64,000 nucleotides of DNA, taken from contig SMSO01000035.1 in assembly GCA_004764695.1 (NCBI GenBank), forward strand, positions 4,228,040-4,292,039, given 5' to 3'. The translations under genes were made by a program, and so were the position numbers. Of this stretch, positions 1 through 64,000 are shown piece by piece (the first letter of the stretch is position 1; each line of letters opens with the position of its first letter). The DNA comes from Schizochytrium sp. TIO01. Its lineage: Eukaryota > Protista > Bigyra: Labyrinthulomycetes. The notes beneath the pieces were generated by a model. That model was given only the letters and a program-made list of their open reading frames with translations. It had not been told where the DNA came from and did no database searches.

Positions 1-285
1 GGAGTAGCTGTATTCATCCGAGAGTAAGACTTAACTCTCTGGGCTTCAGTATGCCTAAACAGGTCTACACATGAGAATCTGACAATCTATATAATTCCCA
101 AAATAAAAATAAAAATGTAAACAAAAATGACATTTCATGATAGTGATTTTGCTCAGAAGATTTTATGTACTACCATATTAGACAGGTATAGAAGAACGAT
201 TGCTTACTCATTCAGTAGCTTATGCGTTCAGTTTACAGCACAGACTAAAGGTAACTTAATATGAGGGTCACACGAGTGGCCTCAC

Positions 286-1144
286 TTACTGACTTCCTTT
301 GTCAAAAAACTTAACAACGTAAACTGTAGTTGTCCCCTTGTCATTCTGTGGTGTGACAGCACGAACCGAAGCTGGAAATTGCGCAGCGTGTAAAAGACCG
401 CGGATTAATCCTGCATTAAACGAGGCACAGTTAAGGCGGCCCTGTAGCTCCTTTGGCATAGAGATGAAATGGCTCGGAATAGGGTTCTCTTCATAGATGA
501 AGAACTCATTCTCGTTAGCTGTACTACGCTGCAACGAGTTTGTCTCCTTGTCGTACAGGGTCTTCCAGCAAGTTGATGTGATGAACTGTAAAATACTGAC
601 TGGCGTAGTATCTCTTTTCTTAGGGCGCTCCCGAGCAATGATCAGGTTAAGCATGCGCCAGCCGACACTATGACCAAGTTCCTTGAGCCTACATGCAGTA
701 AATAGTAAATAACAGCAGCAAGCAGTATGTTTTCAGGATGCACATGACCAAAGTATGATTTACATCGTAAGTAGGTTAGTTGTCATGAGATCCTCCCTTT
801 TGCTTAGCACAATATTTCAGGAATCGAAAAGGGTCAACATTTTGGATATTATCGTCTTGAAAGATGAAGAATCTGCATGATCTCTCTTGCATTCAGTATA
901 ATTACAAGGCAGTCTATGCGACCGGATGCGAAGGACCGTGGATGGTAGGCACGCGTGTGACTCCAATGATCCTGTGAAGTGCTGAGAGATGAAGCACATG
1001 ACATCAAACGTACCGTTCTTCAAGGTCTTGTGCATCGACAACTTTGTGTTGGCAGTACTGAAAAATCTCTGCAAAGAGAAGCGAAAAGGCGCTGCGGCTT
1101 ACTTGTCGGTTGCCCTGTGGCAAGGGCCTTGCGACAATATCCAT
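286..1144 (-). CDS. TRAPPC5: TRAPP complex subunit 5 (Trs31); exons 1144-1014 and 688-286, about 177 aa
   Basis: Exon 1 reads MDIVARPLPQGNRQVSRSAFSLLFAEIFQYCQHKVVDAQDLEE. A GTACGT...TAG intron (1013-689) joins it in frame (CG|G = Arg) to LKELGHSVGWRM and ORF 286..654, which has CWKTLY and LNCASFNAGLIRGLL...FPASVRA, typical of Trs31. Confidence 0.92.
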
Positions 1145-3551
1145 TGTTTACCACCTGAGAGTGGATGCTTCGTTCACGAGAGCTTGACGGGAGGGTTGAT
1201 TCAAAGTTTGTTTCGATTATCGCAGTCTCGGCCCATGCTTCTACTGTAGTGAACATTTGGAACATTCGGATCATTTGGATTTGTCACTCGATCTTTAGTG
1301 CTTACAAGTGTTCCGCACATCTCATTTGCTAGTCTAGCTCACCACAAAAGATACTTTTTTGCTTATAAATTGCGAGACTGGGAGATAACAAACTATTTAG
1401 ACAGGATCTCCTACCCTTTCAATCAATATGTCAAGTTCTTTAAGAACAAATAATAAATTTCTTACTTGTTAGATGCACGGGATTACGTGATATAGCCCCC
1501 TGTACAAGCCATATTGCAACCGTATAAGTATATATGCATCTCGACATGTCGAAGATTTCATAAATAATACTTATATTATCAGCATATCACGAATTATTGC
1601 TTTGCATACTAGGGAAAGGGTCGTTTCCTGAAGACTTTAAAATTTCAGATTGTACAAAAACATCCTAAACGACCTTTCAACGACTGTATGTGCATTATAG
1701 CGCTCAATTTCGTTTGAATTTATTATAATTGTTGCAGTTTAATCCTTTGCTTTTTGTATTTAATAACGTTACAATCGAGTAACGTGGACAATAGTTCGGG
1801 TCCAGCCTGCAAATGACTAAATAAAGCTCTTTATAGAGTCGCGCTCTTCAGCGTATTGCACTACCAAATGATATATATACTTCGTATTGACTGTAAAAGA
1901 CCTTACGAGTCCTTTTTCAAATAATTTACTCAGTCTAAGTATCGGATTACCCCATTGTATTGTACGGATGTTTTGAACATGAAAATATACATCTGTCCAA
2001 GGAGCATTTTAGATAGCAGAATCCTGGATAAACTACATCACAACGCGTGACCAGCTCTGGCTAATCCAAAACCTCTGCAAAGGCAGGTTATAAACCGTGT
2101 GCTAAGATAGGCATAATCTTTTTAGATAATGATGCACATAAGTACTTTGCTCAATTGACTAAACATAGCATTGCGGCCTCTATTCCGATGGAATTCATAC
2201 AATAGGATACATGCAAGTAACCATTCCATATAAAAATTTGAATTTTGTATTCTGTAAATAGATAAATTCACGAAGTCAATCACGATCACATAAGGACCGC
2301 ATCTACTGGAAATCAGTGCATTCATTCTGCCAGCATGCTAAATCTAAGTAATAAACCTACGATTTCAGATGACTTAAGTTACATCATGTCTATAGTTCAG
2401 TTATGGTATTCCTGCAATAAACATCAAGCACATTCCGGGCCCGTCTTCTGTGAGTATTCATGGACTCTGTTTTCGGTTTTGCCAAGTGAAATTGTTGAAT
2501 GAATGACTTCGTAAATACTGAAAGGTTCGAATAACATAAACTTAACTGCATTCACTAATCCGTACTTATGAAGTCAGTTATTCATACATTAAAATTCTTT
2601 TCAATTTTTGAGATCATGATGCATTTCAGAACATATTCGTAAATATGCTCAGCCAGAATTGTTGTCATAAAACAATCACAACAAGCAATGACTTGTCATT
2701 TACAAAAAGAAATACGCCTACTTAAAGCATCAACAGAGAGTGTTTGCAAAAAGTTAGCAAGGGTACCTAGATCGCAAACTTCCTAAGCATTCAGTAGGGA
2801 TAAAGCTCAAGATCTTTCAGCACTCAACTTGCGGGGAGGTAAAAAGATACTCTCTTGTAGTTATGCAGGTAACGTATTGTGACATACGATGCCTGCAATG
2901 TCGCGCGCAGCTTGTAGCCCTACCGCACATAGTCGTTGGTATGCAAAATAAAGCTATCATGCGTTTCATACCTATAATTACTGACGAATGAAGCAAAAGG
3001 TCGGTCAAATTTCTGCACGCCATAACATGGGAAATTGATTATGTAATATAAGTAGGCTCCACATTGGTAGAGCGAATTCCGACAGTCGCGCCACATCTGC
3101 CTATTGTGTGAATCTACCTTCTACCCCCAAGTCGTAATCTAGCAGATCCGATATTCACACAAGGGTTACGTAATTAAGGTAAGGAAGCTGGGCCTGGTGT
3201 GTCCAATGTCCCAAAATGCACTTAAAGAAAAAAAAAGGAATCACAACATTCCACCTCATTAAGTCAACTCGATAATTGACGCTGTTCTCATATCGTTAAC
3301 TGCTTATTCTGTGAATAGGCGGAAGTTTACAACGCGCTCACGAAGGCACTCTCCTTAGCTTGTGCTAGGGGAACATTAGAGGCAACCCAGCAACTTGTTG
3401 AACGAAAATTGTAATTAAAAATAAAAAGTTGATTTCCTAGGTAGGATGCAATAGCTAGAACTATTAATAGTCCACATAACAAGTAAATTCGATTAAAAGC
3501 ATCGACGTTGATCAATCATCAATCCAGTCTCGCCTGCCTCGACTAGGCGCG

Positions 3552-5256
3552 ATGGGAGGCGCCGTTGTTGAGGATGGCGCCACTTACTCAGGCACGATGG
3601 CCTTCGTGTACGTCTTCAACCTCGTTGTTGGGTTCGGAGCTCTGACTCTACCTTCAGTCTTTTACCAGGCCGGCTATGTCCTAGGTGGACTGTTCATGGC
3701 TGTTCTGGGTGTGATCTCCTTTGTGACGGCGACCTTCGTCGTGGAGGCAATGTCTCTGGGTAACGCAGTCGAGTTCCTCGGGCTGCACAACAGCGGCAAT
3801 AAATATGAAATGGTTAGTACTTCCACAACTCTGGAGGGGGATTCTTCTGATACCGTGGACATCAGCAATCACGCTCAGAACAAAGGTACTTCCCCCAAGA
3901 ACACTGGCAAACAGGTTGCTCCGGATGCCACGAAACTCCGTCGACCTCGTTTGCAGTCTCGTAAGGACGACCATCACCCAATCGACATAGGTCACATCGT
4001 AGCAGGGTCGTCTTCTGATGGAGGTATTGACGATGACGAATTTGACTCTAGGATGAAGAATGAACCTTTTGAACTTCGCAATAAGCTAGAACTTGGAGAC
4101 ATGGCCAAGCTCTTCATGGGAAACTTTGGCTACAAAGTCCTCATGGCAATCACTGGTATATACCTATACGGAGACCTGGCTATCTACGCCTCTGCGACAC
4201 CGACAACATTGATATCATTATTCCCTGGGGATCGTAAAGAAATCACCATTCCTCTGCTGGACTGGACTTATCCGGTAGATCAGGACTCTTCCTATAGCGC
4301 TTGGCTCATGCTATTTTCTTGCATTGTAGTCCCTCTGTCGTGCTTAAATTTCCAGAAAACCAAACATTTACAGATATTTACATGCACATATCGCAATGCT
4401 GCGTTAGTATCCATGATCGCTCTGGCAGCGATACGATATGAAAAGCATGTACTTTCAGGGCGCGGTGGTGATGATGAGCCAGATCTCGAGCTCAAGCAAT
4501 TTAATCCTGCAGGGCTCCCAAAGCTGTTTGGCGCCGCAACTTACTCCTTCATGTGCCACCATTCGCTTCCATCAATTATATTCCCGATTGATGCAGAGTC
4601 ACGCCCCTATATCATGAAAATTCTTGGCTTGGACTATGTAGCTATTCTCATCACCTACTTGATATTGTGCATTCACTGCTTTTTTGGCTTTTGCATCGTA
4701 CAAGGACATCATATGTGAAGAGGAGCCTAGTACATTGTCATGCGCTATCCAGGGTATTTATATTCTCAACTTTAGTTCAGGAACGAATCCGTTCTTTGGG
4801 GATTTTTTAACTCTTCTCCCAGTCTTCATCTGCTTTACAAATTTTCCTCTCATTGCAATTACCACGAGGAATAATCTGATTGTTTGGTTTAATTGGTTTT
4901 ACAATCGCATTACGGGTGGTGTCATCCCACCAGGTGAGGTGCGACTGTGGCATTCTCTTATTGTCGCTGTTCCACCAATCATTATTGCTTTTGTTATCCA
5001 CGACGTCAGCATTATTGTTGAGTTCACAGGTAGCTATGCTGGACTTGCATTGGAGTTTCTCTTCCCATGTTGGCTTGTAGTCTCAGCACGCAAAGCAGTT
5101 AATCGTCTGGATCCTGAAATCCGGCAGGGTAACCCGTACAGGTCACCGTTCCAATCAAACGTAGCTGTGGCCATTGTGTTACTATGGAGCGTGACTTCCT
5201 TGTGTTTTATATTTTTCCAGCAAGCTGGCGCCTTTGCTACTGACGACGATTATTAA
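3552..5256 (+). CDS. TMEM104: TMEM104-like amino-acid transporter (Aa_trans family); one +1 frameshift near 4672-4686, about 567 aa if corrected
   Basis: Motifs YVFNLVVGFGALTLP, ELGDMAKLF, IYLYGDLAIYA, FQKTKHLQ, YSFMCHHSLPS in ORF 3552..4718, continuing as TNFPLIAITTRNNL, TGSYAG, NPYRSPF in ORF 4684..5256. Removing one base joins the two ORFs. Confidence 0.88.
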
Positions 5257-5633
5257 GGCCTTTTGCCCAGACTTTGGCCATTCTCATGATCACCATGTCT
5301 GATGAAGCTCGATAGTAGTAGAAAAACTCTTCAACAATCAACCCGGTTCAAAGCCAGGTCTGTGTAAACGAATTGAATTTAACTCATTTTCCAAATTACA
5401 TTCTTTTCACATGATGGACAGCAAACGCACGCAACCTTTATCTCAACGATGACTATGAAAGAGGCTTTCCTACTCATTAAAAAAAAATGCTGTCTTCTCT
5501 CAATACTTGACCCTATCTACATTAAAAACTAGCTTGCTACGTAGGTGAAAGTTGCTATGAAAGCCTGAGAATAGAGCAATAATATTTCACTACTTCACTA
5601 TACTATATATTGTCCAAAAGACTCTGTGATCTC

Positions 5634-5669
5634 AGCTGATCCGAGTCTTCGCTGACTCAATATCCGCCA
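5634..5669 (+). ncRNA. 36-nt hairpin leader of tRNA copy 1
   Basis: AGCTGATCCGAGTC-TTCGCT-GACTCAATATCCGCCA; TATATAT at 5604 (-30). Confidence 0.55.
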
Positions 5670-5756
5670 GCCGGAATAGCACAGTGGCAGTTGCGACCGT
5701 CTCATAGAACAAACTAAGATAGCGGCAGGTCGTGAGTTCGATCCTCACTTCTGGCA
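5670..5756 (+). tRNA. tRNA-Met(CAT) elongator with 14-nt intron, copy 1
   Basis: Acceptor stem GCCGGAA/TTCTGGC, discriminator A, anticodon loop CT-CAT-A, intron GAACAAACTAAGAT after position 37, T-arm GTGAG-TTCGATC-CTCAC; 73 nt after splicing; T5 at 5761. G1-C72 and TTCG indicate elongator rather than initiator. Confidence 0.93.
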
Positions 5757-5830
5757 TTCATTTTTGGATTTTTTCCCTTCCTAAAAACTTGTGTATGTTG
5801 TATATATACGGCATTGAGATTTCATCTTTC

Positions 5831-5866
5831 AGCTGATCCGGGTCCTTACCGACTCATCATCCGCAA
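5831..5866 (+). ncRNA. 36-nt hairpin leader of tRNA copy 2
   Basis: AGCTGATCCGGGTC-CTTACC-GACTCATCATCCGCAA; TATATATA at 5801 (-30). Confidence 0.55.
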
Positions 5867-5953
5867 GCCGGAATAGCACAGTGGCAGTTGCGACCGTCTC
5901 ATAGAACAAACTAAGATAGCGGCAGGTCGTGAGTTCGATCCTCACTTCTGGCA
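5867..5953 (+). tRNA. tRNA-Met(CAT) with intron, copy 2
   Basis: Identical to copy 1; followed by an oligo-T run. Confidence 0.93.
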
Positions 5954-6256
5954 TTTATTTTTTCATCTTTACATGTAATCTTTTTTTTTGTTTGTGAAAA
6001 ATTAAACTAAAAGTTAACATTTACAATGATAATAATAGGAATAATAAGTAGCGAAAGGGGCTGATATATTATACTATTGTATTTTTCGTAGTTTTAGAAG
6101 AATCAATTTCATAATTAACTAAAATAAAAACTGAAAATTAATTAAACTTTAAATTTTAAGTAGAAACTGCAAATCTCTGCAAACTGACTTTTTTTTTCTC
6201 CAATCAATTGTGAACAGTTGTTGTAGGTCGCCGAGGAATTCGCTGCAACAAACCAT

Positions 6257-6342
6257 GCCGGAGTAGCACAGTGGCAGTTGCGACCGTCTCATAGAACAAA
6301 TTAGAAAGCGGCAGGTCGTGAGTTCGATCCTCACCTCTGGCA
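6257..6342 (+). tRNA. tRNA-Met(CAT) variant with 13-nt intron and no leader, copy 3
   Basis: Compensatory G7-C66 pair (GCCGGAG/CTCTGGC); intron GAACAAATTAGAA; T5 shortly downstream. Confidence 0.9.
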
Positions 6343-6469
6343 TAGATTCACTTTTTGTTGATCTGTGATTGCTGCACTCCTTTTTTAATTTAAAATGGAT
6401 GGTTCAGGTCAGTGCCTTGGCTGCATGTGAGAAGATACAAAGGGAGAATCCCTCGATTATCCAATCTAA

Positions 6470-6556
6470 GCCGGAACAATACAATGGCAGTTGCGATCGT
6501 CTCATAGAATAAACTAAGATAGCAGCAGGTCGTGAGTTTGTTCCCCGATTCTGGCA
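6470..6556 (+). pseudogene. Degenerate tRNA-Met(CAT), copy 4
   Basis: Same length as intact copies, but the A box (CAATACAATGG), B box/T-arm (GTGAGTTTGTTCCCCGA) and anticodon stem are disrupted; no leader. Confidence 0.85.
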
Positions 6557-6924
6557 AATGACTATTTTTTGTCGTGGTTGGTTATAGTCAGATGGGTTGG
6601 ACATGGAGATTTGCATCATTAACCTTTTTTTTTGTTTAAAAAAAAAAAAAAATTACATTCAAAAAAAGAAAAGAATAATTAGTTTTTATTCTTTCATGAG
6701 CGAAGTGCAGATTTCTAAACCGAGATCAAAACTACACGTGCGTGTTACCTTCTTTGTTAAAATATATCATCCCATATTCTTTTGTGTCACATCGCAGTTG
6801 TTTTCATATTTAATTATCTACTCTGGAAGGGGAAAAGAATGAGAGTCTTAAAAACGGAGGCTTGTTTTGCAAGAGCAGAAATTCACAACTTCATTTATTT
6901 ACTACCTTGGCCGCATCGTCTCTC

Positions 6925-6960
6925 AGCTGATTCGAGTCCTTAATGACTCATCGTCCGCCA
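6925..6960 (+). ncRNA. 36-nt hairpin leader of tRNA copy 5
   Basis: AGCTGATTCGAGTC-CTTAAT-GACTCATCGTCCGCCA; TTTATTTA at 6894 (-31). Confidence 0.55.
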
Positions 6961-7047
6961 GCCGGAATAGCACAGTGGCAGTTGCGACCGTCTCATAGAA
7001 CAAACTAAGATAGCGGCAGGTCGTGAGTTCGATCCTCACTTCTGGCA
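6961..7047 (+). tRNA. tRNA-Met(CAT) with intron, copy 5
   Basis: Identical to copy 1; oligo-T run follows. Confidence 0.93.
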
Positions 7048-7410
7048 ATTTAATTTTTTTAATGGTTGGTCATCATACCCCATCTCACACATGGTCATTT
7101 GTAAAACAAACCTTTTGTTGTTTCTTTTTTCACACAAAAAAGAGACCTATTTTGTTTTTATTCCTACATGAATAAAATGCATTTCTACACCGAGATCGAA
7201 ACCAACAGCTCGTTTTAACTTCTATATAGTTTCAATATGGTATCCTATTTTCTTCTTCGTCACATTACACTTGTTTTGATAATTAATTATCTACTTTGGA
7301 AGGGAATGTGAGTATCAAAAAATTAAAATTAATTTTAAAAATTCAAGTTTATTTTGTCAGGGCGGAATTTCACAACTTCATTTATTTACTACCTGGCCGC
7401 ATCGTCTCTC

Positions 7411-7446
7411 AGCTGATTCGAGTCTTCACTGACTCAACATCCGCCA
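7411..7446 (+). ncRNA. 36-nt hairpin leader of tRNA copy 6
   Basis: AGCTGATTCGAGTC-TTCACT-GACTCAACATCCGCCA; TTTATTTA at 7381 (-30). Confidence 0.55.
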
Positions 7447-7532
7447 GCCGGAATAGCACAGTGGCAGTTGCGACCGTCTCATAGAACAACTAAGATAGCG
7501 GCAGGTCGTGAGTTCGATCCTCACTTCTGGCA
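7447..7532 (+). tRNA. tRNA-Met(CAT) with 13-nt intron, copy 6
   Basis: Exons identical to copy 1; intron lacks one A. Confidence 0.92.
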
Positions 7533-7948
7533 ATTAATTTTTTTTGTTTTTGTATTTTGTTGCTGGATCAACATAGAAGGAAAAGGAGGTTGACACCTCT
7601 CTCCAAGTCTTCCACAAAGTTTGACTCCAAGTAGGTACCTAGGCATTTCTACTATAAGTGTTTTAAATATTGTGAAACGAGAAATTGGAAAACCAGCGCC
7701 AGGTATGCATTGCATTGCATTTCTTTATGAACTGTTGCAAACTCTGTACGTACTACTCCTTCGTTGCTGAGTTATACTGCTTTGCAGTTGTTTTTTTGAA
7801 TGCGGGGTTATCTTTTAAAAACAAATGAAAGGCTGGGAGTATGAGTTGTTTGCTCGGGAGACCAATCACAGGTCTGTGTTCATGCAGAATGCACTGAAGA
7901 TTATTTATCAAACTTCATTTATATGTGGCCTTGGCCGAATTGTCTCTC

Positions 7949-7984
7949 AGCTGATTCGAGTCTTCACTGACTCAACATCCGCCA
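7949..7984 (+). ncRNA. 36-nt hairpin leader of tRNA copy 7
   Basis: Same sequence as the copy 6 leader; TTTATAT at 7918 (-31). Confidence 0.55.
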
Positions 7985-8071
7985 GCCGGAATAGCACAGT
8001 GGCAGTTGCGACCGTCTCATAGAACAAACTAAGATAGCGGCAGGTCGTGAGTTCGATCCTCACTTCTGGCA
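7985..8071 (+). tRNA. tRNA-Met(CAT) with intron, copy 7
   Basis: Identical to copy 1; T6 follows. Confidence 0.93.
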
Positions 8072-8303
8072 TTCTTTTTTCAAAACTTTTTCAACTTTGG
8101 AATTCAATTTCTCAATTTTTACCTTTTTAGATATCGTAATATCCTATTTGTAACTTTGTAGGCGAGCACAACCGTAAGCACATGCAAATTTACAGCAATA
8201 CTTTGAAGTTGTTTGTTAGCAAACCACTGCAACACTCTCGAGTAGTTGTGCTTCCACCGAATTGCAGTAGACTCAGACTCTCCAGCAACCCTTTGGGTGA
8301 GAC

Positions 8304-10590
8304 TTGAGTATTGCTGCAATATCTTGCAAGCAGCGTTGGGATTTTATGTCAGCAAATCCTTTCTTTGTGATCGACAACATCTGCCAGATTGTTTGCCAAC
8401 CTCAATCATCAGAGTGTAGCTGCAAATCTTTTACCTATATTCATGATATTTTGAAGATGATCGATCATATTGAAGAAGAAAATAGTTACTAATCTCATCG
8501 TGCACGCATGCTTCAATAAAAGGACTTTACTCTCTAAGGTATACGTGAAGAACTTGAAAAGGAATGTGTGGATAGACAAGACGCTTCACATGGTCTAATT
8601 ATTGTTGATTGGAAGATGGCGCTTGTAAGTTTATCAGCTCGGGAGACAACGCAGAAGCACGTTGATAAGAGAGGATTCAGTTGGCACAGGACTCTTGTGG
8701 TGCTCTTGTGGTGCTCTTGTGGTGCTCTTGTGGTGCTTTTGTAATGTACTTCAGAAGACGGAAGGTCAAAGTATGATGCCAGATGGCTATCCTGGAGAGG
8801 AAATCGTTGCAGATCGTATGTAGGTTTTATCTCGGTCAAACTTTGCTTAGAAAAAAACAAGCGAACGACAGCTGTCGTAGCTTTGATGCTAAAATCTATC
8901 GTTATTTGAATGAAGACTGGGGTTCCATCATTGTAAATAACATATTTAAAAGTAATTATGATGGTTGTTGTTTTTCCTTACACCGATTCAGCTTCATTGT
9001 AATGCTCAATACGCGTTGACCTGATCAAAATCGAACAATATCTTCATTTTGAGACTCAATATGGAAAGTTGCCAGCATTGAGTCATGCTTCGCAACTGCA
9101 AGAAAAATGTGAAATCCTACATGAAGAGAAAATGAAAGAAGCCGTGCAAAACATGCCATGTCACCTACAGGATTTAAACGTGCTCTGGCGTGCTCTGGCG
9201 ATGTCCAACACTACAGTGTGCAGTTAATCGCCACGACTTACGAGACAATTCCTAGGCTAGATTGCACTCTTCGACTTACTGCAGATGCATCAAAAAGGCT
9301 AATGAAACGTTGTGATGCCACGTTTTTCAAATTTGACTAAAGCTCCAACTATTTCCAAACCTACGGAGGTGTTTTAGGCTGCACAAGATGACCGGAAGTT
9401 TCCGATTTGGGTACAATCCTACTTTAAATCAGCGATCCCTTCACTATTTCTTTTGCTCTTGGTAATAGACATTAATGAGGTGATCAAAGCTGTATGCCTC
9501 GCTCAAATTCTCCAGCATTTGCGAGTTTCCCACGTCTGGACGAGAAATTTAGAAATGTCGGTCCATACTGTGACCACGAGGTAGGTGTGATGGTAGAGAG
9601 TGATGACGAAAGAATGTCAGGAAATGACGAACAAAACGTTGCCACATATATTGAAAATTCGATAGATTACCTGATTGATAGCGAGACTCCTCCTCATACT
9701 CAAAATAGCCCATTTTAGCAAAAGATTCGCTGGGGTCATCAGTTGATTATGATGGAGAATCTGACCATTCCGGGTCCACTTTTGATGTAAGGTCTATTGA
9801 CAGCAATCAAATTGCTGAGTATTCTAATTTCCTGATGTTGCAATCGATACCCAGTTAAAAATTGATGTTCCAAGCAAAAGATACGAATATGCTCACTATA
9901 CCTCAATGGTAAATCCACCCTTACCGGTGTTAGGATAGTTACACTTCAAATTCTAAGGTCATCAAGGGCTCTATGCACGCATTAGAACCACAGGTTTCGC
10001 AAATCAGAGACCTCTGGTCCTTTCAAGGCTCTGATTCGCCATTATCTACAGCGAGAATTGGTTTTTCTATGCTGCATTCTCATAGTAAGATTAGTACTGA
10101 TCATACAGATATGTTCGACTACAAGTTTGCACAATCCACTACCGTCAAGTCAAGTGCACAGGGTTGGTGAGAAGACCTAAGAAGAGTAACGTATACGGCG
10201 GAGACTATGCGTTAATGCACTACAACGACATTAGAGTACGCTATAACAAAGACACAATCAATTCATCAGACGGGCTGGTGCCTTCTAATATGCTCGAAAG
10301 ACTCAAAGCCAAGCAGGGTAGGCAGTGCTCATACCCTAGCGTGTCGAACATCCACATGAGGGTTTCATTTCTGGTGAAGTTGTCTAAGCAGTCTGATTCC
10401 TGTGTCCTAATATTATCTTAAGATAATTTGGATCGATAAGTGAGGTTGCAAATCTAATGTTTTTTCTAAGTACAGGGCAAAGTAACTGAAACGTATATAA
10501 ATATTAAGAAAATGAAGCCGAGAAATTTGATTGCCAAGCTGATCAAAGACTTGCCAGAAACACAAATAAATCCGGAATCAAAGAGGAGTT
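8304..10590 (+). mobile_element. Decayed DNA-transposon transposase, Sola3-like; boundaries approximate, no TIRs found
   Basis: Across stops and frameshifts: SHRARMLQ (8493), GLIIVDWKMALVSLSARETTQKHVDKRGFSWH (8592-8687), KSNYDGCC (8948), LHFETQYGK then SIESCFATA (9042-9100), GW/VRRPKKSNVYGGDY...PSNMLERLK (about 10160-10310). Order and spacing match the DW.MK..RE..GKRGISWH / SDNAGCY / ETQ.GK..D motif series I recall for Sola3-type transposases. Confidence 0.7.
8692..8746 (+). repeat. 11-bp minisatellite (CTCTTGTGGTG)x4 plus one degenerate unit
   Basis: Direct tandem repeat inside the transposase relic. Confidence 0.9.
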
Positions 10591-11326
10591 AATATTGGAT
10601 AACGAGGTACTTCCCAGGCGTGAACACAGAAAAATATCAAATACATTTAACAACATTATTAATCCGAAGTTAATGGACATATTCATTGCGTGAGTAGACG
10701 TATTATCCACTGCTGCCTTGTTGCGGCTACTTTAAACTGATCTCATCCATGCGTTTCACCATTGTTTACAAACTTGAAAATCTGTTCTAAAGCCTCGTTG
10801 CGGCAGACACTTTGCCAAGCCCTGGAGACAAATACGATAGCGCCTTCCGTTCTAGTTCGTCGCATCTGCAGCGCACTGGAAATGTCTTATTAACCTTTCA
10901 AAGGGTCGCTTGCTAGGCAACATTCTTATTCATTCCGGAAGTCTCTGATCTTGCGACGATGTGCCACACACTATCATTTGCACTAAGCAACAAAAAATTT
11001 AACCCATCATGATGGTAGATTTTTAGTCCTTATAAATAAAAAAGTAAATAGTAAAAGAGAGAAAACAAAAAGTACGACATCTGCATCAATCGATCAATAT
11101 TCGATTTCTTAATGCACTAGCGAGACCTTATTACCTCATGAAAAATGTGTAGTAAATTTCAAATACGTTTTCTTAGTTTGAGATTTTCTTCTGCAATTTG
11201 TCCAGAGGTCTTACCTGTGGGGCACGCGTTAAAGTCTGTAGCTCTTGGTGTCGTTTGATGTAAAAAATGTGAAACGATGTTTTGCTGACTTTAAGTATAT
11301 ATATGTTCATAGCCGCTTCGTCTCTC

Positions 11327-11362
11327 AGCTGATTCGAGTCTTCGCTGACTCAACATCCGCCA
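11327..11362 (+). ncRNA. 36-nt hairpin leader of tRNA copy 8
   Basis: AGCTGATTCGAGTC-TTCGCT-GACTCAACATCCGCCA; TATATATA at 11296 (-31). Confidence 0.55.
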
Positions 11363-11449
11363 GCCGGAATAGCACAGTGGCAGTTGCGACCGTCTCATAG
11401 AACAAACTAAGATAGCGGCAGGTCGTGAGTTCGATCCTCACTTCTGGCA
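11363..11449 (+). tRNA. tRNA-Met(CAT) with intron, copy 8
   Basis: Identical to copy 1; oligo-T run follows. Confidence 0.93.
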
Positions 11450-11790
11450 TTTCTTTTTTTTCTCCTCGCTTTTTTTTTTCAATAAATGACTCAAATGCAA
11501 AAATTGTATATTAGTGTTTTGTCTTTGACGAGAGCTGCTTTTTGCTTAAAGAGCTGCTTCAGGAATAGATCACTTACGCTTATGGCCCTTGCTAGGTTTC
11601 AATGTATTTCTGCAGAATAAGGACACGGCTGATTTCAATTTCCTAAATCGGCTGCAGTCCAATATCTGGGATGGAAAATCATTCGCTCGGTTATTATATG
11701 GATAGATAGATAGTTCGATCAGAAAACATGCGACAACAAAAAATAAATATTTTATCCATAGTTATATACGCATGAGGGCTCTTCACTTTC

Positions 11791-11826
11791 AGCTGATTCG
11801 AGTCCTTACCGACTCATCGTCCGCAA
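11791..11826 (+). ncRNA. 36-nt hairpin leader of tRNA copy 9
   Basis: AGCTGATTCGAGTC-CTTACC-GACTCATCGTCCGCAA; TTATATA at 11762 (-29). Confidence 0.55.
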
Positions 11827-11913
11827 GCCGGAATAGCACAGTGGCAGTTGCGACCGTCTCATAGAACAAACTAAGATAGCGGCAGGTCGTGAGTTCGATC
11901 CTCACTTCTGGCA
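11827..11913 (+). tRNA. tRNA-Met(CAT) with intron, copy 9
   Basis: Identical to copy 1; oligo-T run follows. Confidence 0.93.
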
Positions 11914-12470
11914 TTTCTTTTTTTATTTCTTTTTCATATTTATAATTTAACCACTTCGTTACCTTAACACTCTCACGAGCCCGAGGGAATGAGGTTTTAT
12001 TTTTATAAAAACTTGATTAAAACTCAATCAAAACAATCAAACACTGATACTACAATGACAGACCAAGTTGCAGATCATCTTTAAAAAACCAGTTCCCCTC
12101 CCCCACTGTTTATGTATGTGACAACCTAATCTCTCATGGCTTGACTGACAACCTCAATGTCACAATCTGATTGTATTCTTCCGTTTTATTATTATTTTAC
12201 TTGTACTTAAAGCTTGGCATTGTATAAGGAAAGCCCTTCGTAGGTGCACAGGGGTCAGGATCACTAAAATTTTCCAAAGCAAAACGGGTTTTCTGTGAGT
12301 TCTGCCCAAAAGGTACATTTTAACTCATCGCCTCTGTACTTCTGAGTAGTGAGAGTGAAGGGTTTTCAAACAATTTGTTATTGATACCTATAGCCAAAGA
12401 CAGACTCGAGTTTTTAAGTACACAAAACTGTAGAGTAGGTTTATATATGGCATTAGCTTGCGGAAGTATC

Positions 12471-12506
12471 AGCTGATTCGAGTCCTTACCGACTCATCAT
12501 CCGCCA
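12471..12506 (+). ncRNA. 36-nt hairpin leader of tRNA copy 10
   Basis: AGCTGATTCGAGTC-CTTACC-GACTCATCATCCGCCA; TTATATAT at 12441 (-30). Confidence 0.55.
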
Positions 12507-12593
12507 GCCGGAATAGCACAGTGGCAGTTGCGACCGTCTCATAGAACAAACTAAGATAGCGGCAGGTCGTGAGTTCGATCCTCACTTCTGGCA
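12507..12593 (+). tRNA. tRNA-Met(CAT) with intron, copy 10
   Basis: Identical to copy 1; oligo-T run follows. Confidence 0.93.
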
Positions 12594-13204
12594 TTTCTTT
12601 TTCAATTTTTTTTTACAAAATTATTATTATTTTTTTTTTCCCTCCTATCTATCCAATGAAGGCCAAGCAACTTGAAGTTTAGTCAATAAGTTGAGTTTGG
12701 GTCAACAATGATAGTTTTGATGGGCTTGACCCGATCATGATACCGAAGAACCGATGAGGTTTGCGTGTATCTATCTAGGCAGCCTTGGTTTCTTTAACTT
12801 CACAAATGTGATTCTCTGTTATTCGCAATCTAAATCTGGTACTGCCTATTTTAAGTAAAAAGAAAGAAACCAGAAGAATAACGTAAGTATGAAGGCCTGT
12901 GGATGCACCAGCCAACTTGATGTTTTTGGGCTTTAGCAAATTAGGTTTGCAACTTTGTGTTTGTGAAGGAACTTGTGTTTAGAAGCGTTGTGCCGAATGC
13001 GAGAGTAACGTTCTCAGCAGGGTTGCTAGACTTGGGTTGGGGATAAGGATAACTGATTTGGTCAATATCTGTGCCATATCGATATATTATTTCTAAGAAA
13101 ATGTCTTGGAGGTTTGAGCTTTGACGCCTCAGACAACAGAAGGATAATCCTCAAGCGCTGGCACGTGAGACCTTGCAGTCCCGTTTGCCAGCGGCCAGAT
13201 CGCA

Positions 13205-14059
13205 ATGTCGCAAGAAGAAAGCCTCGCAACCCCACTGTTGACTGAGGCTGGGTTTCCAGACTCTGAGGTTCACAACGTTGAAGATGATGACGTTCACCTT
13301 TTGCAGAACATCCGCAGTGGGCACGAGCTTCGCTTGCTTAAGCACAAGGCTCCAAAACTCGTAGCGAGCGTAGCGTATTTGGTATACTTTGGAGTTGTTG
13401 TTTTTCGAAATCTGGCGTTTCTGAGGGTAGATCTTAATCCTGAAATACGGCGCCTGCCAGATGTTGGAATGGATCTGCTGCCCCTGATTGAGACCTGGTG
13501 GTCAACGATCACTTGTGAGGTGTGTTTCTGGTTGGTGCAATTGTCTATGCTTGCCCTCTTATGGTCTGCATCACGCCATCCACAAAGTCCTGAGGGAAAG
13601 AATAAACCATTTGCAGCAGAACTCCTCGAGACTTTTGTTTTTATGCTCATTGTAGGTCACACTCTACGTTTTCTCACATATATTTCAACAAGTATGCCTG
13701 GCCCTGGTCACGCATGTTTAGATAGTGATTTTACAGACACAAGACCCAAGACTGCGTTTGATGTGTTTTTGGGTCGTTTTTCCTGGGAGGTAGAACAGAA
13801 CTGCGGTGATCTCTTATTTAGCGGCCGTATCTACCAGTGTCTCGTTGTATTTCTAATAGTGCATCGCCATGGCCGTTCTGTCTTTGAGTATTCCTCTTGC
13901 TCTCACTTCATTTGCCTCTTGGCGGTTGCTCTTTGCACATTTGTGTTGGCTTTGTCAATGCTCCTAAGGCGCAATACATACACCGGCGATATCTTGTTGG
14001 CCATTTATACTGCACCATTGTTGTACCATTATGTAACGCGTGAACTCAAGTTCGTGTGA
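13205..14059 (+). CDS. Inositol-phosphorylceramide/sphingomyelin synthase-like membrane protein (PAP2_C) with catalytic His substituted
   Basis: LPDVGMDLLP, LRFLTYISTSMPGPGHAC, NCGDLLFSGR (family CGDLIFSGH/SSH), RRNTYTGDI (family RKHYTVDV); several hydrophobic segments. Confidence 0.85.
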   Translation: MSQEESLATPLLTEAGFPDSEVHNVEDDDVHLLQNIRSGHELRLLKHKAPKLVASVAYLVYFGVVVFRNLAFLRVDLNPEIRRLPDVGMDLLPLIETWWSTITCEVCFWLVQLSMLALLWSASRHPQSPEGKNKPFAAELLETFVFMLIVGHTLRFLTYISTSMPGPGHACLDSDFTDTRPKTAFDVFLGRFSWEVEQNCGDLLFSGRIYQCLVVFLIVHRHGRSVFEYSSCSHFICLLAVALCTFVLALSMLLRRNTYTGDILLAIYTAPLLYHYVTRELKFV

Positions 14060-14413
14060 GTGCTGCTCTACTTCTTCAAATCTTCATCTTGATGTCCTTT
14101 TAGTTTACTTAGCAGCTTGGTAAGGGTTCTTGCTGCTTTGCCAAATACATACAAATGATAGTTTAGGGGCAGGAGAAAACAAAAGTTGGTGTATCAGCGG
14201 CTTTTATTTAGGTCTACCATTCTAATCTTTAAAGCAGGATCCCCTATGCGCAATCAGTCGTTTTTCTTAAATCAGGAAAATTTCAAATAACTACAAATAT
14301 TATGATTATCAGAGTTTTTATGTCAAACAAACATCTACTGCGAAATATACGAAGAGGTACAAATGACATAAGGTTTGTGCTGGCTCAACCCCCTTGTTGG
14401 TGGTTCATGCAAC

Positions 14414-15592
14414 TCAAGAGTACTTTTCTGCAAATCTTTCGAACGCATCTGAGCGAGCAGCATTGCGGTTGCGGAACATAGCCAGGAGGCTTGGGTCGAC
14501 ATCAGCAAGGTCATCCTTGGAGCTCTTTTTCGCCTTCTTTGCCTTCTTGTCCTTGGAGTCATCAGTCGTCTGGGACTTTCCACGTTTCTTGACCCCAGAG
14601 TGCTTGACAACACGCTTCTTCTGGCGCGAAATGCGAACAAGGTTTGCCGGAACGTGTTCCTCAAGGTAGCCATCGTCGTCATAGAGGATATCATACTCTG
14701 GAAGCTCTGGAACATCGTCGTCATCGTCATCATCGTCATCGTCATTTTTAGCAGGTTCATGAACTTTGACAATTTCACCAGCGAACCAATTTGTCCCTCT
14801 GCGCCACTTCGCCTCTACAAGGGTGCCTACCGCAAAAGCAGGCGCCGTAGTTTCCTCGTCGTCGTCATCGTCATCAGCGGCAGCAGCATCTTCAATCTTT
14901 TCGGTCTCATCGGCAACGATAAAATCCGCTAGGGTGGGGTCATCCTCCTCTTCATCCTCCTCTTCTCCATCAAAGTCCTCATCCTCAGAGTCGTCAGAGT
15001 TGATATCAACCTCTTCTGCTGCATCGAGCTCGGCTTCAGTCATAATCTCGCTATTCTTAATGGTGTCAGCAAGCTCTTTTGGCAGTCGGCCATCCTCAGT
15101 CGCAGCGAGTGCAATCTTGCGGAAGCGCTCTGCATCCTCATCTCGAGATCCAATGATTGAGGAGAGAATCGTAGTCATGTCACCTTCATGGTCCTTGCAA
15201 TAATCGATGACATCACGTTCCTCAGCAGGTGAGTTGCGGAATTTGCCCAGGAACTCGTCAACATCTTTTTCGGTGACCTCCGTGCCACGAAATCTCTCGT
15301 ACGCAGACAAAAAAGTGTCACTCTCAATAGATCCTGTCCGGTCATAGCGCTTGCGCTTCGCAGGGTCTTTAAGGACCTCATACGCTTCTTGGAGTGCCTG
15401 GAAAGCTTTGCCATCATCATCTTTAGATTTGCCAGCTTTATCAGGGTGCACCACGAGAGCCCTGCGGTGGTATGCTTTTCTCAACTCTGCTGGAGTTGCA
15501 TCCTTCTTCACACCAAGGATCTCATACAAGTTAATCTTGCCGCCAGACTTCTTCTTACCGGCGTTATCGCCAGAGCTTTTGGGCTTGGCCAT
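14414..15592 (-). CDS. DNAJC9-like J-domain co-chaperone with acidic tract and Tudor-like domain
   Basis: J domain NLYEILGV...HPDK...YEVLKDPAKRKRYDRTG; DNAJC9-type segment FRNSPAEERDVIDYC..HEGDM; Tudor-like FAVGTLVEAKW..WFAGEIVKV...YDILYDD. Confidence 0.88.
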   Translation of the reverse strand: MAKPKSSGDNAGKKKSGGKINLYEILGVKKDATPAELRKAYHRRALVVHPDKAGKSKDDDGKAFQALQEAYEVLKDPAKRKRYDRTGSIESDTFLSAYERFRGTEVTEKDVDEFLGKFRNSPAEERDVIDYCKDHEGDMTTILSSIIGSRDEDAERFRKIALAATEDGRLPKELADTIKNSEIMTEAELDAAEEVDINSDDSEDEDFDGEEEDEEEDDPTLADFIVADETEKIEDAAAADDDDDDEETTAPAFAVGTLVEAKWRRGTNWFAGEIVKVHEPAKNDDDDDDDDDDVPELPEYDILYDDDGYLEEHVPANLVRISRQKKRVVKHSGVKKRGKSQTTDDSKDKKAKKAKKSSKDDLADVDPSLLAMFRNRNAARSDAFERFAEKYS

Positions 15593-16290
15593 CTTGCTTT
15601 TCTGTTGTTGCCTTTTCTTGTCTCGGTGGTGGTTGGGCCGTCGTTAGTTCTATTCAACTACCTAGTAGGCGAAAGAAACTACGCCCAGTCGATGATGCGC
15701 CAACGACCGCGTAGGCGCGCGCCAGAGGCTCCTAGGTCTTGAAAACGTTTGCAACAGAAGCTTTGAGACGTCTACGTCTGGTAGCGGCACTGTTGCGTGC
15801 ACGAACCAGAGAGTTTTCAACGTTATTTCGGAATTGCTGAAGAGCTAGAAGGCTAACTTGTTGAAAATTATGCTTTTGGATACTTACTCACTTCTACTAA
15901 CCACCTAGGTGTTCATAGCTACATATTACCACTATTGCCTCATCTAAGAACATGAAAGCGCAGACTTGAAAGGTTCTTGAGAGCACTTGCGACCGCAGGA
16001 TGATATTACAGGTTTCCGCAGGCCGGGTCTACTTTTGAAAGAGCTCAACAATGACTTTGACGTCTGGAAACATATAATCTATGCTACGTGGTAGTGCTAT
16101 TTCGTGAGATGAGTCGACTCTCCACAAAGAGCTCAATGTCAGAGAATTAACTACATTGAGGCAGCTGACCAAACTCTGATTCGAGCCGGTTCACGGAAGC
16201 ACTAATGCTTTAGGCGTAGCGTATTAGATAAGGCTGGCTCAAGAAAAGGATTATTGCGGAAACAAATAAAATCGTAATAATAGAGCAGGA

Positions 16291-18012
16291 CTAGCTGGCA
16301 GATGTCTTTGGAACGACAATGTCGGAGCGAGCCTTGGGGACGAGCCAAAGGTTGTGTGTAGATTGATCAGAGGAGTTGCATAGGCCCATAGTAAGTCCGA
16401 TTGTAGGGCATATGACGTTCGGGTCCTCATTTGACTCTAAAGTAAAAGAAAAATTCTGCAAAAGCGTTGCGGCCAAAAGCTTTGCTTCGAATTTTGCCAT
16501 ATCCTTACCAAGGCAGCTACGATTTGCAGCCTGAAATACAGGGAAGGCAAATGCATCAGGCTCAACAAATGGGATCCAGCGCTCCGGATCAAATTTCATA
16601 GGATCTGGATAGTATGCAGGATTGCGGCCCATTGCATAAGGAGAATACACGAATCGAGTGCCGGCAGGGAATTCTGTGCCATCAGGAAAGCAAAGGTCCT
16701 TCTGTGCGATTTTAACATTTTGGGGCACTGCAGGGTGTAGTCGCATGGCTTCATAGAGACAGCCATTCAAGTATGGTAGGTTGTATACCACTTCTTCGTA
16801 GGTCGGGGATTGGCCATTGAGGGTGTCGAGTTCCTCTAAGAGCTTTTGTTGAACTTGAGGGTTGATTGAGAGCTCATAAAATAACCAAGTAAGCGTGCAT
16901 GCTGTGGTATCGCGGCCTGCGATTACAAAATTGAGGACGATAGCAACAAGTTCCTCATCTGTCCAAGAAACGGCCTTAGAAGGGTCTTTGCTGAAGCGGG
17001 TGTCGCTTTTCAGAATGTTCGAGATTAAGTCTTCCCGGTTTTCGCGATCAGTTACAGCACGCAAGCGGGCAACCTTTTCGTACGTCATTCGGTGAAGGTC
17101 AGATATATGGCGCTCAAAGCTCTGATACTCCTTGCTTCTTTTCTGAAGAAGCTTCATGCAAAGACTTGTCGAAAAGTCATAAAAGAGAGGGCCAAAGGGG
17201 AAGGGCAGGCAAGCGATGGCAAGAAGTGCAGGCGTTTCACCCCAGTAAAATTGCAACATGGAGCGGTGTGCACCGTCGAAGGCGATAGAAACAGCCTCAC
17301 AGTCCTCCTTTGATGCTTCCTCATCCCCAAAAAGGATTTCTTGGATCGATTCAAACGTAAATGTGAAGAACTCCTTTTGCATGTCTATTGGAGTCGCCCC
17401 CTTGGTCTTATCGCACGTGTTCTGAGCAGAGTTCTTTTCTGCAATCGGGCGCAAAGCTTCAACCATAGATTTAGCATGGCGCTGAAATACGGCAAACATC
17501 ATATTGGAGAATTTTGCCCGAGTAAAAATCAACGCAGCAGCTTTCCGCTGCCGATACCAACGGTCGTGCTCATCAGGGTGCATATCACCATGGCGAAGAA
17601 CAAAAATTGAATGCCCAATAAATTTGCGCATTAATCCGAAAAGCCTGTCATCAGGACCAGGTTTGGTTGCATTAGCGAACTCATCCTTTAGCATAAACTT
17701 GATTGCCTTTGGAGAGTTAAAGACAACTTCAAAACCTGGCATTTGCCATTTGACGAGATCTGCATCTCCATAGGGCAGAACCTCGTTGGCGGAAAAGTCG
17801 AAGAAGTGATTGAAGTTCTTGGCAACCTCCTTGCCACTCCAATCCGTGGGTTTTCCGGGAAGGTTTTTGGTGGCTCTCTTGAATCTTATCATCATCCGTA
17901 GAAAGAGAAAGCCCTTTACAGACATTTGTATAATCACAAAAGCCGCATACGCTTTAAGTAAAGTTTTGACCTTGTTGACTCCCTCGAGTCGGCTCAGGAC
18001 TGATTGCCCCAT
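16291..18012 (-). CDS. Cytochrome P450, CYP86 clan (CYP704-like), paralog 1
   Basis: N-terminal membrane anchor, WYRQRK, I-helix NFVIAGRDTTA, EAMRLHP, PERW, heme loop FQAANRSCLG. Confidence 0.93.
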   Translation of the reverse strand: MGQSVLSRLEGVNKVKTLLKAYAAFVIIQMSVKGFLFLRMMIRFKRATKNLPGKPTDWSGKEVAKNFNHFFDFSANEVLPYGDADLVKWQMPGFEVVFNSPKAIKFMLKDEFANATKPGPDDRLFGLMRKFIGHSIFVLRHGDMHPDEHDRWYRQRKAAALIFTRAKFSNMMFAVFQRHAKSMVEALRPIAEKNSAQNTCDKTKGATPIDMQKEFFTFTFESIQEILFGDEEASKEDCEAVSIAFDGAHRSMLQFYWGETPALLAIACLPFPFGPLFYDFSTSLCMKLLQKRSKEYQSFERHISDLHRMTYEKVARLRAVTDRENREDLISNILKSDTRFSKDPSKAVSWTDEELVAIVLNFVIAGRDTTACTLTWLFYELSINPQVQQKLLEELDTLNGQSPTYEEVVYNLPYLNGCLYEAMRLHPAVPQNVKIAQKDLCFPDGTEFPAGTRFVYSPYAMGRNPAYYPDPMKFDPERWIPFVEPDAFAFPVFQAANRSCLGKDMAKFEAKLLAATLLQNFSFTLESNEDPNVICPTIGLTMGLCNSSDQSTHNLWLVPKARSDIVVPKTSAS

Positions 18013-18979
18013 GACGTTGAGGCTGCAAACAGATAACTATCTTCTGGTCTGGAGTGGTCCCAGGTCTCTGAATCTCCGTAGGGTCTCTGCGTTCGCCTAC
18101 CTTGTAGTCGAGGTGTCGTCGGCGCCTCGCGGTCAAGACGTGCCCTCGCAACCCAAAAGTAATGAGAGAAGTACAGTTTGAAGTTTGGTTCGTGCATTTT
18201 TGACACCTAAAGTCTTTTACCACTTTCCAGGGGACTCTGTTTCTAATTTCCAAACCTGCAAAATTTCAGGAAAGGTCAAAGACATGAGCTCCGGAACGAG
18301 TGCATCATTCGTGTTGATTCTATCGACGCCGCGCCGCACATGCGTAGCTGCAGCCTCAGACAACCCAGATTTTCATGGGCACAAGTCTTCAAGTTCTGCT
18401 AATTTGATGAAATGTTGTGCGCCTGAAAAAATCTAGATGATACCTTTCTTTTTATCGCTGTTTTATTTTAATTTTTATAAATTTTAATTTGTAGTAAAAT
18501 AAAAAAATATTAAATTAAAAAAAAAAAGTTTTCGTTCACATTGACGGTACCTAAGCCATTGCAAAAATGTATCTATATGAAGCACGTGCCAAGATACCTA
18601 CTAGTGGTTTATATTTTGCTTGTCCAAGCAGACTGCAGATTTAGAATGTCCGGGTCATTAAGCTATTTCTAACTGTGATGAAAGTTTGCTTTTGTGAATT
18701 GGCAAGTGGCTGGGTTGGTGAGAGGGATTGACATCCGCGTTGACGTCAGAGAAATGACCTCGCAAAATGAAGGTTGCATAAACCGTAGTGAAGTTAGTAT
18801 TTTGCCGAGGTCAGGAGCTTTACAAGAGGACCCCCCTCCCGAACGGGGTTCGATTGCTACGAACTGAGGTGGGGTAGTCAAGGTCACTGCGCAGGTTTGG
18901 CTATTTTGATACGAAATAGGGAGTATGAAATGACTTGATATTTAGTTGGCGATGAGGTAAGAGAACACGTGTCTAATTA

Positions 18980-20701
18980 TTAATTAGACACCTCTCGAAG
19001 ACGAGGTACCAGCCAAAGTTTGTGTGAGGACTGGTCAGATGAGTTGCAAAGGCTCATAGTAAGCGCAACGGTGGGGCAAATCACGTTAGGATCCTCGTTG
19101 GCTTCAAGGTCAAACGTAAACTTTTGCAAGAGCATTGCAGTGAGTAGTTTGGCCTCGAACTTGGCCATATCGCGACCCAGACAGCTTCGGTACGCGGCCT
19201 GGAATACTGGGAACTCAAAAGGGTCCGGCTCTGTAAAGGGAATCCAACGTTCAGGTTTGAACTTGAGGGCATCCGGATAGCGCTCTTCGTCGCGACCCAT
19301 AGAGTAGGGATGAAAGATAAGGCGACTGCCCTTGGGAATCTTTGTGCCATCGAGGTATTCTAAGTCTTTGGTGGCAAGTTTGATATCTTGGGGAACTGGG
19401 GGATGCATTCGCAGAGTCTCGAAAAGACAGCCATTTAAGTATGGCATGCCATTGACAATCTCTTCATACGTAGGAGAGCGGTCTCCAAGAGTATCAATTT
19501 CAGCTTGCAGCTTTTCTTGCACGTCCTTATTCACGGATAGCTCGTAAAAGAGCCATGTCAAAGTACAGGCTGTGGTGTCCCGCCCTGCAATAATGAAGTT
19601 TAACACAATTGCGAGAAGTTCCTCATCGGTCCATCCGATGCTTTCACTTTGGCCATTCTTTGCAGCAAAGCTCTTGTCATGATTAATGAAATTCGAAATA
19701 AGATCCTTGCGATCAGCAAGATTAGGGTCGCTTCGGAGCTGTTGAACTTTCTCACGAGTAATGCGGTGCAGATTGTTTCTATGAAAGGAAAACTCACGAT
19801 GATCTGGGTGTACCAGACGTAAGATCTGATAGCATGGGCTAGTCCAAAGACGATCAGAGCGCAGGGCGCCAAACGGGAAAGGGAGGATCTGTAATAAGAG
19901 CAGCAACGGCGCTTGCTTGATGATGCAACGCATCATGGCACGGTGCGTGCCATCGAAGGCGATGGCTGCATCATCGCGATCGCGACCACTTACGGTGTCA
20001 ACGTCATCCCCAAAGAATATTTTTTGGATAGAGTCAAAGGTGAATGCAAAGAATTTTTCTTGCATGTCCACCGCGACTGCTCCTTTATATTTGTCGTTTG
20101 TTTTCATTTTCGCATTTTCTTTGGCCGCGTTCTCTAAAGTCTTCAACATGATACGCGCTTTTGCTTCAAACACACCAAACATCATGTTTGAAAACTTTGA
20201 CTTGGTAAAAATGAGCGCAGCAGCCTTGCGCTGGCGGTACCAGCGGTTATGATCTCCAGGGTTCTCTTCGCCATGACGCAAGGTAAATATAGAATCTCCA
20301 ATGAATTCTTTGAGGAGAACAAACAATTCGTCTTCGTCGCCTGTTTTGGTAATGTGTGCAAATTCATCTTTGAGCATAAACTTCACAGCGGGCGGAGAGA
20401 GAAAAAGAATCTCGCGCATGTTTCCTTGCCATACGATGAGGTCTTCGCGCTGATGAGGTTTTACTGTCTCTGCGCAAAACTCCGTGAATCGAGGAAAGTT
20501 GTGAGCAAGCTCAATGCCTGACCAGCTAAAGAGGCTACCGCTAAGATGAGCAGTTGCCTTTCTAAAACGCAAGTACAAGCGTGCAAAGATGGCCAGCTTT
20601 ATCGCCATGTGCAGACCAGCCAAAACAGCATAGATCCCGAAGATTCTCCGAGCAAGCTGTTTATTTGGACTTGAAGCGATCTTGGTACTGATAGCTCCCA
20701 T
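18980..20701 (-). CDS. Cytochrome P450, CYP86 clan (CYP704-like), paralog 2
   Basis: NFIIAGRDTTA, ETLRMHP, PERW, FQAAYRSCLG; clear tandem paralog of 16291..18012. Confidence 0.93.
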   Translation of the reverse strand: MGAISTKIASSPNKQLARRIFGIYAVLAGLHMAIKLAIFARLYLRFRKATAHLSGSLFSWSGIELAHNFPRFTEFCAETVKPHQREDLIVWQGNMREILFLSPPAVKFMLKDEFAHITKTGDEDELFVLLKEFIGDSIFTLRHGEENPGDHNRWYRQRKAAALIFTKSKFSNMMFGVFEAKARIMLKTLENAAKENAKMKTNDKYKGAVAVDMQEKFFAFTFDSIQKIFFGDDVDTVSGRDRDDAAIAFDGTHRAMMRCIIKQAPLLLLLQILPFPFGALRSDRLWTSPCYQILRLVHPDHREFSFHRNNLHRITREKVQQLRSDPNLADRKDLISNFINHDKSFAAKNGQSESIGWTDEELLAIVLNFIIAGRDTTACTLTWLFYELSVNKDVQEKLQAEIDTLGDRSPTYEEIVNGMPYLNGCLFETLRMHPPVPQDIKLATKDLEYLDGTKIPKGSRLIFHPYSMGRDEERYPDALKFKPERWIPFTEPDPFEFPVFQAAYRSCLGRDMAKFEAKLLTAMLLQKFTFDLEANEDPNVICPTVALTMSLCNSSDQSSHKLWLVPRLREVSN

Positions 20702-23244
20702 GATTGGTTGCTTGCTTGCTTCGGTTCCTTTCGTTTTGCAACCTTCTTTGTCGTCGCAGCTGCCAGCAGTCTTCTGGCGTCAATCTAAATCGCTGTTGTG
20801 ATGGTTCTTTTAAGGAAATAATCAATGTCGTGTCTTCTTTTCGTTGTGCTTGTTGTGCTTGTTGAGCTTTCACGATTGGTCAGCAGATAGCTTCTTCGTT
20901 CACGATTTGATTTCCGAATTTGAAAGGACTTTTCCTCCAAGAAAACGAAAAGGGAACTTTGCGTTACAGGTTTGCAAGGCATTCTGTCCCATAATAGCCA
21001 TCTCCATGTCAGAGGAGTGAGGTTTCGGAACTTTAGAATATTCTATCTTCTCTGCCGGCGTGTTCTATGTTCGTGTCACGCCAGATTGGGTCATCATCCC
21101 GCAAGTTGTTTAGGTCCACTTTCCGCCATGCGTCAGATCGCGCAGTGCGTTATAGCCTGGCGAGACTGCCTATTGACACTATGGTGGCGGGTTCAGTTGT
21201 CAAGTCTAACTTAAATCACCACACCCGCCCTGCCTATTCTTCTGCACCTCAGTCTCTAGGATAATAGATCCAACGGCACCGTCATTGCAGACACCACAAT
21301 GACGCTATGGGTTCAACTCCGCTTTCCGCCACGGGCAGATCCTCGCTATAACCTCCATTCGAGGCTTCTCTGTACCTGGCTTTGTATTTCGCGCAATATG
21401 ACGTGATCAAAGCTGTGTCCAACCGCACCTAATTCTTCAACCCCAGCAAGCAGTCCCTTAACTATGGCTGCGGCAAATCGCATCGACTGGGGTCTCTCGC
21501 CACTTCCTCCGTAGCAGCATCAACAGCATCAGCATCAGCAGCAGCGGCGGCAGCAGCAGCGAAGACTGTTGCCGGGTTTGGCGATGGCCTGAACGAAGCT
21601 TTCCTTAGAGCGAAAGCACGAGATTGCTTTTGATGATTTTGTGAGTTCACAAGACGATACGGAGGGACCCCGAAGTTCCGTACGCTACTAACTACTGCTA
21701 GTCGATCTGGTAAGATTGAGGCAGGTAGGGGAAAGGCTAGCAGTCGCCGTGGGGCGTAGTCCCTAAAAGTATGTGTGTAGCACACCCAACTAAATGGAGA
21801 TTGCACCTGGACGACCGAAACCTGTGAACGACGAACGCATTGGGTTCCAAGCAGTCGCTAAGGCTACCATTTCTGAGTGGGCTTGCACAAGTACAGCGCC
21901 ATGTTTTGGTCACACACACGGGTCGGAGAAAACCTCGAATTCTAGACGCCTTTCCACGGCTGGTAGTGTAGGAGCCCTGCATTGCAATCGCACCATCCTA
22001 TCCATACCTTGTTATGGTTTTATTTTTACACACACCGCGATAATGATAAATAGAAAAGGGAAAAACAAAGGTACGATTCTGAGGAGGGTGAGCAAGATCC
22101 ATAATCCCGTATTTCAAGCTAGCTGCCCAGGAACCTATCGATCGGCAGCGCCCGCCAAGCCGGGGAAGGCCATCGCATGGACCTCAGCCAAACTCCAGCC
22201 TGGGGCCTGTCCGCAATCTCACAGCGCTCGCGGCAGCTAACTCGAAGCTTTCTTACACAACAAACTCACTCAAGATTGATCATCCATCTCTCACATGCAT
22301 AAGAGGGTGTGTACCGGTGCCCACTTACCGAAAGCAGTATAAGAAACATAGATCCACAACCTCACTCCTCCAGAGCGGAGATACTTGCCGGCAACCTCAG
22401 CCAGGGAGGCGTCCAGCGAAGGGGCGTCTGCGTGGCTGACCTGCCTGCCTGCTCCCCATTCGCAGAGCGAGCGAGCGAGCGAGTTCTCTCCTTGAAACAA
22501 GTCCGCCCAAAACGAGTAGTCAAAGAGAAAGCGCAAATTACATTTTTCCTTTTGCAAGAAAATAAAATAAAATAAAATAAAATAAAAGAAAAGAAAAGAA
22601 AAGAAATAAAATAAGATATCGCAATACTAACATAACAAATAACTAAAAATCATGAAAGCGGATATGTGCAGGAAGACGGCGCGGAGGAGCGAGGGAAAGG
22701 AAGGACACGGCGGCGCCAGGAGCCGCGAGAGAGGGAGCGGGTCCCTCTCCCGAGGCCCGCATCCCCCTGCGCCGCAGCCCGCCAGCGGGTGTGCGCGTGC
22801 GCGTGTTTGTGCCTGCTTGCGTGCAGGCGCGGGTTTCCTTCGAGGTCTGCTGCGCCGAGGCCCAGCTGCCCCTTTTGATTTTACCCACCGTTCCACAGGT
22901 GAGAGGACAGTTTAGCCATTTTTGTCGCCGTGTATCGCCCAAAAACCGTCGGGGCCGGGCTGGGAGAAGGGGGAAAGCAGGGAGAGGGGGTAAACTGGTA
23001 TGAGGTGGAGCGAGCCGCGCTCATTTGCCGAAGGCGCCACCGCAGAATTCTGCGCCAAAAGCAAAGAAGGAGCGGCGCCGAGCCAAGCCAAGGCCTGCGT
23101 AGCCGAGGAAGAGGGAGATGAGGTCCAAGGCCTCTACCGCGCGGACGGCCTGGGCCTCGCCGGAGAGAAACGAGGAGCTGGGAGCCCAAGTGCTTCGATG
23201 CTTCGATCGATCGATTGATTCATTCGCATTCTTTCGATTTCTTT

Positions 23245-23346
23245 TAATTAAATTAAATTAAAATAAAATAAAATAAAATAAAATAAAATAAAATAAAATA
23301 AATTAAATTAAAATAAATTAAATTAAATTAAATTAAATTAAATTAA
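23245..23346. repeat. Pentanucleotide microsatellite (AAATT/AAATA)n
   Basis: About 20 units; a shorter AAATA/AAAGA run lies at 22560-22612. Confidence 0.9.
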
Positions 23347-25657
23347 GTTTAATTTTAAAAAAGCTAATTTACCAATTCTTTCTTTTATCGAAGGATCGAT
23401 TGGAAGAATGCACAAATGAAAAGAAAAGTGAGCGCAGAGAAAACAAAGGTACGTACATTCTATAATTGACTATCACATTTCTGTTGTTTTCCTAAGTTTG
23501 GCCTTTCGAGGAGGAGGAGGATCTACGAAAGGGTGTGTTTGCTTGTACGGAATGCATGTGCTGCAGCTGAGAGGCGGTGGAAAGGAGCTCTGAGAGAAGG
23601 CTTCGCAGAGAAGGGGCTCGGAAACCGCTGTTTTGCTCTTCTCCGTCTTCAATTCCATTCCGGTTCATTGATTCGCGCTTTTCATTGATGTCTGTCTATA
23701 TCTATCTATCTATCTATCTCACAGTTGTAATATGAATTAAGTTAATTTGATAAGAAGAGTAGGATTAGAAGAGATGAGAGCACTCACAAATGATTCATTG
23801 TCAGAGAGTCTCATGTTCATCAAAGACAAAACAACAGAGTTGAGTTGAGCATGAACAGCTAAAGATGGCAAATGAATACAATGGAATGGAATAAGAGGAA
23901 TGGAATGGAATGGAAATATGCTCCAAAGTAAACGTATTCTAAAGTGAGGTAATGGAAAGCGAAGTGCGAAAGAAAGTCCTCTTTTTTTTTCTCTTTCCTC
24001 GAGCTTGGACACCATCGTGTTCAGGGCGAGAAAGCCACATTCTCAGACAGGTGATAGATACTCCTGCACACGGATGCGAGGAGGGAGAGGCGAGCAGGCA
24101 GACCCTCAGACTGGTGCCTTCGAGGGTTAGGTTCTGCTTCATCTAGCTTTCTTCATACGAAGAAGAGAGCTTACGCTGAGGAGGAGTCTGCTGAGCTCAA
24201 TTTACATTTATTTATTTATTTATTTATTTATTTATTCATTCATTCATTCATTCGTAGTAAGATATCTATTGATTGACCTAGCGGCATTTACTTAGAGTAC
24301 TTAGAACGAGGGATCGTAAGGCCCTCTTAGTGTTCTCAGTAATCTTCGTCTTCTTAGTATGCTCAGTATTTTCTTAGTTTCGAAGAAAGAAAGAAAGAAA
24401 GAAAGAAAGAGGAATGTCTCTCTATTATGTACCAATCTTTCTTTTCTTTTCTCGTCTTTGTGAACACATACCGGTACTCCTATCATGAAGCTAGTGTTTA
24501 CGCTATCAGCGCCCAAGCCCTCTCTCGTCGTACCAACTAAGAGTCGCGCTAGCACTGGCTAGGCGTGGATAGTGAAGGAGAAAGGGAAAGGGCCTCCGCC
24601 AGTGGAGAGGAGGGAAGAAAAGCCCAGTGGGGTGTGAGAAGGATGCGTGTGCGTGAGAGGGGGGAGTGTCCCCAGGTTCCCCCTCTCGCCGCACTGGCCA
24701 TGTTGGGAAAGGGGGATGGTGGAGAGAAAAAGAAGGATTGTGAGGGCCGCCACTGGGCGCCCTCGAGTTGGACGGGTGTAGAGCCTTAAGTACACCTGGA
24801 AGCGCGCACACAAAGAATGGACTTTTAAGGTGCTCGTAAGGGGGGGCGTGTGCGATCGTCCTTCCCAGTGGGGCCAGAGGAGCTCGCACGCCCACCTCCG
24901 TGTTTACCGTCCCCCGCTCGCCTCTCAGACACACTGAGGGTGGTTGCCTCTTAGATGAGCGCAGTAGCGCTTGAGAGGAACCGTGGGGGTCTGCGGAAGC
25001 TGCAGAGGGACCGTTGTGACTGTAAAGACTACATCACGGATGGGAGCAGTGGGCGTAAGAGGAGCTGCGGGAGAACTGGCAGCGCGGGAGGGTGGGTCTT
25101 CTTCATGTTTGCACAATGATGAATAAATAAATGTTGATTGATTGAGTGATTGATTGATTGAGTGAAATAATGGAATGAAGTAAATAGTTGATTGAATTGT
25201 TGACCTGTTGATTGATTGCCGTCGAAATCGAAACGAGTGATATCGGGAAAGATGACGATGTCCCGGCACTGAAGAAGGTATCGCGACGCACGTGACGTCC
25301 GATGCATGAAAAGGACACGCGGTTTGGTCCTTCGTCTTCAAGATGAATGAATTCTTTCCAAGCCGCAAGTTCTTTGTTTATTTCTTTGTTTGCCTTTGTT
25401 TGATTGTTTTTGTTTCTGTATATGAGTAAAAAAATCCAAAAATCTTTCCTTTATCTCTCTTTCTCTTTCTTTTTCTTTTCTTTTTCTTTTTCTTTTTCTT
25501 TTTCTTTTTCCCTCACTTTCGTCGGATTGATTGATTGATTGATTGATTGGAATTGATTTATTTGTTGAGGGAAAAAGAAAGGAGAAATAGAGTCAAAGAC
25601 GGCCGAAGTCTGAAGCAAAACCCAAACTCGCTACAGCTATAGAAAGCACAAAGCACC

Positions 25658-28094
25658 ATGTCTCGCTTCGTCCGCGCCTCCAAGGTCCGCCATGTGTACT
25701 GCCAGGTAAGTAGCTAGCTAGCTCTGGGATCGACGGTGCCCGCGTTCACCTTCCCGCGTCGCTGCTCTCAAGATACGCTTTAACGGGGCTGGTCATTGTG
25801 GTCTTCTTCAAGTCCTTCTCCTCCTTCTTTTTTATCTTCTTCTTCTTCTTCTTCTTCTTCTTCTCTTTGAACTCTTCTCGCGCCACGTTGGATTCGTGTG
25901 GGCGATCAAGCAGTGCGGCTGCCAAGCAAGGCACACGGCCTGTGCAGCTGGTGAACCAACCCTACGACAAAGGTCGCCGAGTTGGTGTAGTCCATGTAAT
26001 GTCAAGTCATCATCCTCGGTGCCTGTGTGATTGATTATATGGCCAGCTCTTTTCGATGAGTATCCAGCTCATAATAAACTCTTTAGTTTATACGGTTTAC
26101 TCCATCGACCAAGCGCGCTTGAGCTGTAGCCTGAGGCTGAGCCTGCGGCGACAGGGAATGACGACGACAAAGAAGAAGAAGAGACAAGCTCCGCCAGGGA
26201 GTGCAGAGGGGCAAGAGTTGAAGCGCACACTCGATTATTTTTTTTCTTCTTCTTGTTTGCTCGCTCGCTCGCTCGCCCGAATCGTTGAGTCATCATCGAT
26301 TCTTTGGTGAGCGAGGGAATAAGCAATTGAGTAGTGAGAAGGCTCTTTTTCTTTCAACTTTTGGCCTTCCTCCATTTATGTCTTTACGATGTAGAGGCGG
26401 GGGAGGCAGTCAAGGTGGAGAGCTGGAGGGTGACTCAATCATGGACTGGTGTTGTATTCTTTTTTATAGAATGTTTCGCCTCCCCTGATCGAATATCACA
26501 CTCTGGGCCTTCCAACCCCCTGCCCCACCCACCCCACCCCGTTGAAGAGCCATCAAGGGCGATTTGGAATCTCATGAAAACCTGATCTGATGACTAACAC
26601 ACACCTTCGCACACCCACCTCTTCTGTAACAATCATTTGTTATTATCGCACACACATTCACTCGTTTTGCTCTCGTTTGTGACTGCTTTGAACATATCTT
26701 CTGCCTCTGCTTCATTTGCTTGCATTGATTGATTATGTTTTTTGACGACTATTGCAAATGTGTTCTTTGGATGGATTGGTGATTAACTTGGTTTTCAATC
26801 ATCACAGCCTTCCAAGCCGGAGGAGCACTACAGCAACATCCGCTTGAGCACAGCAACTGGTGACCACAACTACATCAAGGTCAACACCAAGTACTTTGCC
26901 ATCCCCGTTGCCACCGGTGGCGGCTCCCTCGCTGTGCACAACCTCGACCAGCCTGGTCGTCTGCCCGCGCAGCCTGCAGTTTTGGATGGTCACCGTGGTC
27001 CTGTTCTGGATTTCGACTTCAATCCTAGTCATGAACAGTTGATTGCCACTGGTGGTGATGACTGCACTGTCAAAGTGTGGGGTATCCCCGAGGAGGGCCT
27101 GACCGAGACGATCTCCGAGCCCCTTGTTGACATGGCTGAGCACCAACGTAAGGTTGTTGTGATCCGCTTCCACCCGACCGCTGAGCACGTCTTGGCAAGT
27201 GGTTCCGCTGACCACACCGTCAAGATTTGGGATGTGCAGAACGGTGAGTCCAAGGTTGACATTCCCCACGATGAGCTCCTCCAGGATGTCGTCTGGAACT
27301 ACGATGGATCCATGCTCGCCTCTAGCAGCAAGGACAAGCTCATGCGCATCATCGACCCGCGTACCGGCGAGGTCACCGCCTCCGTCGAGGCCCACAACGG
27401 TACCAAGACCAGCAAGCTCACCTACCTTGGCGAGCACGGCACCCTCTGCTCGGTCGGTTTCACCCGCCAGAGCAAGCGCCAGTTCAAGATCTGGGACCCG
27501 CGTAACATCACCACCCCTCTTCACACCATGGATATTGACCAGGCCGCTGGAGTCATCATGCCCTTCTTCGATGAGGGCAGTAACATGCTCTACTTGGGTG
27601 GTAAGGGTGACGGTAACATCCGTTACTATGAGATCGTCAACGACGAGCCCTGGGCATTCAGCATCGAGACCTACCGTGCCGCCTCCCCATGCCGTGGTCT
27701 TGCTATTATGCCCAAGCGTGGCGTCAACACTGAGAAGGTTGAGCTCGCCCGCCTGTACAAGCTCACCTCGAACACTGTCGAGCCCCTCTCCTTCATCTGC
27801 CCGCGTAAGTCGGAGCTCTTCCAGGAAGACCTCTACCCGGACTGCTTCGCCGGCAAGCCTTCCATGTCTGCCGACGAATTCTTCGCCGGCAAGAACAAGA
27901 ACCCCATTCTCATGTCCATGGACCCGGCCAAGCGTACCGATATTGACAAGTCCAACATGGCTTCCATCTCTCACCAGCTCAACAAGCAAAAGAGCGCCAA
28001 GCAGCTTCAGGACGAGATTGACCACCTCCAGGCTTACGTCGATAAGCTCACCTCCGCCCTCGAGTCGGCTGGTGTCTCGGTCCCTGAGCCGTAA
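25658..28094 (+). CDS. Coronin; exons 25658-25705 and 26808-28094, 444 aa
   Basis: Exon 1 encodes the coronin N-terminal signature MSRFVRASKVRHVYCQ, then CAG|GTAAGT. Acceptor CACAG at 26807 continues in frame into WD40 repeats, GKGDGNIRYYE, PRKSELFQEDLYPD and a C-terminal coiled coil. Confidence 0.96.
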
Positions 28095-29741
28095 ATGTTA
28101 AAATTGGCTATGCCATATCTACAACCTCTTTTGCACCTGCCATCATTACCATCTCCATCACTTCTGCTACTACTTCTCACATACCTTTTTACTTTCCAAA
28201 TATACCTCCTTTCGTAACTCGACCATAGTTATTTTCGTCCTTCGTTTTTGTGAACAATAAACGACGTATTCTTTTTACTTTTCATCTCTTCTTAGTACTT
28301 GAGTTGTTTTAGTAGGTAGTAGGTCAAGATGAGTCTTTTGTTTCTTCGTAAATTTTTCAACAGGAAAGGAGGAAGAGGCAGACACATCATTTTAGACTTG
28401 TCTGAGATTACTCATAGTACTTTGGACTTTGACACTCCTGCGTTAATTCAACTTCGAAGCATTGGTTTAAAAGATAACACCTTTCCTTTGGATAATTCTT
28501 CAAAAAAGCCTCAAGAAATTATTTCGACCATGATGCGCAGGGATTTGCACATGCAAGAAAATGTAAACAAGGTAGCTGGGAACCATTATATAGCTCACTC
28601 TTTGTCAGGTACAAAAAACTCAATTCCCCAAATCCTACACCGCCGTGTCGGTGCTGTAGTCAGTAGTATGTTTTACTAAGCTACTGTTTCTGCCGTGACT
28701 TTGGCCAGCTATCTGGGAGCTAGAACAGTCGCTTTTGGTAGATTCTTGGCCAGAATCTAGTTCGTACCTATCGTCTTACTAGTAACGTGCGTAGGGGATG
28801 ACGGCATGGTCAAAGTTTACCATCTTTTGTCTGAACCAAGTTCTTGGGTAGGTTAGGTGTTGAATGGTGCTAGGCAAACCTTGCGTTAAATTTTCATACA
28901 AAATCAACAATTCATTGATAAAGACCAATCATATTTTATGCTAGTTTAGAATTGTGATTGTCAACTCGGAATCAAATGGCATCTCTATTTGTTAGGACTC
29001 TGAAGAAAACACAAAGTTTGCCTATCTTGATCTAGCTAGCGTTTATTGGGTTTCTACTTCGTGGAAAGGTATCATCGTGACCAAATCATACATAGATGCA
29101 AACCAAATAATTCACATTTCTATGGGTCGAGACTGCGTGGTATTATTTGAAGGAAAGTGCACTAGGCTTAGTCAACAACCCATGAGGTTTGATTCGACGA
29201 ATTAGACAGCTGCATTCTCCAAAGATTCACTGTGAGATAGACAAATCAAGGAACGATTCGTAGAGACAGACTTGGCTGAGGGTTTCACTTTAATCTTTTC
29301 TTAAAACTAGTTATTTAAAAAGAGGGCTCAACAAGAGTAAAGGAACAGAGAGCGTTGTTACGCAATTTGTATAGATCGAACAAGGTGCAGTAGAAGGCGG
29401 CGGCACCAAAAACAACGGAAGGGGGAAAAGACAGCAGGGGAACTACTCATAATCTCCTCCTCAATTGGTTGACTCGCACTACACTATCGTCTCTTGCATA
29501 TTTTTTAATTCGAAAAGAAGTAGAATCTGGCATAAAGGCAGCGATCGTTTTATTTGTACTAGTTGCGTGCTGCGTAGAACTTGACGCACAGCCCTCTGAA
29601 TAAATTGAATGCATAATACGATAATTGAGTGTTTCAGCCAAAATTTATACTAGAAATACTGGCCTGAGAAAGGTCGAGTCAAAAGAACACTTGCTCTTAG
29701 AGATACATTTGTACCAACGCTGCGCAAGGTCAGGCGAGTGT

Positions 29742-31634
29742 TTAAAGCTTAGCCTTGGCTTCCTCTCCGATAGTGGCAATGAGGCGCATCTCCTCGAGTG
29801 CAGCCTCCATGTTGGCAGTGAAGCGCGACACCCATTTCTCAGACGGGTGGCGGGAGGTTACGGTGAAGCGAAGCTTGTCGTTCAGGACCGAGTATCCAAT
29901 GCCGAGGCCGTGAGGTACAACTTCACCAAAGCCCCATCCATCCATCAGTTCACCGACGAGGCCCGAGGTAGAAAGTGCCCAGGTTGATGAGCGAATGTAG
30001 CCCTGGTCAGAGTACAGCTCTGCACTCTCTCCATCGCGCATCATCATCTTAAGGCCAAGCAGGTGGCGGTCGCAACCATTTCCGGCACTAGCCTTGCTGG
30101 TGTAAGCAGAGTGGGCTGACGTGGCGGCGCGCATAAGCTCCAGACACTGCTTCGGTGAAGCGTTTGTAGAGGTCATGGCCTTGCAAAAGGCCACAGACTC
30201 ATTTGTGACGGAGCGTGTGACCTCGGTACGGCCATGGAGGTATGTGCGGGTCTGTGTAGACTCGTAGGTACCGCGGCAGCAACCAAAAGTCTTGTAGTAG
30301 GCGTACTGAATGGCGAGCTGTGCGAAGGCATCAGGGGAGACCTTGAATTTCTTGATGGTGTTCTTACCGTAGCCGTGGTACATGCAGACAGACATTTCCT
30401 TGGTGGCAAGAATAGCGTCGAAGGTGGCTTCGGCCTCACGGATGGCCTCCTTAGCAGCAGAAGAGAGCTTGAAAACTGCGGGTTCCGGCTCCGGAAGTAC
30501 GGAGTTGGTGAAGTTCTGGCCAGTGACAACTTCAGGGCTGTCCGCAAAGACGCGCTCGAGGGTGTAGTTGACAAGACGAGTTGTGGTGGTACCGTCCATC
30601 ATGGCGTGTTCACCAACGTAGCCGCCCTTGCCGTTCTCAAAGAAGACGAGCTGCATAGACTTATCCCAGAAGCGGTTGCGTCCATTTCCAGCAATGAGTG
30701 ACATGCCAACCTCCTCGCGGGTGGTTGGGCTCCAGTCCTCAAGGACAACGCACAGAATTGCGGACTCAATGCGCTGCAGTGAAGCGGCGTTAAGAGCTCC
30801 ATCAGATTCACCACCCAGCTCTGTGAGTAGAACTCTCTTTGCGGCCCACACGTCGCGGTCTTCAGCGGTAAGAATTCCTACAGGAGAAGTATCTGTGCCC
30901 TGGCGGTCGGCCATGTCCTTCACACGTTGTAGCTGATAGTGGATATCGTCAATGCTCAGGCCGGCCACGTCGAATGTGTAAAACCGGTTCTTCCGCACCA
31001 CTACAATGTGGTTGTACACATCCGGCGCATAAGTTCGAACAAAGTCCATGCCGTTTTCACCAGGCATGCGCGTGGCGTTGAACATGAACTTGTACTGCGT
31101 GTTGGACCAGGGTGCCTTCTTGCCCATATCGGGCTCCAGAGAGCCACTAACGACTTGATCGCGAAAAGAAAGCGCGTGGAACACGAACCTCGCAGCGCGA
31201 CGAGTCTGAGAGGCCATACCGCTTGCAAGTTCATCCTTAAATTGTAAGTAGTATGAGACATTCCACACAACGCTGTCCCTGTAGCTGAGGTAGGCGTACT
31301 CGTTCCACATCTTAATGAACCACGAGCTGTCGCTACGCTCGCGCTTGAGTTCCTCAAGGCGGGCATGGAGGGTCTCAGCGAGGCCGCCCTTGGCGCTGTA
31401 CTCACGGACCTTGCGTTCGGTCTCCGCGAACTCAGACTCGGTGACGTGCGGCTTGACGCTCTTAAGGAAGAGCTCAAAGGTATGAGCGAGGTCCGGCAAA
31501 GGCAGACGAGGTACGTTGGCCTGTTGCGCAAACAGCCGCTGGTTTGAGGGTTCCATGTCGCGGCCCTCGAGGTAGTCCGCGCCGTGGTCGCGGTAGAGCG
31601 ACCGCTCATACCCGGCTAGTTTAGACGCAGGCAT
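29742..31634 (-). CDS. Carnitine O-acetyltransferase (choline/carnitine acyltransferase family) with C-terminal PTS1 (-AKL)
   Basis: VPRLPLPDL, NRFWDKSMQ, catalytic GEHAMMDG, SPDAFAQLAIQYAYY, TYESTQTR..HGRTE, DRHLLGL, WALSTS; first ATG at 31634. Confidence 0.93.
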   Translation of the reverse strand: MPASKLAGYERSLYRDHGADYLEGRDMEPSNQRLFAQQANVPRLPLPDLAHTFELFLKSVKPHVTESEFAETERKVREYSAKGGLAETLHARLEELKRERSDSSWFIKMWNEYAYLSYRDSVVWNVSYYLQFKDELASGMASQTRRAARFVFHALSFRDQVVSGSLEPDMGKKAPWSNTQYKFMFNATRMPGENGMDFVRTYAPDVYNHIVVVRKNRFYTFDVAGLSIDDIHYQLQRVKDMADRQGTDTSPVGILTAEDRDVWAAKRVLLTELGGESDGALNAASLQRIESAILCVVLEDWSPTTREEVGMSLIAGNGRNRFWDKSMQLVFFENGKGGYVGEHAMMDGTTTTRLVNYTLERVFADSPEVVTGQNFTNSVLPEPEPAVFKLSSAAKEAIREAEATFDAILATKEMSVCMYHGYGKNTIKKFKVSPDAFAQLAIQYAYYKTFGCCRGTYESTQTRTYLHGRTEVTRSVTNESVAFCKAMTSTNASPKQCLELMRAATSAHSAYTSKASAGNGCDRHLLGLKMMMRDGESAELYSDQGYIRSSTWALSTSGLVGELMDGWGFGEVVPHGLGIGYSVLNDKLRFTVTSRHPSEKWVSRFTANMEAALEEMRLIATIGEEAKAKL

Positions 31635-32633
31635 GGTGCTTTCGAAGAGGAGCGAGCCTGACCGACAGCGACGACTCCTGGAGCTCACGCGAGAGGAAGT
31701 AAACCTAGCGAGCAGTGCGAGCACCGAGCTCGGGAACCGGGGCCCTTGCGCACAGAGCTGCTCTCACCTGCTGCAGTTCGGGGTCTGGTGTCGCTCTGCG
31801 AGGCGTAGTACTTGGCCACTTGCTTGGGTATTTCCGGATTACATCTCCTGAGGTTGACCAAAAACTATTTCACACGAGTCTCCGCCCCCCGCTATCGCCC
31901 TCCTACCCCAAACACTAGGACCTCCAATTTCTTTTACAGGGTAAACATATTTTTTAATCCCATCTCGAACTGCAATTTCTTGGCATTGCAGTAACATTAA
32001 TATGGGCCAAAAGCCTTTTATGATCCTTTCTTTCTTTCTTTCTTTCTTTCTCTTAATAAGTGTTTAATGAGCTGAGAATGAAAACGATTCTCTCTGTAAA
32101 TCTTCGAAGAGAAGAGAGAAAAGAGATTGAGATTGAGATTGAGATTACAATTGAGATTACAATTGAGGACTGTCGCGAAAGCTCACAGGAGAACGGAGAT
32201 CGGCGCAGACCGCGACTCCAATCCACCAGCCAACCAGCCAATCAATCGACCAGGAGCTCGCGAGCCCAGGTCCCTGGCGCCGCTCGAAGCTCGGGTCGGC
32301 ATGTGAGAATGAGAGATGGACGGAGACCCAAAGAAAGAGGGGCGACAGAGGCCATTCCGCTCCATGCGTCAGAGACCCCGAACTTCGAGCGGCGCCCGCC
32401 CGCCTGCCTGGGGACCGAGCTGGGCCTGCTCGCCTGCAGCAGGGCCGGAGGAGCGCGGGGTGCAGGGCCGGCAGCCGCCTCCGCTCGCTTGGCTGCGCAG
32501 GACCGACGCGAAGGTCGGGGCGTCATTCGAAGCTGAGATCTTGAAAATGTAATGTAATGTAATGTAATTCTCTTTTGTTTAGTGCTGTGTTGTTTATGAA
32601 TTCTCCGTATTATTAACGATGTTTTCATTGCTC

Positions 32634-32834
32634 TTTCTTTGTTTCTTTGTTTCTTTGTATGTTTGTATGTTTGTATGTTTGTATGTTTGTATGTTTGTAT
32701 GTTTGTATGTATGTTTGTTTGTATGTTTGTATGTTTGCATGTTTGTATGTTTGTTTCTTTGTTTCTTTGTATGTTTGTATGTTTGTATGTTTGTTTGTAT
32801 GTTTGTATGTTTGCATGTTTGTATGTTTGTTTGT
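32634..32834. repeat. Compound microsatellite (TTTGTATG / TTTGTTTC)n
   Basis: About 200 bp of octamer/tetramer repeats; explains the spurious ORFs here. Confidence 0.92.
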
Positions 32835-35800
32835 CCTTTTCCAAACTTCGATAGAAAGGATTCTTTGTGATCATTGCGTAACAAATGATGAGCGCGATGG
32901 ATGAAATTACGAACGTGTTAACCTTTCAGGTATGGGTTTCGCGCAGCAGAACATCCACCTTAAATAAGCCGCAGAGGAGGCGGGGTAAAAGCAGGGAGTT
33001 CGCCGCCGCGCAGTTAAGAGCATGTGCGAAAATCCACCTTAAAGTGGCGCGAAGGCCGCTCGCTGCGGACTACGCGGCACTCGACACGCGTGGAAACGCG
33101 TGGATTGCGGCAAAGTTGGCTGCGAAAGGCCGTCACATCAGGACGAAAGGCACCTGCCTTAGGGAGGCTGCCTTGACACCCAGCTCCGGGCCCTGGGACC
33201 TGCTACAGGCTGAGATAAACGGCCTGGCGTAGGCGTGTGCTGCACATTACTGCTGTACGAAATGGCGTTTCCGTCTCCTTTGCAACAGAGAACTAAAAAA
33301 CTCTTATTTGTCTTATTATTATTATTATTCTCATATTAATTAAACTTAGAAAGAGAGAAAAGGAAAACAAGACAAAACATGAGGCTGGCGAGTGCTACTG
33401 TGGGATAAGTGGGTTCTACTTGCGGTCATGAGAAAGAAAGAAAAAGGAGTCATAACTTTATTAAGGTTATTCATTTATTTATTGATTTCCTTTTATGAAA
33501 GTCGATTAAAGTTAAAATGTTTTATTAATATATATTTTTTAAGAAAGATAGAAATGAAAATAGAAATAACTGCGAATTCTCCATTTTGGGGAGACGAGCA
33601 AAGAAACAGAACTCATGAAACGCGACGAATTGGTCGATGGATTGGCTCCAACAGAGCTCCGGAGAGGCTGGCCGAGGCCACGGAGTCCCCGCGGCGTGCG
33701 CGGCGAGAGGCCTGCAGCTGTATTGTTCGCAGCTGACGACGAAGAGAACCGAGGAAGGGGTCGCAGTTTCGCGGATCTCGAACAAACAATTGGAGATCTC
33801 TCATATGTGTTTACATGATATTTGTATGGTTATTCTTAGATTGCGCAGAGACAAATTTGCTGGTTCTTGAGGATTGCTCGAGACATCGCGATCAACGACC
33901 TCGAGGAGCGCTGACAGTCTCTGCTTGGCTTTGGCGCTGGGGCGGCTGCACGGGCGGGTCTTTGATCGCGAGCGGGCGGGAGCGAGTGGGCAACGCAGAA
34001 CTTCGATGCGGGAATGGGCTTTTGGAGCCATGCATGCGCTCGTTTCTGTATACGGATACACGCGCGACTGCGACCTTTGTGGGTTTCCCGGTGGGGGGAA
34101 AAGGGTTGAGCGACCTTGGGCACTCGGTAGAGCAGACCCGGAGGTGGCCAACCGCGAGCTAACCACGAGCCTCGAGTGCGTGTCTGTGAATCGTGATTAT
34201 TCATGAATCGTGCGTGGTTCACGGTATCGCGCTCGTTCGTATTGACCGAGGATTCGTGCGGGTTCCCCGTGGCCACCACCTTGGCGGTTTGCTGATGGGA
34301 AAACTTGAAGAGCTGCGAAGCTGATGAGATCTTTGAAGAAGCTTCAAGCCCGACTCGTTCAGGTTGTTCTAGCTAGAGGAGAGCTGTGAAGAAGACCGTG
34401 TCTCGTCTGGGAAACTTTATGGACCCGACCAGCGCGTGAGTAGCAGCAGATCCACCTTTTGTGCAGGTGCTCGCCCACGGCACCAAATGCAAAGGCGTCG
34501 AAACGGGATGATCTCGTCGAGCTAGCTTTCCAAAGAGGCGCACGGGCCTCCTTATCATGCTCGGTTCTCTAGAGCTAGGAGCGATTGATTGATTGACTGC
34601 CTGCGAACCGTGATGGAAGCAAGCCAGTGACCGCGAAGCACAAAGTCGTACTGGGCTGGGCTGTCACTATTCAGGGCGTTCTGACCTTCGCTGACCTGGC
34701 AGACAATCACTCAGATCTTTTCTCTCGGACAGAGCCGCGGTAGTGAAAGGTACTTACTGAAGAGGATACGGGATGGATCCAGAGACCAGCGAGCTGCTAA
34801 GAAGAGACGATATCCATGAGGAAAGAGGAAAACACAGAAAATGCAATACCGATTCAGTCGCAATGCAAGTGATGAGATGCGTGAGGATCGATTCATGCGT
34901 GCAGCATCTCCTGAATACCAGGCACCTGCAACATAGCTTGTACAGAGACCCACGCCCGCAAGTCGAGGTGTGGCTGCGCGAGTCGCGAAAAAGCACCATT
35001 TTCAACTAAAATTTTAAAACATAAAAAATAAAATAAAAATTGCGATACCAAGATCTTTAAGCGAGCTACATGGGCATATTTTGGATCAGATTGACCAGCT
35101 GATCCAGAGCCAGTCCGTGACCTTTATGTTCGTAGTTTCGTTCCTTGGAGATCATGGCGACCAGATGAATGAACAAACAAGAGCACGATCATATCTAATT
35201 TAGAGACTACAAGCAAAAAACTGATTTACGCAATGCAAGTTGAAGAGCTAAGTTGAATCGACCATTGTATGCTTAGAGTTCATTACATGGTAGGATAAAC
35301 CCCAAACAAAAGTTGGGGACTATTGACATCGCAACAGACCATCTCTAGGGATGAAGTTTTCTTTTCGAAGACAGCTGGAAACTGGACTTCGAGGCTGATC
35401 ATGCGCTCATTATACTTGCAATTATGCTGCAAAGAGTAAACTGCTTCCGAAGGAGGGAGGAAAATAATCAGCAACAAAAGGAGAAGAAGAAGAAGAATCA
35501 GGAGAAAACATACATCATACAAAAAACAAAAAAGGCAGAGGAAAGAATAGTTTATTTCATTGCTGCGCGTTATACATGAGGACAAAAGTCTCCCCACAAG
35601 GGAGAAATAACCCACACAATGTGAGAGGGAATTTCAATCGCCCTGCTAAATTATTCCAAACAGCTTCGTCACAGTCAATTTCTTAGCAATGTCCATACAA
35701 AGTTCTTGCTTGCGTGGACACATGGTTTTATTGTTGGCCGCACCATAAAATCTTCAAAGTAGAAAACACGTGGCCAAGCTCACTCAGCGCTGATTAATTT

Positions 35801-35910
35801 CAATCCAGAGACTCGGCAAGGACCTGGTGGAAGCGGGCAGTTTCAAACAAAAGAAGATTAAAAATAAAAGAGAAAGATGGGAAACAGGGAACTGCAAGCA
35901 TGCGCAGCTT

Positions 35911-37327
35911 TTATGGGGTTGCCGGAAGGCTCTGCGAGAGAGTTTGTTCCTTATCTGTGTCACGAGACCTGACCCACTGCTTGTGAGCTGGTGGCGCAAA
36001 CCCCCCGCGACCACGGCCCCGAGACAGAAAACCTCCTCCGCTACCACCACCCTCGGCCCCTGTAAGGTGCACCACGATACGAAGATGAGCCTCTAAAGTA
36101 CGAATTGCTCGCACCCCTGAAGCCGGTGCTATTGCCACGCATAGCACCTGCACCCCACACGGATTTGCTGGCACTAGACTCCGACTGATCTTGACCTTCC
36201 TGATCATTGTTGCCGAGGTCGTTGTAATTGCTGTCACCTTCGTCGCCCTGCTGCTGATTCTGTTTATCCTCTTCAAGCCCCGGCCGCGTAAAGGTCATAT
36301 TTCTGTTCGCCGGCGAGGGTCCTGCATCTGGGATTTGCGAATTCTGTTGACCGGATACCTCTACAAGACCACCGTCACCGTCTTTGACAAAGGTGCGGTT
36401 TCCAAAGCCCCCAAAGCCACCGCGGCCTCCGCCTCTGGACGCAAAGGACCCGAAGCCACCCCGAACAGCCTGCGTCGCAGGCGCCCCGCCCATGATGCTC
36501 GAAAAGGCAGTCGAGGAGAAATCACCGTTCGATTTTGACGCACCGTCGTTACCAGCTTCATTGTTATTTTCACTTCTGTCCATGTCATCACCATTACCCT
36601 TATTGTTATCGTAGCTGTTGTCGTTGTTGTTGTTGTTGTCACCAAACCTAGACCACGTCATGGCGCCTCGCGCAGCAGCAGCCTCATTAACAGTTTCATT
36701 GGCAGCGTTGGAGGAAGATGCCTGTTCCTCCTTGGGCTGAGGCGCCTTGGGGTCTTTAGCGGCGCGGAAGGTTGCAAAGTCTGTAGCAGCGCCACTCTTG
36801 AGGTACTCGAGGTACATGGATGCGAGCGGTGACAACGGAGCAGAGCTACTACGGGGGTCGCGCTGCGCAGCCCCTTCAAGAGGGCGCTTACGGGATGAAT
36901 GGGCCGCATCAGAGGAGCCAGAGGGACCACGAGTGGACTCGGTTGCAGTTGACTTCTCAAGATCCTGCTGAAGACGAGCCTTTTCTTGCTCGAGCTTGGC
37001 CATCTTCTGGCGCATGATGGCAAGCTGCTCTTCGGGAGAAGGGCCGACATGAAGAGTCTTCTTGAGCACGCCAGTGAGCCACTCACAGAGCTCATCAGTG
37101 TAGTCACCATCAGCAACTTCAGCGAGAGAGCTCGCGATCTCTGCCATAGGCGTATGGTTGCTCAGCATGACCTGCAGGTACTCCACGAAGGTTGAATCCG
37201 CATCCTCGCCGGTGAGTTCTAGAATTTTCGCGGAAACGCGGGCGGAGAGGTCATCCTTCTCCGAAGAGCTCAGCTCACGGTCCTCCGGAAGCTTGAATTC
37301 GCGCCATGTGCCTGAAGAAGCGCTCAT
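35911..37327 (-). CDS. PWI-like (Nab2/ZC3H14-type N-terminus) plus RGG-repeat RNA-binding protein; one +1 frameshift near 36050, about 471 aa if corrected
   Basis: VSAKILELTGEDADSTFVEYLQVMLSN...IASSL...LCEWL, a coiled coil and RGG/FGG repeats. The tail continues in the frame of ORF 35911..36276 (GGFLSRGRGRGGF...KQWVR). First ATG at 37327. Confidence 0.75.
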
Positions 37328-38561
37328 CGTAGCGGCCTCTCGTCTCGATACGCTTCTGCCTCTCCGCCAACTCCTCCTCCCTTTCCTTCCCAAGCTTTTT
37401 CCCGTCCTTCACCAAAGTAGACTATACCTTCTATTCTCTACTTCCAAGGCACCGCTCCAAATGAAGTATAGCTCTTCACTTCTGTACACTTTCCCGTTTA
37501 TCTCACTTGTCCATTCCATTTGTTCTACTGTGAAACTAAGCTTTGTTCCATTGTAGCTGCAAATAGATATACCTCACTATTTAGGCGATAGTGACTGGTA
37601 AAGGGGGCACGGGAACTTTCGGATCTCTGGGAACAGCAGAGAGCACACTCGGAACGTTGGGAACGAGAGCAACGCGAAATTGAGAGCCAGGAACGCGTGC
37701 GGAACCTGTGGGTAACGCAGCGGGGAGGAACGCGGGTGTTCTTTCAGTGTTCTCCGCCCCTTGCTTTGGCTTCCTGCTCGTTCTTTGTGGGGCCGCAGCA
37801 GGAAGAAAGAGGTCCACAGCAGAGAAAGCGGCGGGAAAGTAGAGTATAGCGGGGCGTACTATAGACAATCGGGGAGGGTACAGTAGAGTATAGCGGACCG
37901 GAAGTGGGAAATACGGCGAAAAGAGAGAGGAAAAGTGCCTAACGGTAGCTAGCTATAGCTAGCTAGCTAAGAGGAAGCGACACTTTGATTGCGTTGTTCT
38001 GGCTAGGTATACTGTAGTAGGCACCTGGGAATAGCGCAGTGTGTGCGGCGGTTTGTTCTACTTTGGGGAAGGATAGTGTACTGTGTGGCAAGTAGAGTAT
38101 ACGGGGTCCAAGTGGGTTATGGGGGGCGACGAATTTGGGTTGCGGCAGCGTACTTTGTATGTTTGATGATGATCATCGTTCGCCGTGGCTCTTTCGGTAA
38201 ACGCAGATCGAGGCGAAGTCCGCGGCGGTCGGGCTGGCTTTGGAAGCAGGCAGAGGCACCGCGAAGAGGTCAACAGGGGAGACCTCCCGGGCGGCAGGGT
38301 CGACCGCAAAGGTAGCTCTGCCACACCCAAACCGAGGCTAGTTTTTTTGGCTCGGGCCCGAAACCCGGCAAAGACCGCAATAGTATTTTAGAGGAAGTCG
38401 AAGCCTTGCGAAGGGAACGGAGGTAGAAACCGAATTAGGGCGCGTGGAAAAGCATCGCTAAGAGCTCGAGGATCCTGGGAAAGGTGGTCTTCGGGAGCGT
38501 GGGTAAAACCTGCGTTTAGGTGGTGAGTTGTCTTTAGTCTCGTCAGTGTCGTTGCGTGGAA

Positions 38562-39968
38562 ATGAGGGTTTCTGTGCGTGCAGCGAGGCGGCACTTGGCA
38601 AAATGCTCGGATCTGATGTGCGAAATTAATGCCAGTGATGCAAGACGTGGCGTTTGGCGAGACGCTTTTGGCGGAGCATTTTCTCAACGACGCTGGGCTG
38701 GAGTTGATACAGATATTGTTCGAAGAGTTCGCGAAGAGTGGGAACATGTTCGCAAGGATATTCACATGCACCCGGAGCTTGGTGGCGAAGAGGAGCGTAC
38801 GTCTAAATTGGTCCAGGCACGACTCGAGGAGTTTGGAATGGATGAGATTCGCACAGGTATTGGTGGCCACGGGCTCGTGGGCACGATCAAGGGGACGCAA
38901 GCGGCTTCCGAAGACGATCCCGCTGCACGCCGACAGATCGGTATCCGCGCAGACATGGACTGCTTGCCCATGGACGAGGCGAATGACTTCCCGCACCGCT
39001 CAAGAGTTCCCGGAAGGTTCCATGGATGTGGCCACGACGGACACACCACTGTGCTGCTTGCTGCTGCCGAGTACATTTCAAAGCGAAGAGAGTCCTTCGC
39101 GGGTACTGTTCACTTCATCTTCCAGCCTGCGGAGGAGAATTACGCTGGCGCTAAACTTATGATTGAAGATGGTCTCTTACGAACACACACTTTGTGTGAT
39201 GAGATCTATGGAATTCACAACTGGCCATACCCAGAAGTTCCTCCTGGGCGCATCTCAGTACGATCGGGAGCCATCATGGCCAGCTGTGATGAGTTCCGAA
39301 TTGTCATTAAGGGCGAAGGTGGCCATGCAGCAATGCCACATCTCACAGTGGACCCAATCACGATTGGATCCCAGCTCGTGTCTACTTTGCAGACTGTTGT
39401 CTCGAGAACTGGAGACCCTCTGCACCCGGTGGTACTCAGCATCACAAAGTTCACAGCAGGGTCTGCATATAATGTGATTCCAAACACTGCCGAGCTCTGC
39501 GGCACTGTTCGCGCGTTTCGAGAGGATGATCGAGGCCGTGTCCAAGCGCAGCTGGAGCGCATGTCACAGAGCGTGTGTATGGCATCGAACGCCACAGCTA
39601 CTGTAGAATATTTCCGGGGCTACCCGCCAACGGTGAACTCCAAAGTGCACGCTGCGCACGCTCAAAAAGCCGCGGAACTCGCTTTTGGCTTGGAGAATGT
39701 TATCACAGACTGCGACCCGTCCCTTGCCGCGGAGGATTTTTCATATATGCTCGATCAGGTTGGAGGAGCATATGCATGGGTTGGCGCTGCCTCGCCGGGC
39801 AAGTTACACGAGGTTAACTTCGATTTCGACGATGCTATTATTCCTGTGACTGTGCAGTACTTTGCCAACCTCGTCAAGTTGCGCCTTACAGCTTCATCCG
39901 CTCCCGATGATGAAAAGCCTAATGCGCAGTCTTCTTCTTCCTCTTCTTCTTCTGCTGCTGCACGATAA
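38562..39968 (+). CDS. M20D family amidohydrolase (hippurate hydrolase-like) with probable mitochondrial presequence
   Basis: DIHMHPELGGEE, GIRADMDCLPM, HGCGHDGH, FQPAEE, GGHAAMPH, AEDF, LH..NFDFDD; Arg-rich N-terminus. Confidence 0.93.
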   Translation: MRVSVRAARRHLAKCSDLMCEINASDARRGVWRDAFGGAFSQRRWAGVDTDIVRRVREEWEHVRKDIHMHPELGGEEERTSKLVQARLEEFGMDEIRTGIGGHGLVGTIKGTQAASEDDPAARRQIGIRADMDCLPMDEANDFPHRSRVPGRFHGCGHDGHTTVLLAAAEYISKRRESFAGTVHFIFQPAEENYAGAKLMIEDGLLRTHTLCDEIYGIHNWPYPEVPPGRISVRSGAIMASCDEFRIVIKGEGGHAAMPHLTVDPITIGSQLVSTLQTVVSRTGDPLHPVVLSITKFTAGSAYNVIPNTAELCGTVRAFREDDRGRVQAQLERMSQSVCMASNATATVEYFRGYPPTVNSKVHAAHAQKAAELAFGLENVITDCDPSLAAEDFSYMLDQVGGAYAWVGAASPGKLHEVNFDFDDAIIPVTVQYFANLVKLRLTASSAPDDEKPNAQSSSSSSSSAAAR

Positions 39969-42900
39969 CAAAATTTTGTACCTGCCCAAGACGACAGAAG
40001 AAGATGAACCAAACCAAAACACACAAACAAACTACACATACATTTGATATGCCCGCTATACACCTGAAACGCCTAGTAGTATTTGGCGATTGCCAGCAGC
40101 GTGTATTTATTTGTCCTCACTAGAGGTTCATAACCATAATAGAACTAGAGGTTTTCTTTCCTTCCGAGGGCATGCCGGTAGAGAGGCAATTTGTTGAATG
40201 ACAGCAAACAGGGTAGGGCAATTTCCGAACAAAAACCTCAAGTCAGTCAACGGGAGCTCTGCTGATCAAGTTCGCAAGCAATAGCACGTCATTACTTGTA
40301 TCACCAAGATTATCTGCAGCCTGTGTGCGAGAATCACCAGGTAGAAAATCGCACGAATGTTTGCGGATGTTAAGGGTCTTCTCTCTTATGTTTTGTTTCC
40401 CCTTTTATCTTCTCTTTACCTTCTCCAGTGTTGCCCCCCCCCCCATGATGGCTCATTACCGACCGTCACAATCCATTTTTCCCTTGCCAGGGCCCAGCAA
40501 ATCCTTGATTGCTAATCAGTAAGCATATAAACAATAAACATACATCTCGACAGGACCGGCTTACATCCAGGCCATCTCTCAAAAATCTCACGGAAAGCAA
40601 AATCATACGTAAAGATTAGCCAGAGAGTATTTTTTAAAAGTAAGATATGGATTTGAGCTCCCGTCACGATTCACTTGACGAAGGAAGACTAAATGGTACG
40701 CTGCGGTGTAGGTAGTTAATTTATAGGTCGCTGGCTTCGTGCTTTATTCGATTATTATCCTCTTTTTCTATTCGAGACTCCCGAATTACTATTTTGCCAC
40801 CTTAAATCTTAAAAAGATATCCATTTATTTAAAAAAAGTAAAAAAAAGAAAAAGTAAAAAAATCTAATTGCCCTTCAGCTATTCTTTCGTGCGTCTTTTT
40901 TCATGTCAAAATTTACATGTGAAGTTCGCTCTTGTTCTTTCCTCCCATCACAGCAGTCAAAAAGATATTGTAATCCAATCCAGGTCGATGTAAAGAGACG
41001 CAACAACAAGGTGCAAACGCCGACGGAAGGTTGTCTGGAATAACTAAGTACCCACGCCTTCCCATAGCTACCAAAGGATGCATGCCAAGAGTCAGTCGCA
41101 TTCGAGATGCCAAATCAACATTTCAAGCTTTCCTTTTTCACCTGCCATCGCAAACAGATGTTCCGTGAAATCAGCACATCCCAAAGGATACATGTACACG
41201 TACGTACACGTTCTTCTATCTTCTATTATGCCAAGTTGTCCCTGCGCGACATCGTTCCCCATTCACATGACAACATAAATAGTAGCCGTTTGACGCGACT
41301 CTCGTCTCCATCGTTGGACCCTCAAACTTCTCCTAGCGCTGGGCTGTGATCACTCCCTCACTCCCTCCCTCCAAGGCCTTGCCTGGTTATTTACTACCTG
41401 CGTACTTTCGCATGGCCATGTAATGCACGCACTACCTGGAGTGCTAAGCGTGCTAGGCACTACTGCTGCTAGCCACGCCTAGGCACTGCTACTGCTACAT
41501 GTACTCCTAGTAGCTGTAGGCACTTCTACCGTTTGGGATGTTCTCTTTCGGTCCACGGTGCCTTTTCAACGTCGTCGGCACCTCAGAGCGGGTCTTCTTG
41601 AAGTTGGCTGCAGCGAGCGAGGGTTCTTCTTGTCCTGGTTCGGACTGCCATCGCTGCTGGCGGCCTTGTGTGCTTTATCTGGGATGGCCGGCCGAGTTGG
41701 TCCACACGCACGCACGCCATCGTCCTCGCGCTCGAGTCGCTTGCGACCAATCAAGCGCGATTGAAGCATCTGTGGCCCAGCCGAGGCAGCGGCGGCGGCG
41801 GTGGCGAGGCCGAAAGCCCTGGCCTGAGGCCGAAGCGCTCGCGGACGGCCAAGAGAGAGATTCGCAGTAGCCCGACAGCCAAAGCGAGCGTACGTGCAAG
41901 TGTTTGCCAAGGGAATGTGGACATGAACTTGCGTGCTGACCTGCTGCTGCTGCTGCTGCTGCTGCTGTCTCAAGGTGCCGTCTGCTCACCCGATTCAGGC
42001 AGGCAGGCAGGCGCACTCCGGCATCTGGTGTCCAGGTACTGTGCGTACCTCCATCTTCCCGAGTTTGTTCGGTCCTCGACGCAGAGGTTGTCCAAGAGCG
42101 GCTCGCTTGCGTTGCCGCCCGCCATGGAGATTGATCGACCTGGCCTCAGGTATCGTGGATCCGCCGCCATGGAGGCCGCGGCGTCGTCAGCCAGGCGGAC
42201 CGCGAGAGGTACCCATGTCTCGCGAGCAGCTGCGGCGGCCTCCGCAGGCAACGCGTGCGCAGCTCTGCGAGCTTGCTTGCTTGCTTGCTCGCTCGAGGAA
42301 GGAGGAATGGAGAAGAGCGCGAAGAGATCGACTGCTGCCAGAATGGCAAAATGGGCATTCCTATAGTAAACGGTATATGGGTGCTAGAGGTAGGGCTCGA
42401 AGACGAACTAAAGCAATTGCAGAAACTGACGTCGCGCGGATGAAGGAATGAATGAATACCTCGAGGCCAAGGACCTGAGGTCTGGAGGACGGTGGGGCTG
42501 GAGGACGCGAGAGAGAAGCGGAGACTCTGGCGAGGAGGTCTGAGGCCCTGGAGCAGGCAGCCGCAGCTTTGGAGGTCTACTGAGGCGACGGCCATTTTGG
42601 GCGCCGTTGACGTCCTCGAAAAAGTTCTTTCGACTGACTTGAAAGAAAGTTGGAAGAGAAACTTTTTTCTTAATTTAATTTAATTTAATTTAATAAGAAT
42701 TAATTAATTCTCTATTTTAACTGATTCTCTCGAAACGACTGCGTAGGAGTTACTTAGTCTGCATAGGCTAGAAAAGCTGAGAGGAAAACACTTCAAAGCA
42801 AAGAATGAAAGAATGAAAGAAAGAAAGAAAGAAAGAAAGGTGTTCTTACAAAAGAACTGTGACTGAAAGGAGACTTAGAAAGTTAGAAAGAAGAAGAAAA

Positions 42901-43513
42901 AAGAAAAGGAAAAAGAAGAGGAACAGAACAGGGCTCATTTTCATTCTCGTTCCCATTCGCATTCATTCTCAGCCACGAAGAAGAAGAAGAAGAAGAAGAA
43001 GAAGAAGGTGACTTGAAGGAGGGACGAGGCGAGCCCTCATTCTCAGAGCACAGCGGAGATCCCGCACAATCTCCACATTTCCCTGACTGCTCAGAGATTA
43101 TGGTGCGACGCTAGCTTGAAGAGCGAGTGCTGATGATAAAAAGACGTTTTCTCACTTATGACGGCGACGATAATGATCGATAGTATGTTTAATTGAAAAT
43201 AATAATCTTTGAAGAGTTGAATGATTGATAAAATGGTTATTGAGATTAATAAAAGTCGTTTGAACCATGGAATAACTAACAGGGTATTGAAAAGGAGGAA
43301 AGCTAAAGGCTTTCTCTTCGGTCTCCGGAAACTGAGACGCCATTGAAATGTGGTGTGTTTGAAATCAGAATGAGGGCGTTGGTTTGGAGAGCTGGCGAGC
43401 GTATGAATGAAATGGGCCTTGAGCCACTTGACGCTGGATCTGTTCATGGAAAGAATTGCGGAATGTACTAAAAGAGATCAAACTTGATGACCCTTTTTTC
43501 TTTTCTTTTCTCT

Positions 43514-43550
<37 letters not shown>

Positions 43551-44108
43551 CCGCCTGATTCCTTTTCTTTTATGGATAGATCGAATAGCAAATCCGCAAC
43601 CACGGCGAAGCGGACACTGAGATTGATCGCTCTGCGCGGCGGAGGCGCTTGCGGGGACAGAGGGAGAGAAGAGGCCGTTGCCAGGCACCGCTGCTGCGTC
43701 CTAGTGCGCCGCTACCAGCAGGGCCTGTAGCTGCCGCTCTGCTAGCGAAGAAAGCAAGCATCCACGGCGGCTTGGAGACTGCGACTGTCTCTTCTTTTTG
43801 TTATTATCTAGCTAGCAGAAAGTCAGAGCACTTGCGCGCTCCCGGGCGACAAAGACTGCGACAAAGACGGCCACGAAGACGTCGGGAGGGCGGCACGGAG
43901 GTATCTGGAACCGCTTAGCAGAGGAAGGGAATCTGTGTGGCCAAGAGAGGGTTTAAGAAGGCGTCTTTGACGTTTGACGGTGCCGAAATTGACCTGTAAA
44001 GGCGAATTGGATACGAGCCCATTTCGGAGGGCTTCAAACCGCAATCCCAAACAGGACCCAGAGGCCAAGAGAGTTTCGCGTGCGGCATTGCTGCAGAAGA
44101 TCAACAGT

Positions 44109-47100
44109 ATGGACTTCAACGTATTGAACGTCGTCTCTGACGAAGGCGGGGTTGACCCCAGCAAGCGCCGAAAGCGCAAGAAGAAGAAGAACAATAATAA
44201 CAAGTCTAAGGATGCGCCGGCGGCCGCGAAAGCCTCGAATCTGGATACCGTAGAGGAATTCTGCTTGGCCCTAGGCTTTGACGAGGACGAGATTGCCTTC
44301 GGGCGCCAGGAGATGCAGGAAAGGGGTCTTGCATACAACAAGCCCGAGGTGGTCAAGATCTATCTTGAGGTGAAGCGGCAGCACCTTGCAGAACACCGCA
44401 CCGTGTCCAAACGCAAGGCAAAGGAGAACTCAGAGGCGAATGACTCGCCAAAGCCTTCTTCCACTTCTGCTTCTACTTCTTCTGGCATTGTGGCATCCGT
44501 GCCGCTCATGGCCACCGGCGCCAACGCTGGCATCAAGCCCCAAGCCCCTGCTTCTCAAAAAAACACTGGGCAAGACACCCCGCAGCAAAACTCTGCGTCG
44601 GAACCGTCTTTGGACTCAGCCTCGCAGGTCAAGAGCGCTGAACCAGCTCAGGATATCTCTGCTGTGAGCACTCGGGAGCGGCTTCTAAGCGTCCTAACCA
44701 CTGTGAAAGAGGTGGACGCCATCCTCGATGGCATGAAGATGTGGCTCCAAAAGGCGAACGAACAAGAGCGTCGTGTATTTGCAGAGGAAGACGTGCTTGC
44801 AAAGTTTTTTGAAACCGTCTTAGCAAGCATCGTATCTAAATCAGAGCCAATGGCCATGTCGACTCTCACAACACTCAAGCGGCAGCTTGCAGGCCTTCTG
44901 GAGTACCTCCTAGACGCTCCTGCAAATTCACTTGCAGAAAGCGCAACGTCTCTTATTGATGGAGCGAACCAAATGAAGGGCGTCAATGCGACAGACGTGA
45001 CGACTTTGGCTCAGTTCGCGGCCGCTGCAGTGGCCAGAGGCGTGCAGATCAAGAAGAAAAACACCGCTCAAGCTGCAGCAGCAGCAAACGTTGGTAAATT
45101 ACCAGTGAACGCTATTTCTGATCTGAACCAGGGTGCCAGCGAGTACCAACACCTGGAAAAGGCCATTGCTCCAGCTGTCCCGCAAGGAGACAAGTTCATT
45201 GTACAGTCCGGAGGCGCGAGCCTCAGCGCAGGCGAAGTAGGCCGTCTATTCCGCCTGCGAGATATTGGCAAGCGGGCAGCAGAGATCGCCAGCCGCTGTG
45301 TTCAATTGGCGGATACTCAGCTGCGCGAGCAAGATGCAGCAGGCGATGTGAAATTGCAGTTCCTCAGCTACAGACGAAGTACAGAAGTTTGTCTCACGAC
45401 TCGCAGAAGAAGCACAGCAGGCCGAAGAGGTTGCAGAAACAGCTAGAACAAACCTAGGACAAGCCACAATGAATGGTCAAGACGAAGATCTCGTGCAAGC
45501 AGAGGCCGAGCGTCTTGCTGCAGAAAGCCAACTCAACTCCCTTCAAAGCGAGCGTGAACGGCTCATTGAAGAACTAGCTGCTGTGGAGGAGAAGATCGCT
45601 GGAGCATCTGCAAACGTCCAGAGCTTAGAACAGAAAATCGAAAAGGCACGCTCAACTGCATCCGCTGAACTCAACGCGCTTACAACGCAAGCACAAACTG
45701 CAGCAACGACGGCGAAGGAAACACAACGCCGACTCGAAGCAGCAAAGCGTGTTCAGAAGTTTGGAGAGAGTTTGCAGTTGTCTCAGGGTCGGCAGCAACC
45801 TGCTGATGCTACAAACTCAGAACGCAATGGCAACGATAAGTTATCCTGGAAGGTCACCTCTGCCCTGGCTATGGACAGGTACTTGGCTGTGGAAGCCGCG
45901 TGCATTTCGTTCATGAAGGCTCGGGTAGATGGAGCTGACTCCCGCATCGCAGAGTATGACACGAAGTCCACAAACCTCAGTGCGTTAGGGATGCACACTC
46001 TGGCTCAAGAGGCAATTGTGCGCCGCGATCAAGAAACAAAGTTTAAGGCAGAGGACTCTCAGGCGTTGCTTGCGCTTACTCAGTCTGCCACAAACTCAGC
46101 ACAAATGCTTTCTGCGCTAATCGATTCTAACCTTCCTGTTTCCGCAGTTGCAGCTCTTCACCGATGCATTCGCCATCTTGAAAAGTCAGGTATCTCCATC
46201 TCTTTGCCTGGACTTCCTGATGTGGCAGCAGAGCCTGTGCAGGTCCCAGATAAATCATCAGCTCCTGCAGCTGTAGCTGCTAGCTGCTGCTCCTGCTACT
46301 GCTGCTGCTGCTGCTCCTTCTTCTCGATCACCAGCTTCGCCAAATGCTGCTACTGTTTTACCGGAGACTTCCTCAGGAGCTCAGGTATCCAAGAAATCAG
46401 CTCCCTCTTGGGGTGGCTGGGGCAAACCCCAAAAGCAGGCTTCGGCGCCTTCTCTGCGGGAGATTCTTGCTGAAGAGGCCGAGAAGCAAGATCGCGAGGA
46501 GCAAACGACCACGGCTGAGTCAAGCATGCCCATGACAAAAGAAGAGCAATCAAATGCTTCCGAGTCTGGCCAAGTAGACGAAAAGCCTGAAATTGTTGCG
46601 GAGTCAGGAGGAGAAGCTGATAAGCAAGCCGGTGGTGGTGATGATGACAACGATGATGTCGATGAGGAAGAGGAAAGAGGAAGAAGAAAATCAGTCTAAC
46701 ATCGCTGTTACCGAGGCTGAGTCGTCCGCTGAAGCTACAAGTGAGGCAGCGGAGGATGAAAAAAGTGATGAGGAAGAGCAGACTTGTGCCGATGTGACGA
46801 CCGCTACTGATGCTACGAGCTCTGCGGACTTAGACGCCAATGTTAATGTTGAAAATGACCAGGAAACGACTACGGAAAACATCGTTCCCGAGGGAGAAAG
46901 TGAAGTCGCTGAGGAGGCCGTCGAAGCAAGAGCACCTGAGGATGCTTCAGATAAGAAGGAGAATATCAACGTAGACAACGATGCCCGGAAGGAAGACGTA
47001 GACGATGCAGGCCACGTAGAAGAAACGGCACCCAAGTCTGAGTCCACAGAGGAAGTATTGGCTACCACCAAGTCGATCGATGTCACACTTGAGCAAGAGA

Positions 47101-47588
47101 ATGTCATTCCCGACGAAGAAGATAACCTCAATGTTGAAGTTCTAGAGCAAAACGAAGAAGACCCTGCGACTACTAGCGTCGATGCAGTTGGTAATGATGA
47201 TGACAATGATGATTCAACTCAAGTACAGCAAGACGAAGAGCAAGAACCAGCAAAGGAGAATGATGGCGAGGAAGAGGAAGAAGAAAACCCGGAAGATGAT
47301 AGCGGTACCCCAGCCGAATCGCATCAAGAGGTTTCGCGTACGTCCAAACTTCAGCAGGAAGAGGAAGTGGATCCGAATGATGACAAAGCAGAAGAAAGTA
47401 GCGACGAACCAGCTCTTGCAGGAGAGGAGCGAGATGAGGATGATGTTGTAAGTGATTCGGATATCGATAAAATCGAGGCTGCTGGTTCTTCGCAGAATGA
47501 GAAAGATGGTCTTCTGAATGGAAAAGTCAGCAGAAGTGAAGAAGCAGCCGAGGGAGCAAACCCTGAAATCAATGACGAGGCACAGTAA
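44109..47588 (+). CDS. Uncharacterised protein (basic NLS-like stretch, UBA-like segment, coiled coil, acidic tail); three +1 frameshifts, about 1158 aa if corrected
   Basis: ORFs 43974..45446, 45469..46473 and 46593..47588 become one frame if single bases are removed near 45352, 46282 and 46675; first ATG at 44109. Confidence 0.7.
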
Positions 47589-47928
47589 TTAAATACACAA
47601 ACAATATTTAGCTCCATTTTGTATTGAAGAGTTTTCCTATGACAGATGCTCCACTTATTAATCACATTTGGCTTGGAACAGATTGGTACAGTTTCGGCTG
47701 ACTCCGTTGATATGAAGATTAAGATCGTTGATTCGAAGGCAAAAAGAAAAAGAAGAGTACATCTTTATTCTATACAAACAGTTTTGAACACATAAAACGA
47801 GTATAGTGGCAGCGCATGTTGCTACAGAAAGAAATCAGCACCGCCGGCTGACATTAGGTATAACCCAGAAAATGCAGAAAAGGAAAAGACAGTTTGTCAT
47901 ATGATAGACATTCATCTTGTTTTTCTCT

Positions 47929-50001
47929 CTATACAGACGATTGAAGAATCTGCTCTTGCTTATGTTTTTGCAAATCTATATCCGCGCGAACATTTATAAC
48001 TTGATTGTGAAGTTGGGCAGCACGCTCGTCAACGGCCTCAATCCGGGATGCGGTCTCAGGATCTAACTGATTAAAGACACGATCTTCATACTGCGCTAAA
48101 ACGGTCTGAACCTTTTCCTCCAGTTTAGAAAGCTTCTCCTCTACTTTTGCTGGAACTCCATCTGTATTACGCGTGAGCTTATCGCGGATAGTTTGTACAA
48201 GCTGCTCCAGACCTGGGTCGTGCGCTAAAGCTGTAGTAGGGTCAACCTCAGGAAGTTCGAGACTTGACAGAACCAGATATACATTTGGAGCAAGAAGCGC
48301 AGCATGCTGACTTTGCAATAGGTAGAGACACTCAGAAACACGGACAATCGGTCGATCATTAGAGAGGATAGATTCTGGTTCTGCGTCGAAACCCTCAGGA
48401 ACATCCATGACGTCCTGCGCAATATCGAAGAATAGCGTGCATTGGAGTACGCGGTACATACCACGCATATCAGCAGCAGCGCCAGAATGACGCGCTGCAA
48501 TGCGAGGGTTGGTGGAAAACCATATGTAAGAGCCAAGCGCTTCCATACCATGTGTCAGAGCTCGCTTCAAAATAGGCAAATCTGGAATACCTACATAAAC
48601 AGTCCTGGTCGGCGTAGCAATGTCCTGCTTGTTCCAATGTTCTCTCCAAAGAAAAGCATTGAAAACTTTGACAGCTCGATAAATTCGATAAACGCCTTTA
48701 GATGAACTTCCACCCTGGTCACTGTCTTTATACACGTCTTGTTGAGACGTTAAAATAGATTTTGCCAAGGCATGCAGTTCTGGCGGCAAGGTTGCCGTTG
48801 ATGGGGCTGAGGTCGAATCTCCATATAAAATTTGTACTGCAACACGTTTGATTACTGTTCCATCGTCGTCCGAAATACCTTGCATCAGCTCTGCAAGAGC
48901 AATGGACTCATTTAGTTCGAGTCTTGCCCGGCGAGATAAATGCGCAAAGGCCTTTTCTTCTTGCTCCATAATTACCCGTTCATCTGCAATTAAGCCTTCA
49001 AGGATATCTCGATGCTGCTTTCGGGCTTTCAAGAGCTCAATCTTTAAATACTCAAAGTTCTGGTCTCGAAGTCGAACCTGGCGCATTCGCTCGCTATATA
49101 CCTTTTCGCGCCCTTTCGAGACAACTTCTTGCAGCTTTGCAAATTGTTCGAGAAGTTGAGTCTTTAAATCCTCTGCTTCGTGTATACTTTTGACACGAGC
49201 AAGCTCAATTGATCGAAGCTCCTCTTGATGCTGTCTATGGAGGTCATCAACTTGGTCATGAAATTCCAATTGGCGTTGCAAGAAAGTATCTTCAGCACGT
49301 GCACGATCTCGGTCTTCGACGCGATCCCCATCGAGTACAAACAAACCCTTCAATACACATACAGTGTATGAGCGATAGTTTTCTTGGTATACTATCGGGC
49401 AGGCGCCGAACAGCTGACTTTGAAGGTGTAGCTCCCGAAGCTCTGGTAATGATGCAAGGCGTTCGAGTTCTTTTAACCGGGAGATTTTGTTTCTCGATAA
49501 GTCAAGGATGCGTAAGTACATGTTACCTTCAAGACCGCCTAGTTCGCGAATATTATTGCCCTGTGCACAAAATTCACGCAGATCGCTGAGGTTCTCTAGA
49601 TTCTCGATGCAGTCAATACGGTTCTCTGATAACCACAGCCTTCTCAGCCGAGGGCATCTGTCGAGGTTTTCAATTTTAGTTACATCGCACCGTGTAATGA
49701 AAAGCTCTGTGAGATTTGGGAGAACGTCAAGGAACTCCAGGCGTTGGAGATGCGGTTGCCTGCTCAGGGTTAGAGATCGTAAGGTAGCTCCAAGGCATCG
49801 CAAATTCGGTACCCGAGAGAGTCTGGTGTCAATTAGTGAAAGTTTCTGTAAGCTCTTAAGCTGCGCAAAATACTGTGTTGCATTGGTATCACTGAAAATA
49901 ATTTCTAGTTCACGCATTTTGCCAGGGTCTTCGTCCACGCCACATGCCTCCTCCACAAAGTTCACCGTGGCGCCGGTGGTGTCTCCACGGACGATCTCCA
50001 T
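47929..50001 (-). CDS. Leucine-rich repeat protein, LRRC9-like (SDS22-type LRRs, LRR cap, coiled coil, possible ADP-ribosyltransferase-like fold)
   Basis: LRRLWLSENRIDCIENLENL repeats, cap YRSYTVCVLKGLFVLDG, long coiled coil; the ART-like assignment is weak. Confidence 0.82.
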   Translation of the reverse strand: MEIVRGDTTGATVNFVEEACGVDEDPGKMRELEIIFSDTNATQYFAQLKSLQKLSLIDTRLSRVPNLRCLGATLRSLTLSRQPHLQRLEFLDVLPNLTELFITRCDVTKIENLDRCPRLRRLWLSENRIDCIENLENLSDLREFCAQGNNIRELGGLEGNMYLRILDLSRNKISRLKELERLASLPELRELHLQSQLFGACPIVYQENYRSYTVCVLKGLFVLDGDRVEDRDRARAEDTFLQRQLEFHDQVDDLHRQHQEELRSIELARVKSIHEAEDLKTQLLEQFAKLQEVVSKGREKVYSERMRQVRLRDQNFEYLKIELLKARKQHRDILEGLIADERVIMEQEEKAFAHLSRRARLELNESIALAELMQGISDDDGTVIKRVAVQILYGDSTSAPSTATLPPELHALAKSILTSQQDVYKDSDQGGSSSKGVYRIYRAVKVFNAFLWREHWNKQDIATPTRTVYVGIPDLPILKRALTHGMEALGSYIWFSTNPRIAARHSGAAADMRGMYRVLQCTLFFDIAQDVMDVPEGFDAEPESILSNDRPIVRVSECLYLLQSQHAALLAPNVYLVLSSLELPEVDPTTALAHDPGLEQLVQTIRDKLTRNTDGVPAKVEEKLSKLEEKVQTVLAQYEDRVFNQLDPETASRIEAVDERAAQLHNQVINVRADIDLQKHKQEQILQSSV

Positions 50002-50876
50002 GGTTTCTAACGACCAGCAGACACCTTGTTTCCAAGGAAAGCCGCTGTCGCAAGGTCAATGCCGCAGCTCGCCTCTTCTAAATCAAACGAGCTCTAGGCA
50101 GCACAATCAGTCTTTGACAACACGAGTTGCCCTCCGAATAAATTTTGATTCGAGTACCTCCGCCGCTCCAAAGCAAAATAGTTATTACTATTGCCTATTA
50201 GCAAAACCCACGTTCTAATGAGACCGTTATCTATATAGTAATATGCTGAAACTATGGGGGCCTAGTATTACATATGCCCATAGTCACTTTACAAGAAGAA
50301 AAAAATACAAGAAAAAAGGTTACCAGCGCGAAGATGTGAACAGACTTACAGCGTTTTAGGATGAACCGAAAGGTAGTTTTTCGAAGCAGCTAGGTAAAGG
50401 TTGTATGAAAGATTAATGAGTGATTCGATTCTTATTTTCCTGAACATGAATAGAAATAGAGAGTCGCAAACGATAAATTCGGGTTGAACAGTGAAGGTTG
50501 AAACACAATGTCAGACATTGCAAATATACATTTTGAAGACAATGGGCGTATCTTGTTAAAAAAGAAAAGAAGATGTTTTGTGCATTGCTATGATATGGGA
50601 TACTGAACGAATGAGTGAATGAATGAATGAATGAATGAATGATGATGGAGTAGTACTTTGGGTTTTGGTGCAGTATTGATGGCGAGTATGTTCCTAAAGA
50701 CAATGTATGTAACATGGACCCGCCCCCAAAAGTCGAAATCAAAAAGAGCAAGGAGCACAAAAGCGATGATGTTCAGGCAGTATAGAAATTAATGCTTATG
50801 TACGTAAATGGCAACACCAAAAAGCCAGGAGTGCGGCTTCTCTCCGGATCGGGTCGCAAAGACCCTACGACAAATC

Positions 50877-52277
50877 TTACTTTTGAAGAACTCGAGCTGT
50901 TCTAGCAAGTTGCAAGAGCAGCGCAGCATCATGCTCGGGCCTGGAAATGACAAATGCTTCGGGGTCCATTGGCTGTGCATCATACTGCTGTTTATTTAGG
51001 CGCTCAGAAATCTGAGATGCAAGGTAGGGCTGAAATAGTGATGAAGATGCCGGCATCGAGATTAATGAAGAAGATGATAGAGGTTGCGGCGGGGGCGGAG
51101 GAGCACTAGAAGCTGCTGGCATGAAGTTAGTGGGCCCAGACATCATGTAGAGAGGTTGGGAAACCTTACCACTCGGCTCGATTTTGCGTTTCTTAGTCTT
51201 GAGTTGTTCAAGGCCATCCGCACCGCCCATTCCCAGGGTACGCGGAGTGCATACAGCTGCACCTTCAGCATTTTCGGAAGCTGCTGTCGAGGAGGAGGCG
51301 GATTCTATTGCGCGCTGAGGTGGCGAGGTCATGGCAATGGCTACCGTGGGCTCTGCTGCTGCTGCGCGCTGCGGCGGCGAGTTACACAGCTCGTGCTGCC
51401 TACGTGCCATTTTGCGGAGCTGGCGCTCCTGCTTACGAGCGCACGAGTAGTAGCGGTTCTTGACGCTGAGGTCCGTACGGCCTGGGAGATGCTTAGCAAT
51501 CTCTGCCCACAAGTTGCCATATCGCTGTTGATAAAAGTAAATTACAGCGTCTTCAGCAGGAGTCCAAGCACCCTTTTTGACCTGCGGGCACAGGTGATTT
51601 CTGTAGCGATCGCGACATTGCTTCGGTACCCGGCCAGGAAGGCTTGCCGCTACGAGTCTCCACTGAGATAATCCGTGTTGCTTGACAGCTTCGAGCAACA
51701 AGTTGTCCTCTTCAGCCGTCCAGAGCTGCTTGGGGGAGCTCACAATTGTGTTTCGCTTTGCTGTTGGCATGAGCAGCGCCGGAGGGAGAATCCCACGGCG
51801 ACCGTGCTCTGAGCCATGTGGAGTGCCGCTCGGGTCTCCGTCCTTGCGAGGCTGGTTCATGGACGCAAAGACCTCACTAGACGCGTCCTTGAAGTCGCCT
51901 TTGGCAGCCTGGCCGAAAGGCCCTTGCGATTCCAGGTCAAGGTGGATTCCGCTTGGAGAAATCCTGGTAAAGGAGTCGGGATCAGGCACTACGACAGATG
52001 TCTGCACGGCTGGCCAGCCCTGCTGGGCCCCGAGGCGGTGAAGACTCTGCTTGAGAATGTCCAATTGCAATTTACCTGTTCCCAAGGCGTCGTGGGGCGA
52101 GGCGTTCGGAGCCACGAGATCAAAGGTGAGCCGGTTCCCAGAACCCAGAGACGCCAGATTCAAGTGCGGAATTCGCGCCCGAGCGGCGGCTGCAAACGAG
52201 AAGACGGCCGCTGAAGGCTTGGACGCCTTCAGTTCGCATGAAGCGGCCCGAAGGTCGAGTTTTCTCGAGGTCTGCAT
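50877..52277 (-). CDS. R2R3-MYB transcription factor
   Basis: WTAEEDNLL...W...LPGRVPKQCRDRYRNHL and KKGAWTPAED...GNLWAEIAKHLPGRTDLSVKNRY. Confidence 0.92.
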   Translation of the reverse strand: MQTSRKLDLRAASCELKASKPSAAVFSFAAAARARIPHLNLASLGSGNRLTFDLVAPNASPHDALGTGKLQLDILKQSLHRLGAQQGWPAVQTSVVVPDPDSFTRISPSGIHLDLESQGPFGQAAKGDFKDASSEVFASMNQPRKDGDPSGTPHGSEHGRRGILPPALLMPTAKRNTIVSSPKQLWTAEEDNLLLEAVKQHGLSQWRLVAASLPGRVPKQCRDRYRNHLCPQVKKGAWTPAEDAVIYFYQQRYGNLWAEIAKHLPGRTDLSVKNRYYSCARKQERQLRKMARRQHELCNSPPQRAAAAEPTVAIAMTSPPQRAIESASSSTAASENAEGAAVCTPRTLGMGGADGLEQLKTKKRKIEPSGKVSQPLYMMSGPTNFMPAASSAPPPPPQPLSSSSLISMPASSSLFQPYLASQISERLNKQQYDAQPMDPEAFVISRPEHDAALLLQLARTARVLQK

Positions 52278-52894
52278 GCGGTTGTCAAGCGATGAGGAGC
52301 TTCAGGTCTAGCGACGCCAAAAAGCGAACTTGGTGCCCTCCATGATTTCGGAATCACAGACACATGTGACTCTGTAAAACGCAAGCATAACTCGCACCAT
52401 GCCCCCCTGTGGGGTTTCACGCAACATATTCATCCTAAACAACATGTTACGTTACAGGGGGTTATGAAACCTCACCGTTACGGGGGAGTATAAGGTGATT
52501 ATGCAGCGCGTGAAACCCACGTTACTGCGCGGTTATATTGACGAGAGCGCTCGAGCCCGAGGCAAAAAACCGTCGCCAGAGCGCGCTTCGAGGCTTGAAG
52601 AGTGACCGTCCACAGCGGTGGTTACAGCTCCTCCGCCCCTCCTGCGTCGCCATCGACCTGCGAGATCGTGGCCCTGGTGCTGCCGGCCGGCGCAATTGAT
52701 CGCAGCGTAGGAGCTCTGCACATTGGTTGCTCCCTCCCATCATCGCTGTTTTTTTATTGTGCACAAATCAGTAATGGATCCCCATAATAAATATAGTACA
52801 ATTAATGGCGGCCCTTTTTTATCTGCTTTCTTCTTAGGAGTGGATACATACATAGTGCAGTGAAGAAACCATTGAACAATCAATCAATCAGACA

Positions 52895-53198
52895 AATGAA
52901 TGAATGAATGAATGAATGAAAGATTGAAAGATTGAAAGATTAAATGAAGGAACGAAAGATTGAAAGATTGAATGAAGGAATGAATAGACAAATGAGTGAA
53001 TAGACAAATGAAGAAACAAGCGAAGAAACACATGAATGAATGAAGAAACAAATGAATAAACGAAGAAACATGAGTAAACAAAAAAACAAACGAAGAAACA
53101 AACAAACGAAGAAACAAACAAACGAAGAAACAAACAAATGAAGAAACAAACAAACGAACATACAAACGAAGAAACAAACAAACAAACAAATGAATGAA
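52895..53198. repeat. Compound microsatellite (AATG, GAAAGATT, GAAGAAACAAACAAAC units)
   Basis: About 300 bp of low-complexity repeats. Confidence 0.9.
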
Positions 53199-55974
53199 CG
53201 ATGACCAGAGTGAAAATGACAAAACCAAACAGCGTCAGAGTAGGTACCATTCATTACCTACATGGTCGCACTTTTTCCCTCGAGGTACATAGCAGAAAGT
53301 ACTAGGAAGCGGGTAGTAGAAGGAAGTTACACAACACCAAAACCACAAGACAGACGGGAGAATGCATGCGCTAATGGCTGACGAAGCGGGCATCGCCGAG
53401 AGGTCCACTGCGCGAAGCTGATAGTCGCGAGGTCGCCTCAAGATCCACGCACGCCCAATCTCCTTGACGGCGAGCCTCAGCTTTGCTCCTTTGCTTGCTT
53501 GCAGAGGGAATCGTGGCAGCAGCTTAAAGAACTTAGACCCCAAAGGGGGGGGGGGACCGAATGCACGTGTCGCTGGGAGAGAGAATCCATTTACGAAGGA
53601 GCGATCGCTGAAAATGGAGGATCGTGCTCGAGTTTGAGGCGGTTTGAGGAATCGACTGACGCTGATGGAGATTGGGTCGCCCCAGCAGAGCGGACGCTGG
53701 ACGTGCTGGGCATTTTGGCAGTGCCAAGATCTGCGACTGCACGACCAAGAGCGGCAATGTTGGCGGCGAAAGATAGGTTTTGCAGCTCAAGGTTTAGAAG
53801 GATGCACGCTTTTAGGGGCGACTTGCTTGCAGCAGCTCGAGGTTTGCTTCTGAGGCAAGCGAGAGATCACCGTGTGCGTGCGTGCGTGCGCTTGGGGTGC
53901 TTAGGTGCAGGATTGGCGGCCTGGAAGATCAAAGTTTGGTTGGGGGTACCAGGTTATTTGTGTGCGGTTGAAGGTTGAAAGAGCAAGCTAGTGGCTATCC
54001 CGTTTGCCTCCAGCGCAGTGGCCATGTTGGTCTGCTGGAAATGGCGGCTCTAAGTCGGGTCGCTAGAAGAAAGCGTCTGGAAACTAAAGCTTACGCGGGC
54101 TTAATCTGGATTGAGATTACAAGTTGCCATGGAGCTGCCACCGTTGAGGCCTCGCCACTTCCTATTTATCGCAGAAACATCCTGACCATCGTGACGCTGT
54201 CCATTCTTCCCTACTGCAATCGTCGAACTCTGTGTTGTTTGCCCTCCCTACATAAAGTCGCGTAGGTCGTGGAAGCCTCAGAGGCCGTGGCAACTGGCGA
54301 CATATTGGAACCGAGAGAGGAAAGCAAAGCCCTAAGTGGAGCCTAGTATTGTATGTGCATGGCATCATGATACGTGTGTATTTTTGATGAAACCGAAGCA
54401 ATCGATGCTTTGATAATAGGGGCCGACCCCAGCTCTTCGAGTGAGGTGCTTCGAGTAAGGGAAGCACCTCTTGCTCGGCAGACTTCGACGCGATTAGAAA
54501 GAGGGACCTGCACGTTCATTGTTAGTACACACGACATTTCTGTGGACAGGGTTTCGAAACAATGATATTGACTAATGTATTTCGTAGTATTAGGATGTTG
54601 TCAGACCGAATTTTATGAATACGTTTCAAGTCGCCGGATATCGTTTGAGTTAAAGATGTGGCAGCCCTAGCTCACTGCTGAAAGGTGAAACTGATTAGCG
54701 TGAGGTTGACTGTAAAGATGAAGGCAAGAAGCTTGATGAAGGTTATAAGAAGGTTGATTTAAGTGTTAGCGAACTGCTGTCCTGGGGAATGAATTCCAGG
54801 ACAGATGGATTCATGTAGTAATTTAGGGAGATTAAGACATTCTTGAATGTGGTTAGAGATAATGAATGTGGTTAGAGATAATCGATGGGGTTAGGTTATC
54901 CAACCTTCTCCAACCATCGATCCAAGCTAAACCAAGCTTGGGTGTCGGTGATGTGTATTCACACTTCTAGTTCTTGGCTTCAGCAGCCACATAAGTCTGG
55001 CTGCTTATTCTTATTCTAATGTAAACCTTATTTCCAATGGGTTTTACAAAGGGACACCAAGAACTCTGGCAATGTCTTGTCCACTAGTTCCTTCGATTGG
55101 AGATCTCAGCACTCACATTCTTGTGGCATCGCGCGTCTCTCCTCCTCCGTTCACTAGCTCATTCAGAGCACAATTAGAATGGGGGTTTATCCTATTTCCA
55201 TAAAGTCTACAATGTGCTAGGTACAACACCAAATGACCTCCTACTACCCTGCTGACTCGTGTTGCAATCGTCAGGTAATGAGCGATTATGTAACTTATTT
55301 GCTGCCGATAGAAGCGGCTAGAATTTGATTGTTAACCAAACACAGGCCTCCTTCGTTTCCAGAACGAGGGCATGTAACGTGTGCGAAGTGATGGCGAGGA
55401 TAAAGAAAAGACGACGAAGGTGAACACAATGAAGGATAATGAAGGAAATGTCTACATAGGTGGACCATCGTGCATCCCGCTCCACCACATCGCTGTTGAC
55501 TTCGAGGCTTCCCAGCTTTCAACTGTGTTTTGCATTGCTCCCAACCTTGCAGAACTTCTTCGCTCGTGGCATTTCGCTGTCTACAAGTGAATGTTCTTTC
55601 GTCAGCTCCGCTTCTCTCCGAGTTGCCTCCTCCCTGCATTGTGTCCTCGCTGCACTGCAAAGTTGCACTGCAATGGCTTGCTGTGCTTGACCCAAATTGC
55701 TGTGCGTGCTACATACAAAGTACATAGGCTAAAGCACTCGCAGGGAATATGGTACCGCGTAGTATCTTCTTTCGAGAGAGCTCTAACTAGGCCTGGCTAG
55801 CGCCTTGCTAGCAGAAAGAGAGCAAATCTATTTCCATGAGATTTTCAAGAGTTGTTCTTCGTATTACAATTGATTTGGAGTCTAAGTGAATGAATGCACA
55901 GATGACGAATAGGGACCTAATCGAAGTAGAATCCTCCTCCCAAGGACGCAGAGCAGCAACCAGCGAGCGCAGGG

Positions 55975-58902
55975 ATGCAGGTGGCGGACACGTCGGACGC
56001 TCCAAGCGGGCCCGGGACCAGCTCGGGCGGCTTGGACTTTGCCGGCGAGGCTGCCAGCGGAGTCCCCTTAGGGGAGGAAAGTGGAGCTGATGCCAGGGAC
56101 GAGAAAGATGAGGGTAACACGGATCTTGGGACTGGAGAACATGGAGAAGAAGACACCGGAGAAACAAGGAAAGCGGCTGAAGCCATGACATCTAGCCGCA
56201 CTGTGGCGGCAAAGGAAGGGGGAGATGACGAGGGAAACGTTGAGGACACGATTGAGAGCCCTGATAAGAATGGTGGTGGTGGAAGGAGTAATATTCTGGA
56301 TGGGGACAAGGGTCGTGATCCTACGCTAGGTGACGAAGATGGAAACGAAGATGTAGAAGCATCCGATGAAGAAGACGATGATGAGGAGAACCTCGGCGCA
56401 GCGTTGTTTGCCGATAAACTTATTGAAGAGCTGAAAAGAGAAAACCCACCCCTAGTACCGCGTGCACCGAATTTGCGAGCAGTTTTAGGACTCGCGGATG
56501 ACGTGCTACTTGTGAGGACCGCAGACCTTGTTCGAAAAGCCATGGACGAGCTCGCGCTTGCTCTACACTGGCATCTACTATACACACTCGTGCACTCAGC
56601 GTGGCATGCGCATCGGCACTCCAATCTGCATCTTGGGGTAATTCGATTTCGCGGAAAGTCGCTAGTACAACCAGTCCGAGGGCGACAACCTCGTGGGAAA
56701 CGCCCTCCCCCCCCTGAGGTTGAGCTTCGTGTGCAGGAAGATGCAAATGGGAATGTATACATCGAAGGTCTTGAGGAGTTCCAACAAATACAGTCTTTGG
56801 ATCTTCGAGTTCTATTGAGTCACGTTGTCCGTGTAAATACAACCTCGCGTGGCATGTGGACCTTTAAACACCGTCATACAACAGAAACCTACTACCCACA
56901 AAATATAGTACGCCTGGCACAGTTGTTGGGCACTTGTGCAAACTTTTTTTCGCATCGAAATGCAGTTGTTCCCCGCACTGTATCCGATAATCCTACTGAC
57001 CAGGCGCATGATTTTGAGGATATTCGCTCTCGAGAGGTCAAAGTAAGTACTACTTTTTTCGCTGCTTTGGACGACCTGGTTGTAGCTATGCATGAAACTA
57101 CTCGTCAGCTACAATTTTACCATGAGCCTCGAATCCCTCTAGATGATCTCTACTTGGATGGTCAGAAGTGGGTCCACGGTTTTTGCAGGTCACTTTTAGA
57201 TGCTTGTAGCTCGCACCTCCGATCTGTAACAAGCATTCGCTCCCTTTTTGGAAAAATTTGTGATAGTGGCGAAATACGAGACACCCCTCTTAGTGCAGAT
57301 AAACTACAAATCCTTCTTTCGTCGTTGGAGCAAATTCAAGAACAGGTTGCTGATTCTGAATCAGAGGAATTGTCCTCTATGCGTGAACGCGCAGGCTCAC
57401 GAAATTCTATGAGTAGTGTGCAGACCTTTAGCCCACCCTCTTCTCCTCGAAAGCAAGGAAAGGGCAAGAAGTTTTCAGCAAGTCAAGGTCAACCAGCGCC
57501 GCCGCCGCTCCCTATTAGTGTAATGGTCGCTCCAGATGAAGTCATTCGTCCTGACCCTCGTGAGGTTCGCTTTGCTTTGTACACGTTATGGACCCGGTTT
57601 GGTGCTCCGGAAGGTCCAGGTGATGGCATCATGAGTGAGACAAGTGGGACTTCAACCAGAACCAGGCCACGCGTTTCTAGCATCGATAGTGCCGGAGCTG
57701 GGTCGTCGTGGCAGCAGCTGAGTACGCCTCCAGAACCAAATGAGTCTCTAGAATTTGGCACAATCCGGGTCACACGTTTGCATATTGAACAAAGCGCACG
57801 GCCACGTCTAGGAGTACAAACTTCATTCACTGTTGATCCCTTGGGCGTGACTCATGTAGATTTGATTCACCGTATGCTTGATGTCACCTTGCTTGCGTTG
57901 CGGCAAATCTTGATTCACGCATCAACATTGTACATGCAAGCACGGGCAAAAGGCGAGCGGCAAGATCCACTTTTGTCGCATGTCATTGAAAGTGCGCTTT
58001 TGCTTAAATCCAACGGTAAGACGCTTCGTGTTGATTGGCCTACCTTAAAGCTTGCACAGCTTGAAGATTCCCAGGTTGCAATATTTGAGGAAGCCTCACA
58101 CGATCCTGTATTTGGACGCCTCGAACTTTTTAGCACATTTTCGCGCCGTAAAGATGTCGGCTCAGCTGTTCAAAAGAAGCACTGGAGTCCAATTGATGTG
58201 GTAAGACACTTTTTCCGTTACGAACCAAGATTTGCCGACCCACGCTTTGTTGCAGAGTTTTTGCGCAGGCTACTGCATCCTCGCACAGGCGCTTATTTGT
58301 TTCCCGAGGCCAATGCAGTTGTGGATATCCGGGATCGCGCTATGCACCATTTTCATTTGATCCATTCTGATCACTATTCTATAAGTGAGCTCTATCATGA
58401 TCTCTCTATGATGCGCAACCTTGTTGTGAGTGTAAGTAACATGTTGCATGTTGACCCACTCCAAGGGCGCATGAAAACCCTCTGGGTGGCTATGGAGGAA
58501 TTGGAAGACTTGATTGGCCACTACAAGCGCTGGCGATCACGGCAACATGTTGCATTTCACTATATTGCACAGTCTGAACGCCTAGATGTTGCAGTCAGTA
58601 CTGTGCGAAGTCTTCTAGATTCGTATGATGAAAGCTCTGAAGCAATTGAACGCAAACTTCGATCTGATCTTGAATTTGAAGATGGCTCATCTGAGGCACT
58701 CGCATATCTGCTGGAACTGTTTGGTTCGGTGGTTGACGAAGACGGCGAAAAAGAAGAAAATCCTTATGACGCCTTAGTGGCTAATTATGATGGCGATGAC
58801 GAGGATAATAGTGCGAATGAAGATATGGGTTCATCCTCTGACGAGGAGGAGGAGGAGAATGAGGAAAATGAGGAAGAAGCAAATTCAGCTGCGTCTGAGT
58901 AG
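55975..58902 (+). CDS. 975-aa uncharacterised protein with acidic termini and two possible HEPN-like units
   Basis: Long uninterrupted ORF with protein-like composition; the domain call is inference (see findings). Confidence 0.82.
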   Translation: MQVADTSDAPSGPGTSSGGLDFAGEAASGVPLGEESGADARDEKDEGNTDLGTGEHGEEDTGETRKAAEAMTSSRTVAAKEGGDDEGNVEDTIESPDKNGGGGRSNILDGDKGRDPTLGDEDGNEDVEASDEEDDDEENLGAALFADKLIEELKRENPPLVPRAPNLRAVLGLADDVLLVRTADLVRKAMDELALALHWHLLYTLVHSAWHAHRHSNLHLGVIRFRGKSLVQPVRGRQPRGKRPPPPEVELRVQEDANGNVYIEGLEEFQQIQSLDLRVLLSHVVRVNTTSRGMWTFKHRHTTETYYPQNIVRLAQLLGTCANFFSHRNAVVPRTVSDNPTDQAHDFEDIRSREVKVSTTFFAALDDLVVAMHETTRQLQFYHEPRIPLDDLYLDGQKWVHGFCRSLLDACSSHLRSVTSIRSLFGKICDSGEIRDTPLSADKLQILLSSLEQIQEQVADSESEELSSMRERAGSRNSMSSVQTFSPPSSPRKQGKGKKFSASQGQPAPPPLPISVMVAPDEVIRPDPREVRFALYTLWTRFGAPEGPGDGIMSETSGTSTRTRPRVSSIDSAGAGSSWQQLSTPPEPNESLEFGTIRVTRLHIEQSARPRLGVQTSFTVDPLGVTHVDLIHRMLDVTLLALRQILIHASTLYMQARAKGERQDPLLSHVIESALLLKSNGKTLRVDWPTLKLAQLEDSQVAIFEEASHDPVFGRLELFSTFSRRKDVGSAVQKKHWSPIDVVRHFFRYEPRFADPRFVAEFLRRLLHPRTGAYLFPEANAVVDIRDRAMHHFHLIHSDHYSISELYHDLSMMRNLVVSVSNMLHVDPLQGRMKTLWVAMEELEDLIGHYKRWRSRQHVAFHYIAQSERLDVAVSTVRSLLDSYDESSEAIERKLRSDLEFEDGSSEALAYLLELFGSVVDEDGEKEENPYDALVANYDGDDEDNSANEDMGSSSDEEEEENEENEEEANSAASE

Positions 58903-59505
58903 GAGTGACAGCTCAGTTTCATGAGCTTAAAGGAGGAATGCCACGACAAGACGAAACGCAGAAAGGCAGCATCGCACTGCAGGTTAGAATGTGTCAGTAC
59001 TAGTCGTTTGTAGATAACCAACCAAAGCTATATATCATTAAAAATTTTGTGTTATCGCAGACAATCTTATAAAATGAATGCAACTTGTTTGTTTCGTCCA
59101 GTTCGCGTCTAAAATGTTGCAAGATAATACACTAACAGATCAATGGACAAAAAGCCAATATTATTTTGGAATTTACTTCCACAGAAGAAGCAATGCTTGC
59201 GTAGATAAGTTTATAGTTGTTTCATTTAGCCTGCACAAAATTGCCCTAGAACTAAATTAATGAAAAATCAGAACTCAAAGTTGGCCATGTAAATAAGATA
59301 TCTCTTTAAACGTATGGGAGACGCAAACACCAATGTACAAAATCACCCTCACATACGATTTTGCGTACCAGCAGCGATTTAATTCCGACTTTAGCAGACT
59401 ACTTAATTATGTAAAAGACTCCAGGACTAGGACCCTTGTCCCAAATTTCCGACCCCATTGTTTCCTCCCTCCTCTTGGTGTAATTTGAGATGTATTGCAC
59501 TGTTT

Positions 59506-60706
59506 TCATTTGCTTGTAGCTTGTAATAAGAGTTTGATTTTATCACGCTCAAGCTCTAAATCAGCGATTGAAGTATCGATCATGCAGACTTTATCAGTTG
59601 CACCTTTTTCATCTTGAAGCGCAGAGTTTGCTTTGCTTTCCTGCTCTAATAAATGTTGCTGAACAAGATCAAGTTGCGCTTGAGCTGCTGCTAACGCTTC
59701 TAGAGCGACCTTTTTTTCCTCTAATAGGGAATTTTGGGCAGCCTGATATGCTTGCACTTTAACTTTGGCAGATTGTTGAGCAGTTAAGGCATTTGTGCGC
59801 TGATTGGTCAATATACGAATTCTTGTATCCAGTGCTGCAAGGGTATCACGATACTCTGTCCCAGGGCCACGGGGCTGTATGCGATCTAGATTTGAGTTAT
59901 TGTGCTGATACGAGGCGGGGTTTCCATTCTGCCTTTGTTGAAGATGCTGCACACGACTCTGCAGGAATGTTTCAATAATACTTTGTAGACTCTTATTGAT
60001 TGCCCATGATTGTATAGGCTGATTGCATACAGGACAGGGCTGCAAAGATTCATTCTGTCCATGGAGGCAATACTGTTGTAAGCATGATTTGCAGAACGAA
60101 TGGCCGCATTGAAAAACTAGAACAGGTGCGCGTTCCTGACCACGCATGAGCTCGTAGCATATAGGACAACTATGGCTAAGGAGCTGAGAAGACAAGTAGT
60201 TTTGGATGTGGTCAGCTGCATTGTTTGCACCTACTGCAACTCCAAGCTGGTGATTAGCAACAGTGCCGGCAAGATTCGGGATCCCCCCATGTGCTGAAGA
60301 ACTGACGTTTGATGTAAGGAGTGTGTCTTCGCTTGAGGAGTAGCTACTTGCCAAGGTCGCGGTGTTTGTATGTGGGTCTACTGGTGCCAGCGATGAAGAA
60401 GGCCCTTCGACCCGTGGACTGGCATCTGGAACAATTTGATTTCTTTTTTTGCTATATGCTTTTCGTTGTGCATCTGCTCGCTTAGCTTGTTCTGCTCGAT
60501 CACGAAGCCACTGTAGTGAAGCAAGACATTAAAACTAGATTATTAGTGAGCTCAGATGTTATATGGCACGCCCTTGGGCAAGAAGTAAGATCTGCAACGA
60601 AGTACAAATCCTGCAGTGGTATTGCAAATGTTGCTTTCGAGCTGATCGAACAATAACAATACCCTGAACTTACGCGCTCCCGCCGCCGTTCCACCTCACG
60701 AAGCAT
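59506..60706 (-). CDS. RING-HC zinc-finger plus coiled-coil protein (probable E3 ligase); exons 60706-60674 and 60510-59506, about 345 aa
   Basis: CPICYELM...CGHSFCKSCL...CPVC; CGC|GTAAGT donor at 60673 and CTACAG acceptor at 60511 give an in-frame junction. The first exon is less certain than the RING. Confidence 0.82.
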
Positions 60707-62674
60707 CACAACTATGCTTGTTTATATCGTCAGGTCAAGAAAGCAACTAAACTAGTGTGAATGAGATAAAGTTCGCATATTAAGATTCGACAACAATCAT
60801 GGTTTGTCTTCGGTAAAATATTTTCTTTAAAAAAAAAGGCAAAAGTCACTTTAATAATAAAAACAGAAAAAAAGTCAACTACCTCGTGTAAAAGAGCCGT
60901 TGGCGGTGTGTACCAGCACGACTAAACCAAGAGCTGAGGAAATCGAAGTATTACAAATGAAAGCGAATGTTAGGTTGTGTTTTCTTCTGAGAGCGATGAA
61001 AAAGGATTCTAATTTAGTTCTATATAAATTGAAGCTAATGTATCGATTCAACGAAGCTGCTCATATGATCGATCACCCTTCATCACGATGGCCCTCAAGC
61101 TCGTCAATGACAGATTCCTAGTATTAATGACGTATATTATGGAGTGTTAAAGTAGATCAAGATATATAATACATTCTATTGTCTCTGTTCTGGTTAAGTG
61201 CTCTCTCATGAGCAGTGCAGAAGTATTCACCTAAAATTGTGGTTGCGGTAGCATTTCCTGGTGATGAAACTAGTATCTACGAGCTGGGTGCATCCTCACT
61301 CTATATTTATAGAAAAGGATACCGACTTACCTCAGAAACTCACTTTCTCAAGTATTACTAGGATAAAAAAACTTCAACCACTACGATGTCCTGAGTTTAT
61401 CAGAGATGTTTCAAATTCTTTTTTTTTAAATATCTAGATGGCCTCGTCTTTCCCAGTACGATTCCGTTCATCTTATGAAGCATTTGAAGAGAGACAAATA
61501 TCAAAGCATAAAAAAATCAGGGCTAAACATAGACTAGAGAGCTGGCATACCAACTATCTATGCAAAGCGCTTAGGTGAGTCCGCGTTGTCAATATATGCA
61601 TACATGTATATATACAAATATTTGTCAGAATCAAGAGGTAAAGTGAAAAGGGTCAAATAATTAAATTAGGAAAAGAAAGATACCGGGATTTAAAGTGAAT
61701 TGCCTTGCTGATATACTCTGGCGTGAAATTTTCTGATTTGGATATTATTTTATGTAGCACGGACCGTTTGATGAACAGGATGATAAAGCGAATACAGGCC
61801 TTTCTGGGTAATCTTTGTCTTGACAACGCTTATCAACGCCGCACCGTTCACCAACCATAAGCAAAAGTACTACATAATGCTGCTTGGTAAAACTTCATAA
61901 AGATATACTAAACTAACTCAATGAGTATCATATACTCCAACTTCATAATTACTAGAAGAGTAAAATGGAAGTTACGTCACCCCTGGTCCCAAGTTCTGTG
62001 CAAAGGTCAAACAGTCCTTTGTAGTATAAAGGTCGCCACTACCATCTTCGTTGCTTTGAAGTTTCCTGAGCAAAGACTCCAGATAGAAATCCTATTGATA
62101 CCATCTTCTCACTTCATCTTTGTCAACTCTAGCATTCTGTTTAGGTTTTAGCTTCACGTAATACTAGGTCAGACAGACCTAAATAAATTGCTTCCGTTCT
62201 TGAAACTTTTCCAAGGCAACTCAATTAAAGTTCGATCACCTATGTAATACGTTCAGCTACTTGTGTAAACGAATATTGATAAAAATGCGAGCGTGATTTT
62301 GCGCATTCCCAACATCATCGTATATTAACAAGAACTTCTTGCCAACTGCGATCTCCTATTCACTCAGAAAATCTACTACGTTTGCGGGTAGTGATTATAT
62401 CATTGAATTTAACAAGAACGCACCAAAAGGCATCTTGTTTAGGCCTGTCTTGGGAAGTTTCAAAATCTGAGTGTATCAAATTTGAATACCCGCCAAATCA
62501 ATGAAGGAAAGGAGAAGAAAGGGGTTCAAAGGTTCACATACCTACGCCAAACCATCATCCACAGCTTTTCCTTTTTTATGATTACTCTGATAGTTCAATG
62601 CAAACGTAGGACTATCTTATTCCTTCCTTTTCTCTTCGCAACTTCGAACTATCATTCTTTCACTTGGTTTGAAT

Positions 62675-64000
62675 TTAGCTGCTGATTGATGAGGCCGGCT
62701 GCTGTGTAGGTACCACGTCCTTGTGTTCATAAGTAATAAGATAATCCGGCATTGATTGATGGGGATCAAACACACCAACGAAACTAGACGGCTCCTCATC
62801 CACAAAGGTTTTTGTACGACACATCACTGAATCATATAAAACATTAGCAGGTCCTCTTCTCATTGCAGGAGGGCGAACGCGTCCCTTAAAGCTCGAGACA
62901 CTGCACAGGTTCCCACAGGCAACGCGAGCTAGCAAAATTTGTGACTTCTTTTCAGTGAGGAGCCGGTGTGGGTAGTACATGGCACATACATTCGCACGAA
63001 GGCTAAAATGAATCGACCGCCCGATAAAGTTTGACTCTTTGCAAACCCGGGAATCAAAACCTGCTGTTCCTAAACAAATTCCATCTGGGGAGTTTTTACT
63101 CGTGCCGTGGAACAACCAGCGTTCATTCACATTGGAAAAGTTCGGTTTGTATGCAAGGCCATCGCAGAATGACTTGTATCGATAGTCCAGATAAGGGTTG
63201 TGCACCTTTTCAATTTTGGTGATGCAAAGTCGCTGCTTTTGGTTATCCTCTGTTATCTTGATATCTCCATCGTCGAAGCAATCTTTAACAGCGTTCCAGC
63301 GTTTGGAACCCTCAAAAATAGGCAGGTATCTTCCAGGACTGTTTTTCTCAAGATCTCTGCACATTTCCTCGTGAACACAATACTCCCAAAGGTCAGTCCA
63401 TGTAGCTTGATCTGAATTACTCTCCATATGCGCAAGCAAAATATCAATTGCTGGAGGTTCGTTGGGCTTTTGTAAATAACTAGTAGTCCATTGATCTAAG
63501 GCAGGCTCCTTTTTTTGGAAATGCGCACTGCTGTCCCTGTATACTACCTGGTCTTCAAGTGCAGGGTCGCCATACTCGTCACAATCCTGCAAAAGCTGTT
63601 CATCAGATAGAAGGCTGCTGATTTCTACATCTAACATGGAGGATTCTCCGTCCTTTTCGGACGTACAAGTGTTGGCAAACGGATTTTCATTGGAGGCAGG
63701 CCGGACTTTGATCTTGTTTCTGCAGTGTTCGGAGCTTCCCTCCACGGTCTGCACAATTAACACCGCATCAGGATAAAAGTCTACAAGTTGTTCGGCATAT
63801 TTTTTTGCGGTCGGCGTGAGCGATACAACTCCGCCTCCACTGCGAATCACCGCAGCCACAGCGTTTGTTTTGACGTTAAACTCCTGCTCCTTCGGGCCTT
63901 CAGGTTTTTTCGATTCACCGGGCTCCACTTTCACCTCCTTTACGTTCGTCGTAGTCGTTGTCGCCCCCTCAGAGTTCTCTGTTTTAATTTCTTCTCCGCG
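62675..64000 (-). CDS. PARP catalytic-domain protein (mono-ART-like); 5' part lies outside the window
   Basis: ITKIEKVHNP.L..RY, NERWLFHGT, GFDSR, ILLARVACG, YDSV, QSMPDYLITY; the frame is open to position 64000. Confidence 0.88.
   Translation of the reverse strand, partial: RGEEIKTENSEGATTTTTNVKEVKVEPGESKKPEGPKEQEFNVKTNAVAAVIRSGGGVVSLTPTAKKYAEQLVDFYPDAVLIVQTVEGSSEHCRNKIKVRPASNENPFANTCTSEKDGESSMLDVEISSLLSDEQLLQDCDEYGDPALEDQVVYRDSSAHFQKKEPALDQWTTSYLQKPNEPPAIDILLAHMESNSDQATWTDLWEYCVHEEMCRDLEKNSPGRYLPIFEGSKRWNAVKDCFDDGDIKITEDNQKQRLCITKIEKVHNPYLDYRYKSFCDGLAYKPNFSNVNERWLFHGTSKNSPDGICLGTAGFDSRVCKESNFIGRSIHFSLRANVCAMYYPHRLLTEKKSQILLARVACGNLCSVSSFKGRVRPPAMRRGPANVLYDSVMCRTKTFVDEEPSSFVGVFDPHQSMPDYLITYEHKDVVPTQQPASSISS

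Follow-up and report, generated by a model that had tools for sequence, protein, structure and literature searches.

In ordinary eukaryotic pre-tRNAs transcribed from Pol III type 2 genes the leader is short and unconserved, and the prevailing view treats such leaders as short, disposable, and unconstrained. TATA-dependent Pol III genes, among them fission yeast tRNA and 5S genes, plant tRNA genes, and U6, carry their TATA box ~30 nt upstream of the start, and in TATA-dependent tRNA genes that start lies a few nt before the tRNA. A different arrangement is found in dicistronic units such as plant tRNA-snoRNA and yeast tRNA-Arg/tRNA-Asp, where two structured modules share one Pol III transcript and are separated by tRNA enzymes, both partners being recognizable RNA genes. 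Hairpins just upstream of a tRNA, with few free nt at the cleavage site, are known from synthetic leaders that were engineered to gate RNase P under the control of a ligand, and no natural eukaryotic counterpart is described in that work (PMC8925977). The predicted tRNA-Met leader that is the subject of this analysis shares the geometry of those engineered leaders, but no ligand or switch is evident in it. We found no literature on thraustochytrid tRNA leaders or Pol III promoters.

The region studied covers positions 5634-12593, + strand, of a 64,000-nt window (the whole stretch of DNA that was analyzed) from contig SMSO01000035.1 of Schizochytrium sp. TIO01, a thraustochytrid and thus a marine protist. 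Ten intron-containing copies of an elongator tRNA-Met(CAT) gene lie at 5670-12593, and no others were found in the 64-Mb genome; all ten sit in a single 7-kb cluster on the same strand. The scores of these genes against Rfam RF00005 (40.7-40.9 bits, cut-off 29) support a cloverleaf, with four of the copies reported after the Rfam filters and the rest identical or near-identical in sequence. Elongator identity is indicated by the sequence and the Rfam alignment together (anticodon CAT, T loop TTCGATC, G1:C72). The intron is 13-14 nt long and inserted 3' of tRNA position 37, tRNA plus intron are 100% identical among seven copies, and in eight of the genes a T-run terminator starts 4-7 nt 3' of the tRNA. 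The features are as follows.

5604..5611, +: TATA box of copy 1, TATATATT, which begins 30 nt 5' of the leader start, a spacing as at 5S/U6
5634..5669, +: 36-nt leader of copy 1, loop type TTCGCT
5670..5756, +: tRNA-Met(CAT) copy 1, intron 5707-5720, T-run 5761-5765, RF00005 40.7 bits
5801..5808, +: TATA box of copy 2, TATATATA
5831..5866, +: 36-nt leader of copy 2, loop CTTACC, G11 in a G-U pair
5867..5953, +: tRNA-Met(CAT) copy 2, intron 5904-5917, T-run 5958-5963
6257..6342, +: tRNA-Met(CAT) copy 3, a variant with G7:C66 and a 13-nt intron, RF00005 40.9 bits
6470..6556, +: tRNA-Met copy 4, a degenerate sequence with damaged D and T arms, 86% identical to the other copies
6895..6902, +: TATA-like box of copy 5, TTATTTAC
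6925..6960, +: 36-nt leader of copy 5, loop CTTAAT, G29 in a U-G pair
6961..7047, +: tRNA-Met(CAT) copy 5, intron 6998-7011, T-run 7054-7060
7381..7388, +: TATA-like box of copy 6, TTTATTTA
7411..7446, +: 36-nt leader of copy 6, loop TTCACT
7447..7532, +: tRNA-Met(CAT) copy 6, intron 7484-7496 with one A fewer, T-run 7538-7545
7919..7926, +: TATA box of copy 7, TTATATGT
7949..7984, +: 36-nt leader of copy 7, same sequence as the copy 6 leader
7985..8071, +: tRNA-Met(CAT) copy 7, intron 8022-8035, T-run 8075-8080
11297..11304, +: TATA box of copy 8, ATATATAT
11327..11362, +: 36-nt leader of copy 8, loop TTCGCT
11363..11449, +: tRNA-Met(CAT) copy 8, intron 11400-11413, T-run 11454-11461
11761..11768, +: TATA box of copy 9, GTTATATA
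11791..11826, +: 36-nt leader of copy 9, loop CTTACC, G29 in a U-G pair
11827..11913, +: tRNA-Met(CAT) copy 9, intron 11864-11877, T-run 11918-11924
12441..12448, +: TATA box of copy 10, TTATATAT
12471..12506, +: 36-nt leader of copy 10, loop CTTACC
12507..12593, +: tRNA-Met(CAT) copy 10, intron 12544-12557, T-run 12598-12602

A sequence-only reading of this DNA had described a 36-nt block fused with zero spacer to eight of the ten tRNA-Met copies, and a pattern search of the window recovered exactly that arrangement: eight matches with 0 mismatches (starting at 5634, 5831, 6925, 7411, 7949, 11327, 11791, and 12471), each abutting tRNA base 1, and no match in 100 shuffles. Pattern and covariance-model searches of all 64 Mb returned just these eight tRNA-fused copies and no block without a tRNA-Met. 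Copies 3 (6257) and 4 (6470) do not carry the block; the sequence upstream of copy 3 is unrelated to it and has no TATA at -66, copy 4 has neither leader block nor TATA, and the hairpins that can be drawn upstream of these two copies are no better than those of shuffles (z -0.1 to -1.0). The proposal that the block folds into one hairpin is borne out, as every one of the eight leaders gives the same two-stem minimum-energy structure,.((.(((..(((((......)))))...))).)).., with folding energies between -8.5 and -9.9 kcal/mol and z scores from -1.4 to -3.5 relative to dinucleotide shuffles. When the full precursor of copy 7 was folded, the leader hairpin formed separately from the tRNA and made no contact with the tRNA body.

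Alignment of the leaders likewise agrees with the earlier statement that differences between copies fall in the loop, the internal loop, or the tail, or else keep pairing as G-U, which happens at column 11 of copy 2 and at column 29 of copies 5 and 9. Eleven columns vary, 9 of the 16 unpaired columns versus 2 of the 20 paired ones (Fisher p = 0.004, for eight related paralogues); the loop is the most variable part, with four versions among eight copies, and the first 7 nt of the block, those farthest from the tRNA, are invariant. Both stem substitutions are A-to-G changes opposite U, so that pairing is kept on the tRNA strand only. The bias of the variable columns toward unpaired positions suggests that selection acts on the hairpin, and the support for selection on structure comes from where these 11 columns lie in a set of related paralogues. 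None of the ten pairs has changed on both sides and two have changed on one side with G-U kept; formal covariation is thus absent.

Along the units, pairwise identity among the copies starts low, at 0.28-0.31 in the distal upstream DNA, and is 0.44 at the TATA box and 0.40-0.48 over the spacer. It rises to 0.87 across the leader, reaches 1.00 for tRNA plus intron, and falls to 0.54 within the T-rich trailer. The DNA ahead of the block's first A had been called far more variable, which is right for the overall fall to 0.40-0.48 and then to 0.28-0.31 but not for a few positions just before the block, where the Ts at -40 and -38 and the C at -37, counted from the tRNA, do not vary. The sharp step in identity at the leader indicates that the tRNA-Met copies are old and that constancy has been held only in leader and tRNA. 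In 8/8 genes the TATA 8-mer occupies -30 to -23 relative to the first A of the leader, and in the 5S rRNA genes (n = 8) and the U6 gene of the same genome a TATA box is followed by 21-23 nt and then by the known 5' end. Since the spacing is the same as at the known 5' ends of 5S rRNA and U6, the block is most likely a transcribed pre-tRNA leader with its predicted start at the first A. The conservation step coincides with this TATA-predicted start, and does so in five independent upstream contexts. At the other end of the leader, the A at -1 is unable to pair with discriminator A73, a non-pairing that avoids RNase P miscleavage (PMC8925977), and the predicted RNase P cleavage site looks usable. 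One PRORP gene is present in the genome.

Variation among strains was followed in contigs of four DNA runs, ~1.5% divergent, over 5560-11500. Among the strain differences listed, none falls in the leaders or the intact tRNAs, but the comparison has very little power, with ~1.6 differences expected in the leaders and contigs that break at repeats; at least two differences (6223, 6234) lie within the 36 nt preceding copy 3 and at least three inside pseudogene copy 4. Regarding more distant relatives, metagenome scans with tRNA-Met patterns gave only two unrelated bacterial-type tRNAs, the viral contigs scanned gave no match, and no look-alike stretches were found in other genomes.

How the block compares with described leaders can now be stated. 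Like an ordinary pre-tRNA leader, it lies between the predicted start and tRNA +1, should be cut off by RNase P, and has a tRNA and a T-run after it. Unlike one, it is 36 nt long, folded, and 87% identical among old paralogues. It shares its TATA spacing with 5S and U6, as in TATA-dependent Pol III genes elsewhere, but its predicted start is 36 nt before the tRNA instead of a few. The departure from the prevailing view lies in a leader of three times the usual length that is conserved up to its predicted start and whose variation spares the hairpin, while ordinary short leaders occur in other tRNA families of the same cell.

Those other families put the tRNA-Met leader in context. TATA-predicted leaders are about 9-13 nt for Glu, Pro, and Gly, 34-37 nt for Met, 45-49 nt for Lys-CTT, and about 25-36 nt for Val-GAC; the short Glu, Pro, and Gly leaders mean that long ones are not forced by the Pol III geometry of this genome. 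The long Val-GAC and Lys-CTT leaders also contain hairpins. Across the predicted leaders of four families (Val-GAC, Asn, Lys-CTT, and Met) the mean folding z is -1.46 versus -0.14 for control segments upstream of the TATA box, a comparison in which members of the same family are non-independent. Val leaders have hairpins of differing sequence at the same position, and Lys leaders have the stem GGAGC/GCTCT or GTAGC/GCTAC. The Lys-CTT leader resembles that of tRNA-Met in that a TATA box is followed by a variable spacer and then by a family-specific conserved hairpin leader, and differs from it in sequence and length; the tRNA-Met leader has two stems, and its genes form a single cluster and carry an intron. 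The short leaders of Pro (CATTCAAT) and Glu (CATCTCCTAAAATC) are likewise conserved inside their own clusters.

The sequence-only reading had framed each unit as a dicistronic Pol III transcript. One part of this framing stands, as each gene, judged by its TATA spacing and T-run, looks like one Pol III unit; the other part, a separate small-RNA gene as the upstream partner, is not supported. The likeness to plant and yeast dicistrons is that of two structured modules on one transcript with predicted separation by tRNA enzymes, whereas the upstream module here matches no Rfam family at threshold and never occurs alone. An Rfam search of the block gave only chance-level overlaps with sR41, all antisense to the block (E of about 4-5; 15 bits versus a cut-off of 54), the genome pattern and covariance-model searches gave no stand-alone copy, and other tRNA families have leaders of their own, as would be expected more readily of a precursor segment than of many unrelated small-RNA genes. 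We accordingly rate as very unlikely a true dicistron from which RNase P frees a stable, 36-nt 5'-triphosphate hairpin that acts elsewhere. Such an RNA would suit the compact fold and a block bounded exactly by the predicted start and the RNase P site, and bacteria provide cases of functional tRNA-processing by-products, such as the leuZ 3' external spacer of E. coli. Its loop, however, which is the obvious site for pairing with a target, is the part that varies most, and every tRNA family would require its own unrelated small RNA. Conservation at the level of DNA seems to us highly improbable. The block can be read as a nested palindrome (GAGTC-N6-GACTC within GCTGAT...ATCCGC), either one to which a dimeric factor binds or one that adjusts Pol III transcription from a promoter-proximal position, and conserved inverted repeats around a variable spacer, located downstream of the TATA box and ahead of the internal A box, do have the usual look of a dimer site. 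Against this, both stem substitutions break the DNA symmetry yet keep G-U on the transcribed strand, and the motif is absent elsewhere in the 64 Mb. Moreover, unrelated hairpins stand at the same place in other tRNA families, which an RNA fold fits and a single shared DNA-binding factor does not.

With all copies in one 7-kb cluster, gene conversion surely contributes to their similarity, and C8, common to neighboring copies of different loop type, points to exchange between copies. We consider it unlikely, though, that concerted evolution without any RNA function is the whole explanation, that is, that leader and tRNA were homogenized together by gene conversion or unequal exchange, possibly linked to transcription, with an incidental hairpin. 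The copies are indeed ≤7 kb apart on one strand, the identity of seven of them across tRNA and intron is what such homogenization would give, and the leader variants are mosaic (C8 in copies 1 and 2, A35 in copies 2 and 9). The conservation of the short Pro and Glu leaders within their clusters and the lack of any pair with a two-sided change favor the same explanation. What conversion alone leaves unexplained is a block edge that matches the TATA-predicted start exactly across five independent upstream contexts, the invariance of the 7 tRNA-distal nt, which is not what simple erosion along a conversion-tract border would give, and the avoidance of the stems by the 11 variable columns. The 3' trailer, in addition, has not been homogenized.

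Several other candidates were considered and rejected. A tRNA-derived mobile element of the SINE type does not match copies that are undispersed (one 7-kb cluster), with the conserved extra part upstream and with unconserved trailers. The leader is a poor tRNA "top half" (acceptor stem plus T arm with a CCA end), because its 3' strand carries a 3-nt bulge that interrupts the stack, its loop is 6 nt long instead of 7, half of the copies have a loop that is not T-like, and CAA stands at the end of two copies. The leader loop could form ≤4 base pairs with the intron, which is within chance.

From the observed sequence anatomy, conservation profile, and TATA spacing, we infer with moderate confidence that the block is transcribed as a structured pre-tRNA leader on a single Pol III unit, kept by selection on the RNA and acting on its own transcript. 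The predicted unit would run from the TATA box through a 22-nt variable spacer to a start at the first A of AGCTGA. Next would come the 36-nt leader, then the tRNA-Met, interrupted by an intron of 14 nt (13 nt in copy 6), and finally the T-run terminator. The leader would fold independently into the two-stem hairpin, with 2 nt (C/A, then A) unpaired before the RNase P site, and would be removed by RNase P or protein-only RNase P. Selection on RNA would retain the hairpin, most likely through a cis effect on its own transcript. It may prevent base pairing between a long leader and the tRNA body or, alternatively, may set the speed or order of 5'-end processing. An effect on tRNA-Met processing is the best reading and, as such, a candidate role; a hairpin with 2 free nt before the cleavage site could equally hinder RNase P (PMC8925977).

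A bolder extension, which we regard as quite unlikely, is that the long family-specific hairpins of Met, Lys, and Val are handles for a trans factor or RNase P, or that the released 5'-triphosphate 36-nt hairpins are functional. Handles of this type, if real, would let particular tRNA families mature under separate control, adding a level of tRNA-pool regulation that has not been described in eukaryotes. Returning to the cis-acting structured leader, confirmation by RNA data would make thraustochytrids a natural system for how leader structure relates to RNase P/PRORP cleavage, tRNA folding, and family-specific tRNA supply. tRNA promoters already drive short RNAs in Schizochytrium (PMC13731073, a study whose size-selected small-RNA reads from Schizochytrium sp. 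were mapped to mature sequences only), and in such constructs the true start site and the leader determine the actual products.

The window (G000:C34:4228040-4292039, where G000 is the genome and C34 the contig) belongs to a eukaryotic genome of 64 Mb in 37 contigs, and a neighboring DnaJ protein has its nearest named relative in the thraustochytrid Hondaea fermentalgiana. The tRNA-Met genes, which score 40.7-40.9 bits as tRNA (Rfam), have the anticodon CAT and a T loop and 1:72 pair of the elongator type. A whole-genome DNA search recovered this gene only as the ten copies of the window:

Starts 5670, 5867, 6257, 6470, 6961, 7447, 7985, 11363, 11827, 12507, strand +: tRNA-Met copies 1 to 10, one tRNA gene in ten copies
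6257-6342, strand +: copy 3, an intact variant with G7:C66 and a different 13-nt intron, without leader and without TATA box
6470-6556, strand +: copy 4, degenerate, without leader and without TATA box

The intron follows position 37 and measures 14 nt except in copies 3 and 6, where it has 13 nt, and because of it the genes were missed by ARAGORN in default mode. Seven copies are identical at 87 of 87 nt, and the intron of copy 6 is shorter by one A. Differences between strains gather in degenerate copy 4 (6487, 6532, and 6547), the related strains being only about 1.5% divergent and thus too close to give the comparison test power.

The sequence-only reading had described a conserved, hairpin-forming block of 36 nt immediately 5′ of eight tRNA-Met genes (copies 1, 2, and 5-10), and this observation is correct as a whole. 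Its pattern has eight matches with 0 mismatches, when none is expected by chance, and every match directly adjoins a tRNA. These eight places, and no others in the genome, were returned both by a pattern search that tolerated two mismatches and by a covariance model trained on the eight copies. All copies share the fold.((.(((..(((((......)))))...))).)).. with energies of -8.5 to -9.9 kcal/mol (z -1.4 to -3.5), and the hairpin is also self-contained in the one tRNA-Met precursor that was folded whole. Eleven columns of the block vary, comprising 9 of the 16 unpaired and 2 of the 20 paired positions (Fisher p=0.004). Both variable stem columns are A-to-G changes opposite U, so that all 70 pair cells are still standard pairs; no two-sided pair change was found across the eight copies. 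Two loop types can be distinguished: copies 1, 6, 7, and 8 have TTCRCT and then AYA in the internal loop, and copies 2, 5, 9, and 10 have CTTAMY and then TCR, with all fixed differences between the types at unpaired positions.

Mean pairwise identity along the unit is 0.28-0.31 at 60-125 nt upstream of the tRNA, 0.44 at the TATA position, 0.40-0.48 in the 22-nt spacer, 0.87 in the leader, 1.00 in the tRNA with its intron, and 0.54 in the T-rich trailer. Flanks at background identity indicate that the copies are old. The step in identity is abrupt at the first leader base, and the first seven bases, those most distant from the tRNA, are invariant. In each of the eight leader-bearing genes, a TATA 8-mer occupies -30 to -23 relative to the first A of the leader, within 1-2 nt, and none was found at the corresponding position upstream of copies 3 and 4. 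To calibrate this spacing, the genome's own Pol III genes in which transcription starts at the mature 5′ end were used: 21-23 nt separate the TATA 8-mer from the 5′ end in eight 5S rRNA genes and in the only U6 gene. The conserved block therefore begins at the expected Pol III start, a pyrimidine-purine step (TC|A), and is expected to be transcribed with the tRNA-Met genes. Each tRNA-Met is followed, 4-7 nt downstream, by 5-8 consecutive T. The 5S rRNA genes themselves occupy at least 47 places dispersed over many contigs (e.g., L039-L046), and in each of the eight that were fetched, a separate TATA box precedes the mature 5′ end by 21-22 nt.

Gene conversion that homogenizes leader and tRNA copies certainly contributes to this pattern, given that the leader variants are mosaic, the copies share one cluster, and their introns are identical. 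However, it leaves unexplained why the block boundary falls at the predicted start in five independent upstream contexts, why the distal 7 nt do not vary, and why the variable columns lie mostly outside the stems. A palindromic DNA site is disfavored by the strand-specific nature of the two G-U changes and by the hairpins of other tRNA families, which are unrelated. The proposal of a small RNA gene joined to the tRNA in a dicistronic unit is likewise disfavored: the block has no Rfam match at threshold, no copy stands alone in the genome, and the loop is its most variable part. The earlier interpretation thus stands in part: the block is probably a pre-tRNA leader, long, conserved, and able to form a hairpin, rather than a second gene. 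Most likely, the predicted leader acts on its own transcript, either by shielding the tRNA fold from so long a leader or by controlling the speed or order of 5′ maturation. A literature search found no publications describing such leaders.

About 110 further tRNA genes of this genome were also retrieved, and TATA boxes were scored by a matrix from the 5S and U6 boxes to predict leader lengths. Short leaders are predicted for most Glu-CTC genes (about 10-12 nt), for Pro-CGG (9-12 nt), and for the only Gly-GCC gene that could be scored (13 nt); the predictions are longer for Met (34-37 nt), Lys-CTT (45-49 nt), and most Val-GAC genes (about 25-36 nt). The short predicted leaders of the Glu, Pro, and Gly families indicate that long ones are not forced by the Pol III geometry of this organism; they are a property of particular tRNA families. 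Hairpins are present in the long leaders: the mean z of the Val-GAC, Asn, Lys-CTT, and Met leaders is -1.46, versus -0.14 for same-length controls upstream of TATA, a difference that is only indicative because genes of one family are not independent observations. Of these four families, Met has the lowest value (z -2.5). Val-GAC leaders have a common start, AACCAGCAG, with differing hairpin sequences, and the Lys-CTT stems are GGAGC/GCTCT in the array versus GTAGC/GCTAC in dispersed copies.

Other observations were made on tRNA genes. ARAGORN assigns the anticodon GAC to two tRNA-Val gene families (loci L020-L026, L034), one of them dispersed over several contigs; AAC is the norm in eukaryotic nuclei and GAC is unusual. 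An array of 19 tRNA-Glu(CTC) genes (L054, G000:C4:1180400-1187000) has a spacing of about 180 bp, blocks of opposite orientation, and a conserved short leader, CATCTCCTAAAATC. tRNA-like genes beginning GTTGCGGTG at L055, L063, L066, and L068 received inconsistent ARAGORN identities (Pyl-CTA, Ser-GCT, Lys-CTT, and Glu-CTC) and are probably intron-containing or long-arm tRNAs.

As for mechanism, Pol III would initiate at A1, and the 36-nt leader would fold co-transcriptionally into a self-contained two-stem hairpin that leaves only -2 and -1 (C/A, A) free before RNase P or PRORP cuts at +1. The A at -1 is unable to pair with discriminator A73, and pairing between these positions has been reported to cause miscleavage (PMC8925977). 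When a hairpin masks the nucleotides before the cleavage site, bacterial RNase P, the plant protein-only enzyme, and human nuclear RNase P all cleave less, and about three free nucleotides are enough for PRORP (PMC8925977). With two free nucleotides, the leader hairpin could plausibly modulate tRNA-Met processing. One PRORP gene was found in the genome:

G000:C31:5112035-5112700 (L047), strand -: PRORP (protein-only RNase P), single match, 80.9 bits, 799-aa open frame

Nuclear RNase P RNA (RF00009) went undetected in a search too weak to weigh for or against its presence, as only 15 candidates were scored and the controls gave no response. Scans of metagenomes with tRNA-Met patterns, and of viral contigs, returned nothing useful.

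Elsewhere in the window, an 11-nt tandem repeat, GTGGTGCTCTT, is present in about 4 copies at 8690-8745, where the contig of one related strain skips 33 nt; repeat number therefore differs between strains. Identical loose ends at 10671, 10733, and 10857 in all four related strains suggest that, compared with those strains, this assembly has an insertion or rearrangement at 10671-10857. Two tandem open reading frames of 573 aa, probably a recent duplication, lie farther downstream:

16291-18012, strand -: 573-aa frame, the one scanned, a cytochrome P450
18980-20701, strand -: the second 573-aa frame
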